IMG/VR virus record: IMGVR_UViG_3300037420_000520
Span: 1 to 37,568 of that record
Reading direction: 5' to 3' (one strand)
Length of the DNA: 37,568 nucleotides
Source of the DNA: a virus
Lineage: Duplodnaviria > Caudoviricetes
In this document: positions 1-37,568 of the stretch, one piece after another
How the letters are laid out: each line of letters opens with the position of its first letter
How positions within the stretch are numbered: the stretch's first letter is position 1
The notes under the pieces: model-generated
Database searches by the model: none
The model's input: only the letters and a program-made list of their open reading frames with translations
What the model was told of the DNA's origin: nothing
Translations under genes and position numbers: made by a program

Positions 1-537
1 CTCGCCGGATAGCTCATTGAGCCGGTTGCGAAGTGACTGAGCCTTTGCCGCCGTTTCGTCGTCGGTGATCTGGGCATAGGCATCCACGCCCTTGATTGCA
101 GCGTCGATCTGATCCTTGAGTTTTTCGGACTCGTCTACTTCGCCGGAATTGTCACCGATCGTCGGCGCTGGCGGCGCGATCTGTGCGGCAACGACAGCAT
201 CGTCATCTGGCCAGCCCTTGCCTTCGAGGGCGTCTACATATGCTTTGTGTGTCACGGGCTGCCGGCAGGCCCACGTGAAAAGTTCAGGGATGTCATCAAC
301 CGGCCTATTATCGCGATAGGCGACCGTGCGACCTTCTGCGTCCGGATAAATGCCGACAGGCTCCCACGCGCCACCCTTGCGGCGAACTCGGTAGTAACCA
401 AGCTGATATTCGCCGGGATGAACCGGCAGCGATGCCGAGCCGACTGCAGATGGATTCGCCAATGCTCCGAAATACCACTGCCAACGCTCAATAATGGCGA
501 CCTGTGTAATGTCGCCAGCTTTGATTGCTTCGTTCAT
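1..537 (-). CDS. Phage hypothetical protein (runs off the left edge)
   Basis: Translated by hand: MNEAIKAGDITQVAIIERWQWYFGALANPS...GYYRVRRKGGAWEPVGIY...; open for 179 codons; AGGAGG upstream; ATG overlaps the HNH stop (ATGA). Confidence 0.8.
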   Translation of the reverse strand, partial: MNEAIKAGDITQVAIIERWQWYFGALANPSAVGSASLPVHPGEYQLGYYRVRRKGGAWEPVGIYPDAEGRTVAYRDNRPVDDIPELFTWACRQPVTHKAYVDALEGKGWPDDDAVVAAQIAPPAPTIGDNSGEVDESEKLKDQIDAAIKGVDAYAQITDDETAAKAQSLRNRLNELSGE

Positions 538-1310
538 CCGTTCCTCCTATTGCGTCCCGTTTTGATGGCGCTGATAGTCGTCTTGGCAACTCCATATTCG
601 GAAGCCAGATCGACGCCGCGCTCGCCGCGGGAAAGCCTGGTTTTGATTCTGGAAACTTCTTGGCTGGTGAGTCTGCTCTTGTAGTGAGACTCGCCGAAGT
701 AGGGATGGTATTCGGGGTCATCGTAGACGATGCGATCAGCACTAACGATGCCGTCAAGGTGCTTCCAAGTCCGGCCAGTGATTGCGCCCCATGCAGTATT
801 TTTAGCGACACCAGTGGCTTTGATGATAGTTCCAAATGATGTGCCTTCACCTGCCATCCTTCGGATTTCCTTGACCAAATCACTGGTTAGGACTGATTTT
901 CCAGAGTTCTCGCCGATTGCTGGCCTCATTCGTCCACGGCGCCATGCGTCCGCTACATTGTCGATCGGCAAGCCGCGCACTAGGTGATCAGGGTTGACGC
1001 AACATCTCAAATCGCATCTGTGCCTGACGACGAAGCCAACCGACGATCCGTCTCCGTTGGCAGATTCGTAGCTAGTACGGTGCGCTGAATAGACTTTTTG
1101 TTTGAGGGTGAAATTGCCGTACCCGTCAGCCCCAGTTGCTCCGATCCATAACCAGCATCCGCTCATTGGCTCTTCAATGTATCGGTGGAAATATCGGCTA
1201 TGAAAATCAGGAATGAAGGACGGAGTTTTTGCTACACCGCAGAACGCATCGCCAGCAACTTTGTCGACTAAATCCAGAGCCAGCGCGCCGATTGAAACAG
1301 CTTCATTCAT
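534..1310 (-). CDS. HNH homing endonuclease with two C-terminal HTH repeats
   Basis: CWLWIGA..GYG, AHRTSYE, VVRHRCDLRCCVNPDHL, DNVADAWRRGR; repeats KSVLTSDLVKEIRR..GVAKNT and KSRLTSQEVSRIK..GVAKTT. Confidence 0.92.
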   Translation of the reverse strand: MNEAVSIGALALDLVDKVAGDAFCGVAKTPSFIPDFHSRYFHRYIEEPMSGCWLWIGATGADGYGNFTLKQKVYSAHRTSYESANGDGSSVGFVVRHRCDLRCCVNPDHLVRGLPIDNVADAWRRGRMRPAIGENSGKSVLTSDLVKEIRRMAGEGTSFGTIIKATGVAKNTAWGAITGRTWKHLDGIVSADRIVYDDPEYHPYFGESHYKSRLTSQEVSRIKTRLSRGERGVDLASEYGVAKTTISAIKTGRNRRNG

Positions 1311-1313
1311 GGT

Positions 1314-1550
1314 TCAAACCCTCCGAGAAATTTGGTAATCGTGTTCCGCTCGGCTGAGACCGACATTGGCCGCTGCAATGATCCCCAGCGCCGCCAGAGC
1401 CAGGACCGCGCCGACAAACACCGACCCGGCTAGATCGCGGTGGCTGAATGCGACCGATGGCAGTTCGTGAATGGTGATGGTGCGGGAGCATGACCGATCG
1501 CATGTTGCGGTATCGCAGCCTCCGAATATTTGTTGGCCGCATTCAGTCAT
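1314..1550 (-). CDS. Small membrane protein, hypothetical
   Basis: MTECGQQIFGGCD...; one hydrophobic segment (SVFVGAVLALAALGIIAAA); start overlaps the upstream stop. Confidence 0.6.
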   Translation of the reverse strand: MTECGQQIFGGCDTATCDRSCSRTITIHELPSVAFSHRDLAGSVFVGAVLALAALGIIAAANVGLSRAEHDYQISRRV

Positions 1551-1917
1551 AGTCGTCACCCCAATCATCGTATTGATCCAATTCCGCGCGGATGGCGGCT
1601 TGCTGCTTGCTGTAGCAAGGCGAGCAGACGTAATAGACACGGCCGATCATACCCTCTTCGTAGTCTCTGGTAGGGCGGAGCTTGGCGTCGGTACGGCACC
1701 AATCGCAGAAGCCGTCGGGCTCCTCGGACTTCATCTCCTCACGATATTTCGCCAAGCACTCAGCGCACATGTCGAAAAGTTCAGAGCCGAAAGAGTCCGT
1801 GTCGCCTTGGATGCGAGCGACTGCAGCGCGATCGGGATGCTCATCGCAAACCGTGCCATCTGGCAATTCGTAGCGAGCGCCTGGAAGGGTGGAAATGGGT
1901 CCGGTGACATCAGCCAT
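1543..1917 (-). CDS. Cys-rich putative Zn-binding phage protein
   Basis: MADVTGPISTLPG...; CDEH, CAEC, CDWC, CSPC pairs; GGGAGG RBS. Confidence 0.8.
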   Translation of the reverse strand: MADVTGPISTLPGARYELPDGTVCDEHPDRAAVARIQGDTDSFGSELFDMCAECLAKYREEMKSEEPDGFCDWCRTDAKLRPTRDYEEGMIGRVYYVCSPCYSKQQAAIRAELDQYDDWGDDYD

Positions 1918-2284
1918 TGGAGCCTCCCTGTAGGGCGGCGCGGGCGATGTTGCCACAGTCGTCCAGCAAGGACTCTTTCGGCTTCCACTCCAGTCCGGAG
2001 CGCTTCGGATGCGTCGTGAAGCACCATGCATCGGCGTAGAATTTCAGCGCCTCCTCCAGTTCCTCTACACGAGCCTGGAGAGCGGAGTGGGAGTTGACGG
2101 CCTCGACCGTGAAGCCGGCATCACAGAATGCACTGGCATGATCCTTCGGATTTCTGCCAATCGGGAACGCGGCGATCATGAACCCATCTGGCCCGATCAT
2201 GATGCAATCTTCGGAACCGAGCTTGTAGCGGACACCAGATCGTATCCACGGCAATGGACTGTGTTTTGTCTCAGGCGCGCTCAT
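1910..2284 (-). CDS. Phage hypothetical protein
   Basis: MSAPETKHSPLPW...AVNSHSALQARVEELEEALKFYAD; HSPLPW/HTPGPW-type N-terminus common in phage early genes. Confidence 0.75.
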   Translation of the reverse strand: MSAPETKHSPLPWIRSGVRYKLGSEDCIMIGPDGFMIAAFPIGRNPKDHASAFCDAGFTVEAVNSHSALQARVEELEEALKFYADAWCFTTHPKRSGLEWKPKESLLDDCGNIARAALQGGSNG

Positions 2285-2537
2285 GCTCGGCCTCCGAATT
2301 TGGAAGTGGCAGCCAATGGGTGACTGTCCATCGAAGATTGTGCAGGGCGATCCAGTTGCCAGGCACACCGGCCCACCAACCCTTTCCGTCTCGCCTTGCA
2401 ACCGTGGGATAGTGGTGGATTGCGACATCTGGATCGGAAATCCAAACCATGACTTCGCGATAATCAGGCGGCATGCGCTCATCAACCGGGATAGCGCTTG
2501 CGGGCAGACGGGCGAGCATCCAATCAGGCGCGCTCAT
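2271..2537 (-). CDS. DUF551-like phage protein
   Basis: IPVDERMP...VTHWLPLP signature. Confidence 0.75.
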   Translation of the reverse strand: MSAPDWMLARLPASAIPVDERMPPDYREVMVWISDPDVAIHHYPTVARRDGKGWWAGVPGNWIALHNLRWTVTHWLPLPNSEAEHERA

Positions 2538-2856
2538 TGGCTTGCTCCTCGTCTTCGGGATATCGTGTCAACCACGGCTGCTCAGGGCCAATGTCTCCGC
2601 CAGAGAGCGCCGTCTCTGCGACGGCCTTCACCGCGTTGTATTGCTCGGTAGATGTCCTGGCGTTAGCCCGAACTGGCGTCATCTTGGCCAGTCGATCCAA
2701 CGCTTCGCGGAATACCTCCACTTCGTTGATCGCCTTCACTAGTTCCGCCGCCACTTCCTCATTTCGGCAAAAGGCGATAGGCGTGACGACATGTCCGGTG
2801 GACGGGCCTAGTTTCATAATCTGGTGCTTGTCTGCGAAGATTTGGTTCTTGTTCAT
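2524..2856 (-). CDS. Phage hypothetical protein
   Basis: 110 aa ORF tiled in the leftward operon with GAGGAGG RBS. Confidence 0.7.
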   Translation of the reverse strand: MNKNQIFADKHQIMKLGPSTGHVVTPIAFCRNEEVAAELVKAINEVEVFREALDRLAKMTPVRANARTSTEQYNAVKAVAETALSGGDIGPEQPWLTRYPEDEEQANERA

Positions 2857-2857
2857 C

Positions 2858-3061
2858 TCAAGCCTCCTCGCGCTGAGCGCAGAACTGGTTGACGCGGTTG
2901 ATCTGCCCTAGCGCGGCGGTAAGCTGCCGCTGGACATCCTCGATGGTGGCGCCAGCTGCGAACTGGCTGCCCATCCAATCGCCGAGCGAGGGAAGGACGT
3001 TTACCCGTACCGCAGCGGCCAGCATCAGTTTTGGATCAGTAGAGATGTAGAGCTTACGCAT
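2858..3061 (-). CDS. Phage hypothetical protein
   Basis: 67 aa ORF coupled to neighbours, ends REEA-stop. Confidence 0.65.
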   Translation of the reverse strand: MRKLYISTDPKLMLAAAVRVNVLPSLGDWMGSQFAAGATIEDVQRQLTAALGQINRVNQFCAQREEA

Positions 3062-3233
3062 CGTCGCGATCCTCGATCTTTCGGCCCATAGCGAGCGCCA
3101 GTGTTTCGAATCTCACCTGTGCGCTGTCGAGCATTATGGGACGGTCGTCGAGAGTTGCAGCCTTCGCTTCTATCAGGCGCCTGTGGAGCCGGGCCGCGGC
3201 GTCGATGGCTTGTTCAAGTTGAAACTGTGTCAT
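3054..3233 (-). CDS. Phage hypothetical protein
   Basis: MTQFQLEQAIDAAARL...; GGGAGG RBS upstream of ATG at 3233. Confidence 0.6.
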   Translation of the reverse strand: MTQFQLEQAIDAAARLHRRLIEAKAATLDDRPIMLDSAQVRFETLALAMGRKIEDRDDA

Positions 3234-3320
3234 GGCTGGCCTCCCTGGCGGCAGCAAATGCACGGAAGATTGCCTTGTCATCGGCGCGGTCGGGTGTGGG
3301 CTTGGTGAGCATGGCCGGCC

Positions 3321-3740
3321 TCAATCAATCTTCTTGGTGACGATCGAGAGGTTGCCGTCTGGCAAAGTGGTAACGGCCATCATGGCGATGCCGCTGCTGC
3401 TGCCATAGGATGACACCCATAGTGGTGTTTCCGAATCCATGGTGAAGTCTCCGCCCTTGTAGCCCTCGAATGTCGCGCCAAGAGCATCGGCAACTTCGAC
3501 AAGAAGCTGAGATACCTTGCGCAGCGGCTGGACGCGCTCGAAAGCCAGATCCGAATAATAGCCGCGGTAGGAGTGCGGTTCGTCTGGCGAAGTCTCTCCG
3601 CCATCCAGCAATACGAGAGCGTCGGGATTCGCCTCCTGCAGCGCTGCATGGAGAGCTCCGAGCGTGAGATGATACTTCGAGCGATCCTTCTTCCAACCAT
3701 CGGACAGCGCGTCGATGTAGCCCTGCATATCCATTTCCAT
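3321..3740 (-). CDS. Phage hypothetical protein
   Basis: MEMDMQGYIDAL...HSYRGYYSDLAFE...TFEGYKGGDFTM; TGGAGG RBS. Confidence 0.8.
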   Translation of the reverse strand: MEMDMQGYIDALSDGWKKDRSKYHLTLGALHAALQEANPDALVLLDGGETSPDEPHSYRGYYSDLAFERVQPLRKVSQLLVEVADALGATFEGYKGGDFTMDSETPLWVSSYGSSSGIAMMAVTTLPDGNLSIVTKKID

Positions 3741-3793
3741 TCCTCCAGCCGCTAAGCGGCGATCTTGCGCACTGCAGGCGCGGTTGATGCGTG

Positions 3794-4162
3794 TTAGGCG
3801 AAATCCTGATCTGCCCACGGGTCGTAGGAGAGATTGGCCCTGACGATGCGAACGAGTTCGTTTCGGACATCGCGGATGACGCCGCTCATGCCTTGGATGT
3901 GGATTGCCGATGAAACGGGAAGCTTTACTGAGTAGAGGATCGTGTCGAGGCGATCTGCCAACTGGCCGATTTCGTCCGCTTGCTCTTCCGTCATTTTCGC
4001 CATGTCTACGGCGGCTGCCTCATCGGAAAGGATCGACGTAACAAGATCGGCCAGCGCGTCGGCGGCGTTCTTGGCGTCCTCTTCATCGCCAGACGTGGCA
4101 ACGAGCCGAGACAGTTCCAAAAGCTTCGCCCGATCTTCCGGGTATGCGCTAAAAGGCTTCAT
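3794..4162 (-). CDS. Phage hypothetical protein (helical)
   Basis: 122 aa ORF with AGGAGG RBS. Confidence 0.7.
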   Translation of the reverse strand: MKPFSAYPEDRAKLLELSRLVATSGDEEDAKNAADALADLVTSILSDEAAAVDMAKMTEEQADEIGQLADRLDTILYSVKLPVSSAIHIQGMSGVIRDVRNELVRIVRANLSYDPWADQDFA

Positions 4163-4207
4163 TTCAATTCCCTCCTATGCAGCCTGGCTGACGGCCGGCG
4201 CGGTTGC

Positions 4208-4531
4208 TTATGCTCGTGAGTGATCGTAAGAGACGGACAGGATCGCCCTGCGGTGCGCGACCTGGGCGGCGATGTCGTCCTCGTCCCGACCGTCGATCTG
4301 GTCTAGGAAGCAACTATCCACAGCCCCACGCGGGCCGGTGACGTTGAACATCTCGTCGGATATGTACGAGCCGTCTCCGCCTAGCTGGTAGGCCAAGCCC
4401 TCGAAGCTGGCGAACATGTCGGCCATGAAAGACCGGAAGGCTTCACGGTTCGTGCGCGGGTCGTTATTTCTATCCATCTCGGCTTTCGCGCGGGAGATCG
4501 CTGCGTGCATGCTGTCGTAGTGGTTTGCCAT
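4208..4531 (-). CDS. Phage hypothetical protein
   Basis: 107 aa ORF in operon orientation. Confidence 0.65.
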   Translation of the reverse strand: MANHYDSMHAAISRAKAEMDRNNDPRTNREAFRSFMADMFASFEGLAYQLGGDGSYISDEMFNVTGPRGAVDSCFLDQIDGRDEDDIAAQVAHRRAILSVSYDHSRA

Positions 4532-4567
4532 TGTCGTATGCCTATGGGCTGGTGAATTGGTTGGGGG

Positions 4568-4876
4568 TCAGGCGGCGGTCGGCTTGCAAATGGGCGCCGA
4601 GTTCAGGAAGCTCTTGGCCTGAGACCAGCCACAAGCTGCGAGGTATTCCATGCCCCAAGCTTCGAGGAAGTCGCTGCCAACATAGCCAGGAGAGCCGTAT
4701 GGAGACTTGGCGCAACTGTCGTGCATGCACTTCGTCGCCTTGCCGATGACACGAGCCATGAGAACGGTTTCGCCATCCTGGATAATCTTTCGGCACGAGC
4801 AGCAGCGATGGTTATGCTTCCTGCGCGAAGACGAATACGTCACTGTCCAATAGGCATCGGGCATCTTCATTTCCAT
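4568..4876 (-). CDS. Small Cys/His putative Zn-binding protein
   Basis: HRCCSCRKIIQDGE...MHDSC; GAGGA RBS. Confidence 0.7.
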   Translation of the reverse strand: MEMKMPDAYWTVTYSSSRRKHNHRCCSCRKIIQDGETVLMARVIGKATKCMHDSCAKSPYGSPGYVGSDFLEAWGMEYLAACGWSQAKSFLNSAPICKPTAA

Positions 4877-4936
4877 CGTCCTCTATCTCTCAGCTTCCCG
4901 TAGCTTCGGCTGGGCCGGTGTCGGTGGGTGGGGTGA

Positions 4937-5260
4937 TTATTCGATCTCGCCAAGCGCTCTCTGGCAGATGCTAAGGAGATTCATTTCCTCGTTCGGATCG
5001 AAGCGCTCGCCATCGTGGTCTGCGTCGGAAAAACGCTCAAAATAGTCGGCAGCTTCGCTAAGCGCGGTGTTCGCCGCTTCCAATCCAGACAGCAGCTTGC
5101 GAGCGGCAGTTTCGATGGAGGAAAGGCGAACTATGACACTATCCTGCATCGCCTCTTTACAAGCCGGGTCTTCAGCAACTCGACCAAAGAGATATTTAGC
5201 ATCCGCTTGAAGCTCATTGAGCGGGATTCTTATGTCGTCCTGTAATTCAGCGCTGGTCAT
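4937..5260 (-). CDS. Phage hypothetical protein
   Basis: MTSAELQDDIRIPL...; AAGGA RBS. Confidence 0.7.
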   Translation of the reverse strand: MTSAELQDDIRIPLNELQADAKYLFGRVAEDPACKEAMQDSVIVRLSSIETAARKLLSGLEAANTALSEAADYFERFSDADHDGERFDPNEEMNLLSICQRALGEIE

Positions 5261-5288
5261 TGCTGTATCCTTGCGTTGGATTGGGTGG

Positions 5289-5456
5289 TCAGAGGATTGT
5301 TTCCTCAAGGAGCCTGTCGTACTTATCGGCGAGCTTCTTCATGTCGCGGGCCATCTCTGAAAGGATGCGCTCAGCGTCGGCCGGATTCAGAAAGCGCAAA
5401 GCATCAAAGATCCGCTCTCGCGCTCTGGTGATGGAATATTCCTCAGTCATTGCCAT
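5289..5456 (-). CDS. Small hypothetical protein (55 aa, below the ORF-track cutoff)
   Basis: Hand translation MAMTEEYSITRARERIFDALRFLNPADAERILSEMARDMKKLADKYDRLLEETIL; GAGG upstream. Confidence 0.6.
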   Translation of the reverse strand: MAMTEEYSITRARERIFDALRFLNPADAERILSEMARDMKKLADKYDRLLEETIL

Positions 5457-5540
5457 GCCTCATTCCTCTCTCGTTCTGGCCGCTTCGCGGGGGAGGCGGG
5501 GGCCGTTTAGAACTCCGCCCGAAGACGGAGGCCTAAGCGG

Positions 5541-5876
5541 TCAGGCTGCCTCTTCTTTCGGCGATGCCGAGACGAATTCAGAGATCGACATTGGCGGGTC
5601 GTCATAGGCTTCGACCGTCTGAGCATCGCAGTCGACAATCACGGTTTCCCCGCCATCGCAGATGACCGAAGAAATACCGTAGCCAGTTGTCCCGTTGTCC
5701 CCGTTGATCATGTCGGTGAAGAGGATGCGGGCCAAATACTGACCGTCATTCCAACGATCCTTGCCTCGCTTCAGGGATGCACGGGCAATCTCAGGAAGTT
5801 GAGAGCCGCACCAATGCGAGTAGAGATAAACTTTGCTGTTGCCGTCCTTGACTACGATGTTTCCGCGATCACCCAT
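5541..5876 (-). CDS. Phage hypothetical protein, first gene of the pL operon
   Basis: MGDRGNIVVKDG..VYLYSHWCG...; AGGAGG RBS. Confidence 0.8.
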   Translation of the reverse strand: MGDRGNIVVKDGNSKVYLYSHWCGSQLPEIARASLKRGKDRWNDGQYLARILFTDMINGDNGTTGYGISSVICDGGETVIVDCDAQTVEAYDDPPMSISEFVSASPKEEAA

Positions 5877-5940
5877 CTTATCCTCCTGGGTTCTGGTTCC
5901 TGCCGCTTCCCGTCAATGTGTTCGGCGGCTGATGGAGAGG

Positions 5941-5969
5941 AATATGCCATCTGGCAAAAATTGTGTCAA
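5941..5969 (-). promoter_or_regulatory. Leftward early promoter (pL)
   Basis: Minus strand TTGACA (5969-5964), 17 bp spacer, CATATT (5946-5941); an operator lies in the spacer. Confidence 0.8.
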
Positions 5970-6010
5970 TCGGCAAAATGCCATCTGGCAAAAAATATTG
6001 CCATGTGGCA
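5945..6010. promoter_or_regulatory. OL: three palindromic repressor operators
   Basis: TGCCATCTGGCA 5945-5956, TGCCATCTGGCA 5979-5990, TGCCATGTGGCA 5999-6010. Confidence 0.85.
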
Positions 6011-6020
6011 CAAAGGGACC

Positions 6021-6368
6021 ATGACCCATATTGTGAAAAAAACGCTGTCGCTCTCTGGCATGTTTTACCGGCGTCGAGATGACTGGATAAAATTCGTTCT
6101 GGAAATTCCGAAGGCAGAACTATCGTTCACCGAAAAGGCGATAGCTATATTCATTGCCGAGAAGATGAACCCGCGGGATCAATCGTGGGTTATCTCTCAA
6201 GAGCGCATAGCCAAAGCCTTGGGCCTGAAAATCAGGATCGTGAAAAGCGCCGTTGCTAAGCTAAAAGAGCGTGGGCTGATCCGTACAAGGCGAACACGGT
6301 TAAATGGGAAACCGAAGTTGTTCAATGCTTACGAGATTGTGGCTGTTGAGGATGCGGAACCCTTGTGA
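6021..6368 (+). CDS. Winged-helix protein resembling the N-terminal domain of phage replication initiators
   Basis: LSFTEKAIAIFIA...ISQERIAKALGLKIRIVKSAVAKLKERGLI...NAYEI; AAGGGA upstream of ATG 6021. Confidence 0.75.
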   Translation: MTHIVKKTLSLSGMFYRRRDDWIKFVLEIPKAELSFTEKAIAIFIAEKMNPRDQSWVISQERIAKALGLKIRIVKSAVAKLKERGLIRTRRTRLNGKPKLFNAYEIVAVEDAEPL

Positions 6369-6369
6369 C

Positions 6370-6410
6370 GTGCACCACCATGCACCTAGTAAGGTGCACC
6401 ACCATGCACC
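6370..6410 (+). repeat. Perfect 17 bp direct repeat (iteron-like) followed by an AT-rich tract
   Basis: GTGCACCACCATGCACC at 6370-6386 and 6394-6410; AT-rich sequence at about 6412-6460. Confidence 0.85.
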
Positions 6411-6494
6411 CATTATAACAGACAGGCTTTATAACGGACTTTATTATTTCTTAAGGTTCTTGCTCTGAGGGGAGTTGTTGGAAGGGTGTGAAAG

Positions 6495-6782
6495 TCAGGG
6501 ATTAGGTTGCTCACTGGCAGGCCTATCGTTCATCATCCGCTCCACCGCGCTGGAATCGTCCTTCCCGTCTTGGGACTTCGTGGTGAGCCTATAAGCCGAT
6601 GGGTAATAGCATCCTTCAACGGTGCACATGCGCAAGTTCCCAGTGCGCTTATCGAGCACCCAAACAACACCTTGCGAGATCGTCCCCGCTTGGTAGCCAG
6701 TAAACCAGACATAGATCAGGGTTGAGATGACGAGGCTGGCAAACAACCACAGCCCTACTGGCAGTGCGCGGAGGGTTTCCAT
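6495..6782 (-). CDS. Small single-pass membrane protein downstream of cI
   Basis: Hydrophobic N-terminus LPVGLWLFASLVISTLIYVWF; starts 2 bp after the cI stop. Confidence 0.7.
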   Translation of the reverse strand: METLRALPVGLWLFASLVISTLIYVWFTGYQAGTISQGVVWVLDKRTGNLRMCTVEGCYYPSAYRLTTKSQDGKDDSSAVERMMNDRPASEQPNP

Positions 6783-6784
6783 GT

Positions 6785-7483
6785 CTAAATCGTGAACCTC
6801 CCGATGTACCTACCGATGATTTCGATCTCCCCAAGCGTCAGCTCGCGCTCACGATGGAGCTTGTTGTCGGACGATATCAGGACCGTCACAATTTCGTCGC
6901 CCGGCCTTGATGTCACCTCAAGCCGCTTGACGATAACCCCGCCGAATTCGTCGGCCAGCACATAGACGCCTGGCGGCGAAGGGACGCGGTGCCGAGTATC
7001 GGCAAAGACAACATCCCCGTCCAGGATCGTCGGCAGCATCGAATCTCCCTTGGACTGAAAGGCGGCGATATATTGCGGCTCGACCCCAAGCCGAGCAAAA
7101 ACCCAGCTCGGAAAGCGCCAGTGATCTCGTACCGCCTCCCGGTGGAATGTGACGCCGTTGACGGTCGTGTTTTCCACGATTGACAGACCGCCCCCGCCTA
7201 GCCCCGCCATGACATCGATTTCCGGGATATCGCCCTTGCTGTGGCTTGGCGTTGGCATTGGCATCGTCGCGGCAGTTTCAAGGTGTTCGTGATCGAACTC
7301 GTTGGAAACGTCGATCGGCTCGCAGCCAAGCGCCTTCGCGATTTTGAGGACGTTTTCAAGGGATAACCCCCGATTGCCAGTTTCCATGCGCTGCAAGTGT
7401 CCAGAGGAAATGCCTGTCATCTCGGACAGTTCCTCAAGAGTGATATCTTTTGCCCTGCGAAGGGTGCGGATTTGGTTTGCCAT
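6785..7483 (-). CDS. cI: CI-type repressor (XRE HTH plus S24 peptidase domain)
   Basis: IRTLRRAKDITLEELSEMTGISSGHLQRMETGNR HTH; AG cleavage site (VMAGLGGG); GDSMLPTILDGD (catalytic Ser) and VIVKRL (catalytic Lys). Confidence 0.95.
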   Translation of the reverse strand: MANQIRTLRRAKDITLEELSEMTGISSGHLQRMETGNRGLSLENVLKIAKALGCEPIDVSNEFDHEHLETAATMPMPTPSHSKGDIPEIDVMAGLGGGGLSIVENTTVNGVTFHREAVRDHWRFPSWVFARLGVEPQYIAAFQSKGDSMLPTILDGDVVFADTRHRVPSPPGVYVLADEFGGVIVKRLEVTSRPGDEIVTVLISSDNKLHRERELTLGEIEIIGRYIGRFTI

Positions 7484-7495
7484 TTTGCTGTTATT

Positions 7496-7563
7496 TGCCA
7501 AGTGGGAAAAAAATCCAGAGCCAACTGGCAAAGGCCAATTGACAATAATATTGCCATGTGGCA
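7496..7563. promoter_or_regulatory. OR operators and rightward promoter pR
   Basis: TGCCAAGTGGGA 7496-7507, AGCCAACTGGCA 7519-7530, TGCCATGTGGCA 7552-7563; TTGACA 7539-7544, 17 bp, CAACTT 7562-7567. Confidence 0.8.
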
Positions 7564-7575
7564 ACTTCCATCATT

Positions 7576-7779
7576 ATGACCCTTGACCAATATCTCAAAG
7601 ACACCGGAACCAAGCCCGTTGCATTTGCGGCGAGCATCGGCGTGGCCCCGTCCACGATCACTAGGATACTTCGGGGAGAGAGGTCCCCGGGGATCGATAT
7701 CATTGCCAAAATCAAAGCAGCCACCAATGACAAGGTTGGTTTCGAGGACTGGCTAACGCAGACTGGAGATGCGGCATGA
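7576..7779 (+). CDS. cro: Cro-like HTH regulator
   Basis: MTLDQYLK...FAASIGVAPSTITRILRGERSPG...TNDKVGFEDW; divergent from cI. Confidence 0.9.
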   Translation: MTLDQYLKDTGTKPVAFAASIGVAPSTITRILRGERSPGIDIIAKIKAATNDKVGFEDWLTQTGDAA

Positions 7780-8066
7780 GCCTCGTAACCAGCAACATGC
7801 AGGCAGCGTTCCCGAGCGTATTCTCGATCCCGCCTGACACGATGAAGCCGGATGGCACAGTCACCAGCCCGAGCGAGACGCAACTGTTCATCAATACCGG
7901 GATGACACTTCGGGATTATTTCGCGTCTCAAACTCTCGCCTCCGTTGGCACATGGACGCCAATCGGCTTTGCAAAGCTCACCAGCAAGGACGCCCTGAAG
8001 GCGCGTGCTGAATGGGCATACGCCCAAGCCGATGCAATGTTGGCGGCGCGGGAGAATGCGGCATGA
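7776..8066 (+). CDS. Phage protein of the GMTLRDYFA...AYxxADAML family
   Basis: AFP...GMTLRDYFASQ...AYAQADAMLAAR. Confidence 0.85.
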   Translation: MSLVTSNMQAAFPSVFSIPPDTMKPDGTVTSPSETQLFINTGMTLRDYFASQTLASVGTWTPIGFAKLTSKDALKARAEWAYAQADAMLAARENAA

Positions 8067-8662
8067 GACAGGCTCCCAATTCAATTCGACTGCGACTTGT
8101 CAACTGGCTTGAAAGCGTCAGCAATGGCATCCCCCAGAAACTTATGAAGGTTTTGCGCCGTTTGAAGGTCCATTCTCAGGCGAGCGGCGATGGAGACGAT
8201 GGGGGAATTGCCAGCGTCAATAATTGTGGAGGCGAAGGCCATGTGAATGACGCCAGCGCTTTGCCGCAGTTCGGTAATCAAATCGACAAATTGAACAGGT
8301 GCGCCACCGTCTCGGATTTCCCATCGCTCGCTTCCCATAGGCAGCGACTTGCCGGACTTAACGATCACTTCGTTCTCACTCATAACCATGCCTCCCTTGG
8401 TGAACAAACCTTACGTTCAGCGCCATATGAGCCGGAGTCAAGCGATCCCAGAGACGCCGCTCTTGCGGCTGGTCGCCGGCTGGCGAAACTGGAAATGCAA
8501 TATCGCTGTATGGGGATGGCCAACACTCCGGTCGAGGTAGAGGCGCGCCTTGAATCGGCAGCAAGCTTTATGCTGCTCTCCGATGAATTGGCTGACGCCA
8601 GGGAAAAGTACAACGAGGCTGTTTCAAAGTACCTCGCAAGCAGAGCCGAGGTGTCATCATGA
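8063..8662 (+). CDS. Hypothetical protein; the 5' half overlaps an antisense gene
   Basis: ATGA-coupled start at 8063, open to 8662; the C-terminal third looks like a normal helical protein; true start uncertain. Confidence 0.45.
   Translation: MRQAPNSIRLRLVNWLESVSNGIPQKLMKVLRRLKVHSQASGDGDDGGIASVNNCGGEGHVNDASALPQFGNQIDKLNRCATVSDFPSLASHRQRLAGLNDHFVLTHNHASLGEQTLRSAPYEPESSDPRDAALAAGRRLAKLEMQYRCMGMANTPVEVEARLESAASFMLLSDELADAREKYNEAVSKYLASRAEVSS
8081..8383 (-). CDS. Hypothetical protein on the antisense strand within the pR operon
   Basis: MSENEVIVKSG...APVQFVDLI...GVIHMAFA...ARLRMDLQTAQNLHKFL; GGGAGG 7 nt upstream; globular composition. Confidence 0.7.
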   Translation of the reverse strand: MSENEVIVKSGKSLPMGSERWEIRDGGAPVQFVDLITELRQSAGVIHMAFASTIIDAGNSPIVSIAARLRMDLQTAQNLHKFLGDAIADAFKPVDKSQSN

Positions 8663-8726
8663 CCCTCTCCCCCTATCCCATCTCCCGCCGTCTCCCGGCT
8701 CATATCCGCTCCAATGAGGTGACGGG

Positions 8727-8978
8727 ATGAGCAATCTCACCGACGCTCAAAAGTCCGCTCTCAAATGGTTCAAGAACCGTGGCGGCGACGGCATGTTTGA
8801 CAAGACGAATTGCCTCATAGCCAGAGGCGAGCGGGCTGGCGTTATGCGCGGTACGTGGTCGGTCCTCGAAAAGGCAGGATTGATCGAGCGCTATCAGAAC
8901 AACAAGCGCGTCCGCATCACGGAACAGGGCAAAGCCGTCGATCTGTCGATGGTCTATTTTGAATCGGAGTGTGCGTGA
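8727..8978 (+). CDS. Small winged-helix-like protein
   Basis: LTDAQKSAL...TWSVLEKAGLIE...VRITEQGK; GAGGTG RBS. Confidence 0.75.
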   Translation: MSNLTDAQKSALKWFKNRGGDGMFDKTNCLIARGERAGVMRGTWSVLEKAGLIERYQNNKRVRITEQGKAVDLSMVYFESECA

Positions 8979-9236
8979 ATGGCAAACCTCAGCAAATATG
9001 CAGGCCAAAAAACCGACAACCGCCGCAGGCTTCCGGCTGACGAAGAAGTCTATCGCCTGCGCTTGTCCGGCGTAACGGCACCAAACATTGCAAAATGGTA
9101 CGGCATCAATCGCGAGGCAGTGCATAAGGCTATTCGCCGGCACACTGGCGCACTCTGCCCGTGCGAAGCGGCTCGTCGTCATTCCCCCTCCGATATCGAA
9201 CTCGGGCACAAGGCGAGGGCTGAACAATGCCCCTGA
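8979..9236 (+). CDS. Small HTH protein
   Basis: VYRLRLSGVTAPNIAKWYGINREAVHKAIRR. Confidence 0.75.
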   Translation: MANLSKYAGQKTDNRRRLPADEEVYRLRLSGVTAPNIAKWYGINREAVHKAIRRHTGALCPCEAARRHSPSDIELGHKARAEQCP

Positions 9237-9481
9237 CAGACAAACAATGGTCCGCTGCCGGCGGCGCTGCGTTCCCGTGTGATGGTGGTGTAGATAGTAA
9301 CCTCTATCCAGACCCAGGCATGACGATGCGAGACTATTTCGCGGCTAAGGCTGTAACCGGCATCATGGCCGGGCTCATGGCCCCGTCTAATGACGGACAT
9401 TGGCACGGTTGGAAGCCAGCAGCCATAGCCTCTGAGGCATACTTGATCGCTGACGCTATGCTCGAAGCTAGGGAGGAGTGA
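9227..9481 (+). CDS. Second GMTxRDYFA...AYxxADAML family protein
   Basis: GGAAFP...GMTMRDYFAAKA...AYLIADAMLEAR. Confidence 0.85.
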   Translation: MPLTDKQWSAAGGAAFPCDGGVDSNLYPDPGMTMRDYFAAKAVTGIMAGLMAPSNDGHWHGWKPAAIASEAYLIADAMLEAREE

Positions 9482-9712
9482 ATGGCAACTATACTTTACG
9501 CCGCCCGCGCGCTCTCGGATGCAATGGCGGGGCTTCATATTGAAGGTGAGATAGTCGTCCTTATACCCGAACATGAATGGAGCCGCTTCTGCTTCTCGGC
9601 GATCCGCGAAGTAGAAACATACGCCATGTATGCTGACGGCAAAGTCCGAAATGGCGGGCCGTTCCAGCAAATAAAGATGGCTGGCGTTAACTTCCGATCG
9701 CTGGAGGCGTGA
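9482..9712 (+). CDS. Phage hypothetical protein
   Basis: 76 aa, GGAGGAG RBS, abuts both neighbours. Confidence 0.7.
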   Translation: MATILYAARALSDAMAGLHIEGEIVVLIPEHEWSRFCFSAIREVETYAMYADGKVRNGGPFQQIKMAGVNFRSLEA

Positions 9713-9925
9713 ATGAACTGGTTTGCCGAGCAGCGTCTCGCGTGGGTCAAGGAAAGCCTTGAGATTTTCGGCCATGTCGGGCGCGGACACATCATCAAGA
9801 AATTCGGAATCAGCCATCAGCAGGCATCCACCGATTTGCGCGAAGCGCAAAGCCGCTGGCCCGATCTCATGGACTACGACAGGTCTGGCAAGCGCTATGT
9901 GACGCGCATAAAGGAGGCGGCATAA
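9713..9925 (+). CDS. Stand-alone winged-helix domain similar to the N-terminus of CapW-type WYL regulators
   Basis: QRLAWV...GHVGRGHIIKKFGISHQQASTDL...PDLMDYDRSGKRYV. Confidence 0.7.
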   Translation: MNWFAEQRLAWVKESLEIFGHVGRGHIIKKFGISHQQASTDLREAQSRWPDLMDYDRSGKRYVTRIKEAA

Positions 9926-10153
9926 ATGGCCGAAGCTATCCGCATTTACCTCCCATGGCTGCTGTCCGCCATTACGATCTACATGACGGTTCTCGCTGGC
10001 AATAAGGCGAAGAACGCATGGTTGTTCGGCCTCGCCAATCAAGCTCTCTGGCTGATCTGGATCGTCACGACGCATTCCTGGGGCCTCGTTCCAATGAACC
10101 TCGCTCTCTGGGTTGTCTATGCCCGCAATCACATGAAGTGGAGGTCAGCATGA
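9926..10153 (+). CDS. Three-helix membrane protein, half-size PnuC/SemiSWEET-like
   Basis: Three hydrophobic segments; LAGNK..AWLFGLANQALW; Trp-rich C-terminus. Confidence 0.65.
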   Translation: MAEAIRIYLPWLLSAITIYMTVLAGNKAKNAWLFGLANQALWLIWIVTTHSWGLVPMNLALWVVYARNHMKWRSA

Positions 10154-10524
10154 CCGCCTCCACAGACATCACCAAGGCAGCGGAAGGATGCGTCGATGCA
10201 ATCTTCGAAGACATTCGAGATCGCCGTTTCCTGAAGTGGCTTTTCAACCAGGATGGTGACGGACTCATTGGCTATCTCAATGGGCAGCCGCTGACCTCGC
10301 TTGACCTTGAAGTGCAAGGCGAAATTCGTGCGGCATGGGAGGGCATCGTCAAGATGGCGATAGCCTCCGAGCGTGAGCGCTGTGCCATAGTTGCCGATGC
10401 ACAGGCGGTAGATTGGCTGCAAGGCGTCAAGAAGGCGAACTCCGTCGAGGCGCTCAACTATGCCAACGGTCGGAAAGACGGTGCGCAGGTCATCGCCGCC
10501 GCCATCCGCAAAGGGGAGGCGTGA
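10150..10524 (+). CDS. Phage hypothetical protein
   Basis: MTASTDIT...ERERCA...IAAAIR; ATGA-coupled. Confidence 0.75.
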   Translation: MTASTDITKAAEGCVDAIFEDIRDRRFLKWLFNQDGDGLIGYLNGQPLTSLDLEVQGEIRAAWEGIVKMAIASERERCAIVADAQAVDWLQGVKKANSVEALNYANGRKDGAQVIAAAIRKGEA

Positions 10525-10785
10525 ATGCGCGTCACCGATCTCGAAAAGTTCAGTCTCGAGCAAATCTGGCGTCCTTACCAGAACAAGCCACCCTACGAGT
10601 TTGAGAAGCGCCTTGAGGAGGCGCCGTACAATCTCGGAGACACCGCCCGCATGCTTCAGGAAGACAACGATTGGAGCCGCTGCGTCCTGAGCCGGCTTCG
10701 CGCCATCGGCGTCACGTTCCCGGCATACATCGTCCACCCATTGGTTGATGTGGTGAAGGCGGCAACGAAGAGGGAGGCCGCATAG
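10525..10785 (+). CDS. Phage hypothetical protein
   Basis: 86 aa, GGAGG RBS, ends REAA. Confidence 0.7.
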   Translation: MRVTDLEKFSLEQIWRPYQNKPPYEFEKRLEEAPYNLGDTARMLQEDNDWSRCVLSRLRAIGVTFPAYIVHPLVDVVKAATKREAA

Positions 10786-10983
10786 ATGCCCCGCCAATAC
10801 GACGCTCTCACCGACCAATGTGAACCATACGATCCCGACGCCAACATAACCGTCCGTCACGGCACCGAAAACGACGGCAAGGCGCTCGCCACAGACATAT
10901 TCGACTGGCTGTTCGAGCGCACTCCAAGGGCAATATCTCGCAAGCCTGTTCAAAGGGAAACCGTGAGGATTGAGGAAGCCTGA
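10786..10983 (+). CDS. Phage hypothetical protein
   Basis: 65 aa, GGAGG RBS, abuts upstream stop. Confidence 0.6.
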   Translation: MPRQYDALTDQCEPYDPDANITVRHGTENDGKALATDIFDWLFERTPRAISRKPVQRETVRIEEA

Positions 10984-10984
10984 C

Positions 10985-11191
10985 ATGATCATTTTCCTTT
11001 GGCTTGCCATTGCTTCAATCGTCATCTCGGGTCTCGTCTGGTGGCTATTCCTACGAAATGCATCATTCAACGAATATGCTTCCGGCGCTGAGATTGATGA
11101 GGAAGAACTCGCAGAAGCTATAGAGCGCGAATTCTTCAATCCTGCTGGCAAGGATGGCCGCGGCTCCGATTTTCCATTTGCGGGGCGGTGA
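10985..11191 (+). CDS. Small membrane protein
   Basis: MIIFLWLAIASIVISGLVWWLFL followed by an acidic tail. Confidence 0.65.
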   Translation: MIIFLWLAIASIVISGLVWWLFLRNASFNEYASGAEIDEEELAEAIEREFFNPAGKDGRGSDFPFAGR

Positions 11192-11192
11192 G

Positions 11193-11393
11193 ATGGCGAA
11201 AGTTCCAGAGCCAATGCTTCATCTGCCTTTCCGCTCCCTGTTGGAACTCGGCTTCGAAACTCAGGACATTGCGAACGCCAAGGGCATTCACGAGGCCGAT
11301 GTCTACAACACGCTCGCCCGAGAGAAGGGCGTAACTTTCTACAACGGCCAGCTTGGAGCGCATTTTATTCGCGCTGCCAGCGGCATGAAATGA
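11193..11393 (+). CDS. Small HTH-like protein
   Basis: GFETQDIANAKGIHEADVYNTLAR. Confidence 0.65.
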   Translation: MAKVPEPMLHLPFRSLLELGFETQDIANAKGIHEADVYNTLAREKGVTFYNGQLGAHFIRAASGMK

Positions 11394-11645
11394 AGTCGGT
11401 GCTGGCCGCTCAGTTCTTGGCGGGACTGCGGCCTTAACCGATGTGAATACCGCCGATACGGTCCTCCCGCGGCGGGGCGCCTAGTGAGGGAGCAAGAGGC
11501 AGGGCAATACGCGCTCTTCTCCCTCACTTCGAATCCCAGATGGGCGAGGACCAAGTCGGCAAAGGATGGGCTTCGGCCTTTCTCGTAATGCCCCGGTTCC
11601 TGATGAAGATGACGATAGTCGGTTTCAAGCAGGAGCGCTTACACG

Positions 11646-12035
11646 ATGTCAAAGATCAAGCTACTGGAAGGTCAGAGGAAAACGGCAATGTCTACGGCGG
11701 TCGCATATGAGTACGTGCGGAAGATGGTTGAACGGGAAACAGCGGGCAACGGCGATGTTGAAAACGCTGTTCGGCGGATAGCTAGGCGCTCTGGGTTATC
11801 GTTCTGGCAACTCATGCACATCCGCGCCGGACGCGCCAAGGTGATGACTGTTGAGGCTTTCACATCCATCCGCAAAGCGTACCTTGATTACTGTGAGGCT
11901 GAGGTCCGGGCCTTGCAGGAAGAAATCCGATTGGACCGAGAAAAGTACGGTGACGGCCATGATCTTTCGGATCTGGATATTGAGGTTAAGGCGCTGGCTA
12001 CGAAAATTCGGGCGGCGCGGGAAAGGATTATCTGA
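11646..12035 (+). CDS. Putative phage transcription regulator
   Basis: AGGAG RBS; GDVENAVRRIARRSGLSFWQLMHIRAGRAK HTH-like segment, then coiled coil. Confidence 0.75.
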   Translation: MSKIKLLEGQRKTAMSTAVAYEYVRKMVERETAGNGDVENAVRRIARRSGLSFWQLMHIRAGRAKVMTVEAFTSIRKAYLDYCEAEVRALQEEIRLDREKYGDGHDLSDLDIEVKALATKIRAARERII

Positions 12036-12583
12036 TGACGGAAGCCCTCCGCAACACGACACTGAATGAGGACGAGCGCGCCGCGCTCTACGGCTATCTC
12101 TGCCGTCAGGAACGCGACCAACTGGCAGTGATTGCGGAGGCGGAAGCCAAGCGCAAGGAAAACTTCAAGAAGGCGAAAGAGTGGTCTTTTAGCAAAGAGG
12201 AGATCACCTTCCATGAAAAGGCGCGCAAGGCCGGTGAAGGCTCCTCGATCATCAAGAAGCACGCCCTCCACAAGACGATCCTGATCAAGCTCGGGTTCAT
12301 TTCTGATGATCGTGGCGGCGACTTGCTCTCAGATCGCGTCGACAAGCTCCAACTCCACAATCGTCGCGGATACGATGACGGCTTGTGCGGGGAAGGCGGT
12401 CCAGGAGCCTCAGGCTTCGCCGCCAACAGCGATGAGGACCGCGCCTATATGGATGGCTGGAAAGAAGGCCAGCGCGTCTACGTCGAGAATTGGCAGGCTG
12501 CAATGGAAAAGGCGATTGCCGCCAAGACGAATGAAGAGCCACCGGCAAGCACGGACGCGGACCCCTTCGAGGACGCTGCATAA
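12035..12583 (+). CDS. Phage protein with an N-terminal coiled coil and a C-terminal RMF-like GYxDG...YMDGWKEG motif
   Basis: RRGYDDGLCG...DRAYMDGWKEGQ. Confidence 0.7.
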   Translation: MTEALRNTTLNEDERAALYGYLCRQERDQLAVIAEAEAKRKENFKKAKEWSFSKEEITFHEKARKAGEGSSIIKKHALHKTILIKLGFISDDRGGDLLSDRVDKLQLHNRRGYDDGLCGEGGPGASGFAANSDEDRAYMDGWKEGQRVYVENWQAAMEKAIAAKTNEEPPASTDADPFEDAA

Positions 12584-12630
12584 CAAAGTTCTCGGGCTCG
12601 CTGTCCTCCCAAGTGCGAGCCTGCAAACTA

Positions 12631-12656
12631 CTCAGCCGCGAATGGCTGAGGCTTTT
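12631..12656 (+). terminator. Possible intrinsic terminator
   Basis: CTCAGCC-GCGAAT-GGCTGAG followed by GCTTTT. Confidence 0.5.
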
Positions 12657-12823
12657 ATTCAAAGCCGGAGTGAAGGCCGGTCAGAATGGCGGATGAAATG
12701 ATCCCAGACGGGGCACGATTTCCATCCAAAAATTCGCTCAGTTAATGCCAATTTCGCCCAGGGCGGACCTGCTGCGGCGATGCGTTTCGGATCACAGGCC
12801 AGAGCACCGAAAGGAGAATTCAC

Positions 12824-13339
12824 GTGCTTAAGAATTTGCTGTTTTACCGCCTGTTGATCGTCAACACTGGGGCCATCCTTTTGGTGGCGTGGGGGGTTAC
12901 CACTGGCTACATCCAAAACCTTGTCTCGGGCGAAATCAGAGGGCTACCCTACGCCATGGCCGCACTGTTTCTCGTCGGTTTTGTCTCGACCTTCATCCGA
13001 GCGTCGAAGGTCAGCAGTGGGCTCAATACAGTCAAGAGCAAAGGCGTTTATGACGCGAGCAAGATGGCAATCAAGAACGCCCACATCGGCGACATCGGCA
13101 GTTGGCTTGTGACACTTGGACTGATTGGCAACATCGTTGGCTTTACCATGGCGGTGTCTAAAGTCGATCTCTCCGGCGGTCCTGATCAGGCGATGGCGGC
13201 AATCGGCGCGATGATGGATGGAATGAAGTTCGCTTTCAATAACACTCTGATCGGCACGGCCCTCGGCCTTTGGACCTTGATCAACGCCAGAATGCTTTCG
13301 ACGGCAACGGCGCTCCTTGAGAAGGACGCCACGTCATGA
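12824..13339 (+). CDS. MotA/TolQ/ExbB proton-channel family protein
   Basis: GTG start with AAGGAG RBS; four hydrophobic segments; LVTLGLIGNIVGF and GMKFAFNNTLIG match the channel helices GLxGTxxG and GxxxAxxTTxxG. Confidence 0.85.
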   Translation: MLKNLLFYRLLIVNTGAILLVAWGVTTGYIQNLVSGEIRGLPYAMAALFLVGFVSTFIRASKVSSGLNTVKSKGVYDASKMAIKNAHIGDIGSWLVTLGLIGNIVGFTMAVSKVDLSGGPDQAMAAIGAMMDGMKFAFNNTLIGTALGLWTLINARMLSTATALLEKDATS

Positions 13340-13941
13340 AGAGCGCCGATGAAGTTAATTCCGTCGCCTATCGCGACGTGCTGATGAATACAATTCTTGG
13401 CCTTGTGATGATGATTGCCATCGTGTTCCTCCTGGTGAAGGTGGAGACGTCAAGGGCTATGGCGCAGGCCGAGCCGCCTGGAAATCTCATGGTTGATATC
13501 ACATGGCCGCAAGGCGACACCGATGTTGACCTCTGGGTAACGGGACCGGGAGAGCCCGTCCCGGTCGGATATTCGAACAAGGGCGGCGTGCTCTGGAACC
13601 TGCTGCGTGACGACCTCGGCAACTGGCCCGATGCAACACCGTTCAACTACGAGAATGCCTATACCCATGGGATCGTGCCAGGAACATATTGGGTCAATGT
13701 CATGTGTTATTCCTGCAAGATATTTCCTGTCCCCGTGGATGTTGAAATATCGCTTAATCCTGGCAAGGGCGAGAAAGACAACAAAGCGCCCACGAAAATC
13801 ATCCTGATTACGAAGGTTATGCTCACCAAGCCAGGCCAAGAACGCACCGCAGTGAGTTTCAAGATGGACGCTGCTGGCAGGATTGATGATGCCTCCCTCA
13901 ATTCCGTTTTCCGGCCGCTACGGTCGGCAAAGAAGGGATAA
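13336..13941 (+). CDS. ExbD/MotB-like single-pass protein with a YfaP/DUF2135-like periplasmic domain
   Basis: N-terminal AYRDVLMNTILGLVMMIAIVFLLV with Asp at the TM start; ITW...DVDLWVTGP...LLRDD...YEN...PGTYWVNV. Confidence 0.75.
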   Translation: MKSADEVNSVAYRDVLMNTILGLVMMIAIVFLLVKVETSRAMAQAEPPGNLMVDITWPQGDTDVDLWVTGPGEPVPVGYSNKGGVLWNLLRDDLGNWPDATPFNYENAYTHGIVPGTYWVNVMCYSCKIFPVPVDVEISLNPGKGEKDNKAPTKIILITKVMLTKPGQERTAVSFKMDAAGRIDDASLNSVFRPLRSAKKG

Positions 13942-13945
13942 GCCA

Positions 13946-14473
13946 ATGCTCAACATAATCCCCACCGATGTCATCGCGCCAGCCTCAATCCTGCTTTTCG
14001 TCTGCGGAGTAATGGCGACCGTAGCTGTCTGGTCAAGACGGGAAACCAGTTTGCGGCTCGCTTCCGTGGCTGGACTGTTTATCTCCATTCCCGTTGTCAT
14101 CGCCGCGCTGTCGTTCACTCTCGGCTGGCCTGTGCCTTTGATCGCTGGACTAAATGCTCCTCCTGGTGATTGGCAGGTGATTGGATCGAAGATGGTTGTC
14201 GGCGAGGGCATATATGTCCTGCTCGATACGGGCGATGTTCCGAGACATTACCGGCTGCCATGGGACAAGAAAATGTCCGACAAGCTGCAAGAGCTTCTGG
14301 ATGGCCAGCAGAACGGCGAGCGCGGCGATCTCAGGCTCAAAATGCCTCCCTTCGAATTCAGTTGGAGCCGAAAGAAGCCTCCGGAATTCTACGCGATGCC
14401 TCAACCGAAGGTCATCCCTGACAAACCACGTCAGACAGAACAGCCGAAACGGTACAATTCGATCGGCGCATGA
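13946..14473 (+). CDS. Membrane protein, third gene of the ExbB/ExbD-like module
   Basis: Two TM segments, then LGWP...GIYVLL...PRHYRLPW and a Pro-rich tail. Confidence 0.75.
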   Translation: MLNIIPTDVIAPASILLFVCGVMATVAVWSRRETSLRLASVAGLFISIPVVIAALSFTLGWPVPLIAGLNAPPGDWQVIGSKMVVGEGIYVLLDTGDVPRHYRLPWDKKMSDKLQELLDGQQNGERGDLRLKMPPFEFSWSRKKPPEFYAMPQPKVIPDKPRQTEQPKRYNSIGA

Positions 14474-14518
14474 CGGAATGACTGCCGAGTGAAGCGGCAG
14501 GATAGTAAGGCGGATGAA

Positions 14519-14869
14519 ATGATAATACACCAACGACAAGCGTTCTGTTGCCCTGCCTGCGGCGGGTTCATCGGCGAAGCTGCTCCACTCGACTTCGTTG
14601 CCAAGACCATCCCAGGTTACCAGGCGCAAGTCTTGATGGTCTTACGTCGGCATATTGGCGAACCCGTTGCCAAAGATCACCTCGCCGACATCATTTACCG
14701 CGGCGATCCGAACGGCGGGCCGCTCTATTCGAACAACACAGTTCCAGAGCATGTCAAACGGCTGCGCAAGCGCCTTGAGGTGTTTGGGTGGACCATCGCA
14801 GTGCAGGGGCGTGGGCAGGGCGTGCATGCCACGTATCGGCTTATTCCGCTGGAGGCTGGCGCATGCTGA
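14519..14869 (+). CDS. Zn-knuckle plus OmpR-type winged-helix protein
   Basis: CPACGG; GEPVAKDHLADIIY...NTVPEHVKRLRKRL...GRGQG..YRL. Confidence 0.8.
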   Translation: MIIHQRQAFCCPACGGFIGEAAPLDFVAKTIPGYQAQVLMVLRRHIGEPVAKDHLADIIYRGDPNGGPLYSNNTVPEHVKRLRKRLEVFGWTIAVQGRGQGVHATYRLIPLEAGAC

Positions 14870-15786
14870 AATCGAAATACACAGTGGGCGCCAATGTGGG
14901 ACGCCTTCGCCTCATTGGCTGCGAGAATGACTTGTGGCGGTGCAAGTGCTCATGCGGCAACGAGCCGGTATTCCAGGCCGCCGATCTCGCCAAGGTCAAA
15001 TCTTGCGGCTGCATTGTCATCCTTGGGCTCGATATCGCCACCACGAGCGGATGGGCAGTGCGGTACAGTTGGAAAGACCCGTCGGCGATCCTGTGCGGGA
15101 CATTCTATGTCGGCAAGAACGACAGCGGCGATGAAACGAAATGGGAAGAGAAATACGCCCTTGCTGCCAACCACGTTTACAAGCTCCTCAAGGAGCACAA
15201 ACCGGACTTTGTTGCTATCGAAGAGCCGGAACATCGCATTCGTCGTTTCGGCAAAAAGCAGGATCCAAAGAAGCCGATCGATTTCGCCGCCATCAAGGCG
15301 TTCATAGCTAGGCTGTCAGCCTTGATGTTCAAGCACGGCATGGAAAGCAAGGAAGCTGTTGGATTTATGTCGAAGCTCGGCGGGGCAACAAGCAATTCAA
15401 ATCAGATGCAATTGTCCGGCCTTATCGGCGCGGTGGTTGGCGTGTGCATGAACATGGGCACGCCGTACGGAACGGTTACAGCGCGATCATGGCATGCGAT
15501 CTACGGCAAAGGCGTGAAGCCTGCCGAAGGGCAAGATTGGAAAGATATAGCCATCGCCCGCTGCGAACAAGCCGGCATTACGATGCCCTCCACGATCAAA
15601 GAGCGGCGAGATGCATGCGAAGCCGTATGGATATCTGGGTATTGGCACAAGTGCGACCTCCCAAACTTCAAGTGGATTCAGGAGCGACATAAAGCTCTGC
15701 GTTCCGACGCCGCGAAGATCGCCGCCGCCCGCACAACAATATCCGTCAAAGAATATCGCGATCTCTTCTCAGGAGCCGCCGCATGA
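14863..15786 (+). CDS. RuvC-like Holliday junction resolvase with an N-terminal Cys-rich domain
   Basis: ILGLDIATTSGWA, KPDFVAIEE, DACEAVWI; N-terminal WRCKCSCGN...KSCGC. Confidence 0.8.
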   Translation: MLKSKYTVGANVGRLRLIGCENDLWRCKCSCGNEPVFQAADLAKVKSCGCIVILGLDIATTSGWAVRYSWKDPSAILCGTFYVGKNDSGDETKWEEKYALAANHVYKLLKEHKPDFVAIEEPEHRIRRFGKKQDPKKPIDFAAIKAFIARLSALMFKHGMESKEAVGFMSKLGGATSNSNQMQLSGLIGAVVGVCMNMGTPYGTVTARSWHAIYGKGVKPAEGQDWKDIAIARCEQAGITMPSTIKERRDACEAVWISGYWHKCDLPNFKWIQERHKALRSDAAKIAAARTTISVKEYRDLFSGAAA

Positions 15787-15947
15787 CGAACGATCACCCA
15801 TTCTGCCAGCGATGCAAGCGCTACCACACGGCAGCCGAGACCATTGAAAGATGGCATCGGTGTGAGGAAGTTACGCCGGCCCACGACCGCCCCCAGGTAG
15901 ACCGCGCCGCTCCCCGTGATGGTGCACCGACGGCGGAGGCGGCTTGA
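15783..15947 (+). CDS. Small hypothetical protein (54 aa)
   Basis: Hand translation MTNDHPFCQRCKRYH...TAEAA; coupled at both ends. Confidence 0.55.
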   Translation: MTNDHPFCQRCKRYHTAAETIERWHRCEEVTPAHDRPQVDRAAPRDGAPTAEAA

Positions 15948-16633
15948 TGGCGCGTCTGCTTACTGGCAACAAGACGGCATCGGCGGAAGTCCGCGGGGAT
16001 GATTTCTATGCGTCTCCATACGCCGCCCTGCCGCCGCTGCTTGTATCGGAGGGGCGCCGGCTGCCGCGTGTGATCTGGGAGCCAGCCTGCGGCAACGGCG
16101 CGCTGGTGGTCCCGCTGCGCAATCGCGGCTTCGATGTCTATGCGACCGACAAGAACGAATGGGGCTGCCCTGATGCGTCAACTGGCATAGACTTCACCTC
16201 TGAAGTTGCCGAGCGCTATCGGCGCGGCCTGCCGGATAAGATTGGCATCGTTACCAATCCGCCATTCAACATTATCGAGAGCTTTGTCGAGCGCGCGGCG
16301 GCGATGGCCCCCTATACCGCGCTGCTGTGTCGGCTCGCCTTCCTTGAGAGTGAAAGCCGAATGAACTGGTTTCAGAAGGTTGGCCTGCGGCGCGTCCACC
16401 TAATATCAGAGCGGCTGCCGATGATGCACCGGCATGGCTACGACGGGCCGAAGCTTTCCAACGCCGGAATGTGCTTTGCATGGTTCATTTTCGAGCCTGG
16501 GCTGAAGCCAGTCAATCAGGTGCCGATCAAGTGGGTGTCGTGGAAACTCGCCTGCCGCCGTTTCCCGCAGCATGAGGCCGACGTACCGCCTACCGCTCAA
16601 ACAGCATTCCCACTTTTCCAGGTGTCAGCATGA
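15947..16633 (+). CDS. Amino (N6-adenine-type) DNA methyltransferase
   Basis: DDFYASP, IWEPACGNG (SAM motif I), IVTNPPF (motif IV). Confidence 0.88.
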   Translation: MARLLTGNKTASAEVRGDDFYASPYAALPPLLVSEGRRLPRVIWEPACGNGALVVPLRNRGFDVYATDKNEWGCPDASTGIDFTSEVAERYRRGLPDKIGIVTNPPFNIIESFVERAAAMAPYTALLCRLAFLESESRMNWFQKVGLRRVHLISERLPMMHRHGYDGPKLSNAGMCFAWFIFEPGLKPVNQVPIKWVSWKLACRRFPQHEADVPPTAQTAFPLFQVSA

Positions 16634-18120
16634 GCAAATACGAAGACCGCGCCGCCGCCATGGCAAGGACACGCGACAATCCGTTTGAGCGGCAGTTGCC
16701 GGCGAACATCGAAGCCGAACAGGCGCTCTTGGGGGCGCTGCTGGTCAACAATGCCGCGCTCGCCCGGGTGCCGGAGACAATGTCCCCGGATTACATCTCG
16801 GAGCCTTTGCACCGCAAGATATTCGAGGCGACCAAGGATTTGATCAAGGCAGGGAAAGTCGCCAGCCCTGTCACGGTAAAGACATTCCTGCCAGCCGGCG
16901 AGAAAATCGGGGATTTGACCGTCTCGCAGTATATGGCGCGTCTAGCATCAGATGCCGCATCGATCATTCACGTTCCCGACTTGTCCGACGCTGTGACAAC
17001 GCTTGCCATGGGACGGCTCGCCATCGGCCTGGGCCAAGACCTTACCGAGGCTGGCTATATCAGCTTCCAGCGCGACCAGTTCCGCCAGCGCGTTGCCGAA
17101 ATTCGCGAGGACGTGGATTTCCTCCTGCGGACGCTCGATTACGACGAAAAGCCCCAATCATCCTTTGCCGACTCCGTCGATGAATCCCTCGACAAAACAG
17201 GAGAAGCGGCAGCCGGCCGGGAGCCGATCGGCATTGATCCGGGACTGCCTGAAATCTACTCGCTGACCGGCCCATGGCAGAAAGGCCAGTTGATCATCAT
17301 CGGTGGCGGCGTCAAGCAGGGCAAAAGCGCGCTAGCCATGCAGTCGATGTTCACGATCGCCGAAAAGCACGCTGTCGGCTGCAACAGCGGCGAGATGAGC
17401 AAGACGCAGCTGATCATGAGGGAGAAGGCGAGGCGCACCGGGATAAGTGCCAGCCGTCAGCAGCGCGGCTCTGTCAGCGAGCACGAGTTCCAGGAACTTG
17501 TGCAGGCCGGCGCGGAGATGAAACACCTTCAGCACATCAACATCGATTGCCGGCGGATGACCCTGCAGCAGATCGATGACCAGATCGGCCGCCTGATCGG
17601 CGAGAAGGGTATCGAGACGTATTTCCTCGACCACATCGGCAAAATCCAGTGGAACGGCAAGATGGAATACGAGGACGAGTTCAAGCAGGGGCAGCGGGCG
17701 ACGTCGATGCTCAAGGATATGGCGCAGAAGCATGGTATCCCCATCGTCGCACTCACCCACCTGAAGAAATCGACGTTCCAGGATTACCAAGGCCGATCAT
17801 TCCGCGACCGCGTTCACGCCGCGATCAACCGCCGGCCGACCTATCGCGATCTCGTGGGAAACATGGACAAGGACGCTGATCAAGTCCTGATCGTGTTCCA
17901 GGCAAAGCCGATCGTCGCCGGAATGGAGCCGGAAGAAGGATCGAGCGACTATGCCATATGGCAGGAGGCCATGGAGAAGGTGAACGGCAAAGCCGACATC
18001 ATCCTGTCCCTGTCACGCGAGAGCGAGTTTCCGCGGCGCAAGGAAATCCAATGGAACGGTGCCACCACGAGCTATGGAGCCCCGTTCAAGCAGGTGCAGA
18101 ATGACAGGGGATTGTTTTAG
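16630..18120 (+). CDS. dnaB: DnaB-like replicative helicase
   Basis: PANIEAEQALLGALL N-domain; GGGVKQGKS Walker A; SGEM; FLDH; DKDADQV. Confidence 0.92.
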   Translation: MSKYEDRAAAMARTRDNPFERQLPANIEAEQALLGALLVNNAALARVPETMSPDYISEPLHRKIFEATKDLIKAGKVASPVTVKTFLPAGEKIGDLTVSQYMARLASDAASIIHVPDLSDAVTTLAMGRLAIGLGQDLTEAGYISFQRDQFRQRVAEIREDVDFLLRTLDYDEKPQSSFADSVDESLDKTGEAAAGREPIGIDPGLPEIYSLTGPWQKGQLIIIGGGVKQGKSALAMQSMFTIAEKHAVGCNSGEMSKTQLIMREKARRTGISASRQQRGSVSEHEFQELVQAGAEMKHLQHINIDCRRMTLQQIDDQIGRLIGEKGIETYFLDHIGKIQWNGKMEYEDEFKQGQRATSMLKDMAQKHGIPIVALTHLKKSTFQDYQGRSFRDRVHAAINRRPTYRDLVGNMDKDADQVLIVFQAKPIVAGMEPEEGSSDYAIWQEAMEKVNGKADIILSLSRESEFPRRKEIQWNGATTSYGAPFKQVQNDRGLF

Positions 18121-18121
18121 C

Positions 18122-18910
18122 ATGGCCAAGAAAATGCTCGTTGCCGATCTCCTCTGCGGCGCTGGTGGCTCGTCCACCGGATGCCAGCGAGCCTTGCGAG
18201 AGCTTGGTCTTGAAATGGAACTGGTCTGCCTAAACCATTGGCCGACGGCCATAGAGACGCACAAGAAGAACCATCCAGAGGCCAGGCATTACGTACAAGA
18301 CATCGCGACGGTTCGGCCGCACATCATCGTTCCTGAGGGCTATCTTGACCTGCTGATGGCTTCGCCGACATGCACGCATCATTCCGTCGCCAGGGGCGGA
18401 AAGCCCACCAGCGATCAACAGCGGTCCGATCCATGGCACATCATCACATGGCTGACAGAGCTTCGCGTGAAGCGGATCATAATCGAAAACGTTTGGGAAT
18501 TCTGTGGCTGGGGGCCGGTCGATCATCGCACCGGAAAGCCGGTCGCATCGCGCAAGGGCGAATACTTCCATGCCTGGATTGAGACGATCAAGCGCCTCGG
18601 TTTTGAGCCGGAGTGGCGCAAGCTGAATGCTGCCGATTATGGCGATGCCACCACCCGGCAGCGGTTCATTCTCATGGCGCGGTCCGACGGCCGCAAGGTG
18701 CACTGGCCTATGCCGACGCACAAGAAGCGGGACGACGTCAAAGCGGACCTGTTCGCGACAGAACAGCCGTGGCGCCCAGCGCGCGAAATTATCGACTGGT
18801 CGATCAAGGGGCGATCGCTATTCAATCGCAAGAAGGCGCTCGCTCCGAAGACACTGGCCCGCATCTATGCCGGCGCCGAGAAATTCGGGCTATCCGATTT
18901 TCAGGGTTGA
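18122..18910 (+). pseudogene. C5 cytosine DNA methyltransferase, N-terminal part (motifs I-VIII), interrupted by ISL3 after 18887
   Basis: DLLCGAGG (I), ASPTCTHHS (IV), IENVWEF (VI), TTRQRFIL (VIII); frame ends a few codons into the IS end. Confidence 0.92.
18880..18887 (+). repeat. 8 bp target-site duplication, left copy
   Basis: GAAATTCG, identical to 21366-21373. Confidence 0.95.
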
Positions 18911-18914
18911 GACA

Positions 18915-20306
18915 TCACCAGAAGTCCCCGGCCTTCAACGCATACTCAAAGGTTGACAAATCCACGCCATGACCAACAGTCGTCGACAAAATTATATCCG
19001 TCTCTGGATCGCCCAAGGTCAGCTTGAAGTCGTAGAGATCGATGAGCGGTTTGACGTTGCCGTACTTCAGGAGCGCCTTGGCTCTGAGCGTCTCAAGGTC
19101 GTAACCACGGCCACCACGAGCAATCTCGTCGAGCAGGCTGTTCACTCCCTCGACGTACCCATTCGTATATCGAGCGTCGAAGTAGTTGAAGATGAGATTG
19201 TGCCAGCGCTTGTTGCGCATGAAGGACAGGATAGCCTTGAAGGCAGGCTCGAACTCCTTCGGCAGAAGCTCGCGCCAGGCCTCATAAGCCTTCTCCGCCT
19301 CTGCTCGGCTCTCTGCGTTGTAGATGTCGTAGAACCACTCTTTGAGGGTCACGGCCGTCTCGATGGCCGGATGTTGGCGGAAGACGCGCTTCAGTTCCAG
19401 TTTGTCGTCATCCTTGAGGCGATGGGGGCGAGCCGCCAACAGACCGATCTTGCCCTTCAGGGCTATCCTGTCCTCGTTGCTGACGGAATTCTGAATGGCC
19501 TTTCGGACGTTCGACACGGCGTAATCGGCGTAGCGAACGACGTGGAACCTGTCGACCACCACTGTGGAAGCCTTGAAGTACTGCTCGTTGAGTTCCTTGT
19601 ATGCCCAGTGCATGTCTTGTGTGATGACCTCGACCTTCATGCGCTCTTGGTGGGTCCATCGCTGGAAATACTCGACAAGAACCTCCTTCCTGCGGGAGTC
19701 CAGAATGTCAAGCAGCACGCGGTTCTCAACGTCACCAACGACGAAACGAGCCTGCCCACCCATGTACTTTTCGTCCATACCCATCACACGGGGAAGGTCA
19801 TAGGTGTAGTTCTTCAGCCGCTCTCTAGCGTGATCCTTGAACACGCGGCGGACGAGGCTCTCCTTCACGCCATTGATGTCACCGCTCAGGGAGAACTTGA
19901 GTTTGGTGCCGTCCTCGGCAAGCTGGTCGCGGAAGCGGATCGTCATGTTTCGCTTGGGGTCGATGAAGGGAAGATCATCCAGAAGGACCGCCCCGCAACT
20001 GCGGCATCGGTAGCGTTGCCGCTTGATGCGGAGGTAGGTCTCCATTCGCTGGATTGGATGGTCGCGGAAGTGAACGACCCGGGTGCCGTGTTTCACCACA
20101 TCGGGGTCATCGCACTCGCAAGTCGGCTCATGCGTGAAAACCGATGGCACAACGTCAACGTACAGTTTCCCGTCGATCTCCTCGATTTCCATGGACATGA
20201 AGCCATCCAGCCGAAGCAGGTCAAAGCCATGCGTCCTTGCAACGTCGTCCTTCACTTTTGCCCCCTGCAACGGGCGCAACCATACCGGGCTTCGGTAACC
20301 AGTCAA
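18915..20306 (-). CDS. ISL3-family DDE transposase (start may instead be GTG at 20255)
   Basis: Zn finger CECD...YRCRSC; GMDEKY, TQDMHWAY, VVDRFHVV, TNGYVEGVN. Confidence 0.95.
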   Translation of the reverse strand: MTGYRSPVWLRPLQGAKVKDDVARTHGFDLLRLDGFMSMEIEEIDGKLYVDVVPSVFTHEPTCECDDPDVVKHGTRVVHFRDHPIQRMETYLRIKRQRYRCRSCGAVLLDDLPFIDPKRNMTIRFRDQLAEDGTKLKFSLSGDINGVKESLVRRVFKDHARERLKNYTYDLPRVMGMDEKYMGGQARFVVGDVENRVLLDILDSRRKEVLVEYFQRWTHQERMKVEVITQDMHWAYKELNEQYFKASTVVVDRFHVVRYADYAVSNVRKAIQNSVSNEDRIALKGKIGLLAARPHRLKDDDKLELKRVFRQHPAIETAVTLKEWFYDIYNAESRAEAEKAYEAWRELLPKEFEPAFKAILSFMRNKRWHNLIFNYFDARYTNGYVEGVNSLLDEIARGGRGYDLETLRAKALLKYGNVKPLIDLYDFKLTLGDPETDIILSTTVGHGVDLSTFEYALKAGDFW

Positions 20307-20320
20307 TTAAGGGTGGCAGC

Positions 20321-21067
20321 ATGACGGCCTATTACAACGAAATCGATCCGTATGCGGCCGCTTGGCTGCGCAACCTCATCGTGGAGGGTCTAATAGCTAC
20401 TGGAGACGTGGATGAAAGGTCAATTATCAATGTTCGGCCAACTGACCTTGCCGGATATACCCAGTGCCACTTCTTCGCTGGCATTGGAGCATGGAGCTAC
20501 GCCGCGCGCCTTGCGAAATGGCCAGACAGTCGCCCTGTCTGGACTGGATCGTGCCCATGTCAGCCGCTCTCCAAGGCCGGGAGGAGATTGGGCGCGGCCG
20601 ATGATCGATATCTTTGGCCAGTGTGGCGCGACCTCATCCGCGAGTGCAGACCTCCTGTCATCTTTGGCGAACAGGTTGCAGTTGGCCTCGGCAGGGCGTG
20701 GTTTGACGAAGTTTCGTCTGACCTGGAGCGAATGGACTACGCCTGCGGGGCGCTTGTTGCCCCGGCTGCAGGCTTCGGGGCCGAGCACATCCGCGATCGA
20801 CTCTGGTTTGTGGCCGACTCCGGCGGCACGAGATCACCGAGACCTGTCCCTGACAGCGACGGTTCATCCGGCTTGGTTCGGCCGGAAGAGCTTCAGTGTA
20901 GCGACTTTGGCCTATCTGCGGGGATATTCCCCCGATCAGATCGCGCCTCTGTACTGCCGCTTGATGGGTCTGCCCGACGCGTGGATGCGGTGCGCGCCTT
21001 TGGCAATGCCATCGTCCCCCAAGTCGCCGCCCAAGTGATCGGCGCATACATGGAGATAGCCGCATGA
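20321..21067 (+). CDS. Passenger C5 cytosine DNA methyltransferase, main polypeptide
   Basis: AYYNEIDPYAAAWL, FFAGIG (I), GSCPCQPLS (IV), FGEQV (VI), HIRDRLWFVA (VIII), AFGNAIVPQVA (X); no motif IX. Confidence 0.9.
   Translation: MTAYYNEIDPYAAAWLRNLIVEGLIATGDVDERSIINVRPTDLAGYTQCHFFAGIGAWSYAARLAKWPDSRPVWTGSCPCQPLSKAGRRLGAADDRYLWPVWRDLIRECRPPVIFGEQVAVGLGRAWFDEVSSDLERMDYACGALVAPAAGFGAEHIRDRLWFVADSGGTRSPRPVPDSDGSSGLVRPEELQCSDFGLSAGIFPRSDRASVLPLDGSARRVDAVRAFGNAIVPQVAAQVIGAYMEIAA
20412..21038 (+). CDS. Overlapping alternative-frame ORF, probable second subunit of the passenger methylase
   Basis: 208 aa nested in the +1 frame; GGAG 6 nt upstream of ATG; LWPTPAARD and motif IX-like CRLMGLPDAW. Confidence 0.65.
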   Translation: MKGQLSMFGQLTLPDIPSATSSLALEHGATPRALRNGQTVALSGLDRAHVSRSPRPGGDWARPMIDIFGQCGATSSASADLLSSLANRLQLASAGRGLTKFRLTWSEWTTPAGRLLPRLQASGPSTSAIDSGLWPTPAARDHRDLSLTATVHPAWFGRKSFSVATLAYLRGYSPDQIAPLYCRLMGLPDAWMRCAPLAMPSSPKSPPK

Positions 21068-21291
21068 TCTACGCAGTGAGAGAGTCGCTTTGGCCAGGCA
21101 ACAACAGGCGAACCCTAGTCGAAATACCAAACGTCAAGTTGTTGAGATTGGCAAACGCCACCGCAATTTTGGTCAAATACCAGAAGGTGGATGTCGCCAC
21201 CGCCCACAAATGGGTGCTCGACGGCAAGGAGCACGAGACTGGCCTGTGGGTCGATGCCGGAAAGGTCCGCTATGCCCAGCCTCAAAGCTGA
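21064..21291 (+). CDS. Passenger hypothetical protein
   Basis: 75 aa, ATGA-coupled to the methylase, TGGAG RBS, inside the IS ends. Confidence 0.7.
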   Translation: MIYAVRESLWPGNNRRTLVEIPNVKLLRLANATAILVKYQKVDVATAHKWVLDGKEHETGLWVDAGKVRYAQPQS

Positions 21292-21321
21292 CCATCATCA
21301 ACCTCGAAAGACGAAAAGAAC

Positions 21322-22452
21322 ATGGAGCAACGATTTTGGCCATCAACCTCAGAAGTCGGAATGCCGAAATTCGGCTGGCCTGAGCCGTTCCTCGTGATCC
21401 TCAGAAACCACATGGCTGGGCAGAGCGTCAACCAGCCGCTTCCGACAATAGCAGCCAATGGGACGCATATCGGCCTCGCCGAGCCAGTCATCATGAACGG
21501 CCGCAAGGGCAATCAGGCGAAACCAGTGTCCAGCGAGCCTATTCCTACTCTCGACACCAAAGGCGGCGTCTGGCTGGCAGAGCCTCTTGTGCTGTCCGTG
21601 AACAATAGTGGCGCGCCCCGCACAGCTGGTGACCCTCTGCCGACAATCACTACTGGCGGAGCTGGAACGGAGAGGCGAGAGGGCTGTGCGCGACCGATGC
21701 TGATCGAGCCTTTCGTTTTATCGCAGGCATCGGGGGGGAGCCCGCGCTCAGTTGAAGAGCCAATCCCAACGCAGACGACCGGCGGCAACGGCGCTGCGCA
21801 TGCGCTGATTTCCCCGTATTACGGCTCTGGCTCTGGTGAGACCTGCAACAGCGTTGACGAGAGCCTTCCGACGATCACGGCAAAAGCTCGTTTTGGGATG
21901 GTGGTCCCGGTCACCAACTCGAACGGCGGAGCGCAGCCGCGAGACATCGCCACCGATCCTCTTGCCACCATGACCACTGCCAAAGGCGGCGAATTCGCAA
22001 TCGTCCTGCCCGTTACCCACGCTGGCGGCCATGACCGAGTTCTCGATCCGAACGACACGCCGCTGCCGACCGTAACCGGCGCCAACCGTGGCGAACTCGC
22101 CTTCATCACAGCGCAGCATGGGGAGCGTCCGGGGCAGGCGCCACGCGTTCACGACATCGATCAGCCGGCGCCGACGATCGCAGCCACAGGCCATGTCGAC
22201 CTCGTCCAGGCCACGCCGCACTATGACATCCTGTTTCGCATGCTGGAGCCTCACGAACTGGCAGCAGCCATGGGCTTCAATACCGATGACGCCGTCTACG
22301 AGTTTGCAGGCACCAAGACGGAAAAGATCAAGCAAATAGGCAACGCGGTTTCCGTCGCCAAGATGAAGGCTTGCGTCGGGGCGATCATGGCCGACGCAGC
22401 GCCGAAGCGTAAGCCGACTGTTGAGGACGAGTATCTTGAGGCAGCAGAATGA
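21322..22452 (+). pseudogene. C5 cytosine DNA methyltransferase, C-terminal part (repetitive variable region, motifs IX-X); native sequence resumes after the IS end at 21365
   Basis: Eight P(L/I/A)PT-type units; FRMLEPHELAAAMGF (IX), KQIGNAVSV (X); in-frame ATGs at 21322 and 21361 lie within the IS end. Confidence 0.9.
21366..21373 (+). repeat. 8 bp target-site duplication, right copy
   Basis: GAAATTCG. Confidence 0.95.
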
Positions 22453-22784
22453 TCACCTCCTCCATAGCTCGCGCCATCCCCACGTCGAAGGGATTCGCTG
22501 CCGAGTATTTTCTTGCTGGCGAAAATGAGCCGCACAAGCTCTGTGACGCGCTCGGCCGGCCGCAGATATACCCGACAGCCCAAGACGCGCGTGTGGCCGC
22601 CCTTGAGGCCCTGGTGGCCGCCATGGAGCGCGCCGACGCAGCCTATATCGACCCGTTGCCGGATCAATTCTGGCTTGAGGTAAAGCCGAAGACACGGCTC
22701 GGGTTGATCGTGCAAGCGAAGAAGAAGTTCGCCCGGGTCGAGGCGGGCCGGGTTATTCCAGTCGAGCGGAGGGCGAGCGCGTGA
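22449..22784 (+). CDS. Phage hypothetical protein
   Basis: 111 aa, coupled at both ends. Confidence 0.75.
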   Translation: MITSSIARAIPTSKGFAAEYFLAGENEPHKLCDALGRPQIYPTAQDARVAALEALVAAMERADAAYIDPLPDQFWLEVKPKTRLGLIVQAKKKFARVEAGRVIPVERRASA

Positions 22785-23125
22785 CTATTCCGTTCGATTT
22801 GGACTTCGACATCTACTCCCTCTCTCTCAATCTGAGCCATGCAAAGGAAGGCTCCCGCACGTTCGACAAGCTGATCGCCAAGGTATTCGAGCGCCAGACA
22901 ACCGAGCCTTGGTCGACGCGGTTTGAAAAGACTGCTGATTTGTTCAAGGAGGAATTCGGAAGCCAAGGCTGGTCTCGGGAGTGCCTGTACAATTCCTGCA
23001 ACGGTATCAGCTGGCACGTTCGTAATGACGAGACGGGAGAATGGTTTCCTGGCCATGGCGATACGGATGCGCTGGCACTTGTCTGCGCCCTCGTCAAAGC
23101 GAAGCGCGGGGAGACGGAAGAATGA
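22781..23125 (+). CDS. Phage hypothetical protein
   Basis: GTGA-coupled; GSRTFDKLIA...DALALVCALVKA, loosely similar in pattern to 24553-25077. Confidence 0.7.
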   Translation: MTIPFDLDFDIYSLSLNLSHAKEGSRTFDKLIAKVFERQTTEPWSTRFEKTADLFKEEFGSQGWSRECLYNSCNGISWHVRNDETGEWFPGHGDTDALALVCALVKAKRGETEE

Positions 23126-23895
23126 ACCACCTTGCCTATCAAATCGGCCCCATAGAGGCCAAGCTACGCGCAGAGGCAGCAGAGCGCCGCAGGAGGTTCA
23201 TGGAGGCCAAGCCGCCAGCGCCGCGCCTGATGCTGGTCAAGCCCGCCGAAGCCGCTACAGAAGCCCCACAGCGGCCTCCAGTGGCGTTCGACCATCATGT
23301 GCTGGCCTACAGGGCTCAAACATCCGGCATCGCCTACGTTCTCTATGAATGCCGAGAGCGCGGGCTGACGCTCGATGACCTTAGCCGGTCAAACCGAAGC
23401 CATGAAATGGTGATGTTGCGGGGAGAAATCGCCCACAACCTGTCAACCCGTTTCGGCTGGAGCTATCCGCAGATCGCACGACATCTCAATCGCGACCACT
23501 CATCAATTATCGGATGTGAGGCGACGTACTGCTCGATCAACCATATACAGACGCGGACAAAGCAGCCTCGCCGTGTCGTCACCCCCGAGCAGATGGAAGA
23601 GATCAAGCGCCGGATAATGGCCGGTGAAGGCCTATCGACGGTCGCTAGGTCGATGGGCCACTGCGTTTCCACCATCGTGCGCCGATCGATCGAAAGCGGC
23701 TGGTATGTCGTCAATCGCCGACCGGGCAAGAAGAAGATGCCATTGCCGCTCGACAAGATCGAGCAGGATTACAACGCGGGCATGGCGTTCAGGGCTATCG
23801 CCGCCAAATACCGCGTCAGCACAAGGACGATCAGCAGGGCCGTTGCCGACCATGGGTGGGCGCGGAAGGCGGAAGCGAAGAGGGAAGGGCAATGA
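23122..23895 (+). CDS. DNA-binding protein with a DnaA C-terminal-like HTH and two further HTHs
   Basis: RSHEMVMLR...WSYPQIARHLNRDHSSII; GEGLSTVARSMGHCVSTI; GMAFRAIAAKYRVSTRTI. Confidence 0.8.
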   Translation: MNHLAYQIGPIEAKLRAEAAERRRRFMEAKPPAPRLMLVKPAEAATEAPQRPPVAFDHHVLAYRAQTSGIAYVLYECRERGLTLDDLSRSNRSHEMVMLRGEIAHNLSTRFGWSYPQIARHLNRDHSSIIGCEATYCSINHIQTRTKQPRRVVTPEQMEEIKRRIMAGEGLSTVARSMGHCVSTIVRRSIESGWYVVNRRPGKKKMPLPLDKIEQDYNAGMAFRAIAAKYRVSTRTISRAVADHGWARKAEAKREGQ

Positions 23896-24263
23896 CAGAT
23901 CATCCCTGCGGCTTATGCAATCGTGGCCATTTCCAGCGCACGCCATGGCTATACACCTATCAGTGCGATGAATGCCGGGTAGCGACGGTAATCAAGGATG
24001 AGCGGCGGATCACCTGCGTTGTGCCCCTGTGCCGCCGCACGCGAGGTGACCGCAAGGGCGACCTGTTACGGCCCGGTATGGAATGGCTGTGTGAGGGTCA
24101 CTGGAGAATGGTGTCTCGGACTTTAAAACGGCGCCGAGCGAAACTGCGGAGCATGGAGAAGCGCGCCGATGACAGTGGCAGGCTCAGCAGAATTGACGCC
24201 GCCGATCGGGTGTTGTGGGAGCGCTGCAAGCGCCAGGCGATAGAAAGGGCGGTAGGGATATGA
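23892..24263 (+). CDS. Cys-rich hypothetical protein
   Basis: CGLC, CDEC, CVVPLC, EWLCEGHW; ends IERAVGI. Confidence 0.75.
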   Translation: MTDHPCGLCNRGHFQRTPWLYTYQCDECRVATVIKDERRITCVVPLCRRTRGDRKGDLLRPGMEWLCEGHWRMVSRTLKRRRAKLRSMEKRADDSGRLSRIDAADRVLWERCKRQAIERAVGI

Positions 24264-24556
24264 CAGACATCGCCGAAATGCTCCAGAAAATCCCGCCGCA
24301 CCGCATGGAGTGGCGCGCTCGGCTGATTGACTTCCTTCTGCCTCGCCTCACAGGCACGGCGAAGGAAAAGGAACTGGTGCTGGATATGATATTCGCCTCG
24401 CTCTCCGAAGCTCATAACGAAGGCATCAAGGATTGTTCCGATTTCGCTGGCGACCTAGCGGACAAGTTCACTGGCGATCGGCAGTTTGTTCTCAGGACAA
24501 TACAAAAGCGACTGCTTCAACTGCACGACATGAACGCGAAAGGGCAGGGAACATGA
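24260..24556 (+). CDS. Phage hypothetical protein
   Basis: MTDIAEMLQKIP...; ATGA-coupled. Confidence 0.7.
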   Translation: MTDIAEMLQKIPPHRMEWRARLIDFLLPRLTGTAKEKELVLDMIFASLSEAHNEGIKDCSDFAGDLADKFTGDRQFVLRTIQKRLLQLHDMNAKGQGT

Positions 24557-25077
24557 CTATCGCAGACCTCATCGAAAGACTGGAGCATGCCACCGGGCCG
24601 GATCGCGGCTTGGACGGGCGCATTGCTTGGGCGCTCGGCTGGCGGTTCAACGGCTTCATCTGGGATGGCGATCCGGTAGGTGGCCCTGACACCGTGGAAG
24701 ATTTCAATGAATGGGACCAAGTCGGCGGCTGCTGGATAAAGCCTGGAGATGATAAGTTCTATGGGGATTCCTCGCTCTCGAAACATGAGATGCGTGAAGG
24801 CGAGATGGACGACAGGTGGGCGAACCCGCCGTGTTGGACTGCTTCTGTAGATGCATCCCTTGATCTACTCCGCGATATTCTCCCCGGTTGGCATGTTGAA
24901 AACCTATGCGAATGGAAGGCAACCGTTTTGCGGGATCGTGGGGAATGGATGTGCGATCTGGTGTCTACACAAAAGCCCAGAGAGCCCCGCCTGCACGTTA
25001 AATGCGCTCACGCGGTAAAGCCTGCCATCGCACTAACCGTCGCCATCCTGAAAGCAAAGGACGCGCACGGAACATGA
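24553..25077 (+). CDS. Phage hypothetical protein
   Basis: LIERLEHATGPDRGLDGRIA...TASVDASLDL...PAIALTVAILKA pattern typical of alphaproteobacterial phage genes. Confidence 0.8.
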   Translation: MTIADLIERLEHATGPDRGLDGRIAWALGWRFNGFIWDGDPVGGPDTVEDFNEWDQVGGCWIKPGDDKFYGDSSLSKHEMREGEMDDRWANPPCWTASVDASLDLLRDILPGWHVENLCEWKATVLRDRGEWMCDLVSTQKPREPRLHVKCAHAVKPAIALTVAILKAKDAHGT

Positions 25078-25274
25078 CATACAAAACCCGCGAACCGAAA
25101 TGGCCATGGCATGACTTCCTTACGCCCTCTGAGCGCGATGAGGTGCGAAAGCTGGAGAAGGATAGCCACGAAGCCAAACGCCGCCTAGCGGACATTACAG
25201 CCATAATAAACCCTATCCGCAACAGGGCAATACAGCGGGCGAAGTATGATGCATCGAAGGCGGGGCAGGCATGA
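25074..25274 (+). CDS. Small coiled-coil protein
   Basis: WPWHDFLTPSER...IRNRAIQRA. Confidence 0.7.
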   Translation: MTYKTREPKWPWHDFLTPSERDEVRKLEKDSHEAKRRLADITAIINPIRNRAIQRAKYDASKAGQA

Positions 25275-25726
25275 TCGACACCGCCGAGGCCATGGCTATC
25301 CTGACTGAGTTCGGCGTCGAGGTGATCCCGGCGAGCGGGCATAGTGCGCCCGGAAATACCAAAGCTCTTCGCAGCCTGCAAAGGATCGTCAATCATCGTG
25401 GCTACGATCACGCGCGGTTTCTGATCTTGACGTGGAAGGAATCGAACATTCGCAAAACGGTGTTGGACGCTCCGACTGCATGGGCGCTCAGTGACACAAT
25501 AAAGGCCATGGAGAAGAACTTCCCGGATATCCTAGCCAATGACCCAGAGCGATGGTTTCGCTTCGTAGATGGCTTACCAATTGGATGGATGCAGGAATGG
25601 GCTCGGCCAGTCGATAACATTAACCCGAGAAGGCATGTCATGTTCGGCCAGATTTGGGAGAGAGCAATTCGCATCTTTGGCGCAAGACAGGGGGATTTGC
25701 TGGACGACAGAAGGCTGAGCGCATGA
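25271..25726 (+). CDS. Phage hypothetical protein
   Basis: 151 aa, ATGA-coupled. Confidence 0.8.
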   Translation: MIDTAEAMAILTEFGVEVIPASGHSAPGNTKALRSLQRIVNHRGYDHARFLILTWKESNIRKTVLDAPTAWALSDTIKAMEKNFPDILANDPERWFRFVDGLPIGWMQEWARPVDNINPRRHVMFGQIWERAIRIFGARQGDLLDDRRLSA

Positions 25727-25975
25727 CTGCCTTCCTTCAAAAGCAAAAAGAAAAAACTAGAGACAAAGGAATGGGACTTCAGCGCTGCCACAAGCTAACG
25801 CGCGGTTCGAAGGACAACGTCCTTCGGCGGGGTTTGGGGCGGCAGCCCCTCCTTAATAGATATAGAGATAGGGGCATAAAAATGACTTGTGGATTCAAAT
25901 GTTTACGGGAGCAAATCATGGTATATTTACATGGAATTTGCTATCTTTATGCAATATTTGCAAAAGGAAGCACAC

Positions 25976-26434
25976 ATGCCTCGCAGAAGGATAAGCCACA
26001 TTGACGCCAAGACTGGTGAAGTGCTGGACAGTGGAGTTCTTGCCTATATTACACCCAAGCGCAAAAATGGGTTTGGAAAAGGATGGATGGCCATGAGCCA
26101 AGAAGCGATGAAAATCTTAGCGCAGCGTCGAAAGGAAATAGGCGGTGAGGGGTATGCAGTGATGTTCTCCATCATTGGCTCCTGCGGTTTCGGGAATGAG
26201 TTCAAGGCCGTCAACCAAGCGCAAGTCGCGAATGAAACCAACATGCATCAAAGCAATGTCAGCCGAGCGATCAAGCGGCTGGTCAAGATAGGGATATTGA
26301 TCGAAGGGGAGAGGAAGGGGATCAATAAGGTATACAGAGTTTCTCCAGAACTCGGATGGAAGGGCGAAGCTAAAGGCCATGTCATCGCCTTAAACGAGGA
26401 ACTTCAACGGCGCCTTGAGAGGTCTACAGCATGA
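25976..26434 (+). CDS. RepL-like (plasmid replication/maintenance) winged-helix protein
   Basis: IDAKTGEV, KRKNGFGKGWMAMSQ, NQAQVANETNMHQSNVSRAIKRLVKIGIL, YRVSPELGWKG; AAGGA RBS. Confidence 0.8.
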   Translation: MPRRRISHIDAKTGEVLDSGVLAYITPKRKNGFGKGWMAMSQEAMKILAQRRKEIGGEGYAVMFSIIGSCGFGNEFKAVNQAQVANETNMHQSNVSRAIKRLVKIGILIEGERKGINKVYRVSPELGWKGEAKGHVIALNEELQRRLERSTA

Positions 26435-27168
26435 CATTCGAAGACATCCAAGCACTATTCATCGCCGCCGCCGGCACTGATCGCAAGCTACCAGATACGG
26501 CACGGCCAACCCCACTAAGGGCGCAAGCATTGCCCTACTTCCACCTTGACGTGGAAAAGGCAGGCTGGATTCCCGCCGACTACATCAACGGGGAACCAAT
26601 ACCAGGCAAGACGATTAGGGAGCGGATTGCCATCAAGAGAGCCGTCAAGGATCAACTGGAGATCGGAGATCGAGGGAGGCTGGACGAGGAGGCGGATCGG
26701 TTTTGGGCAGGCGGCAGGGTAACGCCGCATGATGTTACGGAATGGGAGCGCTGCAACGAGCTAATCGTTCATGTCGAGGATACCAGCGAGCGCCGCTGTC
26801 TCTGGCATTGGGCGATCGCTAAATCAGGCGGGAGGCCATTCAATCATTGGTGCTTCGAGGATGAAGATATCCACCCTGAAACAGGGCGCCGACGCAAGAA
26901 TAATGCAATCCGCAGCATCGTTTTGGCACAATCCTGCGTAAAGACGGCTTTTAAGCACGAAATCGACGTATCAACTCTGTTGCATCAACCCACCGAAATC
27001 ATGCATATTGAGGCTAAGATTGCACAAGGCGTCACAGCATGGATGGCCGATAACAACCGCCCTCTCATCTGCGACTTCGACACCGGCCTGAAGAACTATC
27101 AGTGGGCCGAACGTCAGAACGAACTCCGCCGGCAACGCGAACGGAAACGCAAGCAAGAGGCGGCATAG
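26431..27168 (+). CDS. Phage protein at the end of the early operon, possible late-gene regulator
   Basis: IQALFIAAA.TDRKLP...RRCLWHWA...WC..EDIHPETGRRR; occupies the Q-like position before the tRNAs and packaging genes. Confidence 0.7.
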   Translation: MTFEDIQALFIAAAGTDRKLPDTARPTPLRAQALPYFHLDVEKAGWIPADYINGEPIPGKTIRERIAIKRAVKDQLEIGDRGRLDEEADRFWAGGRVTPHDVTEWERCNELIVHVEDTSERRCLWHWAIAKSGGRPFNHWCFEDEDIHPETGRRRKNNAIRSIVLAQSCVKTAFKHEIDVSTLLHQPTEIMHIEAKIAQGVTAWMADNNRPLICDFDTGLKNYQWAERQNELRRQRERKRKQEAA

Positions 27169-27174
27169 GAATTT

Positions 27175-27250
27175 TGAAGCGTAGCTCAGCAGGTAGAGCA
27201 GGTGACTGTTAATCACCTTGTCGCTGGTTCGAGCCCAGCCGTTTCAGCCA
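27175..27250 (+). tRNA. tRNA-Asn(GTT)
   Basis: 76 nt cloverleaf; GGTGA-CTGTTAA-TCACC anticodon arm; GGTTCGAG T-loop; encoded CCA. Confidence 0.95.
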
Positions 27251-27256
27251 GAATAA

Positions 27257-27332
27257 CGCGGGGTAGCCAAGTGGTTAAGGCCTCCGGCTCATAACCGGAA
27301 GATCGGCGGTTCAATTCCGTCCTCCGCAACCA
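27257..27332 (+). tRNA. tRNA with CAT anticodon (fMet-like acceptor stem)
   Basis: 76 nt; C1:A72 mismatch, G2-C71, C3-G70; TCCGG-CTCATAA-CCGGA; encoded CCA. Confidence 0.92.
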
Positions 27333-27408
27333 GCCTTCGTAGCTCAGTTGGAAGAGCGTCTGATTTGTAATCAGAATGTCAGGGGTTCGAATCCTCTCGT
27401 TGGCCCCA
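27333..27408 (+). tRNA. tRNA-Thr(TGT)
   Basis: 76 nt; TCTGA-TTTGTAA-TCAGA; GGTTCGAAT; encoded CCA; two U-U mismatches in the acceptor stem. Confidence 0.9.
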
Positions 27409-27413
27409 GTTTC

Positions 27414-27460
27414 GCGGGCAGATCGCAAGATCGCCGAAAGGCCCGGTTACTGGCGCCCGC
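27414..27460 (+). ncRNA. Compact multi-branch structured RNA candidate
   Basis: GCGGGC/GCCCGC closing stem encloses GATC-GCAA-GATC, GCC-GAAA-GGC and CCGG-TTA-CTGG hairpins. Confidence 0.55.
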
Positions 27461-27467
27461 AAGCATA

Positions 27468-27609
27468 TCAGTGAAGCGGCGTGGAAAGCGGACACGCAGC
27501 GGAGGTGCGAATTGCGTGGATCGCAAAGCACATGAAGATGGGTGACTTGCCCCGTATGAAAGGCAAGCAACGACGATCTAGAGCCGGAGTAGCGACCGGC
27601 CTTCACTGA
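27468..27609 (+). ncRNA. Structured RNA candidate with tRNA-like topology
   Basis: TCAGTGAAG/CTTCACTGA closing stem; GCGTG-9nt-CACGC; GCCGG-8nt-CCGGC abutting the 3' strand; two internal hairpins. Confidence 0.6.
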
Positions 27610-27623
27610 ACAGACATAAATGT

Positions 27624-27652
27624 TTGAAAATAAATGGAATTTGTGGTATCTT
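27624..27652 (+). promoter_or_regulatory. Sigma70-type promoter for the HNH-AP2 gene
   Basis: TTGAAA, 17 bp, TATCTT in an AT-rich patch. Confidence 0.65.
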
Positions 27653-27707
27653 AAGCGGGCCGATTTGGTGCTGCTAACACCTCCTCGGCCCTAACCAAGC
27701 CTGAACA

Positions 27708-28211
27708 ATGGAGGTTCAAGTGGCTAACAAGGAATTACCACAACAATCATTTCTAAATAATCTCTATTTCTACGATGAGATTACTGGTCTCCTAACATTG
27801 AAGGCGACCGGAGAGTCGGCCGGGATGAGGGGGTCTGGCGGGTATCAAGTAGTGAAGATTGGGGATGGTACGTTTTTACTCCATCGCATCATTTGGAAGA
27901 TGGCGACTGGAGATGACCCAGAGTTCATCGACCATATAAACGGCATCAAAACTGACAATCGCCTATTGAATTTACGCTCCGTAACGAAAACTGGCAATAA
28001 TCGAAACAAATCCACCCAAAAGAACAATCAAAGTGGCGTCAATGGGGTTACTTTTAGGCGCGGCCGATGGGTTGCTCAAATCCCAATGCCCGGTGGAGGG
28101 CGCCATTTAGGCCAATATGATACCGCTGCAGAAGCCGTAGCAGCGCGCAAAGCGGCAGAGAAAGTCTTAGGGTATCACCGCAATCACGGGCGCCCTCAGC
28201 CGCCCGGCTAA
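27708..28211 (+). CDS. HNH endonuclease with C-terminal AP2-like domain (start may be GTG at 27720)
   Basis: LHRIIWKM...IDHINGIKTDNRLLNLR...NNRN; SGVNGV...WVAQI...HLGQYDTAAEAVAAR. Confidence 0.92.
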   Translation: MEVQVANKELPQQSFLNNLYFYDEITGLLTLKATGESAGMRGSGGYQVVKIGDGTFLLHRIIWKMATGDDPEFIDHINGIKTDNRLLNLRSVTKTGNNRNKSTQKNNQSGVNGVTFRRGRWVAQIPMPGGGRHLGQYDTAAEAVAARKAAEKVLGYHRNHGRPQPPG

Positions 28212-28223
28212 TTCGACTATCAC

Positions 28224-28250
28224 AGCCCGTCGCCACCGCGACGGGTTTTT
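28224..28250 (+). terminator. Intrinsic terminator
   Basis: CCCGTCGC-CACC-GCGACGGG followed by TTTTT. Confidence 0.75.
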
Positions 28251-28269
28251 CATATCCAACAGGTGACAG

Positions 28270-28560
28270 ATGACCGAAGACCAGATCAAACACATGGTCA
28301 ACCGCTTCCTGACTTGGAGGTTGCCGGAGAACTTCAACCCCGATGGCGGTATCAGCTTCAAGCGGACGTTCAACGAACACACCGTGCATCCCATGAAGCA
28401 TGAGCCATCCGGCACGAATCTCTTCGACGCCACACAGGCAGAGGCGATGGTGCGGCATATGATCGATGGGATGCCGCAGCCGATCCTCGTGACGGTCGTT
28501 GGTGATCAGGTCCGCGATCAGCACGGCAATATTGTCGGAATGGTAGTGAAGGCAACATGA
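28270..28560 (+). CDS. Phage hypothetical protein
   Basis: MVNRFLTWRLPENFNPDGGISF...GTNLFDATQAEAM; AGGTG RBS. Confidence 0.8.
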   Translation: MTEDQIKHMVNRFLTWRLPENFNPDGGISFKRTFNEHTVHPMKHEPSGTNLFDATQAEAMVRHMIDGMPQPILVTVVGDQVRDQHGNIVGMVVKAT

Positions 28561-28742
28561 CCGCCACCGCATTCTCCCACACCCGCCGCGCCTGGGCCAG
28601 ACTGGTCTATAACCTGCGCAGCGGCCTGTCATTCTGGCTGCTGTCGTTGGCCATGACCGTTGCCACGGAGCGTGAGCGGTTCGCGCTCGCTATGGCTGCA
28701 AGAGATCATGCCTACAGGACAATGGGGATGGATGTGAAATGA
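28557..28742 (+). CDS. Small hypothetical protein
   Basis: 61 aa, ATGA-coupled at both ends. Confidence 0.55.
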   Translation: MTATAFSHTRRAWARLVYNLRSGLSFWLLSLAMTVATERERFALAMAARDHAYRTMGMDVK

Positions 28743-29026
28743 AAGGCAACCCAGATAGCGGCAACGAAGATGAGTTCAGCATTGGGCAAGCTCTGCTATG
28801 CATTCCGCTCGGCGTTGCCATCGCAGGCCTACTTATTCTTTTCGCTTCTTTCGCTCATGCCGCGGTACACCCCGACACGGAAATGCCATCTGTAAGGCCA
28901 GAGACGGCCAAGGAAGCGCAACAGCCAAAGCCGCGATGCGTGAGGCTTCGCACTGCGATCGTCACTGTACGCCTCGCTAGTGGTGCAGTGCTGATAGCCC
29001 CGATGACCATTGCGGTGCCGTGCTGA
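28739..29026 (+). CDS. Small membrane/secreted protein
   Basis: Hydrophobic segment ending in AHA (signal-peptide-like). Confidence 0.6.
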   Translation: MKGNPDSGNEDEFSIGQALLCIPLGVAIAGLLILFASFAHAAVHPDTEMPSVRPETAKEAQQPKPRCVRLRTAIVTVRLASGAVLIAPMTIAVPC

Positions 29027-29322
29027 TGCCAAAACTCAGGGATTGGGAAAGAGATGGCATGCTCCGCGATTACGCAAAGGGTGTCCCGCTGAGCGAGATT
29101 GCCGCGCGATACGAGGTGAGCAAATCTGCTCCGGTCATGCTGGCAAAGAGCTATGGTGTCATTCGCGGCTCGTATGTTGATCCGGCGAAGATGAAGACGC
29201 CGGTTCCCGAATGTCCAGTGGCTGAGGTACGTCGCCTCGCCGCCAAGGGGCTATCTATCACTCACATTGGCGCCCTGCTTCGGTGCCGCTATGCCGATGT
29301 GGCGAGAGTGCTGGCGTCGTGA
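29026..29322 (+). CDS. Double-HTH protein
   Basis: GVPLSEIAARYEVSKS; GLSITHIGALLRC. Confidence 0.75.
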   Translation: MPKLRDWERDGMLRDYAKGVPLSEIAARYEVSKSAPVMLAKSYGVIRGSYVDPAKMKTPVPECPVAEVRRLAAKGLSITHIGALLRCRYADVARVLAS

Positions 29323-29402
29323 ATATGGCGGGATGGTTCGGACCCTGGTTTTATGGACGGCCTAAACCAAGACCTCAAGAGACAGATTGAAAGGAGATCG
29401 AC

Positions 29403-29453
29403 ATGGCAAAGAAAACCAAACCGAAGCCGATGAAGCCGCGGCCAGGGTGCTGA
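29403..29453 (+). CDS. Possible 16 aa basic peptide
   Basis: MAKKTKPKPMKPRPGC with a strong AAAGGAG RBS. Confidence 0.45.
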   Translation: MAKKTKPKPMKPRPGC

Positions 29454-29756
29454 ACAACAACCCCCTGTCGTCTCTCCTCCTCCCAAGACAACAGGGTTGA
29501 TCGCCAGTAATGGCGCAGAGGCCAGCTTTCGGCGGAAGGCTGGCCTCAACACTTTGAGTAATGTATATTGGCAAATAGAGTGCGAGAAATCGCGGCGGGG
29601 AAACAAACGACAGGATATAGGAAAGCCGCCCTGTCGCTCTAGTCAAACCCCAATGAATCCAGTATGTTAAACCACCCTACGCCGCGGAAAAGACGATGGG
29701 CAACCCGCTTTGCGAAGCCACCCGCGCGTCAGCTACTAAACCAAGGAGTTCCGTCC

Positions 29757-29885
29757 ATGCCCCTCAAAAAAGGCGGTGACCAGAAAACCATTTCATCCAA
29801 TATCAAGACGGAAGTCGCGGCCGGCAAGCCGCAGAAGCAGGCCGTCGCCATCGCGCTTTCGGAGGCTCGCAAGAGCAAGTCCTGA
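29757..29885 (+). CDS. Small basic phage protein
   Basis: MPLKKG...ISSNIKTE..AGKPQKQAVAIALSEAR; AAGGAG RBS. Confidence 0.8.
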   Translation: MPLKKGGDQKTISSNIKTEVAAGKPQKQAVAIALSEARKSKS

Positions 29886-29887
29886 TC

Positions 29888-30382
29888 ATGCCAGCCCTCA
29901 AAGACCCAAAGCACGAGGCATTCGCCCAGCAGCTTGCGAGAGGGCTGAACCAGACCGACGCCTACACTGCCGCTGGCTACAAGGCGAAACTGGCGAGCGC
30001 CAAAGTCAATGCTTCACGGCTGCTAACCAATGCTAATGTTCAGGCCAGAGTGTCTGAATTACAGGCAAAAGGTGCTGAAAAAGCAATAGCTTCCGTCTCT
30101 TTCGAGGCGAAAGATATCTTCCAGCGGATGGAGGATTTGATCAAGCGGGCGGCAGAGGCTGGCGACTATAAGGCTGCGATGGACGGCATGAAGTTCGTGG
30201 CCCGCTGCTTCGGCTACGAGGACTCGCCGACGCTCACCCACGAACACGTCAAGGGCCAGGCAATCCAGGCTCCAGACCGCAAGCCGGATGAGAACGAAGG
30301 CGAAAAGCGCGAGGAACTCAGGGATTCCGTCGTCAAGAATTTTGCTGAGGAGCTGAAGAAGCTGAGGCGGCGGACGGGCTGA
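29888..30382 (+). CDS. terS: Terminase small subunit
   Basis: LKDPKHEAFAQ..ARGLNQTDAYTAAGY...ASRLLTNANVQARVSEL. Confidence 0.88.
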   Translation: MPALKDPKHEAFAQQLARGLNQTDAYTAAGYKAKLASAKVNASRLLTNANVQARVSELQAKGAEKAIASVSFEAKDIFQRMEDLIKRAAEAGDYKAAMDGMKFVARCFGYEDSPTLTHEHVKGQAIQAPDRKPDENEGEKREELRDSVVKNFAEELKKLRRRTG

Positions 30383-30385
30383 GTT

Positions 30386-30763
30386 TCAGGGCTTTGTCAT
30401 TGGAGGCGGGGATGCTGTTCCTTTTTCTCGGCCTGGTGGTGGCAAAACCCCTTTGTGATCAATCGCTTCGATCTCTCCGAAACCAAGTTCTGCGCCTACT
30501 ATTTCTGCCGCAGGAAAAATTTCTTCCTTACGAATATCAAACCATTCGCCCTTGATCCGCTTTGATTTGAAATGACGGTGCAGAGCAGATTCGATTATCC
30601 ACGCGCCGCCATCAACAACCACAATGTATTCAACACATTCAAGGCTGAACGGTAGAGGCTTCTCCAACTGCGATATTCTCGCAGCAATATCGTATGTCCA
30701 GCCGATTTTGATTGGCTCATCATCGCGTCCCGTGCGGGTAAGAAAATACACATATTCCGTCAT
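30386..30763 (-). CDS. GIY-YIG / T5orf172-family protein
   Basis: YVYFL...IKIGWT..IAARISQL...IESALHRHF..KRIKGEWF. Confidence 0.85.
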   Translation of the reverse strand: MTEYVYFLTRTGRDDEPIKIGWTYDIAARISQLEKPLPFSLECVEYIVVVDGGAWIIESALHRHFKSKRIKGEWFDIRKEEIFPAAEIVGAELGFGEIEAIDHKGVLPPPGREKGTASPPPMTKP

Positions 30764-30951
30764 TTGTAAGGTTCCATTCTATGGAGCAGGGCGCGGCACG
30801 CAAGGTCTGTGCGGCGATCAGTTCCGCGCTTTTTCATATCGACAATGGCATTGGCAGAGACACCGAGAAAGCGGGCGCAGTCTGCATCGGACTTGGCGAG
30901 GCCGGCGGATTTCATCTCTGCGAGCCATCGCAGGAAAGCATCAGGCGACAT
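30760..30951 (-). CDS. Small HTH regulator
   Basis: MSPDAFLRWL...SDADCARFLGVSANAI...LACRAL; stop overlaps the GIY-YIG start. Confidence 0.75.
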   Translation of the reverse strand: MSPDAFLRWLAEMKSAGLAKSDADCARFLGVSANAIVDMKKRGTDRRTDLACRALLHRMEPYK

Positions 30952-31066
30952 ATCGAATCCTTGTATGGTTTTGACAAGCTGGAATATACAAGCTGGCTGT
31001 ATTTCATACAAGTAGAATGGATAGAAATATCAATGAGGCGAAGCCGAAAGGCAGAAAGAGGCAAAT

Positions 31067-31351
31067 ATGGCAAACTACGAACATTGGGATGGCGGAGTTG
31101 ATAATTCCGTGGACAGGATGCAAAAACTGATCGAGCACAGATGTGCCGAGATTGAGAAACGGCTCACTGATCGTGCCCAGCAAGCGACAGCATCGGCGCA
31201 GGATGTCCGCATGGCATGCATGTCGCTTGTGTGTGAAGGCGCGAACCTTTTTGCTGCTCATGCGGCTGAGGATGCAGTTACCGCCGCTGACAAACTTGCT
31301 TCCTTCGTCCTGAACGGCAAGGCGAAGCCGGAGGAGAAGTCCAATGGCTGA
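31067..31351 (+). CDS. Phage hypothetical protein
   Basis: 94 aa, AGAGG RBS. Confidence 0.7.
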   Translation: MANYEHWDGGVDNSVDRMQKLIEHRCAEIEKRLTDRAQQATASAQDVRMACMSLVCEGANLFAAHAAEDAVTAADKLASFVLNGKAKPEEKSNG

Positions 31352-31556
31352 GGAGGTCAAAGAGAATGCAGCGATCCGCATTCTGAAACGCCGCAGGGAA
31401 GAATGCAGCCGCAGTCTCGATATGGCTGAGGCTGCGGTGCTTTCGGCCCATAGCCGGGCTGGCGAAGCCATAGAGAACGTTGCTGGATGGCGGCGCGAAC
31501 TATCTGAGATCGACGCCGCGTTGGCTGCTCTTGAGGCGGGAGGCGTCGATGGCTGA
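31344..31556 (+). CDS. Small coiled-coil protein (paralog 1)
   Basis: MAEEVKENAAIRILKRRREEC...RELSEIDAAL..LEAGGVDG. Confidence 0.7.
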   Translation: MAEEVKENAAIRILKRRREECSRSLDMAEAAVLSAHSRAGEAIENVAGWRRELSEIDAALAALEAGGVDG

Positions 31557-31758
31557 GGCGCGCGACAAAGATTTCGCAGTCCAAGTGCTGAAACGGCAAA
31601 AGGCGGTCTGCGAGCGTTCCATCAAGATGGGCGTTGCATTTGGCGGCCGGTACACGGCTGCGCTTCGCTGCGGAGACTGGCTCTCTTTGTGCAAGAGAGA
31701 TTTGGCGGAGATTGATGGCGCCATTTCAAGATTACAGTTGGGAGGCGTCGATGGCTGA
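31549..31758 (+). CDS. Small coiled-coil protein (paralog 2)
   Basis: MAEARDKDFAVQVLKRQKAVC...RDLAEIDGAI..LQLGGVDG. Confidence 0.7.
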   Translation: MAEARDKDFAVQVLKRQKAVCERSIKMGVAFGGRYTAALRCGDWLSLCKRDLAEIDGAISRLQLGGVDG

Positions 31759-32044
31759 TCAAACATCGAAGCCGCTTGAGCGCTTCACCGCTCGGCGCAC
31801 GCGAAACGGCGGATGGATCATTGGCGAGGATGGCAGCGACCGTGGCATGATGTACCCGGAACATGCCTTCACCACCGCGGCCGACATGCTGGCGGCGCTG
31901 CCTGGGCTGATCGGTGCTGTTCCTGACAACGAGGCCGCAATGATCGCCAGATTGGATGCCGCGCGGCGAGCGCTGGGGATGGGTAGTTTGGGCGGTCCGA
32001 TTTCTGGTCCCGGGACTGACCGTCTCGTCCCTCGGGGAGTATGA
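31751..32044 (+). CDS. Phage hypothetical protein
   Basis: MADQTSKPLERF..RNGGWII...; GGAGG RBS. Confidence 0.65.
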   Translation: MADQTSKPLERFTARRTRNGGWIIGEDGSDRGMMYPEHAFTTAADMLAALPGLIGAVPDNEAAMIARLDAARRALGMGSLGGPISGPGTDRLVPRGV

Positions 32045-32048
32045 GGCG

Positions 32049-32285
32049 ATGGACGCTGAGGCTATTATCCGGCGCATGGTCGCCGAAAACTTCGACGCTG
32101 AACGGGCATACGAGCGACTGTGCCGTGATGGCCAATTCACTACCACCTCCACCATCGAAGACGGCAAAGTCAAAACCGACTTCATTGATCTTTGGGAACT
32201 CTACAAGGTCGAGCCGAGAGAAGATGAAGAGCATGGCGGCGTTCGCGTCATCTCCGAATATCTCTGGCCATTGGGCTTGAGGTAA
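32049..32285 (+). CDS. Phage hypothetical protein
   Basis: MDAEAIIRRMVAENF...; frame choice versus 32041-32280 based on composition. Confidence 0.5.
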   Translation: MDAEAIIRRMVAENFDAERAYERLCRDGQFTTTSTIEDGKVKTDFIDLWELYKVEPREDEEHGGVRVISEYLWPLGLR

Positions 32286-32289
32286 GGCA

Positions 32290-32586
32290 ATGCAGGACCG
32301 AAACGAAATTATCTCTGCAGTCGTCCAGAAGAACCGCGAAGCGTGCCGCCCCAAGATCGATCCAACGAAAGCCGACATTTGGGTTGGCGTCCCTCACCAA
32401 GACGGCAGCATTTGCCTCGCCGGTCCTCTTAATGATCGGATGGCAGAACTGATCGACGCCTACCGACGCTCTGGCTTGAAGGTCTGTGCACCTAGCGCAG
32501 ATGAAGAGACGGCGATCTACCTGCCGATTATCTCAGCGGGCTCAGCCATTGATTACATCGCTGGTCGTCATCGCGCTGTGGCCTGA
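32290..32586 (+). CDS. Phage hypothetical protein
   Basis: 98 aa, GAGGT RBS. Confidence 0.6.
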   Translation: MQDRNEIISAVVQKNREACRPKIDPTKADIWVGVPHQDGSICLAGPLNDRMAELIDAYRRSGLKVCAPSADEETAIYLPIISAGSAIDYIAGRHRAVA

Positions 32587-32628
32587 CGCTCGAACATCCT
32601 GCACCCACACAACTGGAGAATTTGAACC

Positions 32629-32973
32629 ATGGCCTTTTCAGGTGTCCATGCCATCTGCGGCTTTGTCGGCGGCGATGGCTTTTCCAAATCGCCGTCTCTG
32701 TCCACTACCATGCCAGTGATCTGCAAGCCGGTATGGTCTGAAGCCCCAAGCACGGGTGTTACCAGCACCAATATAGCACCAGCCGGCAGTAGCAACGGGG
32801 CAGCTTGTCGAACCGGCCAGCCGATGATGCGCTTTCGGGCGTCGGCGGATTCATGGGTATCTGTCGGGACAACGCCAGACGCTACCTCGGGAACGCGGTT
32901 CCTTGTGCCGTCTGACACCGACTATGATGTCTATGTGGAAGCCGGCGACAAATTTCAGTGGATCGCGGCATAA
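32629..32973 (+). CDS. Phage hypothetical protein (beta-rich)
   Basis: TGGAG RBS; ...FRASADSWVSVGTTPDA...RFLVP...VEAGDKFQWIAA. Confidence 0.8.
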   Translation: MAFSGVHAICGFVGGDGFSKSPSLSTTMPVICKPVWSEAPSTGVTSTNIAPAGSSNGAACRTGQPMMRFRASADSWVSVGTTPDATSGTRFLVPSDTDYDVYVEAGDKFQWIAA

Positions 32974-32976
32974 TGC

Positions 32977-34686
32977 ATGTTGTCCCGTTACAAAGGAGAT
33001 CGCTACAGGGCCGCTGCAAACCCTGAACTGGTGGCGTTTGTCGAATCCGACGAACTGCACTCGCTCGACTACGACAGCGCCTGTGATTTCTACGCTATGG
33101 TCGCAGAGACGGCCACTGAAGCGGATCTGGCTTATCTCGGGTGTGTGGATAGGTACTTCCTCTTTACCGCGATCCTGGGCCGGCATGACGGGTTTCATCC
33201 GTGGCTCTATGACAGGTGCCGGGAGGTGGAGTTGGAGCCGGATGGGTTCCTTGACCTATGGTCGCGTGACCACCGTAAAAGCTCGTTGATCACGTTCTCT
33301 GGCTGTATTCAGGAAATCCTGAGCGATCCTGACATAACCATTGGCATCTTCTCGCACACGCAAAAGATTGCCAAGGAGTTTGTGAAATGGATCAGGCGAG
33401 AGTTCGAGGCGAACAGCAAACTGCGGCGTCTTTACCCGGATGTGTGCTGGCTCAAGCCTGCAAGCGAAGCTCCGGTCTGGACTGAGAACGCTTTTACGGT
33501 TCGTCGGCGGGGCAATTCGAAAGAGGCAACCTTGGAAGGATGGGGCCTTGTCGATGGCCAGCCCACTGGCAAGCACTTCCGCCTCATTGTCTATGACGAT
33601 GTCGTGACCAAGGACAACGTGGCGAACGCGGACCAAATCAAGAAGACGACGGAGTCTTGGGAACTCTCGGACAATCTCGGCGCCGACGATGCCCGCAAGT
33701 GGCACATTGGTACAAGATATTCTTTCGCGGACTCCTACTCTGAGATCATCAATAAAGGCGTCGTGACGGTTCGGAAATACCCGGCCACAGACAACGGCAG
33801 GATTGATGGTAAGCCCGTCTTCCTTGATCCTGAGGTGTGGGAGAAGAAGAAGAAGGCCCAGACATCCACCCTCGCCGCACAGATGCTCCAGAACCCGCTG
33901 TCTGGCAAGGAACGGACATTCGATCCGACATGGTTCAAGCGCTGGGAAGTCCGCCCAGCTGCGGTCAACGTCTATATCATGGCCGATCCATCGCGGGGCA
34001 GGACAGCGACATCAGACCGGACGGCAATGCCGGTCATTGCCATCGATACCAAGGGCAAGAAATATCTGGTCGACGGCTTCTGTCACAGGATGACGCTCTC
34101 CCAGCGGTGGGATAACCTGAAGCACTTGCATAAGAAGTGGGCCGGGATGCCCGGTGTTGGCATTCTGAAAGTGGGATACGAGCGCTTCGGTCAGCAATCC
34201 GATGACGAGTATTTCACCGAGCGGATGCGCAACGACAACTATTTCTTCAACATCGAAGAGTTGGCTTGGCCCCGCGAAGGCGGAGCTTCGAAAGAGCATC
34301 GCGTCGAACGGCTGCAGCCTGACGTCCAGTTCGGAACGTTCTATTTTCCCGCATTTGTCCATGTACAGGGGCAAGGCGACTGCCAATGGTCAGTGGATGA
34401 AGATCAGCAGATCATGCGCTACGAGCCACTACGGGGCGAAACAGCGATCGTCAGACGCATGAAGGAACGAGGGCAGGGGTATCTTGCCGCCGCTCCTATC
34501 AAACGGAAGAACGAAGCTGGCGAGATATACGATCTCACCCGCGAGCTTATCGATGAAATGATGTTCTTCCCGTTCGCGCAGCATGACGATTTGGTCGATG
34601 CCGTGAGCAGAATTTACGACATGGAGCCGATGGCGGCGGCTGTGATTGAAGTTTTGCCGGAAGAGAAAATTCCGGAAGATGCGTGA
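32977..34686 (+). CDS. terL: Terminase large subunit
   Basis: LWSRDHRKSS (Walker A variant), LIVYDD (Walker B), IGTRY, YIMADP and QHDDLVDA nuclease motifs. Confidence 0.93.
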   Translation: MLSRYKGDRYRAAANPELVAFVESDELHSLDYDSACDFYAMVAETATEADLAYLGCVDRYFLFTAILGRHDGFHPWLYDRCREVELEPDGFLDLWSRDHRKSSLITFSGCIQEILSDPDITIGIFSHTQKIAKEFVKWIRREFEANSKLRRLYPDVCWLKPASEAPVWTENAFTVRRRGNSKEATLEGWGLVDGQPTGKHFRLIVYDDVVTKDNVANADQIKKTTESWELSDNLGADDARKWHIGTRYSFADSYSEIINKGVVTVRKYPATDNGRIDGKPVFLDPEVWEKKKKAQTSTLAAQMLQNPLSGKERTFDPTWFKRWEVRPAAVNVYIMADPSRGRTATSDRTAMPVIAIDTKGKKYLVDGFCHRMTLSQRWDNLKHLHKKWAGMPGVGILKVGYERFGQQSDDEYFTERMRNDNYFFNIEELAWPREGGASKEHRVERLQPDVQFGTFYFPAFVHVQGQGDCQWSVDEDQQIMRYEPLRGETAIVRRMKERGQGYLAAAPIKRKNEAGEIYDLTRELIDEMMFFPFAQHDDLVDAVSRIYDMEPMAAAVIEVLPEEKIPEDA

Positions 34687-34804
34687 GGCGAAAGAGGCGC
34701 AGATGAAGACGCGCTCCCAGAAGATGACTGAGCACCTTGGGCGGTTGCGAAGGTGTATCCAGCAAAACCGAGACGAAAGTGAACTGAGGCGAAGGAACAC
34801 GATC

Positions 34805-35254
34805 ATGAATGACGAACGGAAGCTTGAGCAGGAAATCCAGGCCAAGGGACTGAGTGCCCCGCGCCTGACGCCAGATCAAATCGACGGCAAGGTGGCACGG
34901 TCTGACTATTGGATCGTGCCGAACACGACATGCACCGTGTGCGCAATCACTCTCCAGAACGGCTATGTCGTAACGGGCGAAAGCGCCGCAGCATCGCCGG
35001 AGAACTTTGACGAGCGCATCGGCCGGCAGATCGCCTTCAAGAACGCTCGGGAAAAGATATGGGCGCTTGAGGGCTATCTGCTGCGCCAAACGTTACACGA
35101 CAAACCGCCGACAGATGAGCCGACGGCTCTCGACTACCTGGAGCCCATATCTGGGACCAAGGGCAAGATCGACGGGCGATCAACCCGCGACGGCCAGGAG
35201 TTGGTTCGCATTCAGGACCATTGGTTCCCGGCATCTGCGGTGGTTCCGGCATGA
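34805..35254 (+). CDS. N4 gp49 / Sf6 gp66 family protein with a C-terminal extension
   Basis: APRLTPDQID...TVCAITLQNGYVVTGESAAASPENFDERIGRQIA...KIWALEGYLL. Confidence 0.88.
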   Translation: MNDERKLEQEIQAKGLSAPRLTPDQIDGKVARSDYWIVPNTTCTVCAITLQNGYVVTGESAAASPENFDERIGRQIAFKNAREKIWALEGYLLRQTLHDKPPTDEPTALDYLEPISGTKGKIDGRSTRDGQELVRIQDHWFPASAVVPA

Positions 35255-35472
35255 CGCGCGAGAATGTCGATGTCGATCTCCATGAAGATCGCGAGGACGC
35301 GGTTCAAGCCGCGCTCGACAAATCAGACATCGGCGACAAAGTCATTATTTGCCGCGGCGATTGGGCAACTTGTCCTGATGGCGAAATCTGCCCCATGTGC
35401 GCCCGTGTCGTTGTGACTGAGGGCATGACGGCAAGAGATGCTCTTGATGCAGCCAAGGCTTCGCACGCATGA
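35251..35472 (+). CDS. Small Cys-containing protein
   Basis: IICRG...CPDGEICPMC; ATGA-coupled. Confidence 0.65.
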   Translation: MTRENVDVDLHEDREDAVQAALDKSDIGDKVIICRGDWATCPDGEICPMCARVVVTEGMTARDALDAAKASHA

Positions 35473-35723
35473 GCGCCGACAACGTTATTCATCTAGGCCC
35501 GGTAGCGGCTTTGAATGATATACCGGGTCAGCTTCGTGACATGGCCGACAGGATCGAGCGTGGCGAGATCATTGCGGAGTCTGCCCTGTTCATCATCCCA
35601 GAAGAAAGCGATTGGCCGCGCATTTACGGATGGGGCGATCACCTCGGCGACTATGGCAACATCGCAGTCCTCGATCTCGCGAAGACATGGTTCATCCACA
35701 ATTTGACTGCGCGGAAAGCTTGA
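35469..35723 (+). CDS. Phage hypothetical protein
   Basis: DIPGQLRDMADRIERGE...IYGWG. Confidence 0.75.
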   Translation: MSADNVIHLGPVAALNDIPGQLRDMADRIERGEIIAESALFIIPEESDWPRIYGWGDHLGDYGNIAVLDLAKTWFIHNLTARKA

Positions 35724-36053
35724 ATGGCCCGTCTTGTCGAACGATCCTACCTCTCGCTCTTGCTGGAGGCGGACCCGGATTATTACACGACCAGCCGCAA
35801 CACCAATCGGGCTGAATATCGTTTCTCGAATGGCCGCGAATTCCTCGGGCATAACATCTACGAGAACTACAAGCCCTTTCTATACGGTGTCGAATATCTG
35901 GGTGTCCCCGTTTTCTACAACGGCGAGATCGTCACCTATCAGACCACCGAACTCTACGATGAGTTCTTCGACAATCCATACACGCAATGGGTCACGGATG
36001 ACGACGGCAACTATGTCGTTGATCTCTATGGCCGGTATGTGACCGGGAATTAG
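35724..36053 (+). CDS. Tyr/Asp-rich hypothetical protein
   Basis: 109 aa, abuts upstream stop; YRFSNGREF. Confidence 0.7.
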   Translation: MARLVERSYLSLLLEADPDYYTTSRNTNRAEYRFSNGREFLGHNIYENYKPFLYGVEYLGVPVFYNGEIVTYQTTELYDEFFDNPYTQWVTDDDGNYVVDLYGRYVTGN

Positions 36054-36060
36054 GCGGACC

Positions 36061-36444
36061 ATGTTCAAACTGAACTACGAGTGCGGCGATGATGGCGGCA
36101 ACGAATACGGCCGAATGGAAGTCGAGACGGCGAAGTGGGCGGGCGAGATGTTGCACCGCCATTACCCCGGTTATCCGTGGTTTGTCGAAGTCCGCGGCGA
36201 CAAATACAACGCCGTGATCCAGTTGCAGATCAGAGGTATCATGCCGCCTGACCGCTGGTACGTGGTGAAGTTCCGCGATGTCCTGACCGATCCCGGCGGC
36301 AGGAGAACCATCCTCAAAGGCGCTGGAGAGCTTCTGGAGCGCTACAACATCCCCCGCTCCGGCTTCACTACCGACCACTGGCGCGCCGCGCTGGAGCGTT
36401 TCCCCATCGGCAACGGACGAGGTCATCTTGAACCCCTCAAATAA
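36061..36444 (+). CDS. Phage hypothetical protein preceding the portal
   Basis: GEMLHRHYPGYPWFV...GAGELLERYNIPRS. Confidence 0.8.
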   Translation: MFKLNYECGDDGGNEYGRMEVETAKWAGEMLHRHYPGYPWFVEVRGDKYNAVIQLQIRGIMPPDRWYVVKFRDVLTDPGGRRTILKGAGELLERYNIPRSGFTTDHWRAALERFPIGNGRGHLEPLK

Positions 36445-37568
36445 CCGCGTCCCCGGCGAGGATTTCACGCGCCAGAGCGACAGCACTCCCGCCGATGACA
36501 AGCAGTGGATCGACCTGTTCAAGAATGCGAAGAAGTCGGCCGAGGACCACCAGACTACAAAACTGCAGGCGGCATGGTCGCGGAACTATCGGGCATTTGC
36601 AAACCGGCATTTCAACGGCTCGAAATATGATACCTATCGCTACCGCTCGCGCTCGAAACTGTTCAAGCCCAAGACCAGGGCGGCTGTGCGCAAGAACGAC
36701 GCCACCGCAGCGGCTTCCATGTTCTCGACAGAGGATGTGGTGTCCATCACGCCAGAGCGCGCCAGCGACAAACTGCAGATGTCCATGGCGAGGTTCCTGC
36801 ACGAGGACCTGAACTATCGCCTCGACCGATCCAACAAATGGGCCGGCCCGAATTGGTTCCTCACCGCCATCGGCGCAAGACAGGATACTCAACTCACGGG
36901 CATTTGCGTTTCAAAGCAATATTGGGAGTACGAAGAGCGCGTCGTCTCCACCTATGTCGATATCCAGACACAGACCATGGCGCTTGACGAAACCGGAATG
37001 CCGATCATCGACATGGCCACTGGCCAGCCGGTGATGACGACAAGTGTTGAACAAGGCATTCAGGATACGGTCGACATCGTTCGCGATCGGCCGATGATCA
37101 CGCTCATCCCGCCGGAACATGCTCTGATCGACAGGACAGGCGACTGGCGCGATCCGATCCAAGAGGGCGGGTTCTTTATCGCTGCCATGCCGGCGCGCAT
37201 TGACGATGTCGAGTACATTGTTGCGCAGCAGGCGACCCGCAACGTCATGGGTGGTGGGAAGTGGCGGGACGACATCGATCTTGCCAAGCTTCGCCAGGCC
37301 AAGGCGCAGAAGCAGGACAATGCTGCATCTGTCAGGCGTGCCCGTGGCGATGGCATCGATCCCTATGACAGCGCGTTTCAAGGTAAGGACAACGAAACCG
37401 TCTGGCTGTATGAAGTCTTCTACCGCAAGGACGGCGAGGATTGGCATTTCTGGATGTTGGGCGACAACATCCTCTTGAGCGATCCGCGACCGACGATCGA
37501 GAGCTATCCAGAGCAGTTCGGCGACAGGCCATATGTCCGCGGTCTCGGCGCCCTTGAGGCCCACAAGA
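36428..37568 (+). CDS. Portal protein, podovirus type (runs off the right edge)
   Basis: Hand translation from TTG 36428 (GAGGT RBS): ...RSKLFKPKTRAAVRK...LNYRL...TGICVSKQYWEY...DRPMITLIPPE...RPYVRG; open to the end; follows terL. Confidence 0.85.
   Translation, partial: MNPSNNRVPGEDFTRQSDSTPADDKQWIDLFKNAKKSAEDHQTTKLQAAWSRNYRAFANRHFNGSKYDTYRYRSRSKLFKPKTRAAVRKNDATAAASMFSTEDVVSITPERASDKLQMSMARFLHEDLNYRLDRSNKWAGPNWFLTAIGARQDTQLTGICVSKQYWEYEERVVSTYVDIQTQTMALDETGMPIIDMATGQPVMTTSVEQGIQDTVDIVRDRPMITLIPPEHALIDRTGDWRDPIQEGGFFIAAMPARIDDVEYIVAQQATRNVMGGGKWRDDIDLAKLRQAKAQKQDNAASVRRARGDGIDPYDSAFQGKDNETVWLYEVFYRKDGEDWHFWMLGDNILLSDPRPTIESYPEQFGDRPYVRGLGALEAHK

Follow-up and report, generated by a model that had tools for sequence, protein, structure and literature searches.

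A cargo-carrying ISL3 transposon in a coupled phage operon and an antisense reading frame kept open across its transposase gene

The element and the gene it interrupts

The window analyzed here is a 37,568-nucleotide stretch of a Caudoviricetes virus (IMG/VR record IMGVR_UViG_3300037420_000520), in which an ISL3 element of 2478 bp (18888-21365) lies inside a phage C5 methylase gene. As originally predicted, the element has imperfect inverted repeats and is flanked by an exact 8-bp target duplication, GAAATTCG, with a left copy at 18880..18887 and a right copy at 21366..21373. Its terminal inverted repeats are found at 18888..18913 (the entry end, which is on the 3' side of the transposase gene and faces incoming phage transcription) and 21340..21365 (the exit end); they are approximately 24 bp long, begin with GG, are identical at 16 of 24 positions and resemble those of ISPst2 and ISArsp7. 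An inner copy of the right-end motif (CATCAACCTC...) is located at 21296..21316, 45 bp from the terminal copy, and is found throughout the clade of related elements described below, and a second copy of GGTTGA is present at the entry end (18951-18956). No clean empty-site (excision) joint was detected in the contigs of four sequencing runs; a single joint with a 27-letter side and a depth of 2 in these contigs was judged unreliable. Rfam matches comprised three tRNAs only.

The N-terminal half of the interrupted methylase (18122..18910, plus strand, 262 aa, phrog_116) contains motifs I-VIII, matches PF00145 positions 3-182, and runs seven codons into the element before its stop at 18908-18910. 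Removal of the element together with one copy of the duplication restores, in agreement with the original prediction, a continuous C5 methylase (a 614-aa ORF with a GAEKFG/WPEPF junction), and all 79 other homologues fetched align unbroken across this junction. The break falls between motifs VIII and IX, in the proximal variable region (Pfam 3-182 / 274-322). In a structure model of an intact homologue, the insertion site is placed at the end of a predicted helix (residues 245-257), where a region modeled without confidence begins (254-547; mean pLDDT 54.6). On the other side of the element, a restart ORF of 376 aa (21322..22452, plus strand), which had been overlooked in the earlier feature list, joins an element-encoded ATG, in frame, with the methylase's C-terminal half, comprising variable region and motifs IX-X (PF00145 profile positions 274-322); both of its candidate starts, ATG 21322 and a second ATG at 21361, are supplied by the element. 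Since the C-terminal half thus receives an in-frame ATG, the target methylase may not be knocked out, and by analogy with M.AquI the two halves may still work as a pair.

The transposase gene (18915..20255, minus strand) was assigned to ISL3 as predicted, by NCBIfam NF033550 (236 bits, cut-off 180) and by Pfam PF01610 and PF14690. Its start is probably GTG 20255, behind a GGGGG Shine-Dalgarno-like stretch, which gives a protein of 446 aa; D153, D227 and E361 (numbering of a 438-aa query) are invariant acidic residues in 50 homologues. A promoter for this gene (TTGACT-16-TATGGT, 20279..20306, minus strand) was predicted by a consensus scan whose total of two sites is not above chance; the GTCAA of this predicted promoter is invariant in all 10 aligned elements.

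Cargo genes

The element carries two passenger genes on the strand of the phage operon. The first is a C5 methylase whose alpha frame (20321..21067, plus strand, 248 aa; phrog_363, E 3e-68) has the FAGIG, PCQ, GEQV and RDR motifs and a motif X-like end and is devoid of motif IX. A motif IX-like stretch, RLMGLPDAW, occurs in the +1 frame, in a beta ORF of 208 aa (20412..21038, plus strand; phrog_1008). The complete different C5 methylase that had been proposed as cargo is therefore present, although not complete in one frame. A +1 frame homologous to beta was found in 79 of 79 cargo homologues. Of the 78 that are complete, 67 show a motif IX-like pattern in this frame, and none shows it in the alpha frame. 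Judged by sequence, the cargo is an ordinary two-frame phage methylase of the M.EcoHK31I type. It is unrelated by BLASTP to the target methylase (best E 2.7), and for this reason the specificities of the two enzymes may differ.

The second passenger (21064..21291, plus strand) encodes a 75-aa protein with no assigned family and no usable match in the Atlas. It overlaps the methylase gene by ATGA, which bears out the coupling originally described, and the same gene is the last passenger in a related element (L007) and a free phage gene at another locus (L421). The earlier view of an ISL3 element in a phage operon carrying phage-style cargo is correct.

An open antisense reading frame

A further feature absent from the earlier list is an antisense ORF of 451 codons (18969..20324, plus strand), which shares its codon register with the transposase and contains the predicted transposase promoter in its final part. 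ATGA overlaps occur at both ends of the ORF: its start ATG shares bases with a stop codon, and its stop with the start of the cargo methylase. At the entry end, the three incoming frames have stops at 18910, 18956 and 18972. Between the end of the target frame and the antisense ATG are 59 nt, bridged at best by a weak TTG mini-ORF.

This layout is conserved. Among 12 related elements, which form a monophyletic clade (support 1.0; 49-100% identity), the antisense ORF covers 97% or more of the transposase match in every case and is 435-451 aa long in complete members. Of the 10 members whose cargo is visible, nine have an ATGA or GTGA overlap of the antisense stop with the first cargo start and the tenth has a 7-nt overlap. 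The conserved antisense start follows in part from an invariant transposase His codon (CAT/CAC), which reads ATG/GTG on the other strand, and the stop upstream of the ORF lies within the inner end repeat, a repeat also present in the outgroup. Beyond these 12, the clade includes roughly 50 more proteins.

The codons that would place stops in the antisense frame (TTA, CTA and TCA) are completely absent from 4884 codons of the clade transposases, whereas approximately 36 are expected from 54 non-viral ISL3 genes with similar GC3. It might be argued that an open antisense frame is merely a by-product of GC-rich codon use, since GC3 in the clade is 0.73-0.89 and all 10 control genes at GC3 above 0.9 also have zero antisense stops. 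However, only 4 of the 54 non-viral genes at matched GC3 lack such stops, the window's own genes hold 62 antisense-stop codons in 3808, and an open antisense frame is also seen at GC3 0.54-0.68. The remaining NNA codons are as frequent in the clade as in non-viral ISL3 controls (8.3% vs 8.6%), and the deficit is limited to the in-register frame (0 vs 7.4 stops per 1000), the two other frames having 50.6 vs 42.6 and 35.2 vs 35.6 per 1000. These codon and frame statistics largely refute the compositional explanation, which we consider highly improbable. Across ISL3 genes with GC3 of 0.5-0.9, zero antisense stops were found in 15 of 47 viral and 5 of 74 non-viral genes, counts that are not independent.

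Alternatively, the ORF may code for a functional protein, for example one that regulates transposition or counters defense. Its length, start and end are conserved within the clade, and identity at four-fold sites is slightly higher than in controls in the closest pairs (0.56 vs 0.50, six pairs). However, distant pairs show no extra constraint, and the four-fold values (0.43/0.47/0.56 in the clade vs 0.43/0.45/0.50 in control ISL3 genes) indicate similar divergence. The product has no family in Pfam, PHROGs or NCBIfam and no usable match in the Atlas, where its recognition score of 1040 falls short of that of known families and its best hit is 0.82, and in other lineages comparable ORFs of 600-900 codons run across unrelated cargo. 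A working protein is thus very unlikely. Given that neither the other frames nor synonymous divergence depart from normal, selection seems to act on the openness of the frame and not on the peptide sequence, and the peptide itself is likely to have no function.

Targets, cargo and distribution of related elements

All 12 clade elements are antisense to phage genes, and every PHROG match on target, cargo or flank opposes the transposase; the orientation claims rest on these matches, a composition-based call being noisy (correct for 5 of 8 clade members and unclear for 3). An exact 8-bp duplication is present in eight members, two have ends without an exact duplication, and two are cut off. Phage genes adjoin every clade member found, and each of two genomes checked holds a single copy. 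No member was found in the plasmid collection, where the best matches were below 60% identity, and searches of 401, 401 and 301 genomes for further copies returned only the centre genome each time. DNA patterns of the element ends gave no viral match for the right end and five loci, all already known, for the left.

It was originally suggested that such elements target, or are selected in, methylase genes and swap methylation specificity like for like. Methylases are indeed frequent cargo, as this idea supposed (5 of 10 members with visible cargo), the unrelatedness of the two methylases in the window would allow a change of specificity, and one member (L165), whose own cargo is cut off, sits in a PAPS-reductase-like gene while its nearest relative (L008) carries PAPS-reductase-like cargo. 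Against this, cargo and targets vary among the 12 elements and a methylase within a methylase is unique to the window: methylases account for only one of the 12 targets, and the other four methylase carriers sit in genes without a methylase match. The eight exact duplications are all different in sequence, none of the 79 other target homologues has an ISL3 transposase within 3 kb, and the element supplies a restart codon to the second half of its target. Targeting of methylases was rejected on the basis of the cargo and target tabulation and the 79 uninterrupted homologues; like-for-like replacement is quite unlikely, and the landing of a methylase carrier in a methylase gene is likely to be chance.

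The exit end has a conserved organization as well. All three outward frames of the terminal repeat are stop-free in the window; they are open for at least 46 nt in 9 of 10 clade members, and start codons are present in all three in 8 of 10 members vs none of four outgroup elements, where the repeat closes one outward frame with a stop 2 nt in. Because the ends share ancestry, these counts are not independent. In all eight members with an exact duplication, an element start reads in frame into the second half of the target, and four of these eight clean insertions are within 13 codons of a gene end.

Beyond the clade, the distribution is patchy. A distant element of similar layout (L075) is antisense and lies between terminase and portal genes. 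Two outgroup elements (L013 and L089) are antisense to phage genes, yet lack the antisense ORF, and it is missing in seven of eight ISL3 genes examined from cultured phages, one of which, in phage Seahorse, is antisense within an operon; the ORF is therefore not required for phage life. Other phage ISL3 lineages, including that of Bcep22, have antisense ORFs spanning the element, and many lineages have none. In the wider group, three elements (L054, L055 and L042, the last with a window-like layout in the opposite orientation) keep the ORF though the transposase runs with the flanking genes, so that there it is not needed for polarity.

A possible way round polarity

Insertion sequences usually exert polar effects and are believed to be badly tolerated within phage operons, and untranslated RNA invites Rho termination. 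We consider it probable that the element is a phage-dwelling, cargo-carrying ISL3 transposon with a layout that lets ribosomes through, making it non-polar in a coupled phage operon. With the transposase facing against the operon, ribosomes from the target gene would stop less than 85 nt into the element and be handed over to the stop-free antisense ORF, which would carry them across the 1.35-kb transposase gene. The overlap of its stop with the cargo start would pass them to the cargo genes, which are coupled in turn, and at the exit a start codon in each of the three outward frames would allow translation to resume in the back half of the split gene. With no untranslated RNA, Rho termination would be avoided and cargo and downstream phage genes would therefore stay expressed. 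The orientation, layout, conservation and codon statistics are observed; from them we infer translation of the frame and relief of polarity, and activity of either methylase is presumed. The cargo would be captured phage early-region DNA that is exchangeable, here a two-frame methylase.

The frame may instead be kept for transposase regulation, in that a translated antisense transcript would cross the gene and its promoter and silence transposition, with polarity relief as a side effect. The position of the predicted promoter within the last codons of the ORF, the retention of the ORF in operon-co-directional elements, where polarity makes no demand, and the single copy in each of the two genomes checked are all consistent with such a role, but it leaves unexplained why the ORF overlaps so precisely with cargo starts that differ between members, why all three exit frames are open and why ORFs in other lineages span unrelated cargo genes. 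We regard regulation as the main role as unlikely.

Returning to ribosome passage, a broader proposal, whose chances we see as even, is that several ISL3 lineages have specialized on temperate phages as translation-transparent elements, keeping open an otherwise meaningless antisense frame across the transposase gene, which in some lineages extends over the entire element, and restarting the broken gene in any frame. Such elements could for that reason sit in coupled operons, even between terminase and portal genes, and shuffle methylases and other early genes between phages. The clade would then suggest a way round polarity in which selection keeps an antisense frame open for ribosomes to travel along, with no apparent selection for the encoded peptide. 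If so, long antisense ORFs of a kind now dropped in annotation would acquire a function, phages would have a further means of trading DNA-modification genes, and a natural three-frame non-polar cassette would be on hand; a related layout is available in the cultured phage Bcep22.

Comparison with known systems

Engineered non-polar cassettes begin with stops in every frame, continue with a body that is translated, and end with a ribosome site and start codon. The element follows the same plan, but it is natural and mobile, would serve any of three frames, and has the antisense strand of its own transposase as its body.

None of the titles and abstract openings searched described an antisense ORF for a phage ISL3 element, and ISL3 goes unmentioned in PMC3942029. 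The Burkholderia phage Bcep22 (AY349011) likewise carries an ISL3 element that has passengers and is flanked by an exact 8-bp duplication; it contains a 692-codon antisense ORF that is not annotated in that record. It differs in that its passengers are on the transposase strand, the antisense ORF spans the whole element, and transposase identity is approximately 33%. ISPst2, as described in PMC6305408, is an ISL3 element with 24-bp GG-ended repeats (GGGTATCCGGAATTTCTGGTTGAT), an 8-bp duplication and two passenger genes. The element shares the ISL3 transposase, similar repeats, the 8-bp duplication and two passengers; unlike in that account, its passengers are phage early-region genes opposite the transposase strand that differ between members, with a full-length antisense ORF coupled to them, and its relatives were found beside phage genes only.

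With regard to the methylases, PMC2836561 and PMC3404938 describe M.EcoHK31I as having a beta polypeptide in another frame within the alpha gene, with motif IX in beta and not in alpha. Enzymes of this type need both chains for methylation. The cargo methylase resembles M.EcoHK31I in layout, with beta wholly inside alpha and a motif IX-like stretch in beta, but it is an orphan phage enzyme (phrog_363/phrog_1008) with motif I approximately 50 residues in. For the target methylase, M.AquI and the split forms of M.SssI and M.HhaI (PMC3404938) serve as comparison cases: the break likewise falls between motifs VIII and IX as in the M.AquI type, whose two halves complement one another, whereas here, unlike in those enzymes, the split was caused by a transposon.

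Insertion of an ISL3 element into a phage methylase gene

The window, a virus record of 37.6 kb, encodes a cI-like repressor, DnaB helicase and terminase, a content that suggests a temperate phage; three neighbouring tRNA genes (Asn, Met and Thr) are located at 27175-27408 on the + strand. The element (18888-21365, 2478 bp) has terminal repeats agreeing at 16 of 24 positions and a flanking duplication, GAAATTCG, on either side, and its transposase (18915-20255, − strand) scores above the cut-off of the NCBIfam ISL3 model, bearing out the original prediction of an ISL3 element bounded by imperfect repeats and an 8-bp duplication. The claim that its deletion restores one continuous methylase also held: excision in silico gives a single 614-aa ORF and, among 80 loci retrieved with the N-terminal half of the target, one of which is an identical copy of the window locus, all 79 others align unbroken over the insertion junction, with no ISL3 transposase within 3 kb. 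Flank, element and flank are contiguous on one contig of one sequencing run (which may be the source sample), and the right junction is spanned in a second run. The insertion is genuine.

Three further frames appear in the ORF list of the window and were absent from the prediction, all on the + strand: a 451-aa antisense ORF (18969-20324) lying codon-to-codon over the transposase and overlapping the cargo start as ATGA, a 208-aa +1 ORF within the cargo methylase (20321-21067), and a 376-aa restart ORF that begins at an element ATG (21322) and continues, without a change of frame, into the target's second half. A scan of 18000-22600 for terminator-like sites gave none on the + strand.

Contigs from viruses, genomes and metagenomes were searched and yielded a clade of 12 distinct elements (49-100% identity, with L010 and L085 tallied as one and the window's included), with a support of 1.0 in a 163-sequence tree that omits most low-GC non-viral controls. 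Eight members have exact 8-bp duplications, all different; L011 and L086 have both ends without an exact duplication, and L165 and L168 are truncated by the contig end. Each of two bacterial genomes examined has a single copy, and no further ones turned up in three sets of related genomes (401, 401 and 301); those relatives that have names are from Agrobacterium, Rhizobium and Mesorhizobium. All PHROG matches on clade targets, cargo and flanks lie on the strand opposite the transposase, the orientation of L166 being read from matches to its cargo alone.

Probable selection on the open antisense frame

In all 12 members, the antisense ORF spans 97% or more of the matched transposase region. TTA, CTA and TCA are absent from 4884 clade transposase codons (query positions 1-415), with approximately 36 expected from 54 non-viral ISL3 genes of GC3 0.7-0.9; 14 other ORFs of the window have 62 in 3808. 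That the open frame reflects codon bias is hardly credible: the remaining A-ending codons are at their usual level (8.3% in the clade vs 8.6%), and stop counts are normal in the two other antisense frames. With clade pairs ordered by increasing protein identity, four-fold site identity (0.43, 0.47 and 0.56) is about that of controls (0.43, 0.45 and 0.50), and hence the lack of stops is not due to shared ancestry and there is little constraint proper to the antisense peptide. The openness of the frame therefore appears to be under selection. A functional protein from this ORF is very unlikely, considering this weak constraint, the low Atlas recognition score and the lack of any match in the family databases searched.

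The antisense stop overlaps the first cargo start as ATGA or GTGA in nine of ten members (7 nt in L167), an arrangement that persists despite differing cargo. Immediately ahead of this stop is an invariant GTCAA, which on the opposite strand is the -35 box of the predicted transposase promoter; regulation of the transposase by an antisense transcript is a possible reading, albeit an unlikely one.

Predicted entry and exit of translation

Within ~95 nt of the entry end, each of the three frames meets a stop. One such stop overlaps the antisense start as ATGA or GTGA in most members; in the window, the stop of the target frame falls 59 nt short of the antisense ATG. Since the antisense start corresponds to an invariant His codon read on the other strand, and the inner end repeat that holds one of the entry stops is common to the outgroup, this arrangement is partly inherited. 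At the exit end, all three frames are open for at least 46 nt in 9/10 members and carry start codons in 8/10; by eye, seven have an ATG 31 nt inside the end preceded by a GGAG-like stretch. In all four outgroup elements (38-40% identity), one exit frame is stopped 2 nt inside. The terminal sequence is GGATAGCC in three of these, GAAAGCC in most clade members and GGAATGCC in the window. All eight clean insertions place the target's second half in the frame of an element start codon.

A conserved ~75-nt hairpin, with 7 of 24 predicted pairs changed on both sides, sits immediately within the exit end in four members of the clade (L007:3378-3490, L008:3951-4070, L012:4106-4225 and L085:5069-5180, − strand) and in a phage lacking the element (L421:4215-4315, + strand). 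It has no Rfam match, is missing from the window's element, and may have been taken over from phages as a signal acting in RNA or DNA.

Rho acts at long untranslated RNA stretches. The early phage transcript would run into the element, and ribosomes would traverse the target, the antisense ORF, the cargo, the 75-aa gene (21064-21291, + strand) and then the restarted target; with no long untranslated RNA left for Rho, insertions in antisense orientation would survive and their cargo would be expressed. Orientation, layout, conservation and codon statistics are direct observations; the mechanism as a whole, deduced from them, is reasonably probable.

Cargo and target genes

Among the ten members with visible cargo, five carry C5 methylases, three PAPS-reductase-like genes, one a phrog_15826 and Vut_1 pair plus a homologue of the 75-aa ORF, and one an ASCH-like gene with two small genes. 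Targets include the methylase in the window, a PAPS-reductase-like gene (L165), DUF5131 (L168), phrog_4786, phrog_4657 and phrog_1273, the others being genes without family inferred solely from ORF continuity. Targeting of methylase genes had been raised as one possibility, which the tabulation does not support; methylases make up half of the cargo and one of the 12 targets, so that a lone coincidence is unsurprising, and like-for-like methylase swapping appears quite unlikely. L165 may be a second like-for-like case.

The cargo methylase has relatives on at least ~600 viral stretches and is an ordinary phage enzyme; none of the best 79 of these homologues has an ISL3 transposase within 2.5 kb. 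All 79 have a homologous +1 frame, and a motif IX-like pattern occurs in this frame in 67 of the 78 complete ones and in the main frame in none. The predicted C5 methylase is present but is not complete in a single frame, its motif IX-like pattern lying in the overlapping +1 ORF that had been overlooked. The other four cargo methylases of the clade likewise have an overlapping frame with this motif. In the family of the window cargo (window 20321-20500), FAGIG lies ~50 residues in, behind segments that follow it in the other cargo methylases, suggesting a rearranged N-terminus.

The break in the target separates motif VIII from motif IX. In a modelled intact homologue, it falls where the variable region begins, a region that is itself unconfident in the model. 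The variable region (window 21400-22200) consists of PLPTIT-like repeat units, and its length differs between homologues (ORFs of ~500-780 aa).

Distribution of the layout among other ISL3 elements

Among more distant ISL3 genes of GC3 0.5-0.9, 15/47 viral and 5/74 non-viral ones have no antisense stops (Fisher p 0.0007, the genes being related and the counts not independent); phage sequence flanks two of these five non-viral genes, and stop-free genes are scattered over several tree regions. Many of them have a second layout, even at GC3 0.54-0.68, in which the cargo is on the transposase strand and a 600-900-codon antisense ORF crosses the whole element; an ORF covers over 90% of element length in 10/43 viral elements with defined ends. 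Such an ORF would call for cargo in the codon register of the transposase. On hand reading, cargo genes are mostly in this register in L036, L054, L061, L069, L072, L080 and L413, with L055 and L198 as exceptions. The element of the cultured phage Bcep22 (L413, AY349011 ~18217-20374; exact duplication AGAAGAAC) is annotated in its record, and the 692-codon antisense ORF over its entire length is not. The cargo-bearing L075 (4146-6328) lies antisense in a head-assembly operon, between terminase and portal.

The ORF is missing in 7/8 cultured-phage ISL3 genes; it is not needed for an antisense position, as the Seahorse element (inside an operon), L013 and L089 are antisense and lack it, and it is kept in L054, L055 and L042, whose transposases run with the flanking genes, which argues against a universal rule. 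The chances seem about even that several ISL3 lineages are translation-transparent and specialised on temperate phages, shuffling methylases and early genes.

Among other elements, the cargo-bearing L054 (4415-6472) sits in a head-assembly operon between portal and protease/capsid. In the cultured phages vB_LspM-01 (L414) and Vibrio phage K256 (L416), a DNA methyltransferase is directly upstream of the ISL3 transposase, in the latter inside the element repeats, and L412 (Pseudomonas phage HB2107-3I) and L198 have paired adjacent transposase genes.

Comparison with known systems

According to parts of PMC2836561 and PMC3404938, M.EcoHK31I has the same two-frame layout as the window cargo, with a motif IX-type stretch in the overlapping frame. 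Sections of PMC3404938 also describe M.AquI as naturally divided between motifs VIII and IX and M.SssI as tolerant of being broken within its proximal variable region, positions comparable with that of the split target; by this analogy, the phage may have gained a methylase instead of swapping one. Literature at listing level (mainly open-access) gave no account of an antisense track or three-frame restart. The window element is an ISL3 member in all features tested, and passenger-bearing ISL3 elements are already known (from part of PMC6305408); its design, combining the putative antisense track with the predicted three-frame restart, appears new among ISL3 elements in the literature covered.
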